A stretch of 63,901 nucleotides of DNA, filler included, from Octopus bimaculoides (Eukaryota), in the NCBI RefSeq assembly GCF_001194135.2. It is 6 parts of 6 records of this genome, joined end to end, with 100 filler letters (N's around TTAATTAATTAA, not from the genome) between each part and the next. Parts side by side here need not be neighbours in the genome. Positions count along the whole stretch, not along the records: positions 55,745 to 62,344 come from NC_069007.1; 5 more parts are not named here. One strand, given 5' to 3'. Both the position numbers and the translations under genes were made by a program. This document shows positions 1 through 63,901 of this stretch, piece after piece (the first letter of the stretch is position 1; each line of letters opens with the position of its first letter). The notes beneath the pieces are model-generated. The model was not told where the DNA came from, searched no databases, and saw only the letters and a program-made list of their open reading frames with translations.

Positions 1-35
<35 letters not shown>

Positions 36-817
36 ACATATGTATATATACATATATGTATATGTGTGGGTGTGTATATGTATGTATATCATGAGAGTAA
101 GCAGGAAGAAAAGGAGGAGGGAGGCCAAGTAACCAAGGGAAAGCGAAAGAGTGAAATGGAAAGAGAGAGACAGTGAATGCAAGAGGGGAGGTGGTGCAGG
201 TTGGAGTGGTGGGTGTTGAATCAAATGCTTATTGTAAACATCTGAATAGAATCTCTGGCCATCAATATGTCGTTCGAGCGCCTCTGTATCTGTCTCGTGT
301 AATTTGATACTTCCAGATGTGAGGATATATGTATGGATGTATGTATGTTTGTATGTTTGTATGTTTGTATGTTTGTATGTATGTATGTATGTATGTATTA
401 TGTATGTATATGTATGTATGTGTATACGTGTATGTGTGTGTGTCTATATATATATATGTAACTACATATGTATGTATGTATGTATGCATTGTATGTATGT
501 ATGTATGTATGTATGTATGTATGTATGTATGAATGTTAGAAAGTATAACAGGAAAAAACATCCATGACAGCGCATAAGTGAAACTCTGTCATTCTTTCTT
601 CTTTCGCCTGGTGCGTGTTTTCTAGTCTACATCGGCTGTTGATGCAACAATATACAGTGATATGCATTCATTCACGTGAATTTAGGTGTTCAGTGCAATA
701 TAATATAGTAAGGTCAAATATTATTGGTTATTATTTGCCGCGTATACAAAGTATATAATAACGTGCGTGAGTGTGTGTTTTTATGTATATATATATATAT
801 ATATATACAGAGGGAGA

Positions 818-867
<50 letters not shown>

Positions 868-974
868 ACATATCCTTGCTGACAATACAAAGAACATATA
901 TGAAACGCATACTTCTACGCATGCACGAAAGCGACACCTATGGTTCCAAAATACATAGGAGCGCATCGACCGCC

Positions 975-1860
975 CCGCCGCGCTATCTCTATCCCCATAT
1001 AAAGCTTAAAGATATTTTAAATCCTAAATGCATGTTGTTTACACCCTCTAAGAGCGAGGTAGGCATTGTTACCAAGCCTATTATCTATACCATCGATTGC
1101 AATATTATAGAAGCGGTACGGGGTTGATCTAATAGTATTGCAGCACCGTAGCAATTGACTGATTTGAGGACAGAGAATAATGCATCTTGCAGGTTCACCC
1201 AGTTCAATTCAACAGTGTAGATTTCTATCCCGCAATAACGAAACGCATGCCTCTGAAGGCTTTAGATTTTAGCAGACTAGGTCACACCACACTACCAGTG
1301 ACCTGGATGTCAGAATCGTCATGAATGCTCGAAAGTTAGTCTTGGTCCGTGATGATTTTTACTGAGTAAAGAAGGAACACAGCTTACTATTCAACGAATC
1401 TATGGGGAGCTACGATGGGGCTAAGATCGCTGACTTCATTAGGTTATTTATCTTGGATACACTTAGGAAGCGCGAACACCATCATAGTTCAGCCCATTAT
1501 AGGGACGACGGCCTGCCAATCGCAAGTCATATGAACGGTTAAGCCATGGACAAGTTCAGATAGGATCTGATAAAGAATTTTCAAAACTCAGTATAAAAAA
1601 TATGAGTTACCACCAGTTCCACGAAGGTCTTGTACGTAACCCTAGTCTTAAAAAAGGACAAGTACTACTCTTACAGGAAACCCAAGAAGAAAATTGTACA
1701 TCTATAGGAACTTTCACCACCTCCGCCTTAATTAGAAACCTAGTTACAAGCATCAGGAGAAAAATTTCTAAACTTTTCTACGTACAGAGAGAACTTCAAC
1801 AGGGCATCGAATTATAATAAATTTAGTTGGTTTCAGATGAGCATATAATTCGCTCTATGC
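975..1860 (+). mobile_element. Degenerate Penelope-like retroelement reverse transcriptase fragment
   Basis: Frame-broken translation gives IKLKD..NPKC.LFTPSKSEVGIVTK (about 995-1075), MGSYDGAKIADF (about 1402-1440) and YRDDGL (about 1498-1515). These match PLE RT motifs from memory. Multiple stops and frameshifts. Confidence 0.75.
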
Positions 1861-1955
1861 GATGATTGCAAATTTTCCGTTTGAAACACTAGTATTGTGC
1901 TAGACATATGGCCATTTGTACCGAATCACGTATATTTTAAAGTAAGTGTGTGTGT

Positions 1956-2056
<101 letters not shown>

Positions 2057-2583
2057 GGGCGTTTTGGTAAGCATATCTGTGTGTTTGATGATAAGTGTAA
2101 GGCCCGGATGTCAGAACACAGACAACAAGACGACTGGGCATAACACTCATTTCCTTGCAGAAGTCGAAGTAGAAATATTTGAATTTTCAATTTCGTTCAA
2201 GAACACACGTGTTGGCTACATTTCAGAATCAGACAGCTTTTATTCAACAAGTTCAAAGAATACAAACTTATATGGCTGTACATATACAAACACTCATGGA
2301 ATACACTTGCACATGACAACACACATCTACACACACCCATGCATATATACTTATACATGTGTGCATGTATATGTATATGTGAACGTGTGTATACATATGG
2401 CTGCGTATACATTCATCTACATGTATAAATTTATATATACGAGTACATAAACATATTCATGCATATCTCTGGTTTTGCAATATATACAATGCATACATGC
2501 GTACGCAGACACACACGCACTCCTACATATATATAAACACTTGTAATAAGTATACATATGTGTGTGAGTACATATGTTTTATA

Positions 2584-2661
<78 letters not shown>

Positions 2662-2895
2662 NNNNNNNNNNNNNNNNNNNNNNNNNNNNNNNNNNNNNNN
2701 NNNNNNNNNNNNNNNNNNNNNNNNNNNNNNNNNNNNNNNNNNNNNNNNNNNNNNNNNNNNNNNNNNNNNNNNNNNNNNNNNNNNNNNNNNNNNNNNNNNN
2801 NNNNNNNNNNNNNNNNNNNNNNNNNNNNNNNNNNNNNNNNNNNNNNNNNNNNNNNNNNNNNNNNNNNNNNNNNNNNNNNNNNNNNNNNNNNNNNN

Positions 2896-2952
<57 letters not shown>

Positions 2953-3427
2953 GCGCGTAGCACAGTGTTTAGAGAGCTGCTGCACTCATGATCATAAGAT
3001 TATTGTTTGAATTCCATGACTATACCCAGAGACAGGATACTTAATCCACGCCAACTCTATAGACTATAGGCTTACTCGTCCAGTCTTACACGCATACACA
3101 CATACACACACACTCACTCACACACACACTCACTCACTCACACACGCACACACACTCACTCACACACACACATAAACACATATTAGACTAGATGAGTAAA
3201 TATATATATATATATATATTAATTTATGTATATATTAATATTATCTTGGTTGAAAAACTTCGATAATGCAAATATGTTAATAGTTACCAGTGTAGCAAAA
3301 ATCACACAAAAACTGGGATATCAAACCGGTTAATGGGTAGAAATTCCATGTTAAAGTGATGTATTTTGAGTAGATATAAAGAATAATAATAAATGGAGCA
3401 AAACGCATATAATCAATAAATTCCTTT

Positions 3428-3518
3428 AATTCCTACATATGTTTCAAAATATATGTGCTCTCTACTCCAAAGAAGTAAGAGGTGCTGGAAATTCACATAA
3501 ATGCATCGTCAGGGAACC
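3428..3518 (-). ncRNA. Type I hammerhead ribozyme candidate with long, imperfect helix II
   Basis: Minus strand reads GGTTCC-CTGACGA-(long helix II)-GAAAC-ATAT-GTA-GGAATT. Helix I is GGUUCC/GGAAUU and helix III is the palindrome ACATATGT. The helix II junction pairs are mismatched. Confidence 0.5.
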
Positions 3519-4289
3519 ATATTAATATATATAATTATATAATCCAAGAGAGCTAAGGGTTGAGAATCCAACCCACTAAGGGATAATATCTATCCATTAT
3601 ACTGCTGGGAGGGTGAAATTTTAATTGTTGATATGATATAGAGTGTCATATGTGTCTGTATATTGTCTTTATTGTTCTTTTGGTTGAAAAATAAACAGAT
3701 TAATTAACAGAGTACAGTGTCGGCACGTTGATGAGTACCTCATATTCCCCTCCATTTTCTTATTGCTATATATATGTATATGTATTAGGTCATCGCTCAG
3801 TATAAAAGGGGAAAAAAGATTCGGTGTATAACGTTTCGAGTATAGCTTTTCATCATAAAGAGGAAGGAGGGAAGGTATTTATTGAAAGGGTCACCCTTGT
3901 CACATTCTGTGTCATGTTGAATCTTCCTGCGTCTGTGGAATGCTCAGTCACTTGCACTTTAGTTTCACAAGCGGGTTGTTCTAGTCATCGGATCAACTGG
4001 AACCCTCGTCGTCGCAACCGATGGAGAGCCAGGACACACACACGTCCCCACACACATATACGTGCATACATATATACATATACATTCATACATACATGTG
4101 TGTGTGTGTGTGTGTGTGTATGTCTAAGTATGTATGTATATGTATATGCAAGCATATAAGTATGTATGTATATGTATATGCAAGCATATAAGTATGTATG
4201 AATGTATATGTATATATGTATATATGTATGTCTAAGTATGTATGTATGTATATGCAAGCATATAAGTGGAAACGAGATGAAGAATACAG

Positions 4290-4489
4290 AAACTCGTACT
4301 GAGTGTTATAAAGAGCGTGAAACAGAATGCTGTGTCCGTAGTTGAAAATCTGAAGAACTTATTCCTCGTAGCCGACCTTCTGACAAAAAACTTAGACCTG
4401 TTAATCCAGAAACAAGCCACGATCACTAATTTGAGTAAACGTGAATCAGTTTTGGAATCGAAGGATATTGTTGGGAGGATCGAACGACC
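4290..4489 (+). CDS. Possible upstream exon of the coiled-coil gene
   Basis: Open 200-nt frame (KLVLSVIKSVKQNAVSVVENLKNLFLVADLL...) ending at a GTAAG donor at 4490. The acceptor is weak and the phase (ends phase 2) does not join directly to exon 16772. Confidence 0.25.
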
Positions 4490-5456
4490 GTAAGCATTAA
4501 TAATAAATGTAATGATAAATGATAAATAAATATGAAAAAATGAATTAACATTCTAAAAAGGCAAAAATAAATCGATACATTAGGAAATCAATCATAAGGT
4601 TGGATGAATTTTCTGTCAGCTGAGGCTAATAGAAATTAAATTTTTAAAATGATTTCAGAAAGAAAATTGAAAGAAATGTTATACTACGTTGTACACAAAT
4701 ACATACAAAATTAGTGAATAAAGCGTTGGAGCAGAGACGGGAAAAGAGGAAAAAGAAGAGAGAAAAAGATGAAGAATTAGAGGTCACGTGATTGTGAGAG
4801 GAAGGAAAACAGAGAAGGTGGGAATAAATGAAAAAAAATGGCCCTGGAAAACTAAGAAATGGAATACAGAAAAAAAAATGGAATAAGCGTTGAAGGTGAG
4901 GGAGAGGGAGAGGGAGAGGGAGAGGGGAGAGAGACGGAGAGAGAGGGGAGAGAGNNNNNNNNNNNNNNNNNNNNNNNNNNNNNNNNNNNNNNNNNNNNNN
5001 NNNNNNNNNNNNNNNNNNNNNNNNNNNNNNNNNNNNNNNNNNNNNNNNNNNNNNNNNNNNNNNNNNNNNNNNNNNNNNNNNNNNNNNNNNNNNNNNNNNN
5101 NNNNNNNNNNNNNNNNNNNNNNNNNNNNNNNNNNNNNNNNNNNNNNNNNNNNNNNNNNNNNNNNNNNNNNNNNNNNNNNNNNNNNNNNNNNNNNNNNNNN
5201 NNNNNNNNNNNNNNNNNNNNNNNNNNNNNNNNNNNNNNNNNNNNNNNNNNNNNNNNNNNNNNNNNNNNNNNNNNNNNNNNNNNNNNNNNNNNNNNNNNNN
5301 NNNACACACACACATACACGCGCGCGCACACAGACGGACACGCACACAAACACCTCAAACACATACAGTGACATAGAGCTCAAGGAAATATTTAATTGCG
5401 GATACTAGGCACAACTTCTTTAACTAGGATTATTAAAAGAACAATTATTAGAAACC

Positions 5457-5524
<68 letters not shown>

Positions 5525-5525
<1 letters not shown>

Positions 5526-5883
5526 GTGCCAGGAGATCAACATATCATGAAGGAAAGAGAAAAAGTTGCTAAATATGCGGACCTGAGAATTGAGATCGCC
5601 AAGATGTGGGAGCTACGAGAGTCGAACATAAAGGTTATCCCTATTGTCATCGGAGCATTAGGTTCAATACTACCCAATCTGAAAAAACATCTGAAAAACC
5701 TTAGAAATACCTTACAATCTAGATGTATTGCAAAAGTCAGCAAAACTTCGCATTAATTGGAACTGCACGCATATTGCGTAAAGTGCTGTATGAGGTCCTT
5801 GTTATTTGACAAACAGTACAAACCTCCGGTAGACACTATATCTTCAATCAAAAACCTCACGATATTGTATACTATGCGACGTC
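5525..5883 (+). mobile_element. 5'-truncated Dong/R4-like non-LTR element (restriction-like endonuclease end) inside an (AAT)n tract
   Basis: VPGDQHIMKEREKVAKYADLRIEIAKMWELRESNIKVIPIVIGALGS resembles the RLE C-terminus. Flanked by (AAT)n at about 5457-5524 and 5884-5927. Confidence 0.75.
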
Positions 5884-5927
<44 letters not shown>

Positions 5928-5929
<2 letters not shown>

Positions 5930-6174
5930 GTATTTCAAGGACCATTTGAGCGGGATTGGCTACTTGGCTACTTGACCTGAAGAAAATTGTAACTGGGCCC
6001 CACCTGCGAGGTCATGCGCTGTTTATCTTTATATGAGATCACCATGTCGCGCACATATGGTTGTGATAGATGTGCCTGGTGTACCCTTATCAGACGAGTA
6101 GTCATGATGGGTATAATGGGCTTCGTATATTTTAACCCAGTGTCACTTTGATTGCCTGCACAGCTCTCTCACTC
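5928..6174 (+). mobile_element. (AAT)n-associated interspersed repeat (second copy at about 50261-50580)
   Basis: Shares CACCTGCGAGGTCATGC..GAGATCACCATGTCGCGCACATATGGTTGTGAT..CTCTCTCACTCAATA with 50414-50581. Both copies follow (AAT)n and end in AAT-type repeats. Confidence 0.7.
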
Positions 6175-6185
6175 AATAATAATAA

Positions 6186-6389
6186 TCATCTCTACTATAG
6201 GCACAAGGCCTGAAACTTCAGGTAGGGGACTAATCGATTATATCGACCTCAATGTTCGACTGGCACTTATTTAATCGAACCCAAAAGGATGAAAGGCAAA
6301 GTCAACCTCGACAGAGTTCGAACTCAGAACGTAAGGACGGACAGAATGCCGTTAAACATTTTGCCCGGCGCGCTAACGCTTCTGCTAGC
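6186..6389 (-). mobile_element. SINE family B (GGCGGCGAGCTGGCAGAA head); other copies about 13553-13780+, 40460-40870- (dimer), 42625-42810+, 42850-43010-, 50670-50890-, 57283-57495+
   Basis: Recurrent tRNA-like head with GTTCTGAGTTCAAAT B-box-like segment and GTCGACTTTGCCTTTCATCC body in many copies. Confidence 0.8.
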
Positions 6390-6402
6390 TCGCCGCCTTT
6401 AT

Positions 6403-6484
<82 letters not shown>

Positions 6485-6909
6485 TATGCCAAAACTACGG
6501 AATAACAACAGAAAAAAGATGGTATAGACACAAGCCAGAAAAGGTCACAGAAAACGAGAAAGGAACCATACTCTGGGATATGTCAATACACACAGATAGA
6601 GAAATTAAGGCCAATAGGCAAGATATAGTTGTCAGAGATCATGAACAAAAAACAGAAACAATTCCTGTCATAGTAGACGCATTAGGTATGATAAAAAAAA
6701 TATTCAGACAGATATATTACAAAAACACCAGGACTTACAAGTATATATAACATACAGAAAATTGCACTACTAGACACTGCACACATCCTACGCAAAACAC
6801 TTTCAATACAGTAACCAATAAGAGCATCACAGCAAACCACAGCACACATCCAAGGCACACAGAGCTGCGCTTGGTGGTGAAGTGAAAGCACGCTATAAAA
6901 ATAAAACTA

Positions 6910-6912
<3 letters not shown>
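6485..6912 (+). mobile_element. 5'-truncated Dong/R4-like non-LTR element inside an (AAT)n tract
   Basis: WYRHKPEKVTENEKGTILWDMSIHTDREIKANRQDIVV...IPVIVDALG...IQKIALLDTAHILRKTL matches the RLE domain (PDIV-type motif) with an internal deletion. Flanked by (AAT)n at about 6390-6484 and 6913-7018. Confidence 0.8.
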
Positions 6913-7000
<88 letters not shown>

Positions 7001-8662
7001 GTAGTAGTAATAATAATTTGTTCCATTAGAATCTCAATTTAAAGCAGTCTTATTTTAATCCGATATGTTGTTAATTTGCATTTTTGTTCTGCAGCTAACC
7101 GTTGATAAGGAAATTGCCAATAAGAAGACAGTTGCTGAGATCCCTGTTATTATAAACTAGGATTCCTCATTAGAGTAACTTCAGAGAGTTTTAAAACTTT
7201 TTTTTACATTTTTTATTTGACGAAACATAGTTTTTACAGTAAGTAAAACGTGATAATATCAAATTTAAGAAGTTTCAACTAGATTTGCTGTTACACTAAT
7301 CAATAACTAACAATCTATGATAGGAGAGATAAAAGATTTTGTATTTTAAAAGATATAACATCTAAAATATGTTATTTGTTCTCTTTTAAAGTATACGTCT
7401 CTAAATTTTGGTTCTATTTATGAGTCTATATTTAGAGCTATTTACTAAAAGTAGGTTGACGATCTTTCAGATGATAAAAGTAGCGGGGAAGTGTGATATT
7501 CTACTCTCGTCTCTTTTACTCACCAAATTTATGGAATTACACGAATTGGGTCTCGACTTGTCGGTGTTTGTAATGTTATTGAGCAAGCGTCTATTGCAGA
7601 CGTATTTAACAACTCTGTAGAGGTTCCTGGTTTATCTGATGAGATAAATATTTTCAACGAATTCTGTAAAAATATCTGAATCCTTATTTAAAGCGTTCTG
7701 GAAATGGTTGTGGATATTCTGGAATGTAACCCTTTATTTATATCAAATTAGTGAGTTCAGTGCGAAAAGAGTGAAAAGAGTGAATTTGTATAACATTGAG
7801 CTATGAAGCAGTGTTTTGTGTTGTGCAAGCTTTATGATACTCATTGCTGGCACTCTGATGTTTTAACGAATGTTGGGCATACAGGGTAGGGGAGAGAGGG
7901 GGTGAGAAGGAAGAGAGATAAGAGTGAGAGAGCGAGAGTGGAGGAGAGGGAAAGACGGAGGAGAATGGGCGAGGGAGTGAGATTGCGAGATCAGCGAAGA
8001 CAGATGGGGAAAGAGAGGAATAGGTAACATCAAAATAGAGAGGGGGAGAAAGCAAAAGAGAGAGAAACAGAAAGAGAGAGGGGGGATAGCTAAAGAACAA
8101 AACGGTGTGAGTTTGAGTGAGAAAAGGAGAGAGGAGTTAGAGAGACAGTAAGGACAAAGAGAATGGATGAGTCAGACGAACATACTTAGAGATAGAAGAA
8201 AGAGAGAGAGAGAGGGAGAGAGAAAGAGAGAGATAAGGAAAATGAAAGTGAAAGGGAGAAAGAGAGGCGGGGAATAGAGACGGGGAAGTGATAGGTAAAT
8301 ATGTTTAGGGACAATGTGAAAGAGAGAAAGAGAGAGAGAGAGAGAGTGAGAGAGTAAGACAATGAAATAAGTAGAAGGAACCTATAGGAAGAAGTTACTG
8401 GAATTCATGGTTGAGCCTGTTTAATTAAAGGATTTTTGATGAGGCGTGGGAAAATGTATCATCTGTAGTGATGAGGAGTGGGTAGGGACGGTTGCGTGGA
8501 GGCGTGTTTGTGCGTAAGTGTGTCTGTGTGTGTGTGTGTGTAGACATATGTATGTAAGTGTACGCGTGTGTGTATGCATGTGTCTGTGTATATTTAAGTA
8601 TGTGTGTATATGAGTGTGTATGTATTGGTGTATGTATGTGTGTATGAGTGTGTGTGAGTGTG

Positions 8663-8708
<46 letters not shown>

Positions 8709-9811
8709 CGGCCCTTCAGCAGGAACCGCAACGATTGCAAGACACAAAACTGACATCCACAGCAAAACTGACAGCAGCACCATCAGCAATANNNNNNNNN
8801 NNNNNNNNNNNNNNNNNNNNNNNNNNNNNNNNNNNNNNNNNNNNNNNNNNNNNNNNNNNNNNNNNNNNNNNNNNNNNNNNNNNNNNNNNNNNNNNNNNNN
8901 NNNNNNNNNNNNNNNNNNNNNNNNNNNNNNNNNNNNNNNNNNNNNNNNNNNNNNNNNNNNNNNNNNNNNNNNNNNNNNNNNNNNNNNNNNNNNNNNNNNN
9001 NNNNNNNNNNNNNNNNNNNNNNNNNNNNNNNNNNNNNNNNNNNNNNNNNNNNNNNNNNNNNNNNNNNNNNNNNNNNNNNNNNNNNNNNNNNNNNNNNNNN
9101 NNNNNNNNNNNNNNNNNNNNNNNNNNNNNNNNNNNNNNNNNNNNNNNNNNNNNNNNNNNNNNNNNNNNNNNNNNNNNNNNNNNNNNNNNNNNNNNNNNNN
9201 NNNNNNNNNNNNNNNNNNNNNNNNNNNNNNNNNNNNNNNNNNNNNNNNNNNNNNNNNNNNNNNNNNNNNNNNNNNNNNNNNNNNNNNNNNAGCAACAGCA
9301 GTGCATTAGCAACACCCAAACAGAAGTTCAAACAGCAGCAGTTTGAACACCATCCTCCTCCTCCTCCTCCTCCTCATCATCATCATCGTCATACATCATC
9401 ATCATTATTGTCATCATCATCCTATTCATCGCCACCACCACCACCACCACTAGCAACATATCCTAGAAACCATCATCATCGTTAGCATTAGCAGTAGCAA
9501 CAACAGCAATCCTTCCCAACAAAGACAGAAGGCCAGAAAGAAGTTAATGCTAAAGGAATATGTATGATTGATGATACTGACCTCTGTCGTACTTTGATTG
9601 ATACTTTATTTATTTGACCATCCCATCGGAAGAATGAATTGTAAGGTCAATGAACCCGCGCAGTATTTGAACGGAAATTTATTTGATGGAGCCTCGGAAA
9701 GGGATTGCAAGTAAATTAAAGCGAACTTTGCTGAAATTAAAAAGAAAAGACAAAAATATGCGTAACTAGATGCCGAATATATATTTGATATAAATCATCG
9801 CTTTTGATACC

Positions 9812-9958
<147 letters not shown>

Positions 9959-10179
9959 TGAAGTTTGCGTAGGTAGGCTCTAAGCTATACGAAGCCGATC
10001 GTATAGGAAAACGTTCGATAAAAGTCTCGTCCTTGGATTATAGTTGAAATATACTATGCAAATGCTTTACTAGACGTAAAAACTGCAGAAGCAACTCAAG
10101 AGATATTTCAATCCCTTCTAAAGTTATTGCAGTACCTTCCGTATTATCTGCAGGTATCTCAAGATCACAAGCCCTTGCG

Positions 10180-10443
10180 CTTCGCTTGAGTTGAGCAGCG
10201 AAACTTGAGCCAGTCTTCGCCTATGGAAGGGTTCCATCTCTAATTTAATGTCATCTATAACCGCCTTGTACTGATTTTAGCTTTCATAACTATTTCCTTT
10301 GTGGTTGTCTTCGATTGTCAGTGCCCCAGATCAGTATTCTGTAGGAAATAGTGCCACGGTAGCCAACTTCAATAGGGAATGAGGTTGTGCGCCCTCCCTT
10401 GACAAGGGCCTCATCGATTAAGTCCTGACATTTGATTTTCTCT
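10180..10443 (-). mobile_element. RLE-type non-LTR retrotransposon 3' fragment (HERO/R2-like)
   Basis: EKIKCQDLIDEALVKGGRTTSFPIEVGYRG resembles the K..KY..L....GW....P.EVG.RG end of RLE LINEs. Truncated by an N gap. Confidence 0.5.
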
Positions 10444-11689
10444 NNNNNNNNNNNNNNNNNNNNNNNNNNNNNNNNNNNNNNNNNNNNNNNNNNNNNNNNN
10501 NNNNNNNNNNNNNNNNNNNNNNNNNNNNNNNNNNNNNNNNNNNGTCGAAGCGGTACGATATAGAAACGCATGTGTCCTACTATCTAATTGCGTCACCCAC
10601 ATCTCAAAACAAGATACATATCCAAGAGAAGAATTTTCAGCCTGGACTTTTTCTGCAACGAATAGTTTTATCACATCCAAATACACTTGCATGTGTTAAA
10701 CATGATTTTACACGATAATAAAAATACACACACACACACACAGACACCACTATAGCCTCGGGCCGACCAAAGCCTTGTGAGTGGATTTGGTAGACGGAAA
10801 CTGAAAGAAGCCCGTCGTATATATGTATATATATATGTATGTGTGTTTGTGTGTCTGTGTTTGTTCCTCCCCCCCATCATTGCTTGACAACCGATGCTGG
10901 TGTGTTTACGTCCCCGTAACCTAGTGGTTGATATTGTTTTAATTATTGCATGTTGTTTTTATTGTTATTATCAGGCTTTTTTGTGTGTGTTCTTGTTATT
11001 GCGATTGTTCTTTTGGCTGATTTTTCTGTTTCTATTGTTATTGTTATTGTTGTCGGTGTGTTTCCGCTCTTCCGGTTTTATATTTATTATTGATCTTCCC
11101 GTTGTTGTAGGTAGTTGTATTCCTCCATTTTATAAATTTTTAAATATGTATTATTAAAACTATCCTAAACAGGGAACAACAGCAGCGGAAACAAGGACAG
11201 TTGCAACATCAACTGTAACAACAACAACAAGAAGAGGATCAGCAACAACAACAACAACAACAACAACAGCATCAACAAGAGGAACAGCATCAACAGTAAT
11301 AAAACCTAACTTTGCTAACTAGAAGCATAACAACGTTAAGTACAACAGCAACAGCGGATGCAGCTAGAACAACAACAGCCATAAAACCAATAGAAACATC
11401 GACAACAGTAGTAAAAACAACGGGTGCAATAGTAATTAAAACAGTAACACAATATAACAACAGCAACAACAACCATAACAATAGGACCAGCAGCAAATGA
11501 AACAATGGACGAGAAGTGACAATAAAATTAGCAAGAAAAGAATTTAGTGTAATTAATGTAGAATGGGCAAGAATTGATAATAACAGCATCACCATCAACA
11601 GTAATAAAATAATGTAATAAAACTACAACAGTCACCACCATTACCGCCGCCACCACCACCACCACTACCACTACCACCACCACCCGAGA

Positions 11690-12973
11690 CGGACGCATGT
11701 TACACGAATCCAAACACATGTGTGCAGAATATCAACGAGCGGGAGGTTGATTTCACTTCCTACCTCGGTAGTATGCCGCACCTTTCGACCAGGGATGCGG
11801 AGTTCTGCGAAATGCTGATAATAGCCGAAGACATACAGGGCGCGATGACGAGCCGCACAAGGGAGAGGTCTCCGGGGCTGGAGGGTCTGCTCTTGAAGCT
11901 GTATCTTCATAACCCACACTTGTTCGGCGATCTCATGGAGATTGTCTACCAAAACTGGCAGCAGAACGGGAGAATACCCAGTACTGTGAGCCATGGCGTG
12001 GTGGTGCTGCTAAGAAAAGACCCGAAAAAAGGGGACCAAATAGATCATTTTAGCCCAATTACTCTGCTGAACGCAGATTATAAGATTTTGGCCAAGGTGT
12101 TAATCAAGAGGTTGGCGCTTGTCGATTACGTGGTCGGTGACGCGCAGACGAATAAATCTATTTACAATAATCTCCGCTTCACCAGCTACATCATAGAGAG
12201 TGTAGAGAAGGCACCTGGCTTGGGTGGGTCCCAGATCAGTTCCGATCAATCAAAAGTTTTTGGAAGGGTTGACCATCAATACTTAGAGGCTGTCTTCGCT
12301 ACGGGCGGTTTCGGTTCAGTTTTAAGAGGTTTGATCGCTCCAATGTACAGCGACATCTGATCGGAGGTCATGGTAAACGACCAACTATCGGAATCGTTTA
12401 GCCTCGCTCGTTCAGTCCTTCAAGGATGCCCACTCTCACCCCTTCTGTACGTGCTAGCTCTCGAGGTATTACTAAGAAAATTGGATATATCGAGGGGCAT
12501 CTCGCGTGAATTAAAATGCGGAAGGTTTGTGACATTGCCGTAATAGTGTCGGACAGTTCGGACATCGCGATGACCGATACTACCTTAAGGGAGTACGAAG
12601 CGGTGACAGGAGAAAAGATTACTCAGAACAAGTCTGTGGTCTTACAACTCGGCACCTGGAGAGGCTGGTTTATGCCAACTGACAGCGGTGTAGGGCGCTG
12701 GATAGCAGGACCGGTTAAATTGTTTGGAGTCTGGTTTGGTCCAGACCTCCAGGTGGACAAGAACTTGGGAGAGGATACGAGTAAGGTGGCTGGTGTCACC
12801 CAGAAATGGGCTGAGAGGAAGCCATTTGTCACACAGAATTTTCCGCAGTTTGTCTCATTGGAGGAGCTACAATCCTGGTTCAAGCGTAAACCTAGAAAGG
12901 GCGCGCTTGGCACCTGGAGTGTCGGCAGGCGATCACAGCCTTCTGCCACTTTTATTTTTATAGCGTGCTTTCA
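11690..12973 (+). mobile_element. Degenerate Tx1/L1-clade LINE reverse transcriptase
   Basis: RSPGLEGL, VVVLLRKDPKK, FSPITLLNADYKILAKVL and QGCPLSP (about 12421-12441). In-frame stop at 12358-12360 and an eroded YADD motif. Confidence 0.85.
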
Positions 12974-13452
12974 NNNNNNNNNNNNNNNNNNNNNNNNNNN
13001 NNNNNNNNNNNNNNNNNNNNNNNNNNNNNNNNNNNNNNNNNNNNNNNNNNNNNNNNNNNNNNNNNNNNNNNNNNNNNNNNNNNNNNNNNNNNNNNNNNNN
13101 NNNNNNNNNNNNNNNNNNNNNNNNNNNNNNNNNNNNNNNNNNNNNNNNNNNNNNNNNNNNNNNNNNNNNNNNNNNNNNNNNNNNNNNNNNNNNNNNNNNN
13201 NNNNNNNNNNNNNNNNNNNNNNNNNNNNNNNNNNNNNNNNNNNNNNNNNNNNNNNNNNNNNNNNNNNNNNNNNNNNNNNNNNNNNNNNNNNNNNNNNNNN
13301 NNNNNNNNNNNNNNNNNNNNNNNNNNNNNNNNNNNNNNNNNNNNNNNNNNNNNNNNNNNNNNNNNNNNNNNNNNNNNNNNNNNNNNNNNNNNNNNNNNNN
13401 NNNNNNNNNNNNNNNNNNNNNNNNNNNNNNNNNNNNNNNNNNNNNNTCATCA

Positions 13453-13551
<99 letters not shown>

Positions 13552-14087
13552 AGGGCAGCGAGCTGGCTGAGCTATAAGAGAGTCGGAGAAAATACTTGGC
13601 TGTATTTCCTCCAAATGTCTACGTTTTGAGACGAATTTGTGGCTGAAGTCAACGTTATTTTTTGCCCCTCCCAGGTCGATACAAAATAGTACCATTTGAT
13701 CACTGGAGACGATGTAATTGACTAACCCCTATCCCCACTAAAAAGTAGAATTCCTGGCCTTATGCCAAAATTATAAAAATAAATTATTATAATTAATACC
13801 ATTATTGTTATTATTAGTTGTATTTCCGATGTATATTTTTGACATGTAACCAGATGATAGATATTTCGAGATGTTTTGAGTTGGCAGCCAAATCATCTCT
13901 TATTTCCCAGTTCCTTTCAAAAACGTTTGTTTATTTAGAGCGTGACAAGTGATTTGTCAACGGTTCACAAGTTAAGTTCTTGCTAGTTTGTTTGGGAGCT
14001 GATTATTGTTGCGTTTTTATTAAAACACTCATGTTCTTTCCAGTTGAAGATTTAATCTCCAGAAACTCACTCACTCCCACTCTCTCA

Positions 14088-14128
<41 letters not shown>

Positions 14129-15005
14129 ACTTTCTTTCTCTCCCTACCCTTTCTTTTCTTCCCTCCATCTCTCTTTCTCTCTCAGTGTGCCTATTTCTCT
14201 CTCTTCCTCTTTCTATTTCCCTCCCTCTGTTTGTCTCTTTCTCATTGTCCATGTCTTACTCACGCTCTTTTCGTCTCTCTCTCTCTCCTTCTCTCTCACT
14301 CTCTCTCTCACTCTCTCTCTCTCTCTGTCTCCCTCTTCTCACCTCTTTCACCGTCTCTCCTTCTCCACCTCTCTCACCTCTCCACACCATTATCCACTTA
14401 CCTCTTCATATAAAAACCAACGAAGAAGGCTTTGCGTAATTTCTCAACCTACGCAGAACAACAGCTAAATCTCCCTCAAGTTACGTGTCTTGAGCAATGG
14501 CATTGAATAATGCAGTCCAAGATTCCTCGCACATAGAAAATACATCCGTTGGTCACTGCAGGAATGCACGACCTACAAGAAACAAAAGTCAAATTTCTGT
14601 CAAATTCTTATCCCTACATTTTCGAAAAGGACATGTAATCCTAGACTCCCTGCATATTAGAGTAAAGCTGGTTGATCACGGCTGGAATACCTTTGATCAC
14701 AGGTATGCTGCATCAGATTGATTTAGATATTTAACAATGTTAGTCGCATTGCCACCATCAACACGACTACTTTTAATAAAACATCATCAACTCTCCCTAA
14801 ATTTCTTTGTCTCTCTTTCTCTCCCTCTCTTTTTCTTTCTTCCTCTCTCTCTCTCCCGCTGCCTTCACCACTGCCCTCACCGTCTCCATGCCTACTATTA
14901 CTCTCACTCCAGCACGAGGAAATATTATTGAATGGTGAGAGAGGGGTGTCAAAGTGTGACACACTGAAACACAGAAATAATTTTCACATTCATTGTATAT
15001 TATAT

Positions 15006-15044
<39 letters not shown>

Positions 15045-15689
15045 CTATATATATGTATGTATATATAAAAAAAAAGATACAAAATGGGACAAGAACGCAG
15101 AACATCCAGACTGTTAGGTGATACAAGAAAGGGACAACAAAATATCCAGATAGACGATACAAAGAAAACAAGGACGGATCATTCGGAGTTTTCTTTCCTC
15201 AGTCGAGTTCCAGATTATCTTTGCAATTCCGGCTGGTTATACTCGAGATTCCTCCAATCTGGCCAGCCCCAAGGAAAAACTTAAGCTAAGAGCATTAGAT
15301 TCCTTGGAAGAAAACAGCGAATGTATACGAAAACAAGGACGGAAAATACGAGAAAGTTACACAAATACAAATAACAGGACGTAACAACCGGTGTCTTTCG
15401 ACTAAGGACGAATTAAATTAAGCTGGCGTATGTGGAAGAAAAGCTTTACGGCAGGGGTACAAGATTTCACAGGCACAGGGCCGAACCAAGAAAGAAAGGT
15501 CAGGTTTGGCCGAACACCGGTCACGTGGGGAGAGAAGAGAGAGAGGTAGAGGCAGAGAGACAGAAGAAATAAGGTGGGGCGAGAAAAAATGACAGGAACA
15601 CAGTGAGGTGAAAAGAGGAGGGAAAGTGAGCAAAAAGAGAAAGCAAGGAAATGTGAGAGAGGGGAAACGAAAGAAGGAAGAGTAGAATG

Positions 15690-16290
15690 AACGAAATAAG
15701 GGGAGCTTGCCTGTCCGAGATAAACTTTACTGGCATGGCAGTGCCGTCAACCGAGCATGTCCGAGATGCGCAATGAACGACGAGACGGTCCTGCATGAAC
15801 TCGTTCAGTGCCCCTGCATTGCTGACCTGTGGGTTTATGTCGAACACCTGCTGGGACGGAACCGGTTATCTACTGAATTCATCATGAAGATCGACCCTCC
15901 ACCTTCCTTTAACCGGAAGGAAAGAAAGGCTGTGTTTATATGCCTGGTGGCCATGGCGAAAGAGGATGAGATTGAAGAGGCTAAAGAAAAACACTTTTTT
16001 CTTTGGCCACTCCCTGATGAACTTCTTCAAGTTTCACTTGAAAAGGAAAATAAGGGTAGAGAGGGAAGTGCTGTCTTCTAACTAGTTTGTTGAGAGGTGG
16101 ATGAAAGTGACGAGAACGGTGCGAGTGAACGGGCTTGCCCCGAGCATACGCTTGTAGTTGGAAAAAAAAAGAAAGGAGAAAAGGTATCTGCCCCAAAAGT
16201 CAGAGTACCCCTGGTTTATATGGATTTTTTCCATGAGCAGCCCTCGAACGTCTCCTACCTGTTGAGGATCACACATTACTGATTTTTAAA
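15690..16290 (+). mobile_element. Tx1/L1-like ORF2 C-terminal CCHC region and 3' end
   Basis: LPVRDKL...CPRC...ETVLHELVQCP..ADLW is the zinc-knuckle-type C-terminus of L1/Tx1 ORF2. Confidence 0.7.
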
Positions 16291-16417
16291 AATTTTGTTA
16301 GTCTTGTTTACATGCAAAACTCTCACAACACACACTCACACACATACACACACACATTTTGTCCTGTGCTGGCCATAATATTTTCCTTAATGTAAACCTT
16401 TATGGTTTATGAAGAAA

Positions 16418-16472
<55 letters not shown>

Positions 16473-16596
16473 CATTAATAATAATAATAAGAAGAANNNN
16501 NNNNNNNNNNNNNNNNNNNNNNNNNNNNNNNNNNNNNNNNTTAATTAATTAANNNNNNNNNNNNNNNNNNNNNNNNNNNNNNNNNNNNNNNNNNNN

Positions 16597-16634
<38 letters not shown>

Positions 16635-16771
16635 GGTAACAAAAGGATGAAGTAAATGTGTCTGTTTTTTTGAAGGTTGACCTACTTCTAAACAACAGCA
16701 ATAACAACAACGGCCCCTTTTGTGCAAGATTTAGTGTTTTTGCTTTAATGTGTGTTTGCTCATGTTTCTAG

Positions 16772-16929
16772 TGTGACCAATATGAAGATGAAGTCCAGAA
16801 CTTGGTGCCACAATTAAACGGTAAAGAGGACAAACTGGAAGACTTGAGGAAAGTAAAGACCATTCTTGCCAGAGCTGGAAAGGAAATGAAGCTGTACAAA
16901 CAACGACTAGAAGAAGAAAAAATCAAAAA
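16772..16929 (+). CDS. Coiled-coil protein, internal exon A (phase 0 to 2)
   Basis: ttctAG acceptor and GTAAG donor. CDQYEDEVQNLVPQLNGKEDKLEDLRKVK...LEEEKIK. Phases chain with the next four exons. Confidence 0.85.
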
Positions 16930-17412
16930 GTAAGATTTATAGAGTTGAAAATAATCCATACACATTCCAGATACGTTTTGTCTTTTACTTGTATCGGTCA
17001 TTAGATTGTAGCCATGCTGGGGCTTTCAATAATTTTTAGTTGAAGGAATTGGCCCCAGGACTTATTTTTGTTGTTTAAATGTGGTACTTATTCTATTGGT
17101 CTCTGTTGCTGAACTGCCAAATTATGACGATGTAAACACACCAACAGCAGTTATCAAGCAGCGGTGGGAGACAAACAAAGACACGCACACACACGTGCAT
17201 GATGGGCTTCTTTCAGTATCCATCTACCAAATCCACCCACAATGTTTTGGTTGGCCCAAGGCTATAGTAGAAGACACTTGTCCAAGGTGCCATACATTGG
17301 GACTGAACCCAGAACCATGTGGTTGGGAAGCAAGCTTCTTATCCCACATCCATACCTGTGCCTATGTACAAACAAGATTGGATTAGAGTGACCTTAGCCC
17401 TTTAACATTTAA

Positions 17413-17644
17413 CCCTTTTGTTACCATATTTCTGTTGAGATGTCCTGTGTTACTTTCAATTAATTTTAAATATAACAAAGAATTTAGTAAAAATAACTTA
17501 GTTATCATTAAGCTAGTGTTAGGAAAATAAATTGTTCCTTTTCAAAAGGAACATAAATTGTTCCTTTTGATACAGAACTTTTGAAAACAAGACATTTGTA
17601 CTACAGAGCCAGAGGTGGTTTCAGCCATGTTGGTATTGAAAGGG
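17413..17644. mobile_element. piggyBac-type MITE with TTAA TSD, nested in an older related MITE
   Basis: TTAA(17409-17412) CCCTTTTGTTACCA ... TGGTATTGAAAGGG TTAA(17645-17648). Host sequence on both sides resembles the element at about 27053-27272. Confidence 0.8.
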
Positions 17645-18207
17645 TTAAACTTGTCATATCCAGCCCAAATATTCTCCCTATTTTGTGTTCAATCTGGCCT
17701 CTAAAATCTACTGTACAATGTTATTCGAAAAATAAACAGTCACATCATCAAAATCTTGTAGCTACAAGATAATGCATGATTAATCCAAAACAACAGGTTA
17801 CAGTCTATGCCAACCCTTGTCGATCAAACCCTTGTGAGTGGATTTGGTATATACGAAAACTGAAAGAAGCCCATTGTGTGTGTGTGTGTGTGTGTGTGTA
17901 TACATACATACATAATACATGTGTGTGTGTGTGTATCTTTGTTTGCCTATCTCCACTCTCTACCACTTGACAACTGGTATTGGTGAGTTTACATCTGCGT
18001 AACTTAGCGGCTTGGCAAAAGTGACTGATATAATAAGAACCAAGCTTAAATTGATCCATATGTCTCAAAATTCTTCAAGGTAGTAAGTACCCCAACATGG
18101 CCCCAGTCAAATGACTGAAACAGGTTAAAGATACAAGATATCAATTGGTTTCCTTCCTCTGTATTAATGTGCGTGTGCATTGTCCGTATATTTTCATGTG
18201 TGTGCAG

Positions 18208-18325
18208 CAAACAGCTGTTGCAGAATCAGAATCAGTTGAAACAAGAGATGCAAAAGATGCAGAAAGGAATGATTTATAATGCATGGCAGCAGAATGGCAA
18301 TAACCAGAGCAACAGTAATAATAAG
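18208..18325 (+). CDS. Coiled-coil protein, exon B (phase 2 to 0)
   Basis: tgtgcAG / GTAAG. (N)KQLLQNQNQLKQEMQKMQKG...NSNNK. Confidence 0.85.
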
Positions 18326-18457
18326 GTAAGTGGAACATTTATGCAAATATTAAACTTAAAATAATAATAATCATCATTGTGCCATACGGTGTGACTGACC
18401 CTGAAACCACATGTTTGTAGTACGAACGTCTTATCCACATAACCACGTCTGTGCCTT

Positions 18458-18825
18458 TGGAGCACCGCCTTTAGTCGAGCAAATCGACCCCAGGACTTAT
18501 TCTTTGTAAGCCTAGTACGTATTTTATCGGTCTCTTTTTTCCAAACCGCTAAGTTACGGGGACGTAAACACACCAGCATCGGTTGTCAAGCGATGTTGGG
18601 GGGGGGGGACAAACACAGATACACAAACATGCACACGCACATAAATATATATATATATACATATATACGACAGGCTTCTTTCAGTTTCCGTCTACCAAAT
18701 CTACTCACAACGCTTTGGTCGGCCCGAGGCTATAGTAGAAGGCACTTGCCCAAGGTGCCACGCAGTGGGACTGAACCCAGAACCATGTGGTTCGTAAGCA
18801 AGCTACTTACCACACAGCCACTCCT
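18458..18825 (-). mobile_element. SINE family A (AGGAGTGGCTGTGTGGTAAG tRNA-like head); other copies about 10745-10920+, 17050-17345-, 17820-18125+, 20033-20330+, 22475-22700+, 41885-42200-, 43441-43690+, 44090-44300+, 55780-56175-, 56640-57015-, 58445-59080+, 59083-59455-, 60315-60475+, 61545-61810
   Basis: Many near-identical copies with GGTTCAGTCCCACTG B-box-like segment, a central (TA/TG)n linker and a (AAAAGAGT/AAAAGAAT)n tail. Confidence 0.9.
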
Positions 18826-18900
18826 TCGCCTAGTTTTGTTTGAAAATCATGAATGTGATGTATGTGGAACTCAATGCCTGCGTTACTCTTGTTGTTGCAG

Positions 18901-19058
18901 TGTGATATTAACTGTGCCAATAGCGACACTCACCAGCTGCACAAAGAGGTTACCGATCTAAAGATGGCGCTGTTTGCTGCCAACGAACGGCAGGAGGTAT
19001 TGCAGAGAAAATACGAAGATCGCAAACTTCGGATCCGTGCAAAATTCCTGAGAGCCAG
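18901..19058 (+). CDS. Coiled-coil protein, exon C (phase 0 to 2)
   Basis: gttgttgcAG / GTAAC. CDINCANSDTHQLHKEVTDLKMALFAANERQEVLQRKYEDRKLRIRAKFLRAR. Confidence 0.9.
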
Positions 19059-19332
19059 GTAACTATCAAACATCATCGTTGTCGTTATTGTCATCGCTGT
19101 CATCACTGTCATCACTGTTGTTATCGGTGTTGTCATGATCATCATCATTATACCACCATCACCACCACCACCACCACCACCATCACTACCACTGCTATTA
19201 TTCCTCCTCCTCCTCCTCCTCCTCATCATCATCATCATCGTCATCGTTGTCTCAGCATGATCACAGTTAAGTGGCTGAAACTAGTAAGAGATGAAAAGAC
19301 GATTGCATTAAATGCGTGTCTGTTTGTTGCAG

Positions 19333-19497
19333 GCAATTACACAACCAGGAAAAGATGCTTATGAAGGAACAACTTCGCCACCTGGGAGAGGACTTGCTGG
19401 TCACTCGGTCGATGTTTAACAAGGAGCATGAACTGCGTGAAGAGCGAGAAGCCAGTTACAAGAAACTGGCCAATGAACGCCGAGAGCTTCTCTCAAA
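19333..19497 (+). CDS. Coiled-coil protein, exon D (phase 2 to 2)
   Basis: tttgttgcAG / GTAAG. QLHNQEKMLMKEQLRHLGEDLLVTRSMFNKEHELREEREASYKKLANERRELLSK. Confidence 0.9.
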
Positions 19498-19600
19498 GTA
19501 AGATCACCCATTGCACGCTTCTAAGACATGATAATAATTACCATTTACATTGACAGTTTTACACATTTAGATATTTCATCAAACTGTTGTTTGTCTACAG

Positions 19601-19760
19601 AAATGGAGAGCAAGTGGAGATCATCCGCGAACTGACTCGATCTCAGTCGAGACTGGAGGTTCAGTCAAAATTCCTTGAAGAAGAAAACAAACGTCTCCAG
19701 GAGAAACTGATTGCAGTCAATCACAGACAGAGTCTGTCACAACGTGCCAATCACAATTTG
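19601..19760 (+). CDS. Coiled-coil protein, exon E (phase 2 to 0)
   Basis: ttgtctacAG / GTAAG. NGEQVEIIRELTRSQSRLEVQSKFLEEENKRLQEKL...NHNL. Exons A-E give 759 nt with no stop. Confidence 0.9.
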
Positions 19761-20544
19761 GTAAGTAAATAATTTTCTCTTGTATTGCTTTGATGGATAT
19801 GTTCTCACTCCCACCATTATGTGGAGGTGCATGGCTTAGTGGGTAGGGTATTGGACTCATGAAGTAGTTCAGAGGAGAATTCATTTTGAGTTATGCCTCT
19901 TGCATAGGGGTTGGAGTATCTTCACAGTGCAAGGAACAACTGTCAGCTTGGTCCAGAAGTCGAACTCACTACCTCATGATTTACGTAATATTTGTAATAT
20001 TGGCAGATGGAGTGTGCGAATAGTCAAAAATCAGGAGTGGCTGTGTGGTAAGTAGCTTGCTTACCAACCACATGGTTCTGGGTTCAGTCCCACTGCATGG
20101 CACCTTGGGCAAGTGTCTTCTACTATAGCCTCGGGCCGACCAAAGCCTTGTGAGTGGATTTGGTAGACGGAAACTGAAAGAAGCCCGTCATATATATGTA
20201 TGTGTTTGTCCCCCCAACATCGCTTGACAACCGATAGTGGTGTGTTTACGTCCCCGTAACCTAGCGGTTTGGCAAAAGAGACCGATAGAATAAGTACTAG
20301 GCTTCCAAAAAATAAGTCCTGGGGTCGATTNNNNNNNNNNAATATTTCATCTACATTCAATACTTTATTTCATGGTGCCATCCATTTTTATTTTATTTTA
20401 TTTTATATTATATATTGTATATTATATTATATATTGTATATTCCATATTCTATACCCCACATTGGTTCTGCAGGAATATAAATAAAACATAAAAAACAGA
20501 CAGTGTTGGAACTCTTTTAAACAAAATAATATATATATATATAT

Positions 20545-20652
20545 ATAGCCTGGTGTTGCCATCCGGTTTCACCAGTCCTCAGTCAAATCGTCCAACCCAT
20601 GCTAGCATGGAAAGCGGACGTTAAACGATGATGATGATGATGATGATGATGA
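20545..20652 (+). mobile_element. RTE-tail-like SINE family C ending in (GAT)n; other copies about 24290-24450, 26650-26860, 30850-31200, 32950-33275, 37360-37470
   Basis: Shared CCAACCCATGCTAGCATGGAAAGCGGACGTTAAACGATGATGAT end, the same 3' end as the RTE fragment at 60478-61545. Confidence 0.75.
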
Positions 20653-23050
20653 TATATATATATATATATATATGCGTGTGTGTGTGTATTCTTTTCTGTT
20701 TTACATGTATTCTCTATTATATATCATTGTTATATGATATGTTTTTTGTTTTTTTTTCTGTTTTGATCAGATATACCCTCACCAGTTAACAAGCTCGAAA
20801 TCTTTAGAGTTTGATGCCATTTTTGAGAGGCCACTGTCTCACTTAAACAAAGGGACTTTGCCTGACATGAAACCATCCTTCCAGACAGATAGCAGCCACA
20901 TACGCCAAATAGAACTGAACCAGACGGAAGACGAATACGATATATGAACCTTATGTATCTAACATGTAGGTAGCTATATGTCTGTGTGTCCATATGTTTC
21001 TAAGTAAATGTGTGCGTGCGTGCGTGCGTGTTTGTGTGTGTGGAAGAGAGAGTGTGTGTTTATGCATGTAAACCATACTTTTTTGTTCCTCAGAATTTAA
21101 AACAACAAATAACAACAGAAAAATACAAATTCAAAGATAAAGGAAATACTATTTGTAACCAAATTCTTCCGAATGAAGGAGCAATATATACATTATATAT
21201 ATATATATATGTATATCGTTTGACTATTTACTGCATGCTCACACAGACCCTCTCTGTCCTTCTAACTGATTTGGAGTACCTGATTCATGGATTTTCTTAC
21301 TCTACTCTTGGATTACATCACCTTTAAATTCCTTCGGAGTACATTGCTTCTGCGCCTTTAATTATACATACATANNNNNNNNNNNNNNNNNNNNNNNNNN
21401 NNNNNNNNNNNNNNNNNNNNNNNNNNNNNNNNNNNNNNNNNNNNNNNNNNNNNNNNNNNNNNNNNNNNNNNNNNNNNNNNNNNNNNNNNNNNNNNNNNNN
21501 NNNNNNNNNNNNNNNNNNNNNNNNNNNNNNNNNNNNNNNNNNNNNNNNNNNNNNNNNNNNNNNNNNNNNNNNNNNNNNNNNNNNNNNNNNNNNNNNNNNN
21601 NNNNNNNNNNNNNNNNNNNNNNNNNNNNNNNNNNNNNNNNNNNNNNNNNNNNNNNNNNNNNNNNNNNNNNNNNNNNNNNNNNNNNNNNNNNNNNNNNNNN
21701 NNNNNNNNNNNNNNNNNNNNNNNNNNNNNNNNNNNNNNNNNNNNNNNNNNNNNNNNNNNNNNNNNNNNNNNNNNNNNNNNNNNNNNNNNNNNNNNNNNNN
21801 NNNNNNNNNNNNNNNNNNNNNNNNNNNNNNNNNNNNNNNNNNNNNNNNNNNNNNNNNNNNNNNNNNNNNNNNNNNNNNNNNNNNNNNNNNNNNNNNNNNN
21901 NNNNNNNNNNNNNNNNNNNNNNNNNNNNNNNNNNNNNNNNNNNNNNNNNNNNNNNNNNNNNNNNNNNNNNNNNNNNNNNNNNNNNNNNNNNNNNNNNNNN
22001 NNNNNNNNNNNNNNNNNNNNNNNNNNNNNNNNNNNNNNNNNNNNNNNNNNNNNNNNNNNTAATTATTATAAGCCTTAAGCTTGTAGTAACACAATGTGCA
22101 GATTTATAAGCTGAAAACTTATAATCATTTCCAGAATATATATATTTATATACACATGTACATACATACATAAATACATACTTATGTACTTACATTTGTA
22201 CATATATTTGTATATATATATATGTATATCGTTTGACTATTTACTGCATGCTCACACAGACCCTCTCTGTCCTTCTAACTGATTTGGAGTACCTGATTCA
22301 TGGATTTTCTTACTCTACTCTTGGATTACATCACCTTTAAATTCCTTCGGAGTACATTGCTTCTGCGCCTTTAATTATACATACATACATATATATATAT
22401 ATATACATATACAAAAATACATACATATATACATGCATACATGTATTTATATTGTACGCGTACGCACACACATCATGTGGCGGTATGGTTGTGTGGTTAA
22501 GCAGTTTGCTTCACAGCTGTGTGGTGTCTGGTTCATTCCCACTGAATGGCATCTCAGGCAAAAATTCCTCACTATAGCTCTGGGCCCATGAATGCACTGA
22601 GAATGAATTTGGTTGATAGAAACTGAAGGAAAAGAAGCACGCTATATATATGCATTTACCTATGTATATGTGTGGCCCTGTGTGGCCCTGTGTGTGTGTA
22701 TGTGTATGTCGCCTTGTTTTGATGTTGCATGTTTATTGTAAATAAAAATCATACAAATTACGCTGTTTATCTGCACAATCCGGACAAGGATAGGGTAACT
22801 GTTATCTTGCTCAGAAGTAGGCAAGGATTGATGACAGGAAGGGAATCCAGCCATGGAAACCTGCCTCAGTGAAGCATGTCTGAGCCATGCAAGCATTGCA
22901 CAGTAGACATCAAAACGATGATGATGATGATGATGGTGCTGATGATAATATGCGTCATGGGATTATCTTTGAATTTTGGTTGAGTAAGTCTGCTGTAACA
23001 TTATGAATGAGTAAAAAGCTTCCTAGTAAGTAGAGAGCAGCTATTACACT

Positions 23051-23206
23051 CAGGGCCAGCTCAAGGTGCCCACAACTCAGGCAGTCGCCCAGGGAACAAT
23101 GTGTTAAGGAGGACGTGACAAACACGAGGAAATTTCCATGACTGTTAGCTTGTACATGCTGAACTTCAGCTTGCCTTGGGTGCCACCAACCTCAAGGCTG
23201 GCCCTG
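23051..23206. mobile_element. hAT-type MITE (156 bp) with 8-bp TSD
   Basis: ATTACACT(23043-23050) CAGGGCCAGC ... GCTGGCCCTG ATTACACT(23207-23214). Confidence 0.85.
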
Positions 23207-23446
23207 ATTACACTTATGGGGCAGAGTATGTCGAAAAGCTATGGTAGTTAAATAGTTTCTGCAATTATTGTATAAATGAATTAATGAATGAATGAATGAA
23301 TGAGTGAGTGAATGTGGCAAATTTGGAAAAGATCTAAAAATAAAAAAAAAATAAAGCAAATAGAAGAACCCAAAATGGAAGTTTTTCTTTCATAAATATA
23401 ATCAGATCTGCTTGCCATACTGCAATATATGGATGTACATATGTGG

Positions 23447-23484
<38 letters not shown>

Positions 23485-23698
23485 ATAAATATATATGTAT
23501 GTATGTACTTATATGTATATATGAGTGTAGGCATGGCTGTGTAGTAAGAAGTTTGCTTCTCAAGTGCATGGTTGTGTGTGTATAAATCTACGTGGTAGAC
23601 ATACGGACATGGCAAATTTAACCGTCTCTCTGTAGATTGAAAAAAAAAATGATTTGAACCGCATTATCAATGTTTAAACCTTATTGTGTTCTCATCAG

Positions 23699-23731
23699 GG
23701 ATGTCTGCATCACTTGATCAATCCCAGAGAA
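23699..23731 (+). CDS. Candidate 33-nt exon of the coiled-coil gene (phase 0 to 0)
   Basis: ttgtgttctcatcAG / GTAAG. GCLHHLINPRE, in phase with exon E. Confidence 0.45.
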
Positions 23732-24519
23732 GTAAGCAGCCAATCTGTCTATCTACACAACTAATTCAGGGGCTTTCAGAGAACTGGAATATCTGATTTG
23801 CATACTATAAATATTTAAGACTTTATTTAATATCAGCAGTCTATGATTATATTATATGCACACAGACACATACATTTACTCATATCGTATACATGCATAC
23901 ACAAACATATATACACATGCGCACACAAATATATATATATTATAAAGGTGGTGCACCACCTTGGACGTGGTTCAATGACTGTTACCATTAAAAAAAAAAC
24001 TATATACTTACTCGTATACAATAACTTTACTTTCTGGATAACTGCTGAATAAAATCTGATGGAATGGTGACATTCAAAGATGACAATTATAACTGTAACT
24101 CTACTACCATCACCATCATGCCATCTGCCCTTCCCCCTCAACCATTACCATTAAAATATGTTTTAATTATATTAAAAACGGCAATGAATTTCAAAGCGGT
24201 GTATTAATAAAGGTAAATGTTTTTGAATTGGTTTGTGTTCTTTTATTGCTTGTAATGATTTGCAATAACTTTGTCCCCATGCCAGTGGCACATAAAAAGC
24301 ACTGTTCGAGCATGGTCGATGCCAATGCTGCCTGTGGCACGTAAAAAGCACCCATTACACTCTCGAAGTGGTTGGTGCTAGGAAAGGCATCCAGCTGTAG
24401 AAACCTTGCCAGATCAGATTGGAGCCTGGTGCAGCCACCTGGTAACACCAACATCCTCTCAACAATTAGCCGGAGATTATTTTTAAAATGAGAATACCTG
24501 AAATACACTTGACTGCTCT

Positions 24520-24772
24520 CACAAACGAGAATTCTAAAACTGAATCTGACCCCTCTCGAAAGTTAAGTAAAAACACTGGAAAAATAATCTGGAATCCTTG
24601 CCTGGTACTGGATCAATCCCAAAATCTAATCAGTTCACGCCAGTCATGAGGCCAAACATCCCTGAAAGTTTCATCCGAATCCATCCAGCGGTTCTTGAGA
24701 TATCTTGTCCGTGGACAAACAAACAAATATGACTGAAAACAATATCTCTGCCTTCAATTAGGCGGAGGTAAT
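24520..24772 (+). mobile_element. Non-autonomous Helitron/Helentron-like repeat end
   Basis: GTTTCATCC..GAGATATC..ACAAACAAAC..GAAAACAAT followed by a terminal hairpin CTCTGCCT/AGGCGGAG (24746-24767) and GTAAT. Family assignment from memory only. Confidence 0.4.
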
Positions 24773-25265
24773 AAAAACGACAAACACCTGGCTTTTGTTC
24801 TTGCACATTATTTTGAAATGAAGGTATTTATTTCTTTTGTTTTTCATTTACATGATTTAAATATATAATTTTTATTTATTTATATTTTTTTTTAGTGGGG
24901 TTTTCCTTTGCATCACAGTAAAATTGAATAATGTCATAATGTCGTCCCTGACAAAGATGTAGGAAGCAAGAGTCAGTGTGAAAGAATCAGTCGTTTTGTT
25001 CTTGAAAGACAATACAATAATATTTGATATAATGATAATAACTGGATTTCAAACGATCAGTCACAAAATGGCAGCAGAATTATTTGATGGGGGTTAAAAT
25101 AGGGGTCAAAGTAAATTTGGAGATAAAATCAAACAAAATATATATATATGCACAAAATATAAATATACATGTGTGTATATTATATATATACACACACACA
25201 CATGTAAAAGTATATATAAAATAAATATGTATGTATATATACACACACATATAAAATTATGTATG

Positions 25266-25300
<35 letters not shown>

Positions 25301-25827
25301 NNNNNNNNNNNNNNNNNNNNNNNNNNNNNNNNNNNNNNNNNNNNNNNNNNNNNNNNNNNNNNNNNNNNNNNNNNNNNNNNNNNNNNNNNNATATATATAT
25401 ATATACCTATCAAAATAATATTTACATGCTTATTCATAGATTTATGTGTACTTAGAGATCCCCTATTCCATGTATACACATATATACACACACACAGAAA
25501 TATGTATATATATTTACAAATACATAATTATCTATACAAGTATAGATATATATATATATATATTTATATACACAAATATATATCTAATAATTGTTTTACG
25601 TAGCTCCCCATTAAAATTTTGTAAGCAGAGAAATTGTTCAACATATGAGAAGTTTCCAAAAGTCTGATGAAGTAGACATGTTCTTCATCCATGAAACTTT
25701 AAGTAATAAGGAGTTAAGTCAGACTGTTATGAAATACATAAAGCTTCAACAAAATGTCCTGAATGCTACTTTCTCTTATTTGTTCAATCAGTTGTATATA
25801 CAAATATATATATATATATATTTCTGC

Positions 25828-25880
<53 letters not shown>

Positions 25881-25927
25881 AAAACACATTTATATGTGCA
25901 TATGTGTTTATATATACATTTGTATAG

Positions 25928-25958
<31 letters not shown>

Positions 25959-26338
25959 NNNNNNNNNNNNNNNNNNNNNNNNNNNNNNNNNNNNNNNNNN
26001 NNNNNNNNNNNNNNNNNNNNNNNNNNNNNNNNNNNNNNNNNNNNNNNNNNNNNNNNNNNNNNNNNNNNNNNNNNNNNNNNNNNNNNNNNNNNNNNNNNNN
26101 NNNNNNNNNNNNNNNNNNNNNNNNNNNNNNNNNNNNNNNNNNNNNNNNNNNNNNNNNNNNNNNNNNNNNNNNNNNNNNNNNNNNNNNNNNNNNNNNNNNN
26201 NNNNNNNNNNNNNNNNNNNNNNNNNNNNNNNNNNNNNNNNNNNNNNNNNNNNNNNNNNNNNNNNNNNNNNNNNNNNNNNNNNNNNNNNNNNNNNNNNNNN
26301 NNNNNNNNNNNNNNNNNNNNNNNNNNNNNNNNNNNNNN

Positions 26339-26385
<47 letters not shown>

Positions 26386-26386
26386 A

Positions 26387-26420
<34 letters not shown>

Positions 26421-27539
26421 CCGGAAAAAACAGCCAGGCAAACAAATTCATGAGTGTATACATATGAACATGTATGCACACACACACTCATTTATATATG
26501 ATGTAGAAAGAAACAGACCAGCAGATTAATTTACATGTATGTGCACATACACATGCATGCGTGTATACATATGTGTGTGTATGTGTGTGTGTATATATAT
26601 ATAATAAAATTGCTGTCATCCATGCACACAGGCTTTCCTTTGCATGTACTGGTGCCACATAAAATGCACTCGTGCTGGTGCTGTCAGGAGGCACGTAAGA
26701 AGCACCCAGCATTCACATTAGGAAGGGCATCCAGCCAGAGAAACCATGCCACAACAGACAATTGGAGTCTGGACAGCACCTTGGCTGGCCAGGCCCTGTC
26801 AAACCATCTAACCCATGCCAGCATGGAAAACAGAATGTTAAAAGATGATGATGATGGTGATATATATACATATATATAATTTCAAGGTTGTTAAGCTGAA
26901 GATTAATAGGATTATGCTCCCACAGTCTGAAAATGCTTCTTAAGGAATGTATATGATGTCCAAGCCTCGGGGTCTCCTTCTGCGGGTTACAGCTATATCG
27001 AGCAGAACTCATTTTACTGATAAGAGAAGGGGTGAAGGCTGGTTCAGTTAGCTTAATTCTTCGGCATTTAAAATGGCCATGTCCGGCCCAAATATTTTAT
27101 CTGTTCTATGTACAAACTAGCCAGATCCAGCCTTTCACACCGAGCCTACAATATCATTCTAAAAATAAACAATCACATTATTGAAATCTCAAAGCCACAA
27201 GATAAAGCATGATTGATTCAAAATAATGTGAATAAATAAACACTAGACAGTAATCTAAGTACTAGAGGCTTAAACCAGTTCTATCCGGCCCTAATATTCT
27301 GTTTTATATTCGAACCAGTCAAATCCAGCCTCTTACACTTTAAAAGTAAACGATCACATCATCGAAATCTTGAAACCACAAGATAAAGCAGGATTATTTC
27401 AAAACAGGATTATTTCCAGTAGACATCATGATGCTCCAAGAAATACAGAATTGGAAACTCTAGCAGAGATATGGTTTAAATAAGACTAGAGTATATGATG
27501 TTGAACCAGAAGAGACACCGGAAAATTACTGAAAGGATG

Positions 27540-28200
27540 TAGACACAATGTCAGAGTGATTTCAACTGATATGATATTCTCTCTTCAACAGGGACAAAAG
27601 AAATGCAGAGAGCAAAGACAACCACATTATGTTGGTTTTTGTTGACCTTGTGAGTAGAAATAGCCTATTCAAAATCCTCACTATCAGTGGCTGTCCCCAG
27701 ATGCTTCTTTGGCTTGATCAGTCATTCCACACAGACACGAAGGGCATTGTTCAGTTTGATAGCCTCAACACTCACCTAGCTGACACAAAAAAGCATCTGG
27801 GACACATACCAAGGTTTAGTTGCAGCCTACATGGCCCTTGTCCTTAACATACTATGACTACAGTGTGACCTGGAGTCCCCACTCTGGACAAGACTGGCAT
27901 CACAATGTCATAAACAGACTGAGTCAGTAGCAATGAGGTCCTGGCCTCTGTCTAGATACGCTGTCTCATCATGCTGTTCCGAAAACAACATCTCTGTTGG
28001 TTAAACTACATGTTCTGCGTTATATGAGGGAACTGGCTTCAAGCAAGAGCGCACAAAGATAACCTCATCTCATATCAAAGGTACCTGTATAAGAAATACG
28101 AAGCCACTGAATGGAGAAATTTGAGAGGCGAGAGGACGACGTAAGCAAAGACTTTCGCTGGAGGCAAGAACGAGATTGGGATTTAAAGTCTAAAAGTTAG
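27540..28200 (+). mobile_element. Heavily decayed RTE LINE RT fragments
   Basis: STDMIFSLQQGQKKCREQRQPHYVG.VDL, SFHTDTKGIVQFD, VSSNEVLA and ELASSK motifs, with stops and deletions. Confidence 0.7.
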
Positions 28201-28849
28201 AGAGAGTTGAGACTTAAAAAAGGTCTAAAACAACACCGGTGGGAAGCATTTTCATATGTAGTTACTGCAACCAGAAAAGTCATTCTAGAGTTGGCCTCTA
28301 CAGCCTCAACAGGCTTTTCTCTATCAACAGAGACTGAAGCAAGACCCTTCAGCTGCAGATCTATACTCTAGCATGACTAATGGATGCAACAACATGCATG
28401 TGTGTGTGTGTGTGTGTGTGTCTATGAAACATTAGTGTAGTAAACATTGTCAATTACATATATTTAATGTATTTGCTTTATGTAGTGTATTTTGAGTATG
28501 CGTGGTTGGTAATATTTATTATATGACCACTGCTTCTATTTCATACACACACACATATATATATATGAGTATACACACATACACAGAATATTTACAATCA
28601 AACACACACATTCAAAGAATTACGAATATATATATATATATATATATACACAGATGCAATTGAATATATGAAGATGCATACACACACGATACACATATAA
28701 GTATATATATATATATGGGATATATGTATATATATATGTACATACACATGATTCATGAAGATATGTGTGTGTGCGTGCGAGCATTTATAAAACAGTACAA
28801 GTAATTTTACTGTGTGGTCAACCAGCTGTTTGATTGTGTCCCTCTGCAG

Positions 28850-28930
28850 GCTTTGCTCAATCTCACCACATGGCAATTGACTCCAGTCAGACCAGTGAAA
28901 CCAAGAAACCAAAGACAACCTACATTATAA
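28850..28930 (+). CDS. Candidate terminal exon of the coiled-coil gene
   Basis: gtgtccctctgcAG acceptor. Phase 0 gives ALLNLTTWQLTPVRPVKPRNQRQPTL then TAA. AATAAA at 29191-29196. Confidence 0.45.
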   Translation, partial: ALLNLTTWQLTPVRPVKPRNQRQPTL

Positions 28931-29007
28931 ATTATCTCACATCGCTTAAAAAAAAACAAATGCATGACTGTGTTTCCTCTGAACCTTGTACTATATATTA
29001 TCAAGCA

Positions 29008-29045
<38 letters not shown>

Positions 29046-29408
29046 ACGTGTGTAAAATTGAACATGTATAGCAGTATTTGTTTGTCTATATGTACTTATA
29101 GATAATTCATAAAATCTTATAATATATATATTTGTAGTAATGGGGTGACACACATAGACATGCATGGATTCTCGTCTGAATTCTGTTAAAAATAAAACTA
29201 CATATCACAAAACTTTACTCACACACGCACACGCATATATATACACACACACACACACACGTATGTATATATATGTATGCATACATACATACGTATGTAC
29301 ATACATATGCATGTACATATATATATCTACATACATAGCACATATATACACACATTTAGATTATAAATATAAATACATACATATTTTATACATGCATATG
29401 TATGTATG

Positions 29409-29456
<48 letters not shown>

Positions 29457-29574
29457 TATTATATGCATTCATGTATATGACAGAGCATTAAGGTAAAAGA
29501 AATTGTTTGAGTATCGAGACTTAAAAGGAAATGCGGATGAGTGATGATTGACGTGTCATGATTTATGGAGTTCT

Positions 29575-29672
29575 TCAGTCAGATTCGTCCTCGGTGATGT
29601 TCACATAATCAGTCATATCTCTCCGTTTCGCCGTGCTGTGATCGTAACCATAACCGAAGTAGATGATGAAAC
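29575..29672 (-). CDS. SLC7A1-like: Cationic amino-acid transporter, last coding exon (13)
   Basis: atttAG acceptor. (G)FIIYFGYGYDHSTAKRRDMTDYVNITEDESD then TGA. Matches the CAT C-terminal IYFGYG..HS motif. Confidence 0.92.
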
Positions 29673-30518
29673 CTAAATAAGACGATAGAGAAACGTATGA
29701 TAATGGGTTACGAATGAGGTCACACACACAAGCAGACATAGATACTACTACTACTACTACTACTACTAGATGGTTATTATTATTATTATTATTAGACTTC
29801 CTTTCTCTATGNNNNNNNNNNNNNNNNNNNNNNNNNNNNNNNNNNNNNNNNNNNNNNNNNNNNNNNNNNNNNNNNNNNNNNNNNNNNNNNNNNNNNNNNN
29901 NNNNNNNNNNNNNNNNNNNNNNNNNNNNNNNNNNNNNNNNNNNNNNNNNNNNNNNNNNNNNNNNNNNNNNNNNNNNNNNNNNNNNNNNNNNNNNNNNNNN
30001 NNNNNNNNNNNNNNNNNNNNNNNNNNNNNNNNNNNNNNNNNNNNNNNNNNNNNNNNNNNNNNNNNNNNNNNNNNNNNNNNNNNNNNNNNNNNNNNNNNNN
30101 NNNNNNNNNNNNNNNNNNNNNNNNNNNNNNNNNNNNNNNNNNNNNNNNNNNNNNNNNNNNNNNNNNNNNNNNNNNNNNNNNNNNNNNNNNNNNNNNNNNN
30201 NNNNNNNNNNNNNNNNNNNNNNNNNNNNNNNNNNNNNNNNNNNNNNNNNNNNNNNATTGGAGGAGGGGAGGCGTTGGGAAGATGTGGGAAGGAGACTCAA
30301 GGAAAGGGATGGGGTGGGTCTGTCAGGGACAGATTGCATGTGTGTGTGTGTGTGTGTGTGTGTGTGGTGGGGTTGAAGCATGGGCATTAACAACAGGGGT
30401 CCATTCTATTACCTCCTACCACCACCGAATTTCCTCGGGGAGGGGGGGGGAAGAACAGCTATTTTGTCTTCTTTATAAATCAAAGAGAATTAACTAAGCA
30501 ATAAATGGCAGTACAAAC

Positions 30519-30627
30519 CAACAAACATCCAGACGGCAAATCGGATCCATGTGGAAACTGGCAATTTTAACATAAGATAGATATTCAATGCAGCACTAAT
30601 CTCAGGAATCATGGGTACGAATGGAAC
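30519..30627 (-). CDS. SLC7A1-like: Cationic amino-acid transporter, exon 12
   Basis: [36 protein letters not shown]; canonical AG/GT ends. Confidence 0.93.
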
Positions 30628-31346
30628 CTGCAAGTAGAAAGATTACATTACATAAAGGCTGGTAATGCTATTCTATAATTCGCGTGGCTTATTGGTTAGA
30701 GTATTCGCTTCACAATTGTAAGGTCCTCAGTTCAATTCCCGGTGATGATGTCTCCTCGCACAAAATTGCAGGCCTTGTGCCAAAATGTGAAACCATTATT
30801 ATCAAATGGATGTCTTATAAAAACCACTCCGTACATACAATAACAGCCGTACCAACAGCTGTATCAGGTTCCAGTCTGACTTGGTATGGTTTCTACTGCT
30901 GGCATTAGGAAGGGCATCTAGCCATAGAAACCATGCCAAATCAGACTTGAACCTGGTGTGTCTCTCCGGTTTACCAGTTCTGGTCGAACCATCTAAACCA
31001 TGTGAGCATGGAAAGCAGCTGTAACCCTCAGGCAGTTGTGAGGGACACAAAATCAAAACACACACATCATCATCATTGTTTAACATCCGCTTTCCATGCT
31101 AGCATGGGTTGGACGATTTGACTGAGGACTGGTGAAACTGGATGGCAACACCAGGCTCCAATCTAATTTGGCAGAGTTTCTACAGCTGGATGCCCTTCCA
31201 GTATATACACACACATATATATATATATATATATATGACGGGCTTCATTCAGCTTCCATTTACCAAATCCATTTACAAGGCCTGAGGCTTTCCCAGGATG
31301 CCACTGCAAAAAGGAAGAAATAATATAGAAATGTCATTCTGCTTAC

Positions 31347-31507
31347 TTTGAATGGAATGTCTGCAGTGTTGGATGGCTGCATAGCAATAATTACTATGCA
31401 AACAGTGATGAGGAATAAAAACTGAACAATCAGGTAGATGGCCCAGCCACTGGTCAGGTTGTCTTCAGCGAACACCAGGATAGCACACAAAGCAATAGCT
31501 GCAAGAC
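31347..31507 (-). CDS. SLC7A1-like: Cationic amino-acid transporter, exon 11
   Basis: Two hydrophobic helices ending QPSNTADIPFK; AG/GTAAG. Confidence 0.9.
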
Positions 31508-31628
31508 CTGTTAAAAGAAACAACAGTTTTAAATTTTGGTACAGGAACAGCAATCTTTCTCAGGCTCAAGACTCTGCCATTAGATTAAGTAATTAAATGA
31601 AGAACGAAGAGTGTTTGAGGATACTCAC

Positions 31629-31750
31629 TGAGTAACGAAGATGTAACGAGCACAATCTTCTCGGTGGTCTGGTTTGGTACATCCTGTTGACTTTTGAACA
31701 ACATCGCAAAGGAGAAACTCGGAGTAACTTTCTGCATATCTGTGTTGGGA
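31629..31750 (-). CDS. SLC7A1-like: Cationic amino-acid transporter, exon 10
   Basis: Strong pyrimidine tract and tAG acceptor, GTGAG donor. PNTDMQKVTPSFSFAMLFKSQQDVPNQTTEKIVLVTSSLL. Confidence 0.8.
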
Positions 31751-31851
31751 CTACAACGGAGCAAAGAGAAATTAGAGCGTATCATTTGGTGAGCAGGTAG
31801 GTTGGGGTGGGGTTTATGAAAGAACAACACTCAGAAGACTTATAGCAAAGG

Positions 31852-31892
<41 letters not shown>

Positions 31893-32907
31893 NNNNNNNN
31901 NNNNNNNNNNNNNNNNNNNNNNNNNNNNNNNNNNNNNNNNNNNNNNNNNNNNNNNNNNNNNNNNNNNNNNNNNNNNNNNNNNNNNNNNNNNNNNNNNNNN
32001 NNNNNNNNNNNNNNNNNNNNNNNNNNNNNNNNNNNNNNNNNNNNNNNNNNNNNNNNNNNNNNNNNNNNNNNNNNNNNNNNNNNNNNNNNNNNNNNNNNNN
32101 NNNNNNNNNNNNNNNNNNNNNNNNNNNNNNNNNNNNNNNNNNNNNNNNNNNNNNNNNNNNNNNNNNNNNNNNNNNNNNNNNNNNNNNNNNNNNNNNNNNN
32201 NNNNNNNNNNNNNNNNNNNNNNNNNNNNNNNNNNNNNNNNNNNNNNNNNNNNNNNNNNNNNNNNNNNNNNNNNNNNNNNNNNNNNNNNNNNNNNNNNNNN
32301 NNNNNNNNNNNNNNNNNNNNNNNNNNNNNNNNNNNNNNNNNNNNNNNNNNNNNNNNNNNNNNNNNNNNNNNNNNNNNNNNNNNNNNNNNNNNNNNNNNNN
32401 NNNNNNNNNNNNNNNNNNNNNNNNNNNNNNNNNNNNNNNNNNNNNNNNNNNNNNNNNNNNNNNNNNNNNNNNNNNNNNNNNNNNNNNNNNNNNNNNNNNN
32501 NNNNNNNNNNNNNNNNNNNNNNNNNNNNNNNNNNNNNNNNNNNNNNNNNNNNNNNNNNNNNNNNNNNNNNNNNNNNNNNNNNNNNNNNNNNNNNNNNNNN
32601 NNNNNNNNNNNNNNNNNNNNNNNNNNNNNNNNNNNNNNNNNNNNNNNNNNNNNNNNNNNNNNNNNNNNNNNNNNNNNNNNNNNNNNNNNNNNNNNNNNNN
32701 NNNNCACATGTGAATCGTTAGTGATTTTTTTTCCCTCCGTCTTCTTTTTCTGTTGGACTTCCCTCTGTTTCTGAAGAAGAGCTTTACTCAAAACATAAAA
32801 CCACCTTTCTTTCCTTCCCCGAGCATCTGCTAATACTTTAGATCTACCACATCCTCGCATTGTTGTTTTTTTGTGTTTGTTCTTCATTTTTTGGGATCTA
32901 CTATATA

Positions 32908-32950
<43 letters not shown>

Positions 32951-33282
32951 AAGGACACCCAGCCATGAAAACCATGCCAAAACAGACCTCACCAATGTTG
33001 CATAAGAAGCGCACAATCCACTCTGTAAAATGGTTGGCATAAAAAAGGCATCCAACTTTAGAAACCATGCTAAAACGGACATCACTGGTGTTGGTGCCAT
33101 GTAAAAAGCATCCAGTCCACTCTTTAAGGTGGCTGGCATTATGAAGAGCACCCAGCTGTAAAAGCCATGCCAAAACAGACAGTGGTGCTTGGTGCAATCC
33201 TAAGGCTTGCCCGCCAGCTCCTGTCAAACTGTCCAACCCAAGCCAGCATGGCAGATGGATGTCAAATGATGAATGTACTTAC

Positions 33283-33385
33283 CGTAGAATAACAACACAC
33301 TTGGCCACAAACGTGTAAGCTAGGAGAGTTCCAATGGACATCATATTCACCAGTTCAGTGAGATCAAAAATGAGAGCAGTCAGAC
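33283..33385 (-). CDS. SLC7A1-like: Cationic amino-acid transporter, exon 9
   Basis: [35 protein letters not shown] ([10 protein letters not shown] motif); AG/GTAAG. Confidence 0.95.
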
Positions 33386-34006
33386 CTGAAATAATGTAAG
33401 ATGGACATAAGGAGAATACATGAGAATGTTACTTGGACATTAATGGTTTCTAATAGAAGGTCATGAATTTATAGACAGGGAAATAAGTTAACCCTAAGTG
33501 GGTAGGGTGTTGGACTCATGATTGCAAGATTGCGGTTTCAATTCCTGTATCGGGTGATGTGTCGTGTTCTTGAGGAAAACACTTTGTTTCGCATTACTTC
33601 AGTCCACTCAGGTGGTAAAAATGAGTAATCCTGTGTTGGATTCATGATCATAAGATTGTGGTTTCAATTCCTGGACTCGGCAATGCACTGTGTTCTTGAG
33701 CAAAACACTTCATTTCACATTGCTCCTGTCCAATAAGCCGGCAAAAATGAGTAATCCTGTAACGGACTGGCATGCTCCCCAGGTGGAGAGACATTTAGAT
33801 AGACAGACAGAGAGAAGGAGACACACGCACACTTATAAGGTGATAGAGAGAGACACTTAGACAGGCAGAGAGAAGGAGAGAGATACAGACAGACTGAGGC
33901 ATACATATATGGTGACGTACAGAATCAAACAGTGAGAGAGAGATAAGGCAAGAGAGAGTTGTGGGGGGTGGGGTGGCAAGAGTGTGTGAAATTGGTAAAA
34001 ACCTAC

Positions 34007-34146
34007 CTGAAAACAATCCTGCAATCATAGTAGCTAGAACTGGTGTTTTGAATTTTTCAGAGACATTGGAGAAGACACCGAAAATGACTTTGTCTTCAGC
34101 CATTGCGTACACAACTCTAGGTAGAGGAAATATGGCACCAACCATA
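34007..34146 (-). CDS. SLC7A1-like: Cationic amino-acid transporter, exon 8
   Basis: (S)MVGAIFPLPRVVYAMAEDKVIF...KTPVLATMIAGLFS; AG/GT. Confidence 0.95.
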
Positions 34147-35092
34147 CTGAAAGAGAAACATTTATATATTAATTGATACATGTGTGTGTGTGTTCGTATG
34201 ATGGGCTCTCTCATTGAAGATGACGAGGGGGAGGGCACAAGTTGATTACATCAAACCCAGTGCTCAACAAGTACTCCATTACACATGTTTCATTTGCTAA
34301 TAGGAATTACAAAGATTTACATGTTAGATAGATATGTAAGGAATTTCCTATTAGAAACTTCAAATAAAGAACAATTATAATAATTATAATTACAATAACG
34401 TAATGGAGAATAAATAATACCAAAAGATTTCTATTTTTTTAATTTTATTATAAATTAACTCTGCAAATAGTTTTTTCCATAATTCTCAATTTTAATATGT
34501 ACTTTGACTCATATACATCACTAATTATTGATACATATTGATTTTAATATTGGAATAAGCAGATGTGCTTCAAGAGGAAACAACTGGGATTTATCCTAAC
34601 TAACTTATATATATGTATATACATATGTATATATATATATCCAAAATTAAGGAATGGAGCAGATGAAAATATGCTGAGACTCCCTTCGGTCATGACTGAC
34701 CATGGGATTGCACCAAGAAAGTTACCCTCCCAGGCACAAGTCCGGGCAAGGTTGTTTGTGGAAGACCAGCAGTCACCCATGCATATCAGCCTCCCCTCTC
34801 CACCCCACCAATGTTATCCAAGGGAAAGCAAGGGCCGATACAGTTTGGCACCTGTGACGTCGCAACTCATTTCTACAGCTGAGTGAACTGGAGCAACATG
34901 AAATAAAGTGTTTTGCTCAAGAACACTTTCACATAGCCCTGTTCAGGATTCGAACTCGTTACCTCAAGATCGTAAGCTCAATGCTCTAATCACTGAGCCA
35001 TGTGCCTTCAGCAGATGAAAATCCAGGCTACATATGTTCCATAGCTAGCAGAACATCAGAAGTAGTAATTACCCAAATGAGGGGTGATTTGC

Positions 35093-35296
35093 TAGCTACT
35101 CTTTTCGCCAAAGATACCTTAATCAAATGAAGTCCATGTTTGTTGTCAAGGGACCCCATGTTAACATGCAGAAGATTTGACTGAAAATGTGTGGAGGATG
35201 CATTTTTGCTCAGATCTTCTGCAAGTTAATATGGGGTTCCTTGACGATAACGTAAGCTTCATTTGATTAAGGTATATTCAGCCTAAGTAGTAGCTA
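35093..35296. repeat. About 204-bp foldback palindrome (MITE-like) in transporter intron 7
   Basis: Arm 35093-35180 is the reverse complement of arm 35210-35296 with scattered mismatches (e.g. ATACCTTAATCAAATGAAG / CTTCATTTGATTAAGGTAT). Confidence 0.9.
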
Positions 35297-35364
35297 CAGG
35301 ATTAGAAATAAACAAAACAAAGGAAAGAATAAAAGGGGTTATAAAACAAAGGGAGGTAACTCAC

Positions 35365-35587
35365 CTGGCAGTCAATGCACAAATGGCCCCCACGGCAATT
35401 ACATACTTTGCCGTATCCCAGCCGACTGCACTGAAGACGGCCGGGAGAGGTGCGTTGACGTCGAGCAGATAGTAAGGTGACATCATGGTCAGGACCATCG
35501 ACACGAAAAAGTAGAACAGGAACACAATGATCAGGGAGAGGATGATGCTGATGGGGATGGATTTCTGCGGGTTCTTTGCCTCCTCAC
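35365..35587 (-). CDS. SLC7A1-like: Cationic amino-acid transporter, exon 7
   Basis: [19 protein letters not shown]...[15 protein letters not shown]; AG/GTGAG. Confidence 0.96.
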
Positions 35588-35610
35588 CTGAAACATATAC
35601 GACAGGACAA

Positions 35611-36026
35611 GATGATGACATCGATGATGATGATGACATTGGTGATGGTTATAAGGATGATGATAGTGATGATGGTTCTGATGATGGTGGTGGTGGTGGT
35701 GGTGGTGATGGAGTTGGTGGTAGTGGTGATATTAGAAGTAGTGATGGTGTTGGAGTTGGTTAAGGTAGTAGTAGTGGTGGTGTTGCAGTTGGTTGTAGTG
35801 GTAGTAGTAGTACTAGTGGTGGTGTCAAGGTGGTGTGGTTATGGTGATAGTAGTGGTGGTGGTAGCAGTAATGGTGATGGAAGTAGTAGTTGTATTAAGT
35901 GGTGGTGGTGGTAATCGTGGTATTAGTAGTTGTGATAGTGTTGGAGTTCGTGGTGGCAGTAGTAATAGTGGTGTTGCAGCTGGTTGTAGTGGTAGAAGTT
36001 TTGAGGTGGTGTGATGGTGATGATGA

Positions 36027-36057
<31 letters not shown>

Positions 36058-36787
36058 GGTGGAAGTGATAGTAGTGGTATTAGTAGTGGTGGTGTTGGAG
36101 TTGGTCGTGGTGGTATGGTAGTGGTGGGCATGTTGGGTGGTGAGGGTGGTAGCAACATGGCAGCAGCAGCAGCAATACAGTCAGAGTGTAACTCACCAGT
36201 GGTAGCAATACAGTCAAATCCAACAAATCCATAGAAACATGTAGCAGCACCAGACAACATTCCGGAAACGCCATAAGGCATGAACCCACCTTTACCATAC
36301 TTAGCGGGTATCTGAAATAGACAAATGGACCCACGATAACTCATGTAAACCTACCGTCATTGTACCCTGGGGGTAGCTGAAATAGATGAAATCGAAATAA
36401 CCAACATGTAGCAGAGGATGAGATTATCGGATGCCGCTGTCAAAACCCCTTACATGCCTATCACTAAAGGGGTGATGATGACATCGATGATGATGATGAC
36501 ATTGGTGATGGTTATAAGGATGATGATAGTGATGATGGTTCTGATGATGGTGATGGTGGTGGTGGTGGTGATGGAGTTGGTGGTAGTGGTGATATTAGAA
36601 GTAGTGATGGTGTTGGAGTTGGTTATGGTAGTAGGAGTGGTGGTGTTGCAGTTGGTTGTAGTGGTAGTAGTAGTACTAGTGGTGGTGTCAAGGTGGTGTG
36701 GTTATGGTGATAGTAGTGGTGGTGGTAGCAGTAATGGTGATGGAAGTGGTAGTTGTATTAAGTGGTGGTGGTGGTAATCGTGGTATT
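35611..36787. repeat. Duplicated about 320-bp GAT/GGT/AGT block (35611-35935 and 36473-36787) on either side of exon 6
   Basis: The two blocks align base for base with a few substitutions (e.g. TTAAGGTAGTAGTAG versus TTATGGTAGTAGGAG). Confidence 0.9.
36197..36311 (-). CDS. SLC7A1-like: Cationic amino-acid transporter, exon 6
   Basis: [38 protein letters not shown] (TM6 FVGFD motif). Confidence 0.96.
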
Positions 36788-37641
36788 NNNNNNNNNNNNN
36801 NNNNNNNNNNNNNNNNNNNNNNNNNNNNNNNNNNNNNNNNNNNNNNNNNNNNNNNNNNNNNNNNNNNNNNNNNNNNNNNNNNNNNNNNNNNNNNNNNNNN
36901 NNNNNNNNNNNNNNNNNNNNNNNNNNNNNNNNNNNNNNNNNNNNNNNNNNNNNNNNNNNNNNNNNNNNNNNNNNNNNNNNNNNNNNNNNNNNNNNNNNNN
37001 NNNNNNNNNNNNNNNNNNNNNNNNNNNNNNNNNNNNNNNNNNNNNNNNNNNNNNNNNNNNNNNNNNNNNNNNNNNNNNNNNNNNNNNNNNNNNNNNNNNN
37101 NNNNNNNNNNNNNNNNNNNNNNNNNNNATGGACGGCACTGCCCTTTTTACTTTTCAATGGTGTACCCTCATATTTAGAAAATACAGTTTACAAAAATCTT
37201 CCTCCAAGGCATTTCTTGAAATCTGACTAACATGCTAGTTGCTAAGGGGGTGTACTGGACAGTACTGGCCCCCACTCACTATTCAATGGTGCACCCTCAG
37301 ACTTAGAAAATACAGATTACAAAAATCTTTTGCTACAATACAAATTAGTGACCACCCAGAATGTGCCAGTGGACTGGCCCTCGTACCAGTGGCACATAAA
37401 AAGCACCCACTACACTCTCGGAGTGGTTGGCGTTAGGAAGGGCATCCAGCTGTAGAAACTTTGCCAAACCAGAAAGTTACAGAAGCCCCACTGTACATTG
37501 TCAGGTGGAAAAAAAAAAGGTGGGATGGTCATGGAGAGAGAACACTTTTGATCAGAGATCTGCTGGATCACAGCTGACCTAGAATTAACCAGAACAACAA
37601 CAACAACAACAAGGGTTACGTTACAAAACAAACAAGTGTAC

Positions 37642-37781
37642 CTCGTCTGGAGTGAGTTGCCAGTTTTTCAGTTTCATCTGGAAGAATCCGCAAATGATGA
37701 CGTAGAGAAGTACAAGGAGGTTTATTATTGTGAAGACATTGTTGAACAAAGTTGACTGCTTCACACCGACCGTCAGCAAGA
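37642..37781 (-). CDS. SLC7A1-like: Cationic amino-acid transporter, exon 5
   Basis: (I)LLTVGVKQSTLFNNVFTIINLLVLLYVIICGFFQMKLKNWQLTPDE; AG/GT. Confidence 0.94.
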
Positions 37782-38679
37782 CTGGAAATGATGACAAAAA
37801 GAGAGAGAGACGTACATGTAGCTGTGTATAAGTGTGTGTTTATACACGTGTGAATGACTCAGTGAGTGTGTGTGCATGCATGCGTGTGAGTGAATGAGTG
37901 TGTGTGTGTATGTGTGAGTGAGTGTGCACGCACATGAGTGTGGTCTGTGCATGCGAGTGAACGAGTGTATGTGTGTGTGTGCATGCATGCATGTGTGTGT
38001 GTGAGTATGTGTGTGGTCTGTGCATGTGAGTGAACGAGTGTGTGCATGGTCTGTGCATGCACGTAAGCAAGCGTGTGTGCATGGGCGTGCGTGCACATGT
38101 GAGTGAGTGTATGTGTGTGTGTGTGTATTTGCATGCATGTAAGTGACTGTGTGTATGTGCTTGCGTCTGTGTTTCTCCCCCCACCAACGCTTCATAACCA
38201 GTGTTAGCATTTCCCAGAGCTTAGCAGTTTGACAAAAGAAAACTGATATAATAAATAACACTCTTGGAAAAAAGTATTAGGGTTGATTCATTTGACTAAA
38301 ATTCTTCAGAGACTGCCCCAGCATGGCCGTGGTCCAATGACTAAAACAAGTACAAGATATAGATTACCGTTTCCTTGAGTGGCATTCATTGATCCATATT
38401 GTTACTGATAGTATTTTTCTAGTTGTGGTTCTACTTTGTTTAAAATCTGACTGGAAAATTCTCGACAATTATTTCCTCCATGTTGGTTCTTAGTCATGTG
38501 TGTAAAACATGATTAATGATTAATGAGTGTAAAACAGGATTAATGAGCTATGCACTATTGCGCATGAATGATAACCCTGTGTGAGTTTCTGAAAAACTGC
38601 TGTTTTCTTTCTTTGAGGTTGCTACTGATAGAGGAGAGAGGGACAGAGAGAACGGAGGAGAGAAGTGAGAGGACATCTG

Positions 38680-39140
38680 TCTGTCTGTCTGTTTGTCTAT
38701 CCATTTATCTATCTGAACAAGCAGGCAGGTAGACAGACAGACAGACAGATAGATAGGTCAGACAGGCAGATAGACAGACAGACAGATATATAGACAGACA
38801 GATAGATAGATAGATAGATAAACAGACAGACAGACAGATAGATAGACAGACAGACAGGCAGATAGACAGACAGACAGGCAGATAGATAGGTCAGACAGAC
38901 AGACAGGCAGATAGATAAACAGACAGACAGGCAGATAGATAAACAGACAGACAGGCAGATAGACAGACAGACAGGNNNNNNNNNNACAGACAGGCAGATA
39001 GATAGGTCAGACAGACAGACAGGCAGATAGATAAACAGACAGACAGGCAGATAGATAGATAAACAGACAGACAGGCAGATAGATAGATAAACAGACAGAC
39101 AGGCAGATAGATAGACAGACAGACAGATAGAGAGGGAGAG
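38680..39140. repeat. Complex (GACA/GATA/GGCA)n tetranucleotide array
   Basis: Directly visible. A related GCTA/GATA array lies at 39560-39720. Confidence 0.9.
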
Positions 39141-39758
39141 AGAGAGAGAAAGAGATGGAGAGTGAAAGGAAGATAGGTTAAGATAGAGAGAGAGATAGAG
39201 AAGGAGAGATATATAGTCAGAGAGAAAGATGTAAAATAGAAAGGGAGTAAGAAGAGGGTGGAGACGGACAAATGGAGAGAGAAAGGGAGGTAGACAGACA
39301 AAGAGAGAAAGAGAAATAAAGACAGATGTATATAGAAGGAGGGAAAGGCAGAAGAGAGTGACAGAAAGCGAGAGAGAGAGAAATGGAAGTACAGAAAAGA
39401 ATAGACTGAAATAGAGAGAGAGAGAGAGAGAGATAAATGGATTGACAGGAACAGAGGGAGAGAAATAGATGGTGAAACAAATAGAAGCCGTTTATTATTA
39501 TCAGTGTGTGTGTCACTGGGCAAAAATCAAATAAAAAGAGAGACGATCAATAGGGATGGTTAGCTAGATAGATAGATGGCTAGCTAGATAGATTGGATGG
39601 CTAGCTAGGTAGATTGGATGGCTAGATAGATAGATGGCTAGCTAGATAGACAGATGGCTGGCTAGCTAGCTAGATAGATAGATGGCTAGATAGATAGATT
39701 GGATGGCTAGATAGGTAGATAGAGAGAGCATGAGAGACGGGAAGACAGTTGTATTTAC

Positions 39759-39914
39759 TTGTCAACAAAGCTATAAGACCGAATGCCAGGAAGTCCGGAT
39801 ATTCCGATAAATAATCGACTCGTATTGGCATTGTTGAGTTGAAGTAGTCAATGACTGCATTATCAATGAGGGAATTGAAGTTTGCTGTCCAAGCTCTGGC
39901 CACACTAGCCGTAC
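39759..39914 (-). CDS. SLC7A1-like: Cationic amino-acid transporter, exon 4
   Basis: GTASVARAWTANFNSLI...EYPDFLAFGLIALLT; AG/GT. Confidence 0.96.
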
Positions 39915-41557
39915 CTGAAGTGAAAAATAAAATAAACACATAGTTAATTAAGGCAACTGCATTGAATATAACAAGGATAAGAAAAAATCAATTTAATTAA
40001 TGTGGGTCGTTAATCCTTTATCTGAAATATATGCATGTACTCTTGTAAGTACATATGTGCAAAACAAGGTAGAGAAAATAGTACTCAAATACCAGTATTA
40101 TTTTAGCAATACCGGATAATATAAACAAAAGAATTGACATATATAGTAAAACATTTGATTTTTCTCAAAAATTGATGGCATAATTATGTCAAAGGGTACA
40201 GCACATCTCTAACCAACCTAATAGGGAATCTGGCATCTAGTCTGTGTGTTAAGAAGCTTGCCTCCCAACCACATGGTTTTTGGGTTCAGTCAAAACACAA
40301 ACTAGTGTAGTTTATATGTGAGATTCTTTTGTGTATATGTTTATAAAATCTGGTGTTTTTAGACTGTAAACATAATCACACACTCAGAGACATGCACAAA
40401 AACACACATGTAATTGCTCATAACATGGAGTTATATATTGCCTAATATTGTTAATAATCTTTTCTACTATAGGCTCAAGGGCTGAAATTTTTAGGGAGTT
40501 GGGTAGTTGATTACATCAACCTCTCTGCTCAACTGGTAATTATTTCATTGACCCCAAAAGAATGAAAGTTAAAGTCAACCTTGGCAGAATTTGAACCCAG
40601 AATGTAAAGACATGAAACGCTGCTAAGCAATTCGCCCACCATGCTAACATTGTTAATAACCCTTTCTGCTATAGGCACAAGGGCTGAAATTTTGGGGGAG
40701 GGGGCTAGTTGATTACATCAACCCCTGTACTCAACTGGTAATTATTTCATTGACCTCAAATGGATAAAAGGCAAAGTTGGCCTTGACAGAATTTGAACCC
40801 AGAATGTAAAGACTGATGAAATGCTGCTAAGCAGTTTGAGTGGCGTGCTAATGATTCTCCCATCCCACTGTCTTCGTAATATTGCTAATGATAAGAAATA
40901 ATTATTTTATTGACAACTTGACTATGTAACCTTTCCCCTGCGACCTATTTTCCACGTTTCAAATATTAAATAGTTAACTAATTGATGAATGATAAAAAAG
41001 GTTCCATGGTCTGTTTTGGCTTGGTTTCTACAATGCTAACCACGCCACAATGTACTGGGTGCTTTTTACACAGCACTATCACCCATGTTTTTTACGTGGC
41101 ACCAGTGCTTTTTATTTGGAACCATGACCTGTGCTTTTTAGGTGACACCATCACCAGTGCTTTTTAACGTGGCACTATCGCTAGTGCTTTTTATGTGGCC
41201 ATTTCAATGCACTGCATTCCATTCAACTTATTCTAATCAAGTGTGCTGCAATCAACTCTAATCAACTCTTTTTAGTAAATTGTTTTCAGTCACCTGTTTT
41301 CAATCAAACTCTTTTTGATTAATTGTATTATATGATTAACTGTCAAGTTTTTTCAATCGAATATTTTTCATGAATTCCTTTTTGAACATCTGTATCCATT
41401 CAACTGTTTTTAATCAATTGTACTTAAATCACATGTATTTCAATCGTTTTGGATCAAATGTATTTCAATCGATTATTTTCAATCAGCTGTATTTTCAAAT
41501 CACCTCCTTTTGAACAAACAGTGCCAAACCCATCAAATAATATAGCAGACAACTCAC

Positions 41558-41686
41558 CAATGGCATATTCCAGGATGAGGTTCCACCCAATGATAAAAGC
41601 AATCAGTTCACCAACTGTGATGTAGCTATAGACATAGGCAGAGCCAGTCTTTGGTACACGGGCCCCAAATTCAGCATAACAAAGCC
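41558..41686 (-). CDS. SLC7A1-like: Cationic amino-acid transporter, exon 3
   Basis: [43 protein letters not shown]; AG/GTGAG. Confidence 0.97.
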
Positions 41687-41822
41687 CTGACAGAATAGAA
41701 AAGGAAATCGTTTTTGGTTCTGAAGCGTATAGAAAAAGGAAAATGTTTCATCTTATACATAAATACATAGAAATTGACACAAGCATACATAAATAAGTAA
41801 ACTGATCTTTAATGGTTTCATA

Positions 41823-41888
<66 letters not shown>

Positions 41889-42458
41889 TCAGTCATTTCA
41901 CTGTGGCCATGCTGGAGGAATTGTAGGTGAATTAATTGACTCAATTACTTCTTTAAAATTTTTTTTTTAAGCCTGGTACTTATTCTATCAGTCTCTTTTG
42001 CTAAACCACTAAGTTACAGGTTGTCAAGCAGTGGAGGGGACAAACACAGGCAGGTGCACACACACACACTCACGCACGTATACAACAGGCTTCTTTTAGT
42101 TTCCGTCAACCAAATCCACTCACAAAGCTTTTGTCAGCCTGAGGCTATAATAGAAGACACTCGCCCAAGATGCCATGCAGAGGGACTGAAGCCAGAAACA
42201 GTCCTGCACCTATTGGAGATCTCATATATGTATATATGTATGTGTGTGTGTGTGTACATATTGCTTAATAACCAGTGTTAGAAGTGAGCAAGAAGTACTC
42301 AGTTAAAACCCTTCAAGGGGGTTCCCCACCATGGCTGTAGTCTAATGATTGAAAAAAGTGAAAAAACAAGAAATTAAAGAAAGTGACCACAAAGTAATGA
42401 TGATGAAATCACCACCAACACCACAACAACAGCAACAGGAACAATACAGTGTACTCAC

Positions 42459-42578
42459 CTGCAAGAACAGACACGACTGCAGCAACAAAGAATGATAAAA
42501 CAATTGAGGGTCCAGCCTTGTCACGAGCAACTGCTCCCGACAAAACGTAGGCCCCTGCACCAAGGGTACTTCCAACAC
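42459..42578 (-). CDS. SLC7A1-like: Cationic amino-acid transporter, exon 2
   Basis: [40 protein letters not shown] (TM1 GSTLGAG motif); AG/GTGAG. Confidence 0.97.
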
Positions 42579-43135
42579 CTGAAATAATAAAACAGAATTA
42601 TCATTATTAAAAAAAGGAAAGGAGGCGGGTGAGCTGGCAGAATTGTTAGCAAACCAGGCAAAAAATGCTTAGTGGCATCATGTGTCCCCATTCTGAGTTC
42701 AAATTCTGCCAAAGTCGACTTTGCCTTTTATTGTTTTGGGGTCGATAAATTAAGTACCAGTTGCTGATTAGTCCCCACTTGCAAAATTTCAGTCTTTGTG
42801 CTTTTAGCAGAAAGAGTTATTAAAAATGAAAGAATAATTAATGTTGGTTTCAAATTTTGACACAAGGCCAGCAATATTGGAGAGGGAGGGGAGCTTGTCG
42901 ATTACTTTGACCCTACAACCCCCACTGGTACTTATTTTATCAACCTCTGAAATGGTGACACACAAAGTCAACCCTGGCAGAATTTGAACTTAAAACAAAG
43001 TTGAAAGAAATTTTTGTTTAGCATTTTGTCCAGCTTGCAAATAATTCTATCAGTTTGTCACCTTAATAATAATAATAATAATAATAATCCTTTCTACTAT
43101 GTGCAAATGTGTATGTGCAAGTGTGTGCGTATGCA

Positions 43136-43181
<46 letters not shown>

Positions 43182-43218
43182 TGTGTGTGTGTGCAAACAC
43201 CAATTGTTAAAAACTCAC

Positions 43219-43336
43219 CCAAGAGTGTTAGGTCAAGTAAAGTGAGTACTCTTGCCAACTTAGTTTTCTCCAGACACTCATTGCTCATTGGTTTCTTTCG
43301 AAACAGATTCATTAAAATTCTCATTAAAATGGCCAT
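43219..43336 (-). CDS. SLC7A1-like: Cationic amino-acid transporter, first coding exon (exon starts at 43358)
   Basis: Acceptor aacAG at 43359-43360, strong context ACCATGG. MAILMRILMNLFRKKPMSNECLEKTKLARVLTLLDLTLL; GTGAG donor. The 13 exons total 1734 nt in one frame. Confidence 0.93.
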
Positions 43337-45191
43337 GGTTAGAACTTGGAACTTCAACCTGTTAATGACAACAATTACAACATAGAGAAAATAAACATTT
43401 AAAAAAGACAAAAGAAAAAAAAAATCTAGTAACACCAAGCAGGTGTGGCTGTGGAATAAGAAGCTTGCTTCTCAACCATATGGTTTCGGGTTCAGTCCTA
43501 GTGCGTGGCACCTTGGGCAAGTGTCTACTATCGCCTTGGGCTGACCAAAGCCTTGTGAGTGGATTTGATTGACAGAAACAGAAAGAAGACCATCATGTGT
43601 GTGCGTGTGTATGTGTGTGTTTGTTAACATCCCCGTAACTCGGCAGTTTGGCAAAAGACAGCAACAGAATAAGTTCTAGTCTTAAAAGAAATAAAGATTG
43701 GCTATTTTGAAGCAGAAGGAATAAACAAGGTGGTTTTCGTAGGGCCTGGTAAGTGTGGAGTGTTGGGTCAATAAGTTAGGCCAATAAGAAGAGGAGAGAA
43801 ATGAGTGATTTGGGAGTGCTTGGGTTAGAAGTGATGAGAGATCAACCAGCTGTGAGGAGCAGAGGCCATTATAGTATCAGTAGGAAAAGCAGGGAGATGA
43901 CACAGCATGTATGTAAAGCAAGAGCTGAAGTGAGTTGATGAAGACTTCATGTCAGTCAGAAGGGTGGTCTTTTCTTGGACAATGCAGTCAAGGCTGTCTA
44001 TCTATATATGTAGTTGCAGCATCACTTCAGGTGGGATCTCAGAATGAGACAGTTGGGCACAACTGTTTGGGTGCTGCGCGCGCGCGGCGTGAGTGTAACT
44101 GTGCTTGTCTCTCATCATCGCTTGACAACCAGTGTCTATGTCCCCTGTAACTTAGTGGTTTGGCAAAAGAGACTGATAGAATAAGTGCCAGGCTTTAAGA
44201 AAATAAATAAGTACCAGGGTCGATTCATTCGACTAAAAGTTCTTAGAGACGGTGTCCCAGCATGGCCGCAGTCCAATGACTGAAACAAGTAAAAGATAAA
44301 AAAAAAGATGGGATTTTTAAAACATGGAATGGCTACGGGAATCCACCAGAATAAAATAGTAATCGAAAGAGTTCAGAGATAAAAATAATGGTTACGAACC
44401 ACAGGGCTATATGTAATCGATCAGTACTTCTCTTGGTTATACATATATTACATATATATATGTACATATGTATATAAAAATATATATATATATTATCTAC
44501 ATACACTATGTTATCTTCAATGGAGATAAATATACATTTGAAACTACGAAAATTCTGCAGAGGTAGTCTTCAACGAAATTTGTCTATTCGTACATATTCA
44601 CTCTACCTATTCTATATCAGATATAAACAAACGAGCGCGTTTTCCCCACGCAAACCCGCAAACCATGTTATTATTATATATGTTTATGTAGAAACATCAC
44701 GGAAACAGTCTGTGTTGTGCATTCGTTCTTTTTCTTGAATTTTTGTTTAAGATAAACCGTTTTCCAAAAGCGCTGCTTGGCATGTCTCTGGAGAACGGAG
44801 AATGCAAGAATACAACTCAGATCATTTTAAGCTATGTCTTTCTCAATTTAATGTCCTCTTTTTGTTTGGTTTCTCTTTTTAAAAGAAACAAGTTTCTATT
44901 TTAGTCGGTTTATCGATTTTACGTCTGTCTCAAAAGAACCGCTTGAAAACCAATACTGACGTATAAAAATCAAATCAAATACGTATGAAAATATGTATTA
45001 ATCGTTTATTAGAACAGCTAATAAATTCTTCAAAATGATTTTCCATGTTAAGTCGTTTTATGACTTCAGCTGCATGTCTTAGGACCAATTACTGAAATAT
45101 GTCGAGGTATGTGTGTGCATAAGATTCAGTTGATTTAGGTAAAGTTGAGGCACCAAGTCAGTCCGTTAATATCTGAATAAGGTGAATAAAA

Positions 45192-45297
45192 ATCAAATAA
45201 GTAACAAGAATGTCAATGTATGAATGCAATAATACCTTGACAAGGGTGTTAAGGTATTAATACATTAATACCTTGACATCCTTGTTACTTATTTGAT
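45192..45297. repeat. Small nested foldback element
   Basis: 25-bp outer inverted repeats (45192-45216 and 45273-45297) plus an inner 22-bp hairpin at 45240-45285. Confidence 0.8.
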
Positions 45298-45392
45298 ATA
45301 TATGTATGTATGTATAATTTAAGACAAACAGTGTCATAATATTCTTAGTACTATAATGACAACTTACTGTTTGTCTAAATTATACATATATT

Positions 45393-45753
45393 GTTGTTGG
45401 CACTCCGTCCCTTAGGACGTCGAGGGTTCCAGGTGATCCGATCAACGGAACAGCCTGCTCGTGAAATTAACGTGCAAGTGGCTGAGCGCTCCACAGACAA
45501 GTGTACCCTTCACGTAGTTCTCGGGGAGATTCAGCGTGACACAGAGTGTGACAAGGCTGACCCTTTGAATTACAGGCACAACAGTAAGAGTGAGAGAAAG
45601 TTGTGGTGAAAGAGTAAAGCAGGGTTCGCCACCATTCCCTGCCGGAGCCTCGTGAAGCTTTTAGGTGTTTTCGCTCAATAAACACTCACAACGCCCGGTC
45701 TGGGAATCGAAACCGCGAGTCCGCTGCCCTAACCACTGGGCCATTGCGCCTCC
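45393..45753 (-). mobile_element. tRNA-derived SINE family D (TGGAGGCGCAATGGCCCAGTGGTTAG head, (CAA)n tail)
   Basis: A-box and B-box-like head on the minus strand; near-identical copy at 48779-49172. Confidence 0.85.
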
Positions 45754-47136
45754 ACTATGCATATATAAATAATCCTCTACCTAATATCGAGGTCTTATTC
45801 TTTTGTAATTATCATTATTATTATATATAAATATTTCTTTGCTATATATACTTCTTTGTTCCATATGTCAGGTCGGTCGCCCTCGAGTGCTATTAGTCGC
45901 TCTTGATCGCTATTGGTTTACATGTGACCCCAACAGTACAACTTGTTACATGGTCGGGTCGTCGGCGACTAAACTGAGTAAACTTTGACACTTTCGAGAC
46001 GAAAAATAAGACCTGGTCGCTCGAATTGTTAGAAAGAGCAACCAAATCTTCCTGACAAAACGAAAAATGAAATTTCCTTCTTCAAGAAAAAAAAAAAACA
46101 AGTTTATATTATTCTATAACGTTTGCTTAGGAATTCATTGCTTCTAGAAAAGAAAAAGACAATATGGTCATGGCTGGAACGCCTTTTCTCACAGATCCAT
46201 TACAATCAGAGCTATCCTCTGGTTAAAGCAATATTCTTCATTGAATGATGAAGCAGATAAAGTTAAAGAAATGTTGAAAGAATAAAAGATAGCAAGTATC
46301 CATATTCCAAATAAAACCCGTTACGTCTCCGTAACTTAGCTGTTCGGCAAAAGAGACTGATAGAATAAGTAGTCTTCGATATGCAATGCCCAAGAGAAAA
46401 ACGCTCAGATGGCCACCGTTCGAGAAGCAAACACCTTTGATCACACAACTGATCAGCCAGAATAAACAGCAACAGCCAACTTTCTTTGCCCTAATAAGGA
46501 GATTTACTATCATGATCACCCATAAGTAGTTGAAAACATGTTATCTAGGTGTTCTAATCAAGTTTGGTGGAGGATACTCTGAAAGCAACAGAATAACAAA
46601 TTAACACACACACAATAAGACAAAAAACACATCTTCAACAGTCAGTTACAATTGTTTCCGTACCAACTGCGCTTTCGACGCCAGAATATGGCTCATCGTG
46701 AAGGAGATACGAGCCAAGTGCCAGTAAAGAAACAGATTAGGACAAACACAACCGTTAGATATATGAGAGTAAGTTTATTAACATAGTGAAACCGTTTGTG
46801 TCTGTGTGCGCGTGCATGCGACATATATAATTAACACAGAAGATAAGTCAGGCCTTCGTGTACAAGAGAAGGTATACAACAGTGTGAAGTGACGGACAGT
46901 CGTATAAGCAATAGTGTGTGTACAATATGTGAGTATGAATGAGAGGAAACACAGAATATAGAAAGAGTGTCTGTAACATAGACTACCAGTCTCAAACACT
47001 GAGATAGAGAAATACCAGTTCGTATTAGAGTTACACGAGGAGATAGAATGTTCATACGCCGGAAGTTGTGGCCAAGGAGCAGAGCTGCGGAATCACAATA
47101 TGTGTGTTGAGTGTCGAATGCTGTGACCGATGTTAC

Positions 47137-47352
47137 CTGATACGTAATATTCTCGCTGGTTAGTTCTGACTGTTGTTCGTGGTGGAAACAATCCACTTAA
47201 CAGCGTCGAGATAAAACCGCGCTTGTTGGTGTTGCTGGCGACGACAATGGTAGACAGTACATTGGTGGTGAAGACGTCGGCGCTGAAACTGGCTGTAGCT
47301 GTGTTCTGTATGTGTGGTCAGCGACCAAACCTGTGAGAGATCTGAAATCGAA
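47137..47352 (-). other. Putative non-coding leader exon of the transporter, containing a 21-codon uORF (47197-47262)
   Basis: CAG/GTAAC donor at 47136. The start is inferred about 30 nt downstream of TATAAA. The single ATG gives MYCLPLSSPATPTSAVLSRRC then TAA. Confidence 0.5.
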
Positions 47353-47376
47353 GACGATTGCCGTCGTTGGATCGAG

Positions 47377-47514
47377 TTTATAGGCGAAATAGGGCTCACC
47401 GGAAATACAGAAAAACTCTCTATCACGTGACTTTATCAGAAGCCACGATTGGACATAATCCACCCATAGCAAACAGAACATGGGGACAATTGCCGCGCAA
47501 ATAAGAACCAATCA
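47377..47514 (-). promoter_or_regulatory. Putative transporter promoter: TATA box, E-box/CLEAR-like element, two CCAAT boxes
   Basis: TATAAA on minus 47377-47382, GTCACGTGAT on minus 47422-47431, CCAAT on minus 47448-47452, AACCAATCAG on plus around 47508-47512. Locally CpG-rich. Confidence 0.6.
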
Positions 47515-48097
47515 GGATAGTGGACAGAAGGGACCAAGGCAGCCGAAGGCTAGATGTTAGCAGCTTCGTTATCATTTATGATTGAATGCCCGAGAGAGGT
47601 TTCACTACATATGTATAGATCGTTACTTTTCATTAAAAAGCCTTTATGTTTCATATCCAATGTGCATTTTCATTTTTTTCTTTTCCCTCGTCTATACACC
47701 ATATAGTCTCTTTTCTCTTTGAAACCTGTTTATATATATATATATATATATTATGGTTTTGTTTAAGCATAGTGATATCAATCTGGGCAAAAGATTGACA
47801 GACTGATCTGATAGTCACAGCTTAGAGTTCACCCAGGGCTAAACAACAACAGCCCTAGATAGATGACACGAAGAAGCAAAATTTAGTTGTGAAATTGAAA
47901 TTTCTATTCTGGGAGTGTAACACATGCGTTATATGCCTTGGAATTCCCCCCCCCTCTTCTTATCTGCTTTCTTTCTTTACTTTTCTCCTCATTAACANNN
48001 NNNNNNNNNNNNNNNNNNNNNNNNNNNNNNNNNNNNNNNNNTTAATTAATTAANNNNNNNNNNNNNNNNNNNNNNNNNNNNNNNNNNNNNNNNNNNN

Positions 48098-48171
<74 letters not shown>

Positions 48172-48778
48172 GATGCAGTAATAGGTCACTAGAAAGAGTT
48201 ACACACACACAGACACATAAGTATGTGTGTTGTGTGGTAATGTGTGTGCACGTGTTTGTGCGTTGCAATTTTTGTGTGTGTTTGTGGGTATGTGTGTGTT
48301 TGTATATTTAAAGTTGGTGAGAGAGAACAAAGAATGAATCTTTTGGCTTTAATTGAAGGCTTAGTGTTTATTTATTTATCTTTTGTGTCTTCTGTTCGAT
48401 GAAAATAGAAATGATCTTTGCTGAAAAGGTCTTATATAATCATACTTACGAATTGATACCACAATACATACATAAATGAATCGAAAAAAAAAGAAGAAAA
48501 GAAAGAAGCAAGGTTGGAAGAAAGGAAGAAAAAAATATCAGATGTTCTGAACAACAGCAAAATTACTATGGAAAAATATTAGTACTGACCACGAGAGATT
48601 TTTATAACGCTTATAAAGTCAATTCGTCTAATCCTTGTCTGTTATGTTTTTATGTGATGTACAATAGGTGAGATTCTGGACTGAAGTTATTTGATTTACT
48701 GTAGTTGAATTAGGCGGTTTATTTTTAGTCTCATTGTTTGTGAGTTGCCACTAACTTCGTGAGGATTCTGTGATATCT

Positions 48779-49172
48779 GTAGTTGTTGTTGTTGGCACTC
48801 CGTCGCTTACGACGTCGAGGGTTCCAGTTGATCCGACCAACGGAACAGCCTGCTCGGGAAATTAACGTGCAAGTGGCTGAGCACTCCACAGACACGTGTA
48901 CTCTTAACGTAGTTCTCGGGGATATTCAGCGTGACACAATGTGACAAGGCTGAACCCTTTGAATTACAGGTACAACAGAAACAGGAAGTTAGAGTGAGAG
49001 AAAGTTGTGGTGAAAGAGTACTGCAGGGTTCGCCACCATCCTTTGCCGGAGCCTCGTGGAGCTTTATGTGTTTTCGCTCAATAAACACTCCCAGCGCCCG
49101 GTCTGAGAATCGAAACCGCAATCCTATGACCGCCAGTCCGCTGCTTTAACCACTGGGCCATTGCACCTCCAG
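48779..49172 (-). mobile_element. SINE family D copy with intact 12-bp target-site duplication
   Basis: TCTGTGATATCT at 48767-48778 and at 49173-49184. Confidence 0.88.
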
Positions 49173-50120
49173 TCTGTGATATCTATATAGGACTCAAGCT
49201 GCTTTTAGATTCCTGTAAACTGCTGTGTAACCATTGTTTTGTGAAGGATATCTTAAAGATCCTTACACATGGAGCTAGGACGTCAGTTTTTTAATTTGAA
49301 AATAAAAATTTAAGGCGTGTTTTCTTAAACGTTGTCTCCTAGCGTACCCGTTTGTCATGTTCTGCAGTGTTAGCCTACCCATGAGTACATACAAATCTAC
49401 TGTACGTACAAATCTACAAATCTATTAATTATGTTGTTAGTTATTTTTGATTTACCGCTAAACTCCTGGGGCTACTGTGATATCTATAGTAGTTCCATGT
49501 TGCTTTCATATTCCTGTCTTTATTGTCTTGAGACGAATATCGTAAGAATCATCTAACACAGGGTTAGGACACCAGTTTATTCAAGGCAGTGATTCTTAAA
49601 CGCTGTCTTCCAGCGTACCCGTTTGTCATGTTCAGCAGTGTTGTGTGTTGCGTACAAGTCTATTGTATCGATTGCTTATACTGTGAAACGCGTTGTTTTT
49701 AATGCTAAACTGTTTGTGAAAATATTTCTTCGTGTTCTGTCATTTGTTTGTTCTGATGTGGAGGTGCATGACTTAGTGGACTCATGATCGTAAGATTGAA
49801 GTTTCGACTCCTCCTGGATCGAGCAAAACCTTGTACTCGTAAGCAAAAATCTTCATTTCTCACTGCTCCAGTCCACTCAGCTGGTAAAATGTAAAATCCT
49901 GCGAAGGACCGGCGTCCCGTTCAGGGAAGAATAAATCAAGAAACCGGACTAATATGAACTTACCAAATTTTCTTGTTTAATGTAATTTCATATAGATGTA
50001 CATCCTGAAAAGGGAGAGGTGTTACCTTAGTTCACTGGTAGTGAAGAGCTGACACCGTAGTACATCTCCAGCGTTAGAAGGTGTGTAAAGGCAATGATGA
50101 TGATGATGATGATGATGATG

Positions 50121-50189
<69 letters not shown>

Positions 50190-50220
50190 GTGGGGGAGCA
50201 TCATAGCTATNNNNNNNNNN

Positions 50221-50260
<40 letters not shown>

Positions 50261-50600
50261 GTGGGGGAGCATCATAGCTATGTGTTGAAAGGAATTCTTT
50301 GGGATTTGAATAATTCACCTTTGGAAATATGGGTGTTTTGCTCAGCATCCTTCAATAAACCTTATTCAGGGACCTTTTGAGCGGGATGGGCTACTCGACC
50401 TGAAGAAACTTCTATCTGGGCCTCACCTGCGAGGTCATGCACTGTTTATCCTGAAATGAGATCACCATGTCGCGCACATATGGTTGTGATGCATGTGCCT
50501 GGTGTACCCTCATCAGATGGGTAGTCATGATGGGTATACCTCAGTGTTACTTTGATGGCATGCACTGCTCTCTCACTCAATATTATTAATGATGATGATT

Positions 50601-50633
<33 letters not shown>

Positions 50634-51019
50634 GTGATGGTGATGGTGGTGATGATGATGATGATGATGATGATAACGGTTTCGAATTTTGCCGCAAGTG
50701 CAGCAATTTGTGGGGAGGGGATGAGTCGATTATATCGACCCCAATGTTCAACTAGTACTTAATTTATCGACTCCGAAACGACAAAAGGCTAAGTCAACAT
50801 CGGCGAAATTTGAACTTTGAACGTGAAGACGGACGAAATACCTCTAAGTATTATGTCCGGCGTGCTAGCCATTCTGCCAATTCGCCGCCTTAATAAAAAC
50901 AACAGCAATAATAATGATTCAAATTTTGGCGCAAGGCCAGCAATTTCGGAGTTGTCGATCGGTAGGTGCTAATCGATTACAGTCCTTATTTTATTGAGGC
51001 CGGAATGAGATGAAAGTCA

Positions 51020-51720
51020 ACCTCGACGAAAAATAATTATAAAATAACAACTTAATATTGATGGAATTGCTATGATGAGTCAACCAACAATCATTTTTGC
51101 ATTTATGGCCTCAAAATGTATGTTGCAATTATTGAACAACTAGAAACACTACCACAGAGAGTGCACAGATTAGCCAAAGTTATCAATATTAGAATCAGGT
51201 TTAGAAAAACGCTCCAATGCGTCCGTGAAGAGGACAAATTAATGAGGAATATTACTATCATGTTAGATTAATATACTGGTGTAAGATAATTAAACTAGGC
51301 ACTGATATGCAACCACTTAAGTTTCAATAAGCGAGGTGATATACAACGAAGATAAATGAACGATATGGAAAGAATATTATGGATGCATATGGAAAGAATA
51401 TTATAGAGTGTCTTTAAAATAGACCTTAATGAAAACGAATATGTTATTACTACTCTAGCTGTCCCAGCATTAATTTACAGTTATATTATTCTCACAAAGA
51501 TGTTAAACGACCACGCAACACAAGAAAAATAAATAATGTATTTGAAAAAAAAAAAAAATTAAGGTGGGGTCACCCACTGCAAGCAAACTTAATAATAAAG
51601 CTGGCTCTAGCGTATATGATTTTATTTAACTTCAAATTACAACTTACTGAGAATAGCCATTCTTAACTCAGATATTACAATTATGCTTTTAAACCACTGA
51701 CATCCGAACTACGTTTTCAG
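51020..51720 (+). mobile_element. Decayed Dong/R4-like RT remnant
   Basis: A TLAVPALIYSY segment near 51450-51490 resembles the post-RT thumb region of RLE LINEs; otherwise heavily mutated. Confidence 0.45.
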
Positions 51721-53657
51721 CTGTCATTCTAATAGTATATTGTTATATAAGTTTTCAATCCTGAAATGCCTGTTTCGTTGTATATGTTATAAATGGAGGA
51801 GTCACGGTTGTTGTAAAGATTGTTGGTATGAAAGACTGAAACATATTCAGAGCTGTCGTGCCACTTCTTTCTATTATTGTCGTTAATATGCTGATAAAGA
51901 GCACTCATTCTCAACGTACACCTTATCATTTCGAACTCAGACACACAGACGGATATGAATCTAAGTGTAGATATGCAAACACATAAATATTATCTGTTCC
52001 TTCTATATTACAGAAAAAATAGAAAGACCCATCAGGAACAACCTTAATCGACTTTCATCCTTATTATGTTTTCATAAGCTGAGTGAATATCACTGAGTTA
52101 AACTCAGTTAAACAAATTGACATTTTTTTTGTATACACAACTTAGTTACTGCTTCTGAGAACCAGATCTATTAATTTGCATATATATNNNNNNNNNNNNN
52201 NNNNNNNNNNNNNNNNNNNNNNNNNNNNNNNNNNNNNNNNNNNNNNNNNNNNNNNNNNNNNNNNNNNNNNNNNNNNNNNNNNNNNNNNNNNNNNNNNNNN
52301 NNNNNNNNNNNNNNNNNNNNNNNNNNNNNNNNNNNNNNNNNNNNNNNNNNNNNNNNNNNNNNNNNNNNNNNNNNNNNNNNNNNNNNNNNNNNNNNNNNNN
52401 NNNNNNNNNNNNNNNNNNNNNNNNNNNNNNNNNNNNNNNNNNNNNNNNNNNNNNNNNNNNNNNNNNNNNNNNNNNNNNNNNNNNNNNNNNNNNNNNNNNN
52501 NNNNNNNNNNNNNNNNNNNNNNNNNNNNNNNNNNNNNNNNNNNNNNNNNNNNNNNNNNNNNNNNNNNNNNNNNNNNNNNNNNNNNNNNNNNNNNNNNNNN
52601 NNNNNNNNNNNNNNNNNNNNNNNNNNNNNNNNNNNNNNNNNNNNNNNNNNNNNNNNNNNNNNNNNNNNNNNNNNNNNNNNNNNNNNNNNNNNNNNNNNNN
52701 NNNNNNNNNNNNNNNNNNNNNNNNNNNNNNNNNNNNNNNNNNNNNNNNNNNNNNNNNNNNNNNNNNNNNNNNNNNNNNNNNNNNNNNNNNNNNNNNNNNN
52801 NNNNNNNNNNNNNNNNNNNNNNNNNNNNNNNNNNNNNNNNNNNNNNNNNNNNNNNNNNNNNNNNNNNNNNNNNNNNNNNNNNNNNNNNNNNNNNNNNNNN
52901 NNNNNNNNNNNNNNNNNNNNNNNNNNNNNNNNNNNNNNNNNNNNNNNNNNNNNNNNNNNNNNNNNNNNNNNNNNNNNNNNNNNNNNNNNNNNNNNNNNNN
53001 NNNNNNNNNNNNNNNNNNNNNNNNNNNNNNNNNNNNNNNNNNNNNNNNNNNNNNNNNNNNNNNNNNNNNNNNNNNNNNNNNNNNNNNNNNNNNNNNNTAT
53101 ATATATGTATATATACACACACATATGCATATATGTGTGTTTGTGTGTGTATATGTGTGTGCGAGCGCGTGCTTTTCTAGGTATGTATTTATATAGTGTA
53201 ATGTATTGTAACCGAATGAGATTGGGGGAAATACATGCTTTGTACAGTTTTATGAGATTAACTTTTACAATGCATTCATCGAATCTATAGCTAAGGTACA
53301 TCTGGTTCAGGTAGTATAGTGTATGTGTGGCTCGTTTAGTTTTATGTGTTATTGTGCGATTTTATTTGTTGGGGTGCGGCTTTTGTTTCTTTAGAATTTT
53401 TTGTAGTTTTTCGTAGTTTTTATCGTATCTTTTCGAAGATTCTTTGTTGACAAGTGTTTGTTTAATTCTTTGNNNNNNNNNNTTGTTTAATTCTTTGTAT
53501 TTATTGTTGTAAAATGTCTTTTGTGAATAACAATTTAAAGGCTTTTTTTTTTCTGAGAAGCGATTTTACTGCTGACAATTTATATCAATGTGAACACTCC
53601 CTATACATATATTCATGGATGTATACGCACACACACACATAAATACATACAAAAATG

Positions 53658-53710
<53 letters not shown>

Positions 53711-53810
53711 NNNNNNNNNNNNNNNNNNNNNNNNNNNNNNNNNNNNNNNNNNNNTTAATTAATTAANNNNNNNNNNNNNNNNNNNNNNNNNNNNNNNNNN
53801 NNNNNNNNNN

Positions 53811-53841
<31 letters not shown>

Positions 53842-54551
53842 GAGAGAGAGAGAGAGATACAAAAAGAAAGACAGACAAAGTGAGACAGACAGAGGCATAG
53901 ATTATACAAATCTCTATAAAATATCTCATACGAAAATTTAATAATTATCTCGAACTATGTTCTATAATCTAGAAATTTACGTGTTTATTTTGAGCGATGA
54001 ATCATTTGCTTCTTCGTCCCTGGTAATATGGTTATAGTACAACTTTCGGAGTTCTCTGCTTACTTAGAGCAAGACTATGTGATTCAGGTTAACATTACAG
54101 TTTGCCATCAGAATATAAATTTTGCTGTAGCCATGCATTACATACATACATTGTGCAAAATTACATTCATGCATGAATGCATACACACACGCACACATTT
54201 ATATATATATCACATTAACTTCAACGGTTTGCCTTTCTTTTGATATTCCAATGTCGTGTGAGATAGCTGGACATGGTGATATAGCACTAGTCTCACCGCA
54301 TAGACATACAGGCAACACAAACTTATACAGTCATATATTCACACACACGCATATATATATGTACGCATATACATACTTACATGCATATATATTCAATATA
54401 TATGTATACATATGCATATATACATGTAATATATATATGTATATGTACACATACACACACATATTACATGTATATATGCATATGTATATGTATATGTATA
54501 TGTGTATATACATGTGTGTGTATATATATATTTAATATAAGTGCACATATA

Positions 54552-55330
54552 CAGGGTGTGTAAGATATTTGAAAACAGATTTATGCTTATAAAAAAACAG
54601 CTATATAATAACAGATAATAACTTTATCAAAAAATGCTATGAGGATAAAAANNNNNNNNNNNNNNNNNNNNNNNNNNNNNNNNNNNNNNNNNNNNNNNNN
54701 NNNNNNNNNNNNNNNNNNNNNNNNNNNNNNNNNNNNNNNNNNNNNNNNNNNTCGAATCAAGTGTTCCTGCTTCGTTTTGGACATTACTCTGACTATGGCA
54801 GATTTCAAAGAATATTTGGTGTTATGGGCGTCTTAATTGACCTCTCTCTCAACAATGCTCCACATGTAATAGTCCAATGGATTAANNNNNNNNNNTCTCT
54901 CTCAACAATGCTCCACATGTAATAGTCCAATGGATTAAGATCTGACGAATTAGGAGGCCAAATGTTAGGGGTTATGTGATCATGAAAATTTTTTCAGCCA
55001 TCCATTCCTGTGTTACTAGAGCCATGTGTGATAGTGTAGANNNNNNNNNNAGCCATCCATTCCTGTGTTACTAGAGCCATGTGTGATAGTGTAGAGTCTT
55101 GACGAAACACATATGGTCTTCCATTGCATACACTTACTTTCCAGGGCTTAACAGCTATTTCCAGAACCTCAATGTAGGCGGCAGAGTTATCTCTAAGGCC
55201 TTGTGGAAAGATGTAAGGAGGCATCACATGTCTTTCATTGCTGACAACCCCTAAAACCATGANNNNNNNNNNAGGCATCACATGTCTTTCATTGCTGACA
55301 ACCCCTAAAACCATGACAGTTATAGGAAAG
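54552..55330 (-). mobile_element. Tc1/mariner superfamily transposase relic, DD37D (maT)-like
   Basis: HVMPPYIFPQGL...PYVFRQDSTLSHMALVTQEWMA..WPPNSSDLNPLDYYMWSIVE. There are 37 residues between the two visible aspartates after repairing a 2-nt insertion. End is TA-CAGGGTGT at 54550-54559. Confidence 0.8.
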
Positions 55331-56174
55331 AAGTAAAGGAAATAAAAGAAAAAGAATAAGAAAAGTAGAGAGAGGTGGGAAAATAGATAGAGGTAGAGAG
55401 AGTGAAATGCTTGGCATTCCTATAAGTATCTAACGAAAGTTAGATACTTCGTTCAGCTTGCTAAACGCACACATAAAACAGCATGCATATCTCCCTAAAT
55501 AGAAACATACATAGAAATACACACACATATATAGACACGCATACAAATATACATATATACAAATATATTACAAATTAAAAGGGTAAAGGTTTATCATTTC
55601 TGAACTTCGGTATATGGTGAAGCAAATATTTGCTGATCCCTTAANNNNNNNNNNNNNNNNNNNNNNNNNNNNNNNNNNNNNNNNNNNNTTAATTAATTAA
55701 NNNNNNNNNNNNNNNNNNNNNNNNNNNNNNNNNNNNNNNNNNNNGGGAGTGAGCTTATGTGCAACGCAAACATTTACTCTTTTACTCTTTTACTTGTTTC
55801 AGTCATTTGGCTGCAGCCATGCTGGAGCACCGCCTTTAGTCGAGGAAATTGACCCCAGGACTTATTCTTTGGAAGCCTAGTACTTATTCTATCGGTCTCT
55901 TTTTGCCGAACCGCTAAGTTACGGGGACGTAAACACACCAGCATCTGTTGTCGAACGATGGTGGGAGGACAAACACAGACACACAAACACGCATACATAT
56001 ATATATATATACATATATACGACGGGCTTCTTTCAGTTTCCGTCTACCAAATCCACTCACAAGGTTTTGGTTGGCCTGAGGCTATAGTAGAAGACACTTG
56101 CCCAAAGTGCCACACAGAGGGACTGAAGCCGGAACCATGTGGTTGGTAAGCAAGCTACTTACCACACAGCCACT

Positions 56175-56428
56175 ATTTGATCACTAATCACTATAAACAG
56201 ATAATCTGTTTGGTTGTTCAGCAAGAAATTGCAGAACACTTATAACGTCATCTAACAACAGGAGAATCCATGGTGTGCCCACACACACACACACACACAC
56301 ACTCTCTTCCTTGCTGCCAATATATATATGTGTGTGTCATGGATTATCCTGTTGTTACAGAACATTATGAGTGTTCTGCAACTTCTTGCTGAACAACCAA
56401 ACATATGATTTGTTTGTAGTGATCAAAT
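56175..56428. repeat. Inverted repeat with about 95-bp arms
   Basis: 56175-56272 pairs with 56338-56428 (GTTTGGTTGTTCAGCAAGAA / TTCTTGCTGAACAACCAAAC). The arms are tails of a SINE family also seen at about 58125-58400. Confidence 0.88.
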
Positions 56429-57104
56429 GTTTGCCTTGCAAATAAAGCTCACTCCCTCCATCAAATTGACATTACCTGTACAGGTGCATGACGTGCCACA
56501 TGTCAGGTGATGACATGATAGCAGAGCAATGTGAAATGTAGTATTTTGCTCAGGACCACCATACAACATCCAGTCCAGGAATCAAAACCACAATTATGAG
56601 TGCAACACCCAAACCATTAAGCCATGTGCCTTCACATATACTCTTTACTCTTTTACTTGTTTCAACCATTTGACTGTGGCCATGCTGGAGCACCGCCTTT
56701 AGTCGAGCAAATCGACCCCATGACTTATTCTTTGTAAGCCTAGTACTTATTCTATCGGTCCGTTTTGCTGAACCGCTAAGTTACGAGGATGTAAACACAC
56801 CACCATCGGTTGTCAAGCGATGTTGGGGGGACAAACACAGACACACAAACATATGCACACACATACATATATATACATGCATATATACGACGGGCTTCTT
56901 TCAGTTTCCATCTACCAAATCCACTCACAAGGCTATAGTAGAAGACACTTGCCCAAGGTGCCATGCAGTGGGACTGAACCCGGAACCATGTGGTTCATAA
57001 GCAAACTACTTACCNNNNNNNNNNNNNNNNNNNNNNNNNNNNNNNNNNNNNNNNNNNNNNNNNNNNNNNNNNNNNNNNNNNNNNNNNNNNNNNNNNNNNN
57101 NNNN

Positions 57105-57143
<39 letters not shown>

Positions 57144-57725
57144 TTTCTTAAGAAAAAAGACAGATTGCCAGATGACTTGACCAACCCAAGTAACACTTCT
57201 TTTCATCAATAAAAAATCATGTGTGAAACAGCTGTAGTGAACCATAATCCAACTGTTACTATTTTTTATTCTTCACCTATAAGGTGGCCAGCTAGCAGAA
57301 TTGTTAGCTCACTGGACAAAATGCTTAGTGGTATTTCACCCATTGCTATGTTCTGAGTTCAAATTCTGCTGAGGTCGACTGTCTTTCAGCATTTTGGGGT
57401 CGATAAAATAAATACCGGTGGAAGACTGGGATCAATGTAATTGACTCATCCCCTCCCCCAAAATAGTTGCCCTTGTGGCAACATTTGAAACCATTATTTA
57501 CGTTTCACCTAACTCAGAACCTCTTAATTCATTTGCATCTGGAGTCTGTAGAGGGTGGTGCAATAAGTGCAGTGAGTGTACCCATGTGTGACCTTGATGA
57601 CTTGTGTATTCAGTCAGGTACTTGTGAATGCATGCATGACTGCAGAACAAATCCATGTATTTCACTAAAATTATTGTATGTTTACAAGAGCTTGACAGGC
57701 ATCTTCGACTAACAGGTTATGCTAC

Positions 57726-57768
57726 TCCAGACTGATGACGAGCAAAGACTCAGAAACATGTCTCTGGA
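57726..57768 (+). ncRNA. Minimal type I hammerhead ribozyme candidate
   Basis: TCCAGA-CTGATGA-cGAGcaaagaCTCa-GAAAC-AT-GTC-TCTGGA. Perfect 6-bp helix I, full catalytic core, palindromic ACATGT helix III, GUC cleavage triplet at 57760-57762. Confidence 0.75.
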
Positions 57769-58407
57769 TGCAGGCTTAGCTGGGTGGAGGTGCTTGTCTC
57801 CCCCTTGTAAACATAAGGACACAGGAAATGTGTCAAGGCCGACAGGAGGCAGTGCAGCTTCCTAGGTCTAACCAACAGTAGTATTATTCCCTTCAGGGGA
57901 CTGTCACATTAAGTTGACAGCATACAACTACTTCATCATATCACTACTGTATAAATCTCTCTCAGAGATTTGGAAATGTATTATTTTTAAATCCATGTTT
58001 ACTTTTGTGAATATGTACTTGTTGTAATACATTGTTTGTACCATCATACTATCACCAACCCTCTTTTAGTGCCTTCACTATTCAAATACCTGGTTTTCTT
58101 GAAGCCTGGAAGTTTTATATTGGCTCAGTGGTTTGGGTGTTTGCACTTATGATTGCAAGATCAAGGTTTTGATTCCCAGACCGAGTGTTGTGTTGTGTTC
58201 TTGAGCAAAGTACTTCATTTCATGTTGCTCTGCGATCATTTCAACATCAGACATACAGCATCTAGTTGCACCTGTACAGGTAATGTCGATTTGATGCAGG
58301 GACTGAACTTATGTCTACACAAACATTTGATCACCATAAACAAATCATCTGGTTGCTAAGTAAGAAATTGTCAAACCCTCATATGTTGTCTAACAATAGG
58401 AAAGTTC

Positions 58408-58442
<35 letters not shown>

Positions 58443-59503
58443 AACACATGGTTCTGGGTTCAGTCCCACTGTGTGGCGCTTTGGGCAAGTATTCTTCTAC
58501 TATAGCCTTGAGCTGGCCAAAGCCTAGTGNNNNNNNNNNNNNNNNNNNNNNNNNNNNNNNNNNNNNNNNNNNNNNNNNNNNNNNNNNNNNNNNNNNNNNN
58601 NNNNNNNNNNNNNNNNNNNNNNNNNNNNNNNNNNNNNNNNNNNNNNNNNNNNNNNNNNNNNNNNNNNNNNNNNNNNNNNNNNNNNNNNNNNNNNNNNNNN
58701 NNNNNNNNNNNNNNNNNNNNNNNNNNNNNNNNNNNNNNNNNNNNNNNNNNNNNNNNNNNNNNNNNNNNNNNNNNNNNNNNNNNNNNNNNNNNNNNNNNNN
58801 NNNNNNNNNNNNNNNNNNNNNNNNNNNNNNNNNNNNNNNNNNNNNNNNNNNNNNNNNNNNNNNNNNNNNNNNNNNNNNNNNNNNNNNNNNNNNNNNNNNN
58901 NNNNNNNNNNNNNNNNNNNNNNNNNNNNNNNNNNNNNNNNNNNNNNNNNNNNNNNNNNNNNNNNNNATAAGCACTAGGCTTACAAAGAATAAGTCCTGGG
59001 GGTCGATTTGTTCAACTAAATGTGGTGCTCCAGCATGGCCGCATTCAAATGACTGAAACAAGCAAAAGAATAAAAGAATATATATTCTTTTATTCTTTTA
59101 CTCTTTTATTTGTTTCAGTCATTTTACTACAACCATGCTGGAGCACCACCTTGCGGGGTTTTAGTTGAACAAGCTGGCCCCAAGTTATTTTACTGAACCG
59201 CTAAGTTATGGGAACATAAACACACCAACACCAGTTGTGAAGCAGTGATGGTGGGGGGACAAATACAGGCACATAGACATGTGCCTGCACACACACACAC
59301 ATTTACGTGATGGGCTTCTTTCAATTTCTGTCTACCAAATCCACTCACAAAGCTTTGGTCAGCCCGAGGCTACAGCAGAAGACACTTGCCCAATGTGCCA
59401 TATAGTGGGACTGAACTTGGAACCATGTGCTTGAGAAGCAAACTTTTTACCACACAACCTCGTCTATGCTTATATATGTGTATTTTCTTATTTTTTATAT
59501 ATA

Positions 59504-59644
59504 CAGGGTGTCCACAAAGTCTGGGTACATGGGGATTAACACACTTTTAAAACAAAACAGTTTTATTTAATTATAATGTTAATATTTAATTGTTTATGTC
59601 ATGATTTTATTTACTCCATGTACCCAGACTTTGTGGACACCCTG
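59504..59644. mobile_element. Tc1/mariner-type MITE (141 bp) with perfect 29-bp TIRs and TA TSD
   Basis: TA CAGGGTGTCCACAAAGTCTGGGTACATGG ... CCATGTACCCAGACTTTGTGGACACCCTG TA. Confidence 0.93.
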
Positions 59645-59675
59645 TATATATTTTTCTTATTTTTCATAAACCCAG

Positions 59676-60064
59676 GTGATTGGGCCACAGCAAAAGAACT
59701 GGAAGAATTCTATGGTGATGTGGAAGCAGTGGAGTTTATCGTTGGTGTGCTCTGTGCTCGCAGAGCTCCTCATGCCATGTTCAACCTGATGGTACAAGAG
59801 GCCGGCGCACTGCTCTCCTTACAGAGCCTCCAGTCCAGTCTCTTGTACATGAAGGCCAGAGGACTGTTAGACAACTACGGCAGTATCATTGTCAACAATA
59901 TAGTGAGTATGGCCAGTTACGAAAACTTGATCTGCAGCAACATCAAACAGCCGTGTCCGTCAGTCACTCTGTTTGTCCCTTGGTGGGATCACTATTACGA
60001 AGAGTCTTTTAATTTGGCTGAATGGGATGCTGAAGAAAAAGGCTGCGAGTTGAGCGAATTCTGA
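59676..60064 (+). CDS. PTGS-like: Cyclooxygenase / prostaglandin-endoperoxide synthase-like terminal exon (divergent)
   Basis: Pyrimidine tract plus cAG, phase 1 start. GDWATAKELEEFYGDVEAVEF..F.....E.GA..SL..L...LICSNIK.PCP.....VP aligns by eye to the vertebrate COX last exon (GEKEMSAELEALYGDIDAVE...GAPFSLKGL...LICNNVKGCP). Open for 129 codons and ends LSEF-stop. Confidence 0.8.
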
Positions 60065-60134
60065 AATGTCTTGTTCATCACTGTTTCATATACGCGTGTG
60101 TATGTATGTATACATATGAGTTTGTGTGTGTGTG

Positions 60135-60199
<65 letters not shown>

Positions 60200-60477
60200 G
60201 TATATATATATAAGTATGTACACATATATGTATGTATGCATATTTGGTAAAATAGGAAAATAGAATTCTCCAGACAATTGTTTTTTAATAGGCTCACATT
60301 TTTTAATAGGCTCAGGTAATGTATGGTAAGAAGCTTGCTTCTCAACCACATGGATCTGGGTTCAGTCCCACTGCATGGTACCTTCGGTAAGTGTCTTCTA
60401 CTGTAGGCTCAAGCCGACCAAAGCCTTGTGAGTGAATTTAGTAGATGAAAACTGAGAGAAGCCCATTGTATATATAT

Positions 60478-61545
60478 CATCATCATCATCATCATCGGTT
60501 AACGTCCGCCTTCCATGCTTGCATGGGTTGGACGATTTGACTGAGGAGTGGTGAACCAGATGGCTGCACCAGGCTCCAATCTGATCTGGCAGAGTTTCTA
60601 CAGCTGGATGCCCTTCCTAATGCCAACCAATCCNNNNNNNNNNNNNNNNNNNNNNNNNNNNNNNNNNNNNNNNNNNNNNNNNNNNNNNNNNNNNNNNNNN
60701 NNNNNNNNNNNNNNNNNNNNNNNNNNNNNNNNNNNNNNNNNNNNNNNNNNNNNNNNNNNNNNNNNNNNNNNNNNNNNNNNNNNNNNNNNNNNNNNNNNNN
60801 NNNNNNNNNNNNNNNNNNNNNNNNNNNNNNNNNNNNNNNNNNNNNNNNNNNNNNNNNNNNNNNNNNNNNNNNNNNNNNNNNNNNNNNNNNNNNNNNNNNN
60901 NNNNNNNNNNNNNNNNNNNNNNNNNNNNNNNNNNNNNNNNNNNNNNNNNNNNNNNNNNNNNNNNNNNNNNNNNNNNNNNNNNNNNNNNNNNNNNNNNNNN
61001 NNNNNNNNNNNNNNNNNNNNNNNNNNNNNNNNNNNNNNNNNNNNNNNNNNNNNNNNNNNNNNNNNNNNNNNNNNNNNNNNNNNNNNNNNNNNNNNNNNNN
61101 NNNNNNNNNNNNNNNNNNNNNNNNNNNNNNNNNNNNNNNNNNNNNNNNNNNNNNNNNNNNNNNNNNNNNNNNNNNNNNNNNNNNNNNNNNNNNNNNNNNN
61201 NNNNNNNNNNNNNNNNNNNNNNNNNNNNNNNNNNNNNNNNNNNNCCTCACCACCTCATCCCAGGTCTTCCTGGGCCTACCTCCTCCACAGGTACCCTCAA
61301 CTTCTAGGCTGTGGCACTTTTTCACACAGCTATCCTCATCTATTCTCGCCACATGTCCATACCAATGCAATCGTCTCTCTTGCACACCACAACTGATGCT
61401 TCTTAGGTCCAACTTTTCTCTCAAGGTACTTACACTCTGTCTAGTATGCACACTGACATTACACATCCATCGGAGCATACTGGCTTCATTCCTTGCGAGC
61501 TTACGCATGTCCTCAGCAGTCACAGCCCATGTTTCACTGCCTTGT
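60478..61545 (-). mobile_element. RTE LINE 3' fragment with (GAT)n tail
   Basis: ETWAVTAEDMRKLARNEASMLRWMC...RRLHWYGHVAR...GRPRKTWDEVV is the RTE C-terminus; interrupted by an N gap. Confidence 0.88.
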
Positions 61546-62277
61546 CCCTCCACCATTGCTTGACAACTGATGCTGGTGTGTTTATGTCCCCATAAGTTAG
61601 TTGTTCAGCAAAAAGAGACCGATAGAATATGTACTAGGCTTACAAAGAATAANNNNNNNNNNTATATACGACGGGCTTCTTTCAGTTCCCATCTACCAAA
61701 TCCACTCACAAGTTTTGGGTTGGCCCAAGACTATAGTAGAAAAGACCAAGGTGCTACACAGTGGGACTGAACCCAGGACTATGTGGTTGGGAAGCAAGCA
61801 TCTTACTACAATGCCACACCTGCACCTATACACACACAGACACACACACACACACACATACAGTAGTAATAGGGATTCAAAGAATCAGACAAATCTTACA
61901 TTAAGCTCTCCTCAAAGTGCATGGCTATCAAGAATCGTAGTGATTATAATATGGTGGTCACAATTGAATGACTGTTGGTCAGGGCTGACTAGTTTCAAAC
62001 AACAACTTCATCCAAAATATAAAATTCATAAAGGTTCACATACACAAAACATAGGCTATACAATCAAAAACTCATACACACACAGCTATATATATATACA
62101 GATATAGGGCAGAGAATCGTCAATTAGTAATAAAATTAATAATTAACAATTTTGCCAAGTAGTTCAGTATGAAAAAACACTAGCCGATAAATTTGTAAGT
62201 GCCTGCCTCACGTGGTCTTGATGTCGCATGGTCAAAATTCACATGAGTTTATTAGACACTTTTGAATTTATTAGAAT

Positions 62278-62340
62278 ATTGAGGCTGAAGAGCGGAATAG
62301 CGTAACTTCATACCCTTAACCGTGAAACGTCGTACCCAAT
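62278..62340 (+). ncRNA. Type I hammerhead ribozyme candidate
   Basis: ATTGaGG-CTGAAGA-GCGG(24-nt loop)CCGT-GAAAC-GTC-GTA-CCCAAT. Helix I is 6 bp with one bulge, helix II is 4 bp, and the GUA triplet is at 62332-62334. Confidence 0.6.
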
Positions 62341-62490
62341 TAACNNNNNNNNNNNNNNNNNNNNNNNNNNNNNNNNNNNNNNNNNNNNTTAATTAATTAA
62401 NNNNNNNNNNNNNNNNNNNNNNNNNNNNNNNNNNNNNNNNNNNNATATATATACACACACATACGCGCACACATACACATATACTCAGAC

Positions 62491-62532
<42 letters not shown>

Positions 62533-63674
62533 TGTGTATGTGAGTTTATGTGTGTACCTGTACATCTACGTACCTACATCAAATAATTGAAATAGTTATG
62601 TTTCTTACAAACGTATTCCTTATTCCTGTAATTTCATACTAACACCATAATTTCAAAGTTATAAAAGCTGTGAGTCAAACGTGTAGCTATGAGCGAATCA
62701 GATAATATTATCCTTCTGTGACCTGCGTAACTTTCAATTAGGTTACATCATATAGTTGATCATTTCTTCGCTATTACACGACTTGCCATCAATGTATCGA
62801 TTACACGGGTATAAATCACTTGGTGAATCGAAAAAAATGAGAGATCATTGAATTGTGATACAAAACTGGTCTACATTGCCAAAGTAATACGATATCTGGA
62901 ATGTCAGAACTAAAAACTTCTATACATATGAGATTTACGTATTTATTCGTTTATATGAATATTGATAACGTTTGATTTTCTTTTTCTTTCAATCAGTTCC
63001 CACGTTTACATAGCCATTTGCAAACAGTACGGGATAAATCTAAATCCGGGCTGCTGCTTAAGATGCACAACACCGAACAAGAAATTTCACTTTTAATATG
63101 GGTACATACTATAAGCATAGTTTATGACACAAGTATTGATATTCGTAACATATATGAGCATTGATCCAAAGCAGTATATTTTACTATTTCATCTCGCTGC
63201 TACTACCTAATATTGGAATATTGAAATAAAGGAGATTTCAATCTTTTCCTTATATTAAATATTCAATAGCTTTATGATTACAGGTCACTGTTCGTTCAGG
63301 AAATTTGATGTGGAATATATAGTTATAGTTTACCAATGAAGCATTTATACACAAACATATTATCACATGTATATATTCAAATCATCTAAACATTATTCAC
63401 GACATGTCATACACAGATCAGTATGCTCCGATGCAAAACTGTAGTGTAGTAAACAGAGGGAAGCATAGATACCCAACAGGTGTAAATATAAATCTCTCTA
63501 TATTTTCACTTTCTCTACATTTACATACTGTTCTCTCGTTAAGTATTTATTTCTATCTTAACGTTTATCAACAAAATAATATAGACGTTCATCAATGTTA
63601 AACTATACACGTGCAAGCTCTAATCTATATCACCTTTATTCCAAATATTCTTTATTGTTCTTTTTCCCGTGGTT

Positions 63675-63718
<44 letters not shown>

Positions 63719-63901
63719 ACACACACACACACACATACAGGTGCATAAAATTGTCGTTGCTTTTTGCTTTCTTTATTCCAAAATTTTGTTTTGTTACAAC
63801 TTGTATGTTAACATTCTCTGAAGCAGATAATAAATACCCATATAATAATTAACGTGAGGTTCAAAGAGATGATGTCGTACATTATACCAATAAACAAATA
63901 A

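What the first reader, a model, noticed from the sequence alone, without database searches (positions are those of the whole stretch)
59676..60064. Orphan, intact but strongly diverged cyclooxygenase-like terminal exon with a remodelled substrate channel
Seen: an open 129-codon exon with a good acceptor, starting at the same Gly and phase as the vertebrate PTGS last exon and ending in an ER-retention-like LSEF (vertebrate COX ends STEL). By-eye alignment in ovine COX-1 numbering keeps F518, E524, G526, A527, S530 (the aspirin site, codon 59816-59818), L531 and L534. It has Gln at 523 (Ile/Val in COX-1/2), Leu at 528 and Ser at 533 (codon 59825-59827), and it lacks the WKPSTFGG motif. Established: Gly533 accommodates the omega end of arachidonate and 523 gates the side pocket. 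Inference: a cephalopod COX paralogue with altered fatty-acid or product specificity, or a non-catalytic partner subunit.
Basis: partly seen in the sequence, partly recalled or inferred. Interest (0 to 1): 0.78.

Follow-up and report, generated by a model that had tools for sequence, protein, structure and literature searches.

The report
Octopus cyclooxygenase paralogue lacking catalytic tyrosine
The exon is real, but it is not orphan: it is the last exon of an already annotated Octopus bimaculoides gene, a conserved tandem copy of cyclooxygenase that has lost the tyrosine needed to make prostaglandins and so probably does a different, possibly regulatory, job.

Summary
The sequence observation holds in every detail. 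There is an open 129-codon exon at 59676-60064 (+) with a good acceptor. It matches only COX-1/COX-2 in the PDB (E about 1e-10). The residues are Gln523, Leu528, Ser530 and Ser533, and WKPSTFGG is absent.

"Orphan" is an artefact of the 6.6-kb piece. The window is 100% identical to O. bimaculoides chromosome CM046627.1. The exon is coding exon 10 of the annotated 593-aa gene product XP_014768111.1, and exon 9 lies 8 kb upstream.

The gene sits about 16 kb downstream of the canonical COX gene, on the same strand, with identical intron phases. It is intact in O. sinensis. dN/dS is 0.125 for the whole gene and 0.073 for this exon, as constrained as canonical COX at 0.18.

The full protein keeps the COX fold, all disulfide cysteines, the heme histidines 207 and 388, Arg120, Tyr355, Glu524 and Ser530. 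It has Leu in place of the radical-forming Tyr385, plus Q203D, Y504I and G533S. It also has a shortened 120-129 interface loop.

It is therefore very unlikely to be a working cyclooxygenase. The likeliest role is a non-catalytic, regulatory or peroxidase-only COX-like protein. A cuttlefish genome carries an orthologous divergent terminal exon. I found no paper describing this paralogue.

The parts
59676..60064 (+). Terminal coding exon (exon 10 of 10) of the divergent COX paralogue (XP_014768111.1 residues 465-593 plus the stop codon). It is a phase-1 exon that starts with the last two bases of a Gly codon.
   Evidence: The translation is identical to the C-terminus of P0033. The gene model was rebuilt with GT-AG introns and reproduces the protein exactly. 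The exon maps to L001 69062-69450.
59647..59675 (+). Pyrimidine-rich tract and AG acceptor of the last intron (tatatatttttcttatttttcataaacccag).
   Evidence: Read directly from the sequence. The same acceptor context occurs in O. sinensis.
59780..59830 (+). Codons for the channel helix equivalent to ovine COX-1 residues 518-534: F518, Q523 (59795-59797), E524, G526, A527, L528, L529, S530 (59816-59818), L531, S533 (59825-59827), L534.
   Evidence: Ungapped HMMER alignment to COX-1. Residue table from the 18-sequence alignment.
59831..59884 (+). Replaced segment equivalent to residues 535-552 (QSSLLYMKARGLLDNYGS in place of LGNPICSPEYWKPSTFGG). It includes the positions of Ser541 and Ala543, which face the partner subunit's 120-129 loop in mammalian COX-2, and the lost WKPSTFGG motif.
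   Evidence: Alignments. W545, P547, T549, F550 and G552 are invariant in 16 of 16 other COX sequences. The interface role comes from PMC12756642. The AlphaFold model has low confidence here, pLDDT about 55.
59933..59956 (+). Codons of the conserved disulfide pair Cys569 (59933-59935) and Cys575 (59954-59956), with one extra residue between them.
59972..60061 (+). C-terminal tail FVPWWDHYYEESFNLAEWDAEEKGCELSEF. It is specific to the divergent lineage and better conserved between octopus and cuttlefish (16 of 30) than the rest of the exon.
60062..60064 (+). TGA stop codon.

Best explanation
What it is (shown):
- The feature is the last of ten coding exons of a complete gene that is conserved in at least three Octopus species.
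- That gene is a tandem paralogue of the octopus cyclooxygenase (PTGS) gene.
- The encoded 593-residue protein keeps the signal peptide, EGF-like module, membrane-binding helices and COX catalytic fold.
- It also keeps all ten disulfide cysteines and both heme histidines (His207, His388).
- The fatty-acid gate is retained too: Arg120, Tyr355, Glu524, plus Ser530.

What it has lost (shown): Tyr385 is Leu, encoded by TTA in both species. Tyr385 forms the radical that abstracts hydrogen from arachidonate. The alternative radical site Tyr504 is Ile. Gly533 is Ser, Gln203 is Asp, and the WKPSTFGG segment is replaced. Six residues of the 120-129 loop at the dimer interface are deleted.

What it probably does (inferred):
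- It cannot carry out the cyclooxygenase reaction by the known mechanism.
- It is kept by purifying selection for another role.
- My preferred mechanism is a heme- and fatty-acid-binding, non-oxygenating COX-like subunit that regulates or partners the canonical COX encoded next door. That would be a natural counterpart of the engineered Y385F allosteric subunit.
- The second choice is a stand-alone peroxidase or lipid-hydroperoxide-handling protein.
- I put about 0.35 on the partner-subunit step alone. The confidence of 0.8 below covers the identity and the loss of cyclooxygenase chemistry.
For: Identity:
- The exon equals the C-terminus of XP_014768111.1.
- The window is 100% identical to CM046627.1.
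- The 10-exon GT-AG model reproduces the protein in O. bimaculoides and O. sinensis.

Family:
- The full protein matches human COX-2 at E 7e-111.
- Pfam An_peroxidase scores E 9e-34.
- An AlphaFold model of the O. sinensis orthologue has TM 0.83-0.90 to COX-1/2. The next families (peroxidases, alpha-dioxygenase) reach at most 0.57 by query length and 0.64 by target length.

Tandem duplicate:
- Canonical COX (XP_014768109.1) lies about 16 kb upstream on the same strand in O. bimaculoides and about 19 kb upstream in O. sinensis.
- Intron phases are identical, and exons 2, 6, 7, 8 and 9 have identical lengths.

Constraint:
- dN/dS between O. bimaculoides and O. sinensis is 0.125 for the gene (Sd 53, Nd 27; binomial p 5e-18 against neutrality).
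- It is 0.073 for this exon (18 synonymous against 6 non-synonymous changes; p 1.5e-8).
- Canonical COX scores 0.183, and the two do not differ (Fisher p 0.38).

Lost catalysis:
- Y385L, Y504I, G533S, Q203D, F205L, F210L, V349I and I377M are all changes from the other COX sequences. Tyr504 is Tyr in 15 of 16 of them; the other seven sites are invariant in 16 of 16.
- A further 26 COX fragments all have Tyr385.
- Leu385 is also present in the O. vulgaris model.
- The gap-free O. sinensis locus holds no alternative exon 8 encoding Tyr.

Literature (PMC12756642):
- Y385F/Y385F COX-2 has no cyclooxygenase activity.
- Y385F/native heterodimers keep more than 90% of Vmax.
- G533A abolishes cyclooxygenase activity but not peroxidase activity.
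- Arg120 of the allosteric subunit binds the effector fatty acids.
- The 120-129 loop contacts residues 541 and 543 of the partner subunit.
Against: - No expression, protein, heme-binding or dimerisation data were available here. Transcript support rests only on the existence of RefSeq models and an exon-4-skipping isoform.
- The two interface segments that would mediate cross-talk with a partner (the 120-129 loop and residues 535-552) are exactly the ones that are remodelled. The protein might therefore no longer dimerise like COX at all.
- Channel residues differ between the octopus and cuttlefish copies (Ser530 against Ala, Ser533 against Ala, Gln523 against Leu). This argues against a conserved fatty-acid site.
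- Gln203Asp may also weaken peroxidase chemistry.
- Another tyrosine (Tyr348 is retained) taking over as the radical site cannot be formally excluded.
Confidence: 0.8

Rival explanations
1. It is a working fatty-acid oxygenase with altered substrate or product specificity. The remodelled channel (Gln523, Ser533, Leu528/529, Ile349) would tune which fatty acid is oxygenated.
For: The substrate gate Arg120/Tyr355/Glu524, plus Ser530, Tyr348, Trp387 and both heme histidines, are retained. Purifying selection is strong. Val349Ile and residue-533 changes are known to alter stereochemistry or chain-length preference in other COX enzymes (from memory, plus the PDB entry titles for V349I and G533V).
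Against: Tyr385 is Leu and Tyr504 is Ile. Y385F homodimers have no cyclooxygenase activity, and G533A alone abolishes it (PMC12756642). All 42 other COX sequences inspected keep Tyr385. Channel residues are not conserved between the octopus and cuttlefish copies.
Confidence: 0.07
2. It is a peroxidase-only or lipid-hydroperoxide-handling heme enzyme that works on its own, having kept the peroxidase half of COX and dropped the cyclooxygenase half.
For: The proximal His388 and distal His207 are retained, and the fold is intact. Peroxidase activity survives cyclooxygenase-killing mutations such as G533A.
Against: The distal Gln203 is Asp, and Phe205 and Phe210 near the heme are Leu. These are invariant in 16 of 16 other COX sequences. 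Retention of Arg120, Tyr355 and Glu524 is not explained by a pure peroxidase role.
Confidence: 0.25
3. It is a decaying or unexpressed duplicate (a pseudogene) whose open frame is a leftover.
For: Divergence from every other COX is very high, about 34-37% identity. Conserved N-glycosylation sites are lost (Asn144Asp, Asn410Gln). No Logan transcript-derived member was seen in its protein cluster.
Against: All ten exons are open, with canonical splice sites, in two independent assemblies. dN/dS is 0.125, and neutrality is rejected at p 5e-18. The lineage persists in both octopods and a cuttlefish.
Confidence: 0.03
4. The odd residues are assembly or annotation errors in one draft genome.
For: The window comes from a gap-rich draft; L001 contains 21 kb of N.
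Against: The same exon structure and the same Leu385 codon (TTA) occur in the gap-free O. sinensis locus. The same peptide is in the O. vulgaris model.
Confidence: 0.01

Closest known systems
Canonical octopus cyclooxygenase (prostaglandin G/H synthase 2; XP_014768109.1 in O. bimaculoides, QHX41555.1 in O. vulgaris)
   Same: It is the neighbouring gene on the same strand. Both have ten coding exons with identical intron phases. They share the domain order, cysteines and heme histidines, and a W..YEES motif after the catalytic core.
   Different: Identity is only about 37% overall and 34% in this exon. The canonical copy keeps Tyr385, Gln203, Gly533, Tyr504, WKPSTFGG, the full 120-129 loop and a C-terminal -NEL.
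Vertebrate COX-1/COX-2 (PTGS1/PTGS2), e.g. PDB 1DIY and 5F19
   Same: Same fold (TM 0.83-0.90) and E 7e-111. The last intron has the same position and phase. The Arg120/Tyr355/Glu524 gate, Ser530, His207 and His388 are shared.
   Different: It lacks the catalytic Tyr385 and several invariant channel and heme-pocket residues. The interface loop is shortened, the STEL-type end is missing, and the N-glycosylation sequons at 68, 144 and 410 are lost.
Engineered Y385F/native and G533A/native COX-2 heterodimers (Smith and Malkowski laboratories; review PMC12756642)
   Same: These are subunits that cannot oxygenate arachidonate yet, paired with a native subunit, support near-full activity and bind allosteric fatty acids through Arg120. 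The octopus protein naturally combines a missing Tyr385, an altered residue 533 and a retained Arg120.
   Different: Those are laboratory point mutants of a homodimer. Here there is a separate, highly diverged gene whose interface segments are remodelled, and pairing with the canonical COX is untested.
Divergent terminal exon in a sepiid cuttlefish genome (Logan contigs; P0002, P0035, P0036)
   Same: It forms a clade with the octopus exon at 100% bootstrap. It has the same acceptor at the Gly codon, and shares GDWA.AKELEE, F518-N-L and the VPWW..YEESF..AE..AEE...F tail. It coexists with a canonical COX terminal exon in the same sample.
   Different: Identity is only 41%. It keeps WRPSTFGG and has Ala at 530 and 533 and Leu at 523. 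Only this exon was recovered, so its residue 385 is unknown.

Membership tests
Cyclooxygenase / prostaglandin G/H synthase (PTGS) family, by descent | Full-length sequence and fold similarity to COX-1/2, closer than to any other heme peroxidase. | tested here: met
   E 7e-111 to human COX-2 over residues 31-566. TM 0.83-0.90 to COX; other families reach at most 0.57 by query length and 0.64 by target length. The exon alone hits only COX in the PDB.
Cyclooxygenase / prostaglandin G/H synthase (PTGS) family, by descent | Domain order of signal peptide, EGF-like module, membrane-binding helices and catalytic domain, with five conserved disulfides. | tested here: met
   Cys36, 37, 41, 47, 57, 59, 69, 159, 569 and 575 are all conserved. 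Helices are predicted at the membrane-binding domain position.
Cyclooxygenase / prostaglandin G/H synthase (PTGS) family, by descent | Conserved gene structure, including the last intron in phase 1 inside the Gly483 codon. | tested here: met
   It has the same phases as the canonical octopus gene and the same lengths for exons 2, 6, 7, 8 and 9. A vertebrate COX-2-type contig has ag|GA GAA AAA at the same Gly.
Catalytically competent cyclooxygenase | Tyr385, the tyrosyl-radical site that abstracts the 13-pro-S hydrogen. | tested here: not met
   It is Leu (TTA) in O. bimaculoides and O. sinensis, and the same peptide is in O. vulgaris. It is Tyr in 16 of 16 aligned COX sequences and in 26 of 26 further fragments.
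Catalytically competent cyclooxygenase | Gly533 and the channel apex that position arachidonate under Tyr385. | tested here: not met
   It is Ser533, where 16 of 16 other sequences have Gly. G533A abolishes cyclooxygenase activity (PMC12756642).
Catalytically competent cyclooxygenase | Heme ligation and peroxidase site: His388 proximal, His207 and Gln203 distal. | tested here: inconclusive
   His388 and His207 are kept, but Gln203 is Asp and Phe205 and Phe210 are Leu. Heme binding cannot be tested here.
Catalytically competent cyclooxygenase | Substrate gate Arg120/Tyr355/Glu524 and Ser530. | tested here: met
   All four are conserved.
Catalytically competent cyclooxygenase | Conversion of arachidonate to PGG2/PGH2. 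| not testable with these tools
   This needs recombinant enzyme assays.
Peroxidase-cyclooxygenase superfamily (Pfam An_peroxidase PF03098) | A Pfam domain match above the gathering score. | tested here: met
   117 bits against a cut-off of 25 for the full protein. The terminal exon alone gives no Pfam hit.
Non-catalytic (allosteric-type) COX subunit | Forms a dimer with a catalytic COX subunit through the 120-129 loop and the 541-543 interface. | not testable with these tools
   Six residues of the 120-129 loop are deleted and residues 535-552 are replaced. Whether this is an adapted interface or a lost one cannot be decided from sequence.
ER-resident COX | A C-terminal KDEL-like (S/P)TEL retrieval signal. 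| tested here: not met
   It ends in LSEF, and the cuttlefish orthologue ends in PSF or PPF. Of the 15 other full-length COX proteins in alignment A1, 14 end in E/D-L.

The most novel reading that the evidence does not exclude
Coleoid cephalopods have kept, since before octopods and cuttlefish split, a dedicated cyclooxygenase-dead paralogue encoded next to the canonical COX gene. It would serve as a genetically separate allosteric subunit, turning the conformational heterodimer of vertebrate COX into a true two-gene heterodimer with a co-evolved interface (shortened 120-129 loop, replaced 535-552 segment, conserved acidic tail).
Probability: 0.25. Interest if true: 0.8.

Novelty: new variant of a known kind. 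Interest (0 to 1): 0.55.

Why it matters
All characterised fatty-acid oxygenases of the COX type use the Tyr385 radical. A COX paralogue that lost this residue, yet has been held under purifying selection as strong as the working enzyme, points to a non-oxygenase function of the COX scaffold. That function could be regulatory subunit, peroxidase or lipid binder.

It would give enzymologists a natural test of the allosteric/catalytic subunit model, which so far has been built on engineered mutants.

It also matters for cephalopod pharmacology. NSAID targets inferred from sequence alone may include a protein that makes no prostaglandin. Automated names such as "prostaglandin G/H synthase 1" would then be misleading.

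Tried and rejected
- **Word-indexed search with the exon alone.** It found nothing, not even the identical annotated protein. The exhaustive representative search was needed instead.
- **Pfam on the exon alone.** No hit.
- **Upstream COX exons inside the piece.** I searched the three-frame translation of 55745-59677 against the PDB and found none. The full locus explains why.
- **Exon 8 (the residue-385 exon) of the cuttlefish orthologue.** I queried with a profile of exons 7-9. All 85 hits were closer to canonical COX, and all 26 that cover the motif have Tyr. The ancestral state of the divergent lineage therefore stays unknown.
- **A bat PTGS1 gene to check the vertebrate intron position.** The look-up failed. 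It was replaced by genomic ORFs and one contig read directly.
- **Literature.** Six searches found no description of a Tyr385-less COX paralogue; a seventh only retrieved the review on allosteric regulation used above. Havird et al. 2015 (J Mol Evol 80:193), the most likely place, is not held, so prior description cannot be excluded.
- **Alternative Tyr-encoding exon 8.** None exists in either locus.
- **Pseudogene and assembly error.** Both rejected on the evidence given under the rival explanations.

Full report
**1. The observation**

Window 59676-60064 (+) follows a pyrimidine-rich tract and an AG at 59674-59675. Read from 59678, it is open to the TGA at 60062-60064. The first two bases, GT, complete a split Gly codon, which gives 129 codons.

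It is the longest N-free open frame in the 6.6-kb piece.

A phmmer search of the PDB with the peptide returns only COX-1 and COX-2 chains below E = 0.1 (1.7e-10 to 8e-6). The next hits are noise: phosphodiesterases at E above 0.2.

The alignment to ovine COX-1 is ungapped over the channel helix. Exon residue p therefore corresponds to COX-1 residue p+482.
- Retained: F518, E524, G526, A527, S530 (59816-59818), L531 and L534.
- Changed: Gln523 (59795-59797), Leu528, Leu529 and Ser533 (59825-59827).
- WKPSTFGG is replaced by GLLDNYGS (59861-59884).

The disulfide pair Cys569/Cys575 is present.

**2. What it belongs to**

The word-indexed protein search missed everything. The exhaustive search of cluster representatives found a 591-residue protein that is 95% identical over all 128 residues and ends at the same point.

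Cluster look-up names it XP_036370478.1, prostaglandin G/H synthase 1-like, from Octopus sinensis. Its cluster mates are XP_014768111.1 (593 aa) and isoform XP_052833197.1 (550 aa) of O. bimaculoides, and a partial O. vulgaris model. The last 129 residues of XP_014768111.1 are identical to the window's exon.

The whole piece is 100% identical, N gaps included, to O. bimaculoides chromosome CM046627.1 (locus L001 65131-71730).

I rebuilt the gene from the genomic DNA of both species. It has ten coding exons, all with GT-AG introns, spread over about 66-70 kb, and they reproduce the annotated proteins exactly. The finding is exon 10. Exon 9 lies 8.0 kb upstream, beyond the 3.9 kb of upstream sequence in the piece.

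That is why no other COX exon is visible there and why the exon looked orphan.

**3. Intron position**

The last intron is phase 1, inside the Gly codon (ACA G|GT GAT).

The canonical octopus COX gene has the same ten-exon structure and the same phases (1,1,1,1,0,0,1,0,1). Its exons 2, 6, 7, 8 and 9 have identical lengths.

Genomic ORFs from vertebrate COX-2- and COX-1-type terminal exons start their homology at the same Gly. They are preceded by xCA or xTA codons, which is what read-through of a (C/T)AG acceptor in phase 1 gives. One such contig, read directly, shows ttttatag|GA GAA AAA.

**4. Genomic context**

The canonical COX gene (XP_014768109.1, 612 aa) lies on the same chromosome and strand.
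- In O. bimaculoides its gene range ends about 16 kb upstream of the divergent gene.
- In O. sinensis the distance is about 19 kb.

The two genes are a conserved head-to-tail tandem pair. The O. vulgaris accessions of the two proteins are also near neighbours.

**5. Selection**

| Comparison (O. bimaculoides vs O. sinensis, Nei-Gojobori) | dS | dN | dN/dS |
|---|---|---|---|
| Divergent gene, whole | 0.157 | 0.020 | 0.125 |
| Divergent gene, this exon | 0.272 | 0.020 | 0.073 |
| Canonical COX | 0.093 | 0.017 | 0.183 |

- The whole-gene figure rests on 53 synonymous and 27 non-synonymous differences. Neutrality is rejected at binomial p = 5e-18.
- This exon has 18 synonymous and 6 non-synonymous differences (p = 1.5e-8).
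- The divergent and canonical genes do not differ in constraint (Fisher p = 0.38).

The gene is not a pseudogene.

**6. The full-length protein**

It matches human COX-2 over residues 31-566 at E = 7e-111 and passes Pfam An_peroxidase. An AlphaFold model of the O. sinensis orthologue (mean pLDDT 75, pTM 0.76) superposes on COX-1/2 with TM 0.83-0.90. Other heme peroxidases and alpha-dioxygenases reach at most 0.57 by query length and 0.64 by target length. It is a COX by descent, not a member of another peroxidase family.

In an 18-sequence alignment (rat COX-1 numbering minus 2 equals ovine numbering), it keeps the following:
- all ten disulfide cysteines;
- His207 and His388;
- Arg120, Tyr348, Tyr355, Phe381 and Trp387;
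- Glu524, Gly526 and Ser530.

At positions that are invariant in all 16 other sequences it has Q203D, F205L, F210L, V349I, I377M, Y385L, G533S, W545G, P547L, T549N, F550Y and G552S. It also has Y504I and N144D, at positions where 15 of the 16 agree.

On the Leu385 change specifically:
- Leu385 is encoded by TTA in both species, where the canonical gene has TAC.
- The same peptide occurs in the O. vulgaris model.
- Twenty-six further COX fragments all have Tyr at this position.
- The gap-free O. sinensis locus holds no alternative Tyr-encoding exon 8.

Exon 4 is 15 nt shorter than in the canonical gene. In the alignment this removes six residues of the 120-129 loop (LIPSPP) directly after Arg120.

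**7. Mechanism**

Established knowledge, as summarised in PMC12756642:
- Tyr385 abstracts the 13-pro-S hydrogen, and Y385F/Y385F COX-2 has no cyclooxygenase activity.
- G533A abolishes cyclooxygenase activity but not peroxidase activity.
- COX dimers work as an allosteric/catalytic pair, and a Y385F/native heterodimer keeps more than 90% of Vmax.
- Arg120 of the allosteric subunit binds the modulating fatty acids and NSAIDs.
- The 120-129 loop mediates cross-talk, with Pro126/127 lying opposite Ala543/Ser541 of the partner subunit.

Against this background the octopus protein cannot be a cyclooxygenase by the known mechanism. That is an inference from shown residues.

The residues it retains are what an allosteric-type subunit needs. 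The gene also sits next to the catalytic one. I therefore prefer a non-oxygenating, regulatory or partner role. A peroxidase-only role is second.

The weak points are these:
- The two interface segments are precisely the ones remodelled. One is the shortened 120s loop; the other is residues 535-552, which lie in this exon. That could mean a co-evolved interface or a lost one.
- Gln203Asp may compromise peroxidase chemistry.
- I have no expression or biochemical data.

**8. Age of the lineage**

Logan genomic contigs carry a terminal exon that starts at the same ag|GT GAT TGG acceptor. It clusters with the octopus exon at 100% bootstrap in a neighbour-joining tree, apart from the canonical cephalopod clade at 95%. 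Long-branch attraction is a caveat.

The same sample (ERR14857105) and sister runs also carry a canonical terminal exon that falls in the 90%-identity cluster containing Acanthosepion pharaonis PTGS2. The carrier is therefore a sepiid-like decapodiform with both copies, and the duplication predates the octopod-decapodiform split.

| Copy, octopus vs cuttlefish | Identity in this exon |
|---|---|
| Divergent | 41% |
| Canonical | 71% |

The cuttlefish copy keeps WRPSTFGG but has Ala530, Ala533 and Leu523. The channel is therefore not conserved within the lineage. The C-terminal tail (VPWW..YEESF..AE..AEE...F) is better kept, at 16 of 30 positions. Residue 385 of the cuttlefish copy could not be recovered.

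**9. Comparison with what is known, and novelty**

The gene is already in RefSeq, UniProt and EukProt under automated COX names. One paper aligns cephalopod COX with vertebrate COX for NSAID-contact residues and reports the catalytic tyrosine, which it numbers Y387, as conserved (PMC9953149). It presumably used the canonical copy.

I found no description of a Tyr385-less paralogue in six literature searches. The most relevant survey (Havird et al. 2015) is not held. From memory, its low-identity homologues are insect genes.

I rate this as a new variant of a known kind. It is a naturally cyclooxygenase-dead but selectively maintained COX paralogue. The exon as such is ordinary. The interest lies in the whole gene.

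**10. Verdict**

- Confidence in the identity and the loss of cyclooxygenase chemistry is about 0.8.
- Confidence in the partner-subunit mechanism is about 0.35.
- Interest is 0.55.

Noticed in passing
window 59505-59646: A MITE-like element of about 142 bp with perfect 29-nt terminal inverted repeats (CAGGGTGTCCACAAAGTCTGGGTACATGG and its reverse complement) and TA-rich flanks. It ends only 30 nt upstream of the exon-10 acceptor. It is present in O. bimaculoides but absent from the orthologous site in O. sinensis, so it is a recent insertion close to a splice site.
   Followed up: partly
window 55770-56163, 56634-57014, 58967-59400, 60330-60475, 61560-61800: Multiple copies of an octopus SINE-like repeat (shared core ...CTTTTACTTGTTTCAGTCATTTGACTG.GGCCATGCTGGAGCACCGCC...) fill most of the intron and downstream sequence. 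The first two copies are 85% alike.
   Followed up: partly
window 60492-61556 (- strand): An ORF interrupted by an N gap. Its N-terminal half contains ...RLHWYGHVARIDE...GRPRKTWDEVV and looks like the C-terminal tail of a non-LTR retrotransposon ORF2. It gave no Pfam hit.
   Followed up: partly
window 60100-60240 and 60478-60497: A (TG)n/(TA)n microsatellite begins about 40 nt after the stop codon, in the presumed 3' UTR. A (CAT)6 run lies further downstream. No AATAAA or ATTAAA occurs before the N gap at 60634.
   Followed up: partly
window 59972-60061; L003 487-579: Within the divergent lineage, the acidic C-terminal tail (VPWW..YEESF..AE..AEE...F) is better conserved between octopus and cuttlefish (16 of 30) than the channel part of the exon. 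In canonical COX the tail is variable. The tail may carry the lineage's conserved function.
   Followed up: partly
L001 17920-18048 (exon 4 of the same gene, outside the window piece): RefSeq isoform X2 (550 aa) is an in-frame skip of exon 4 (129 nt). The skip removes Arg120, the shortened 120s loop and Cys159 of the Cys37-Cys159 disulfide.
   Followed up: no
L001 and L009 (CM046627.1, 13.00-13.13 Mb); L002 and L010 (CM016886.1, 3.67-3.82 Mb): The canonical and divergent COX genes form a head-to-tail tandem pair, 16-19 kb apart, in both Octopus species. RefSeq accession XP_014768110.1 falls between those of the two genes' proteins and was not examined.
   Followed up: partly
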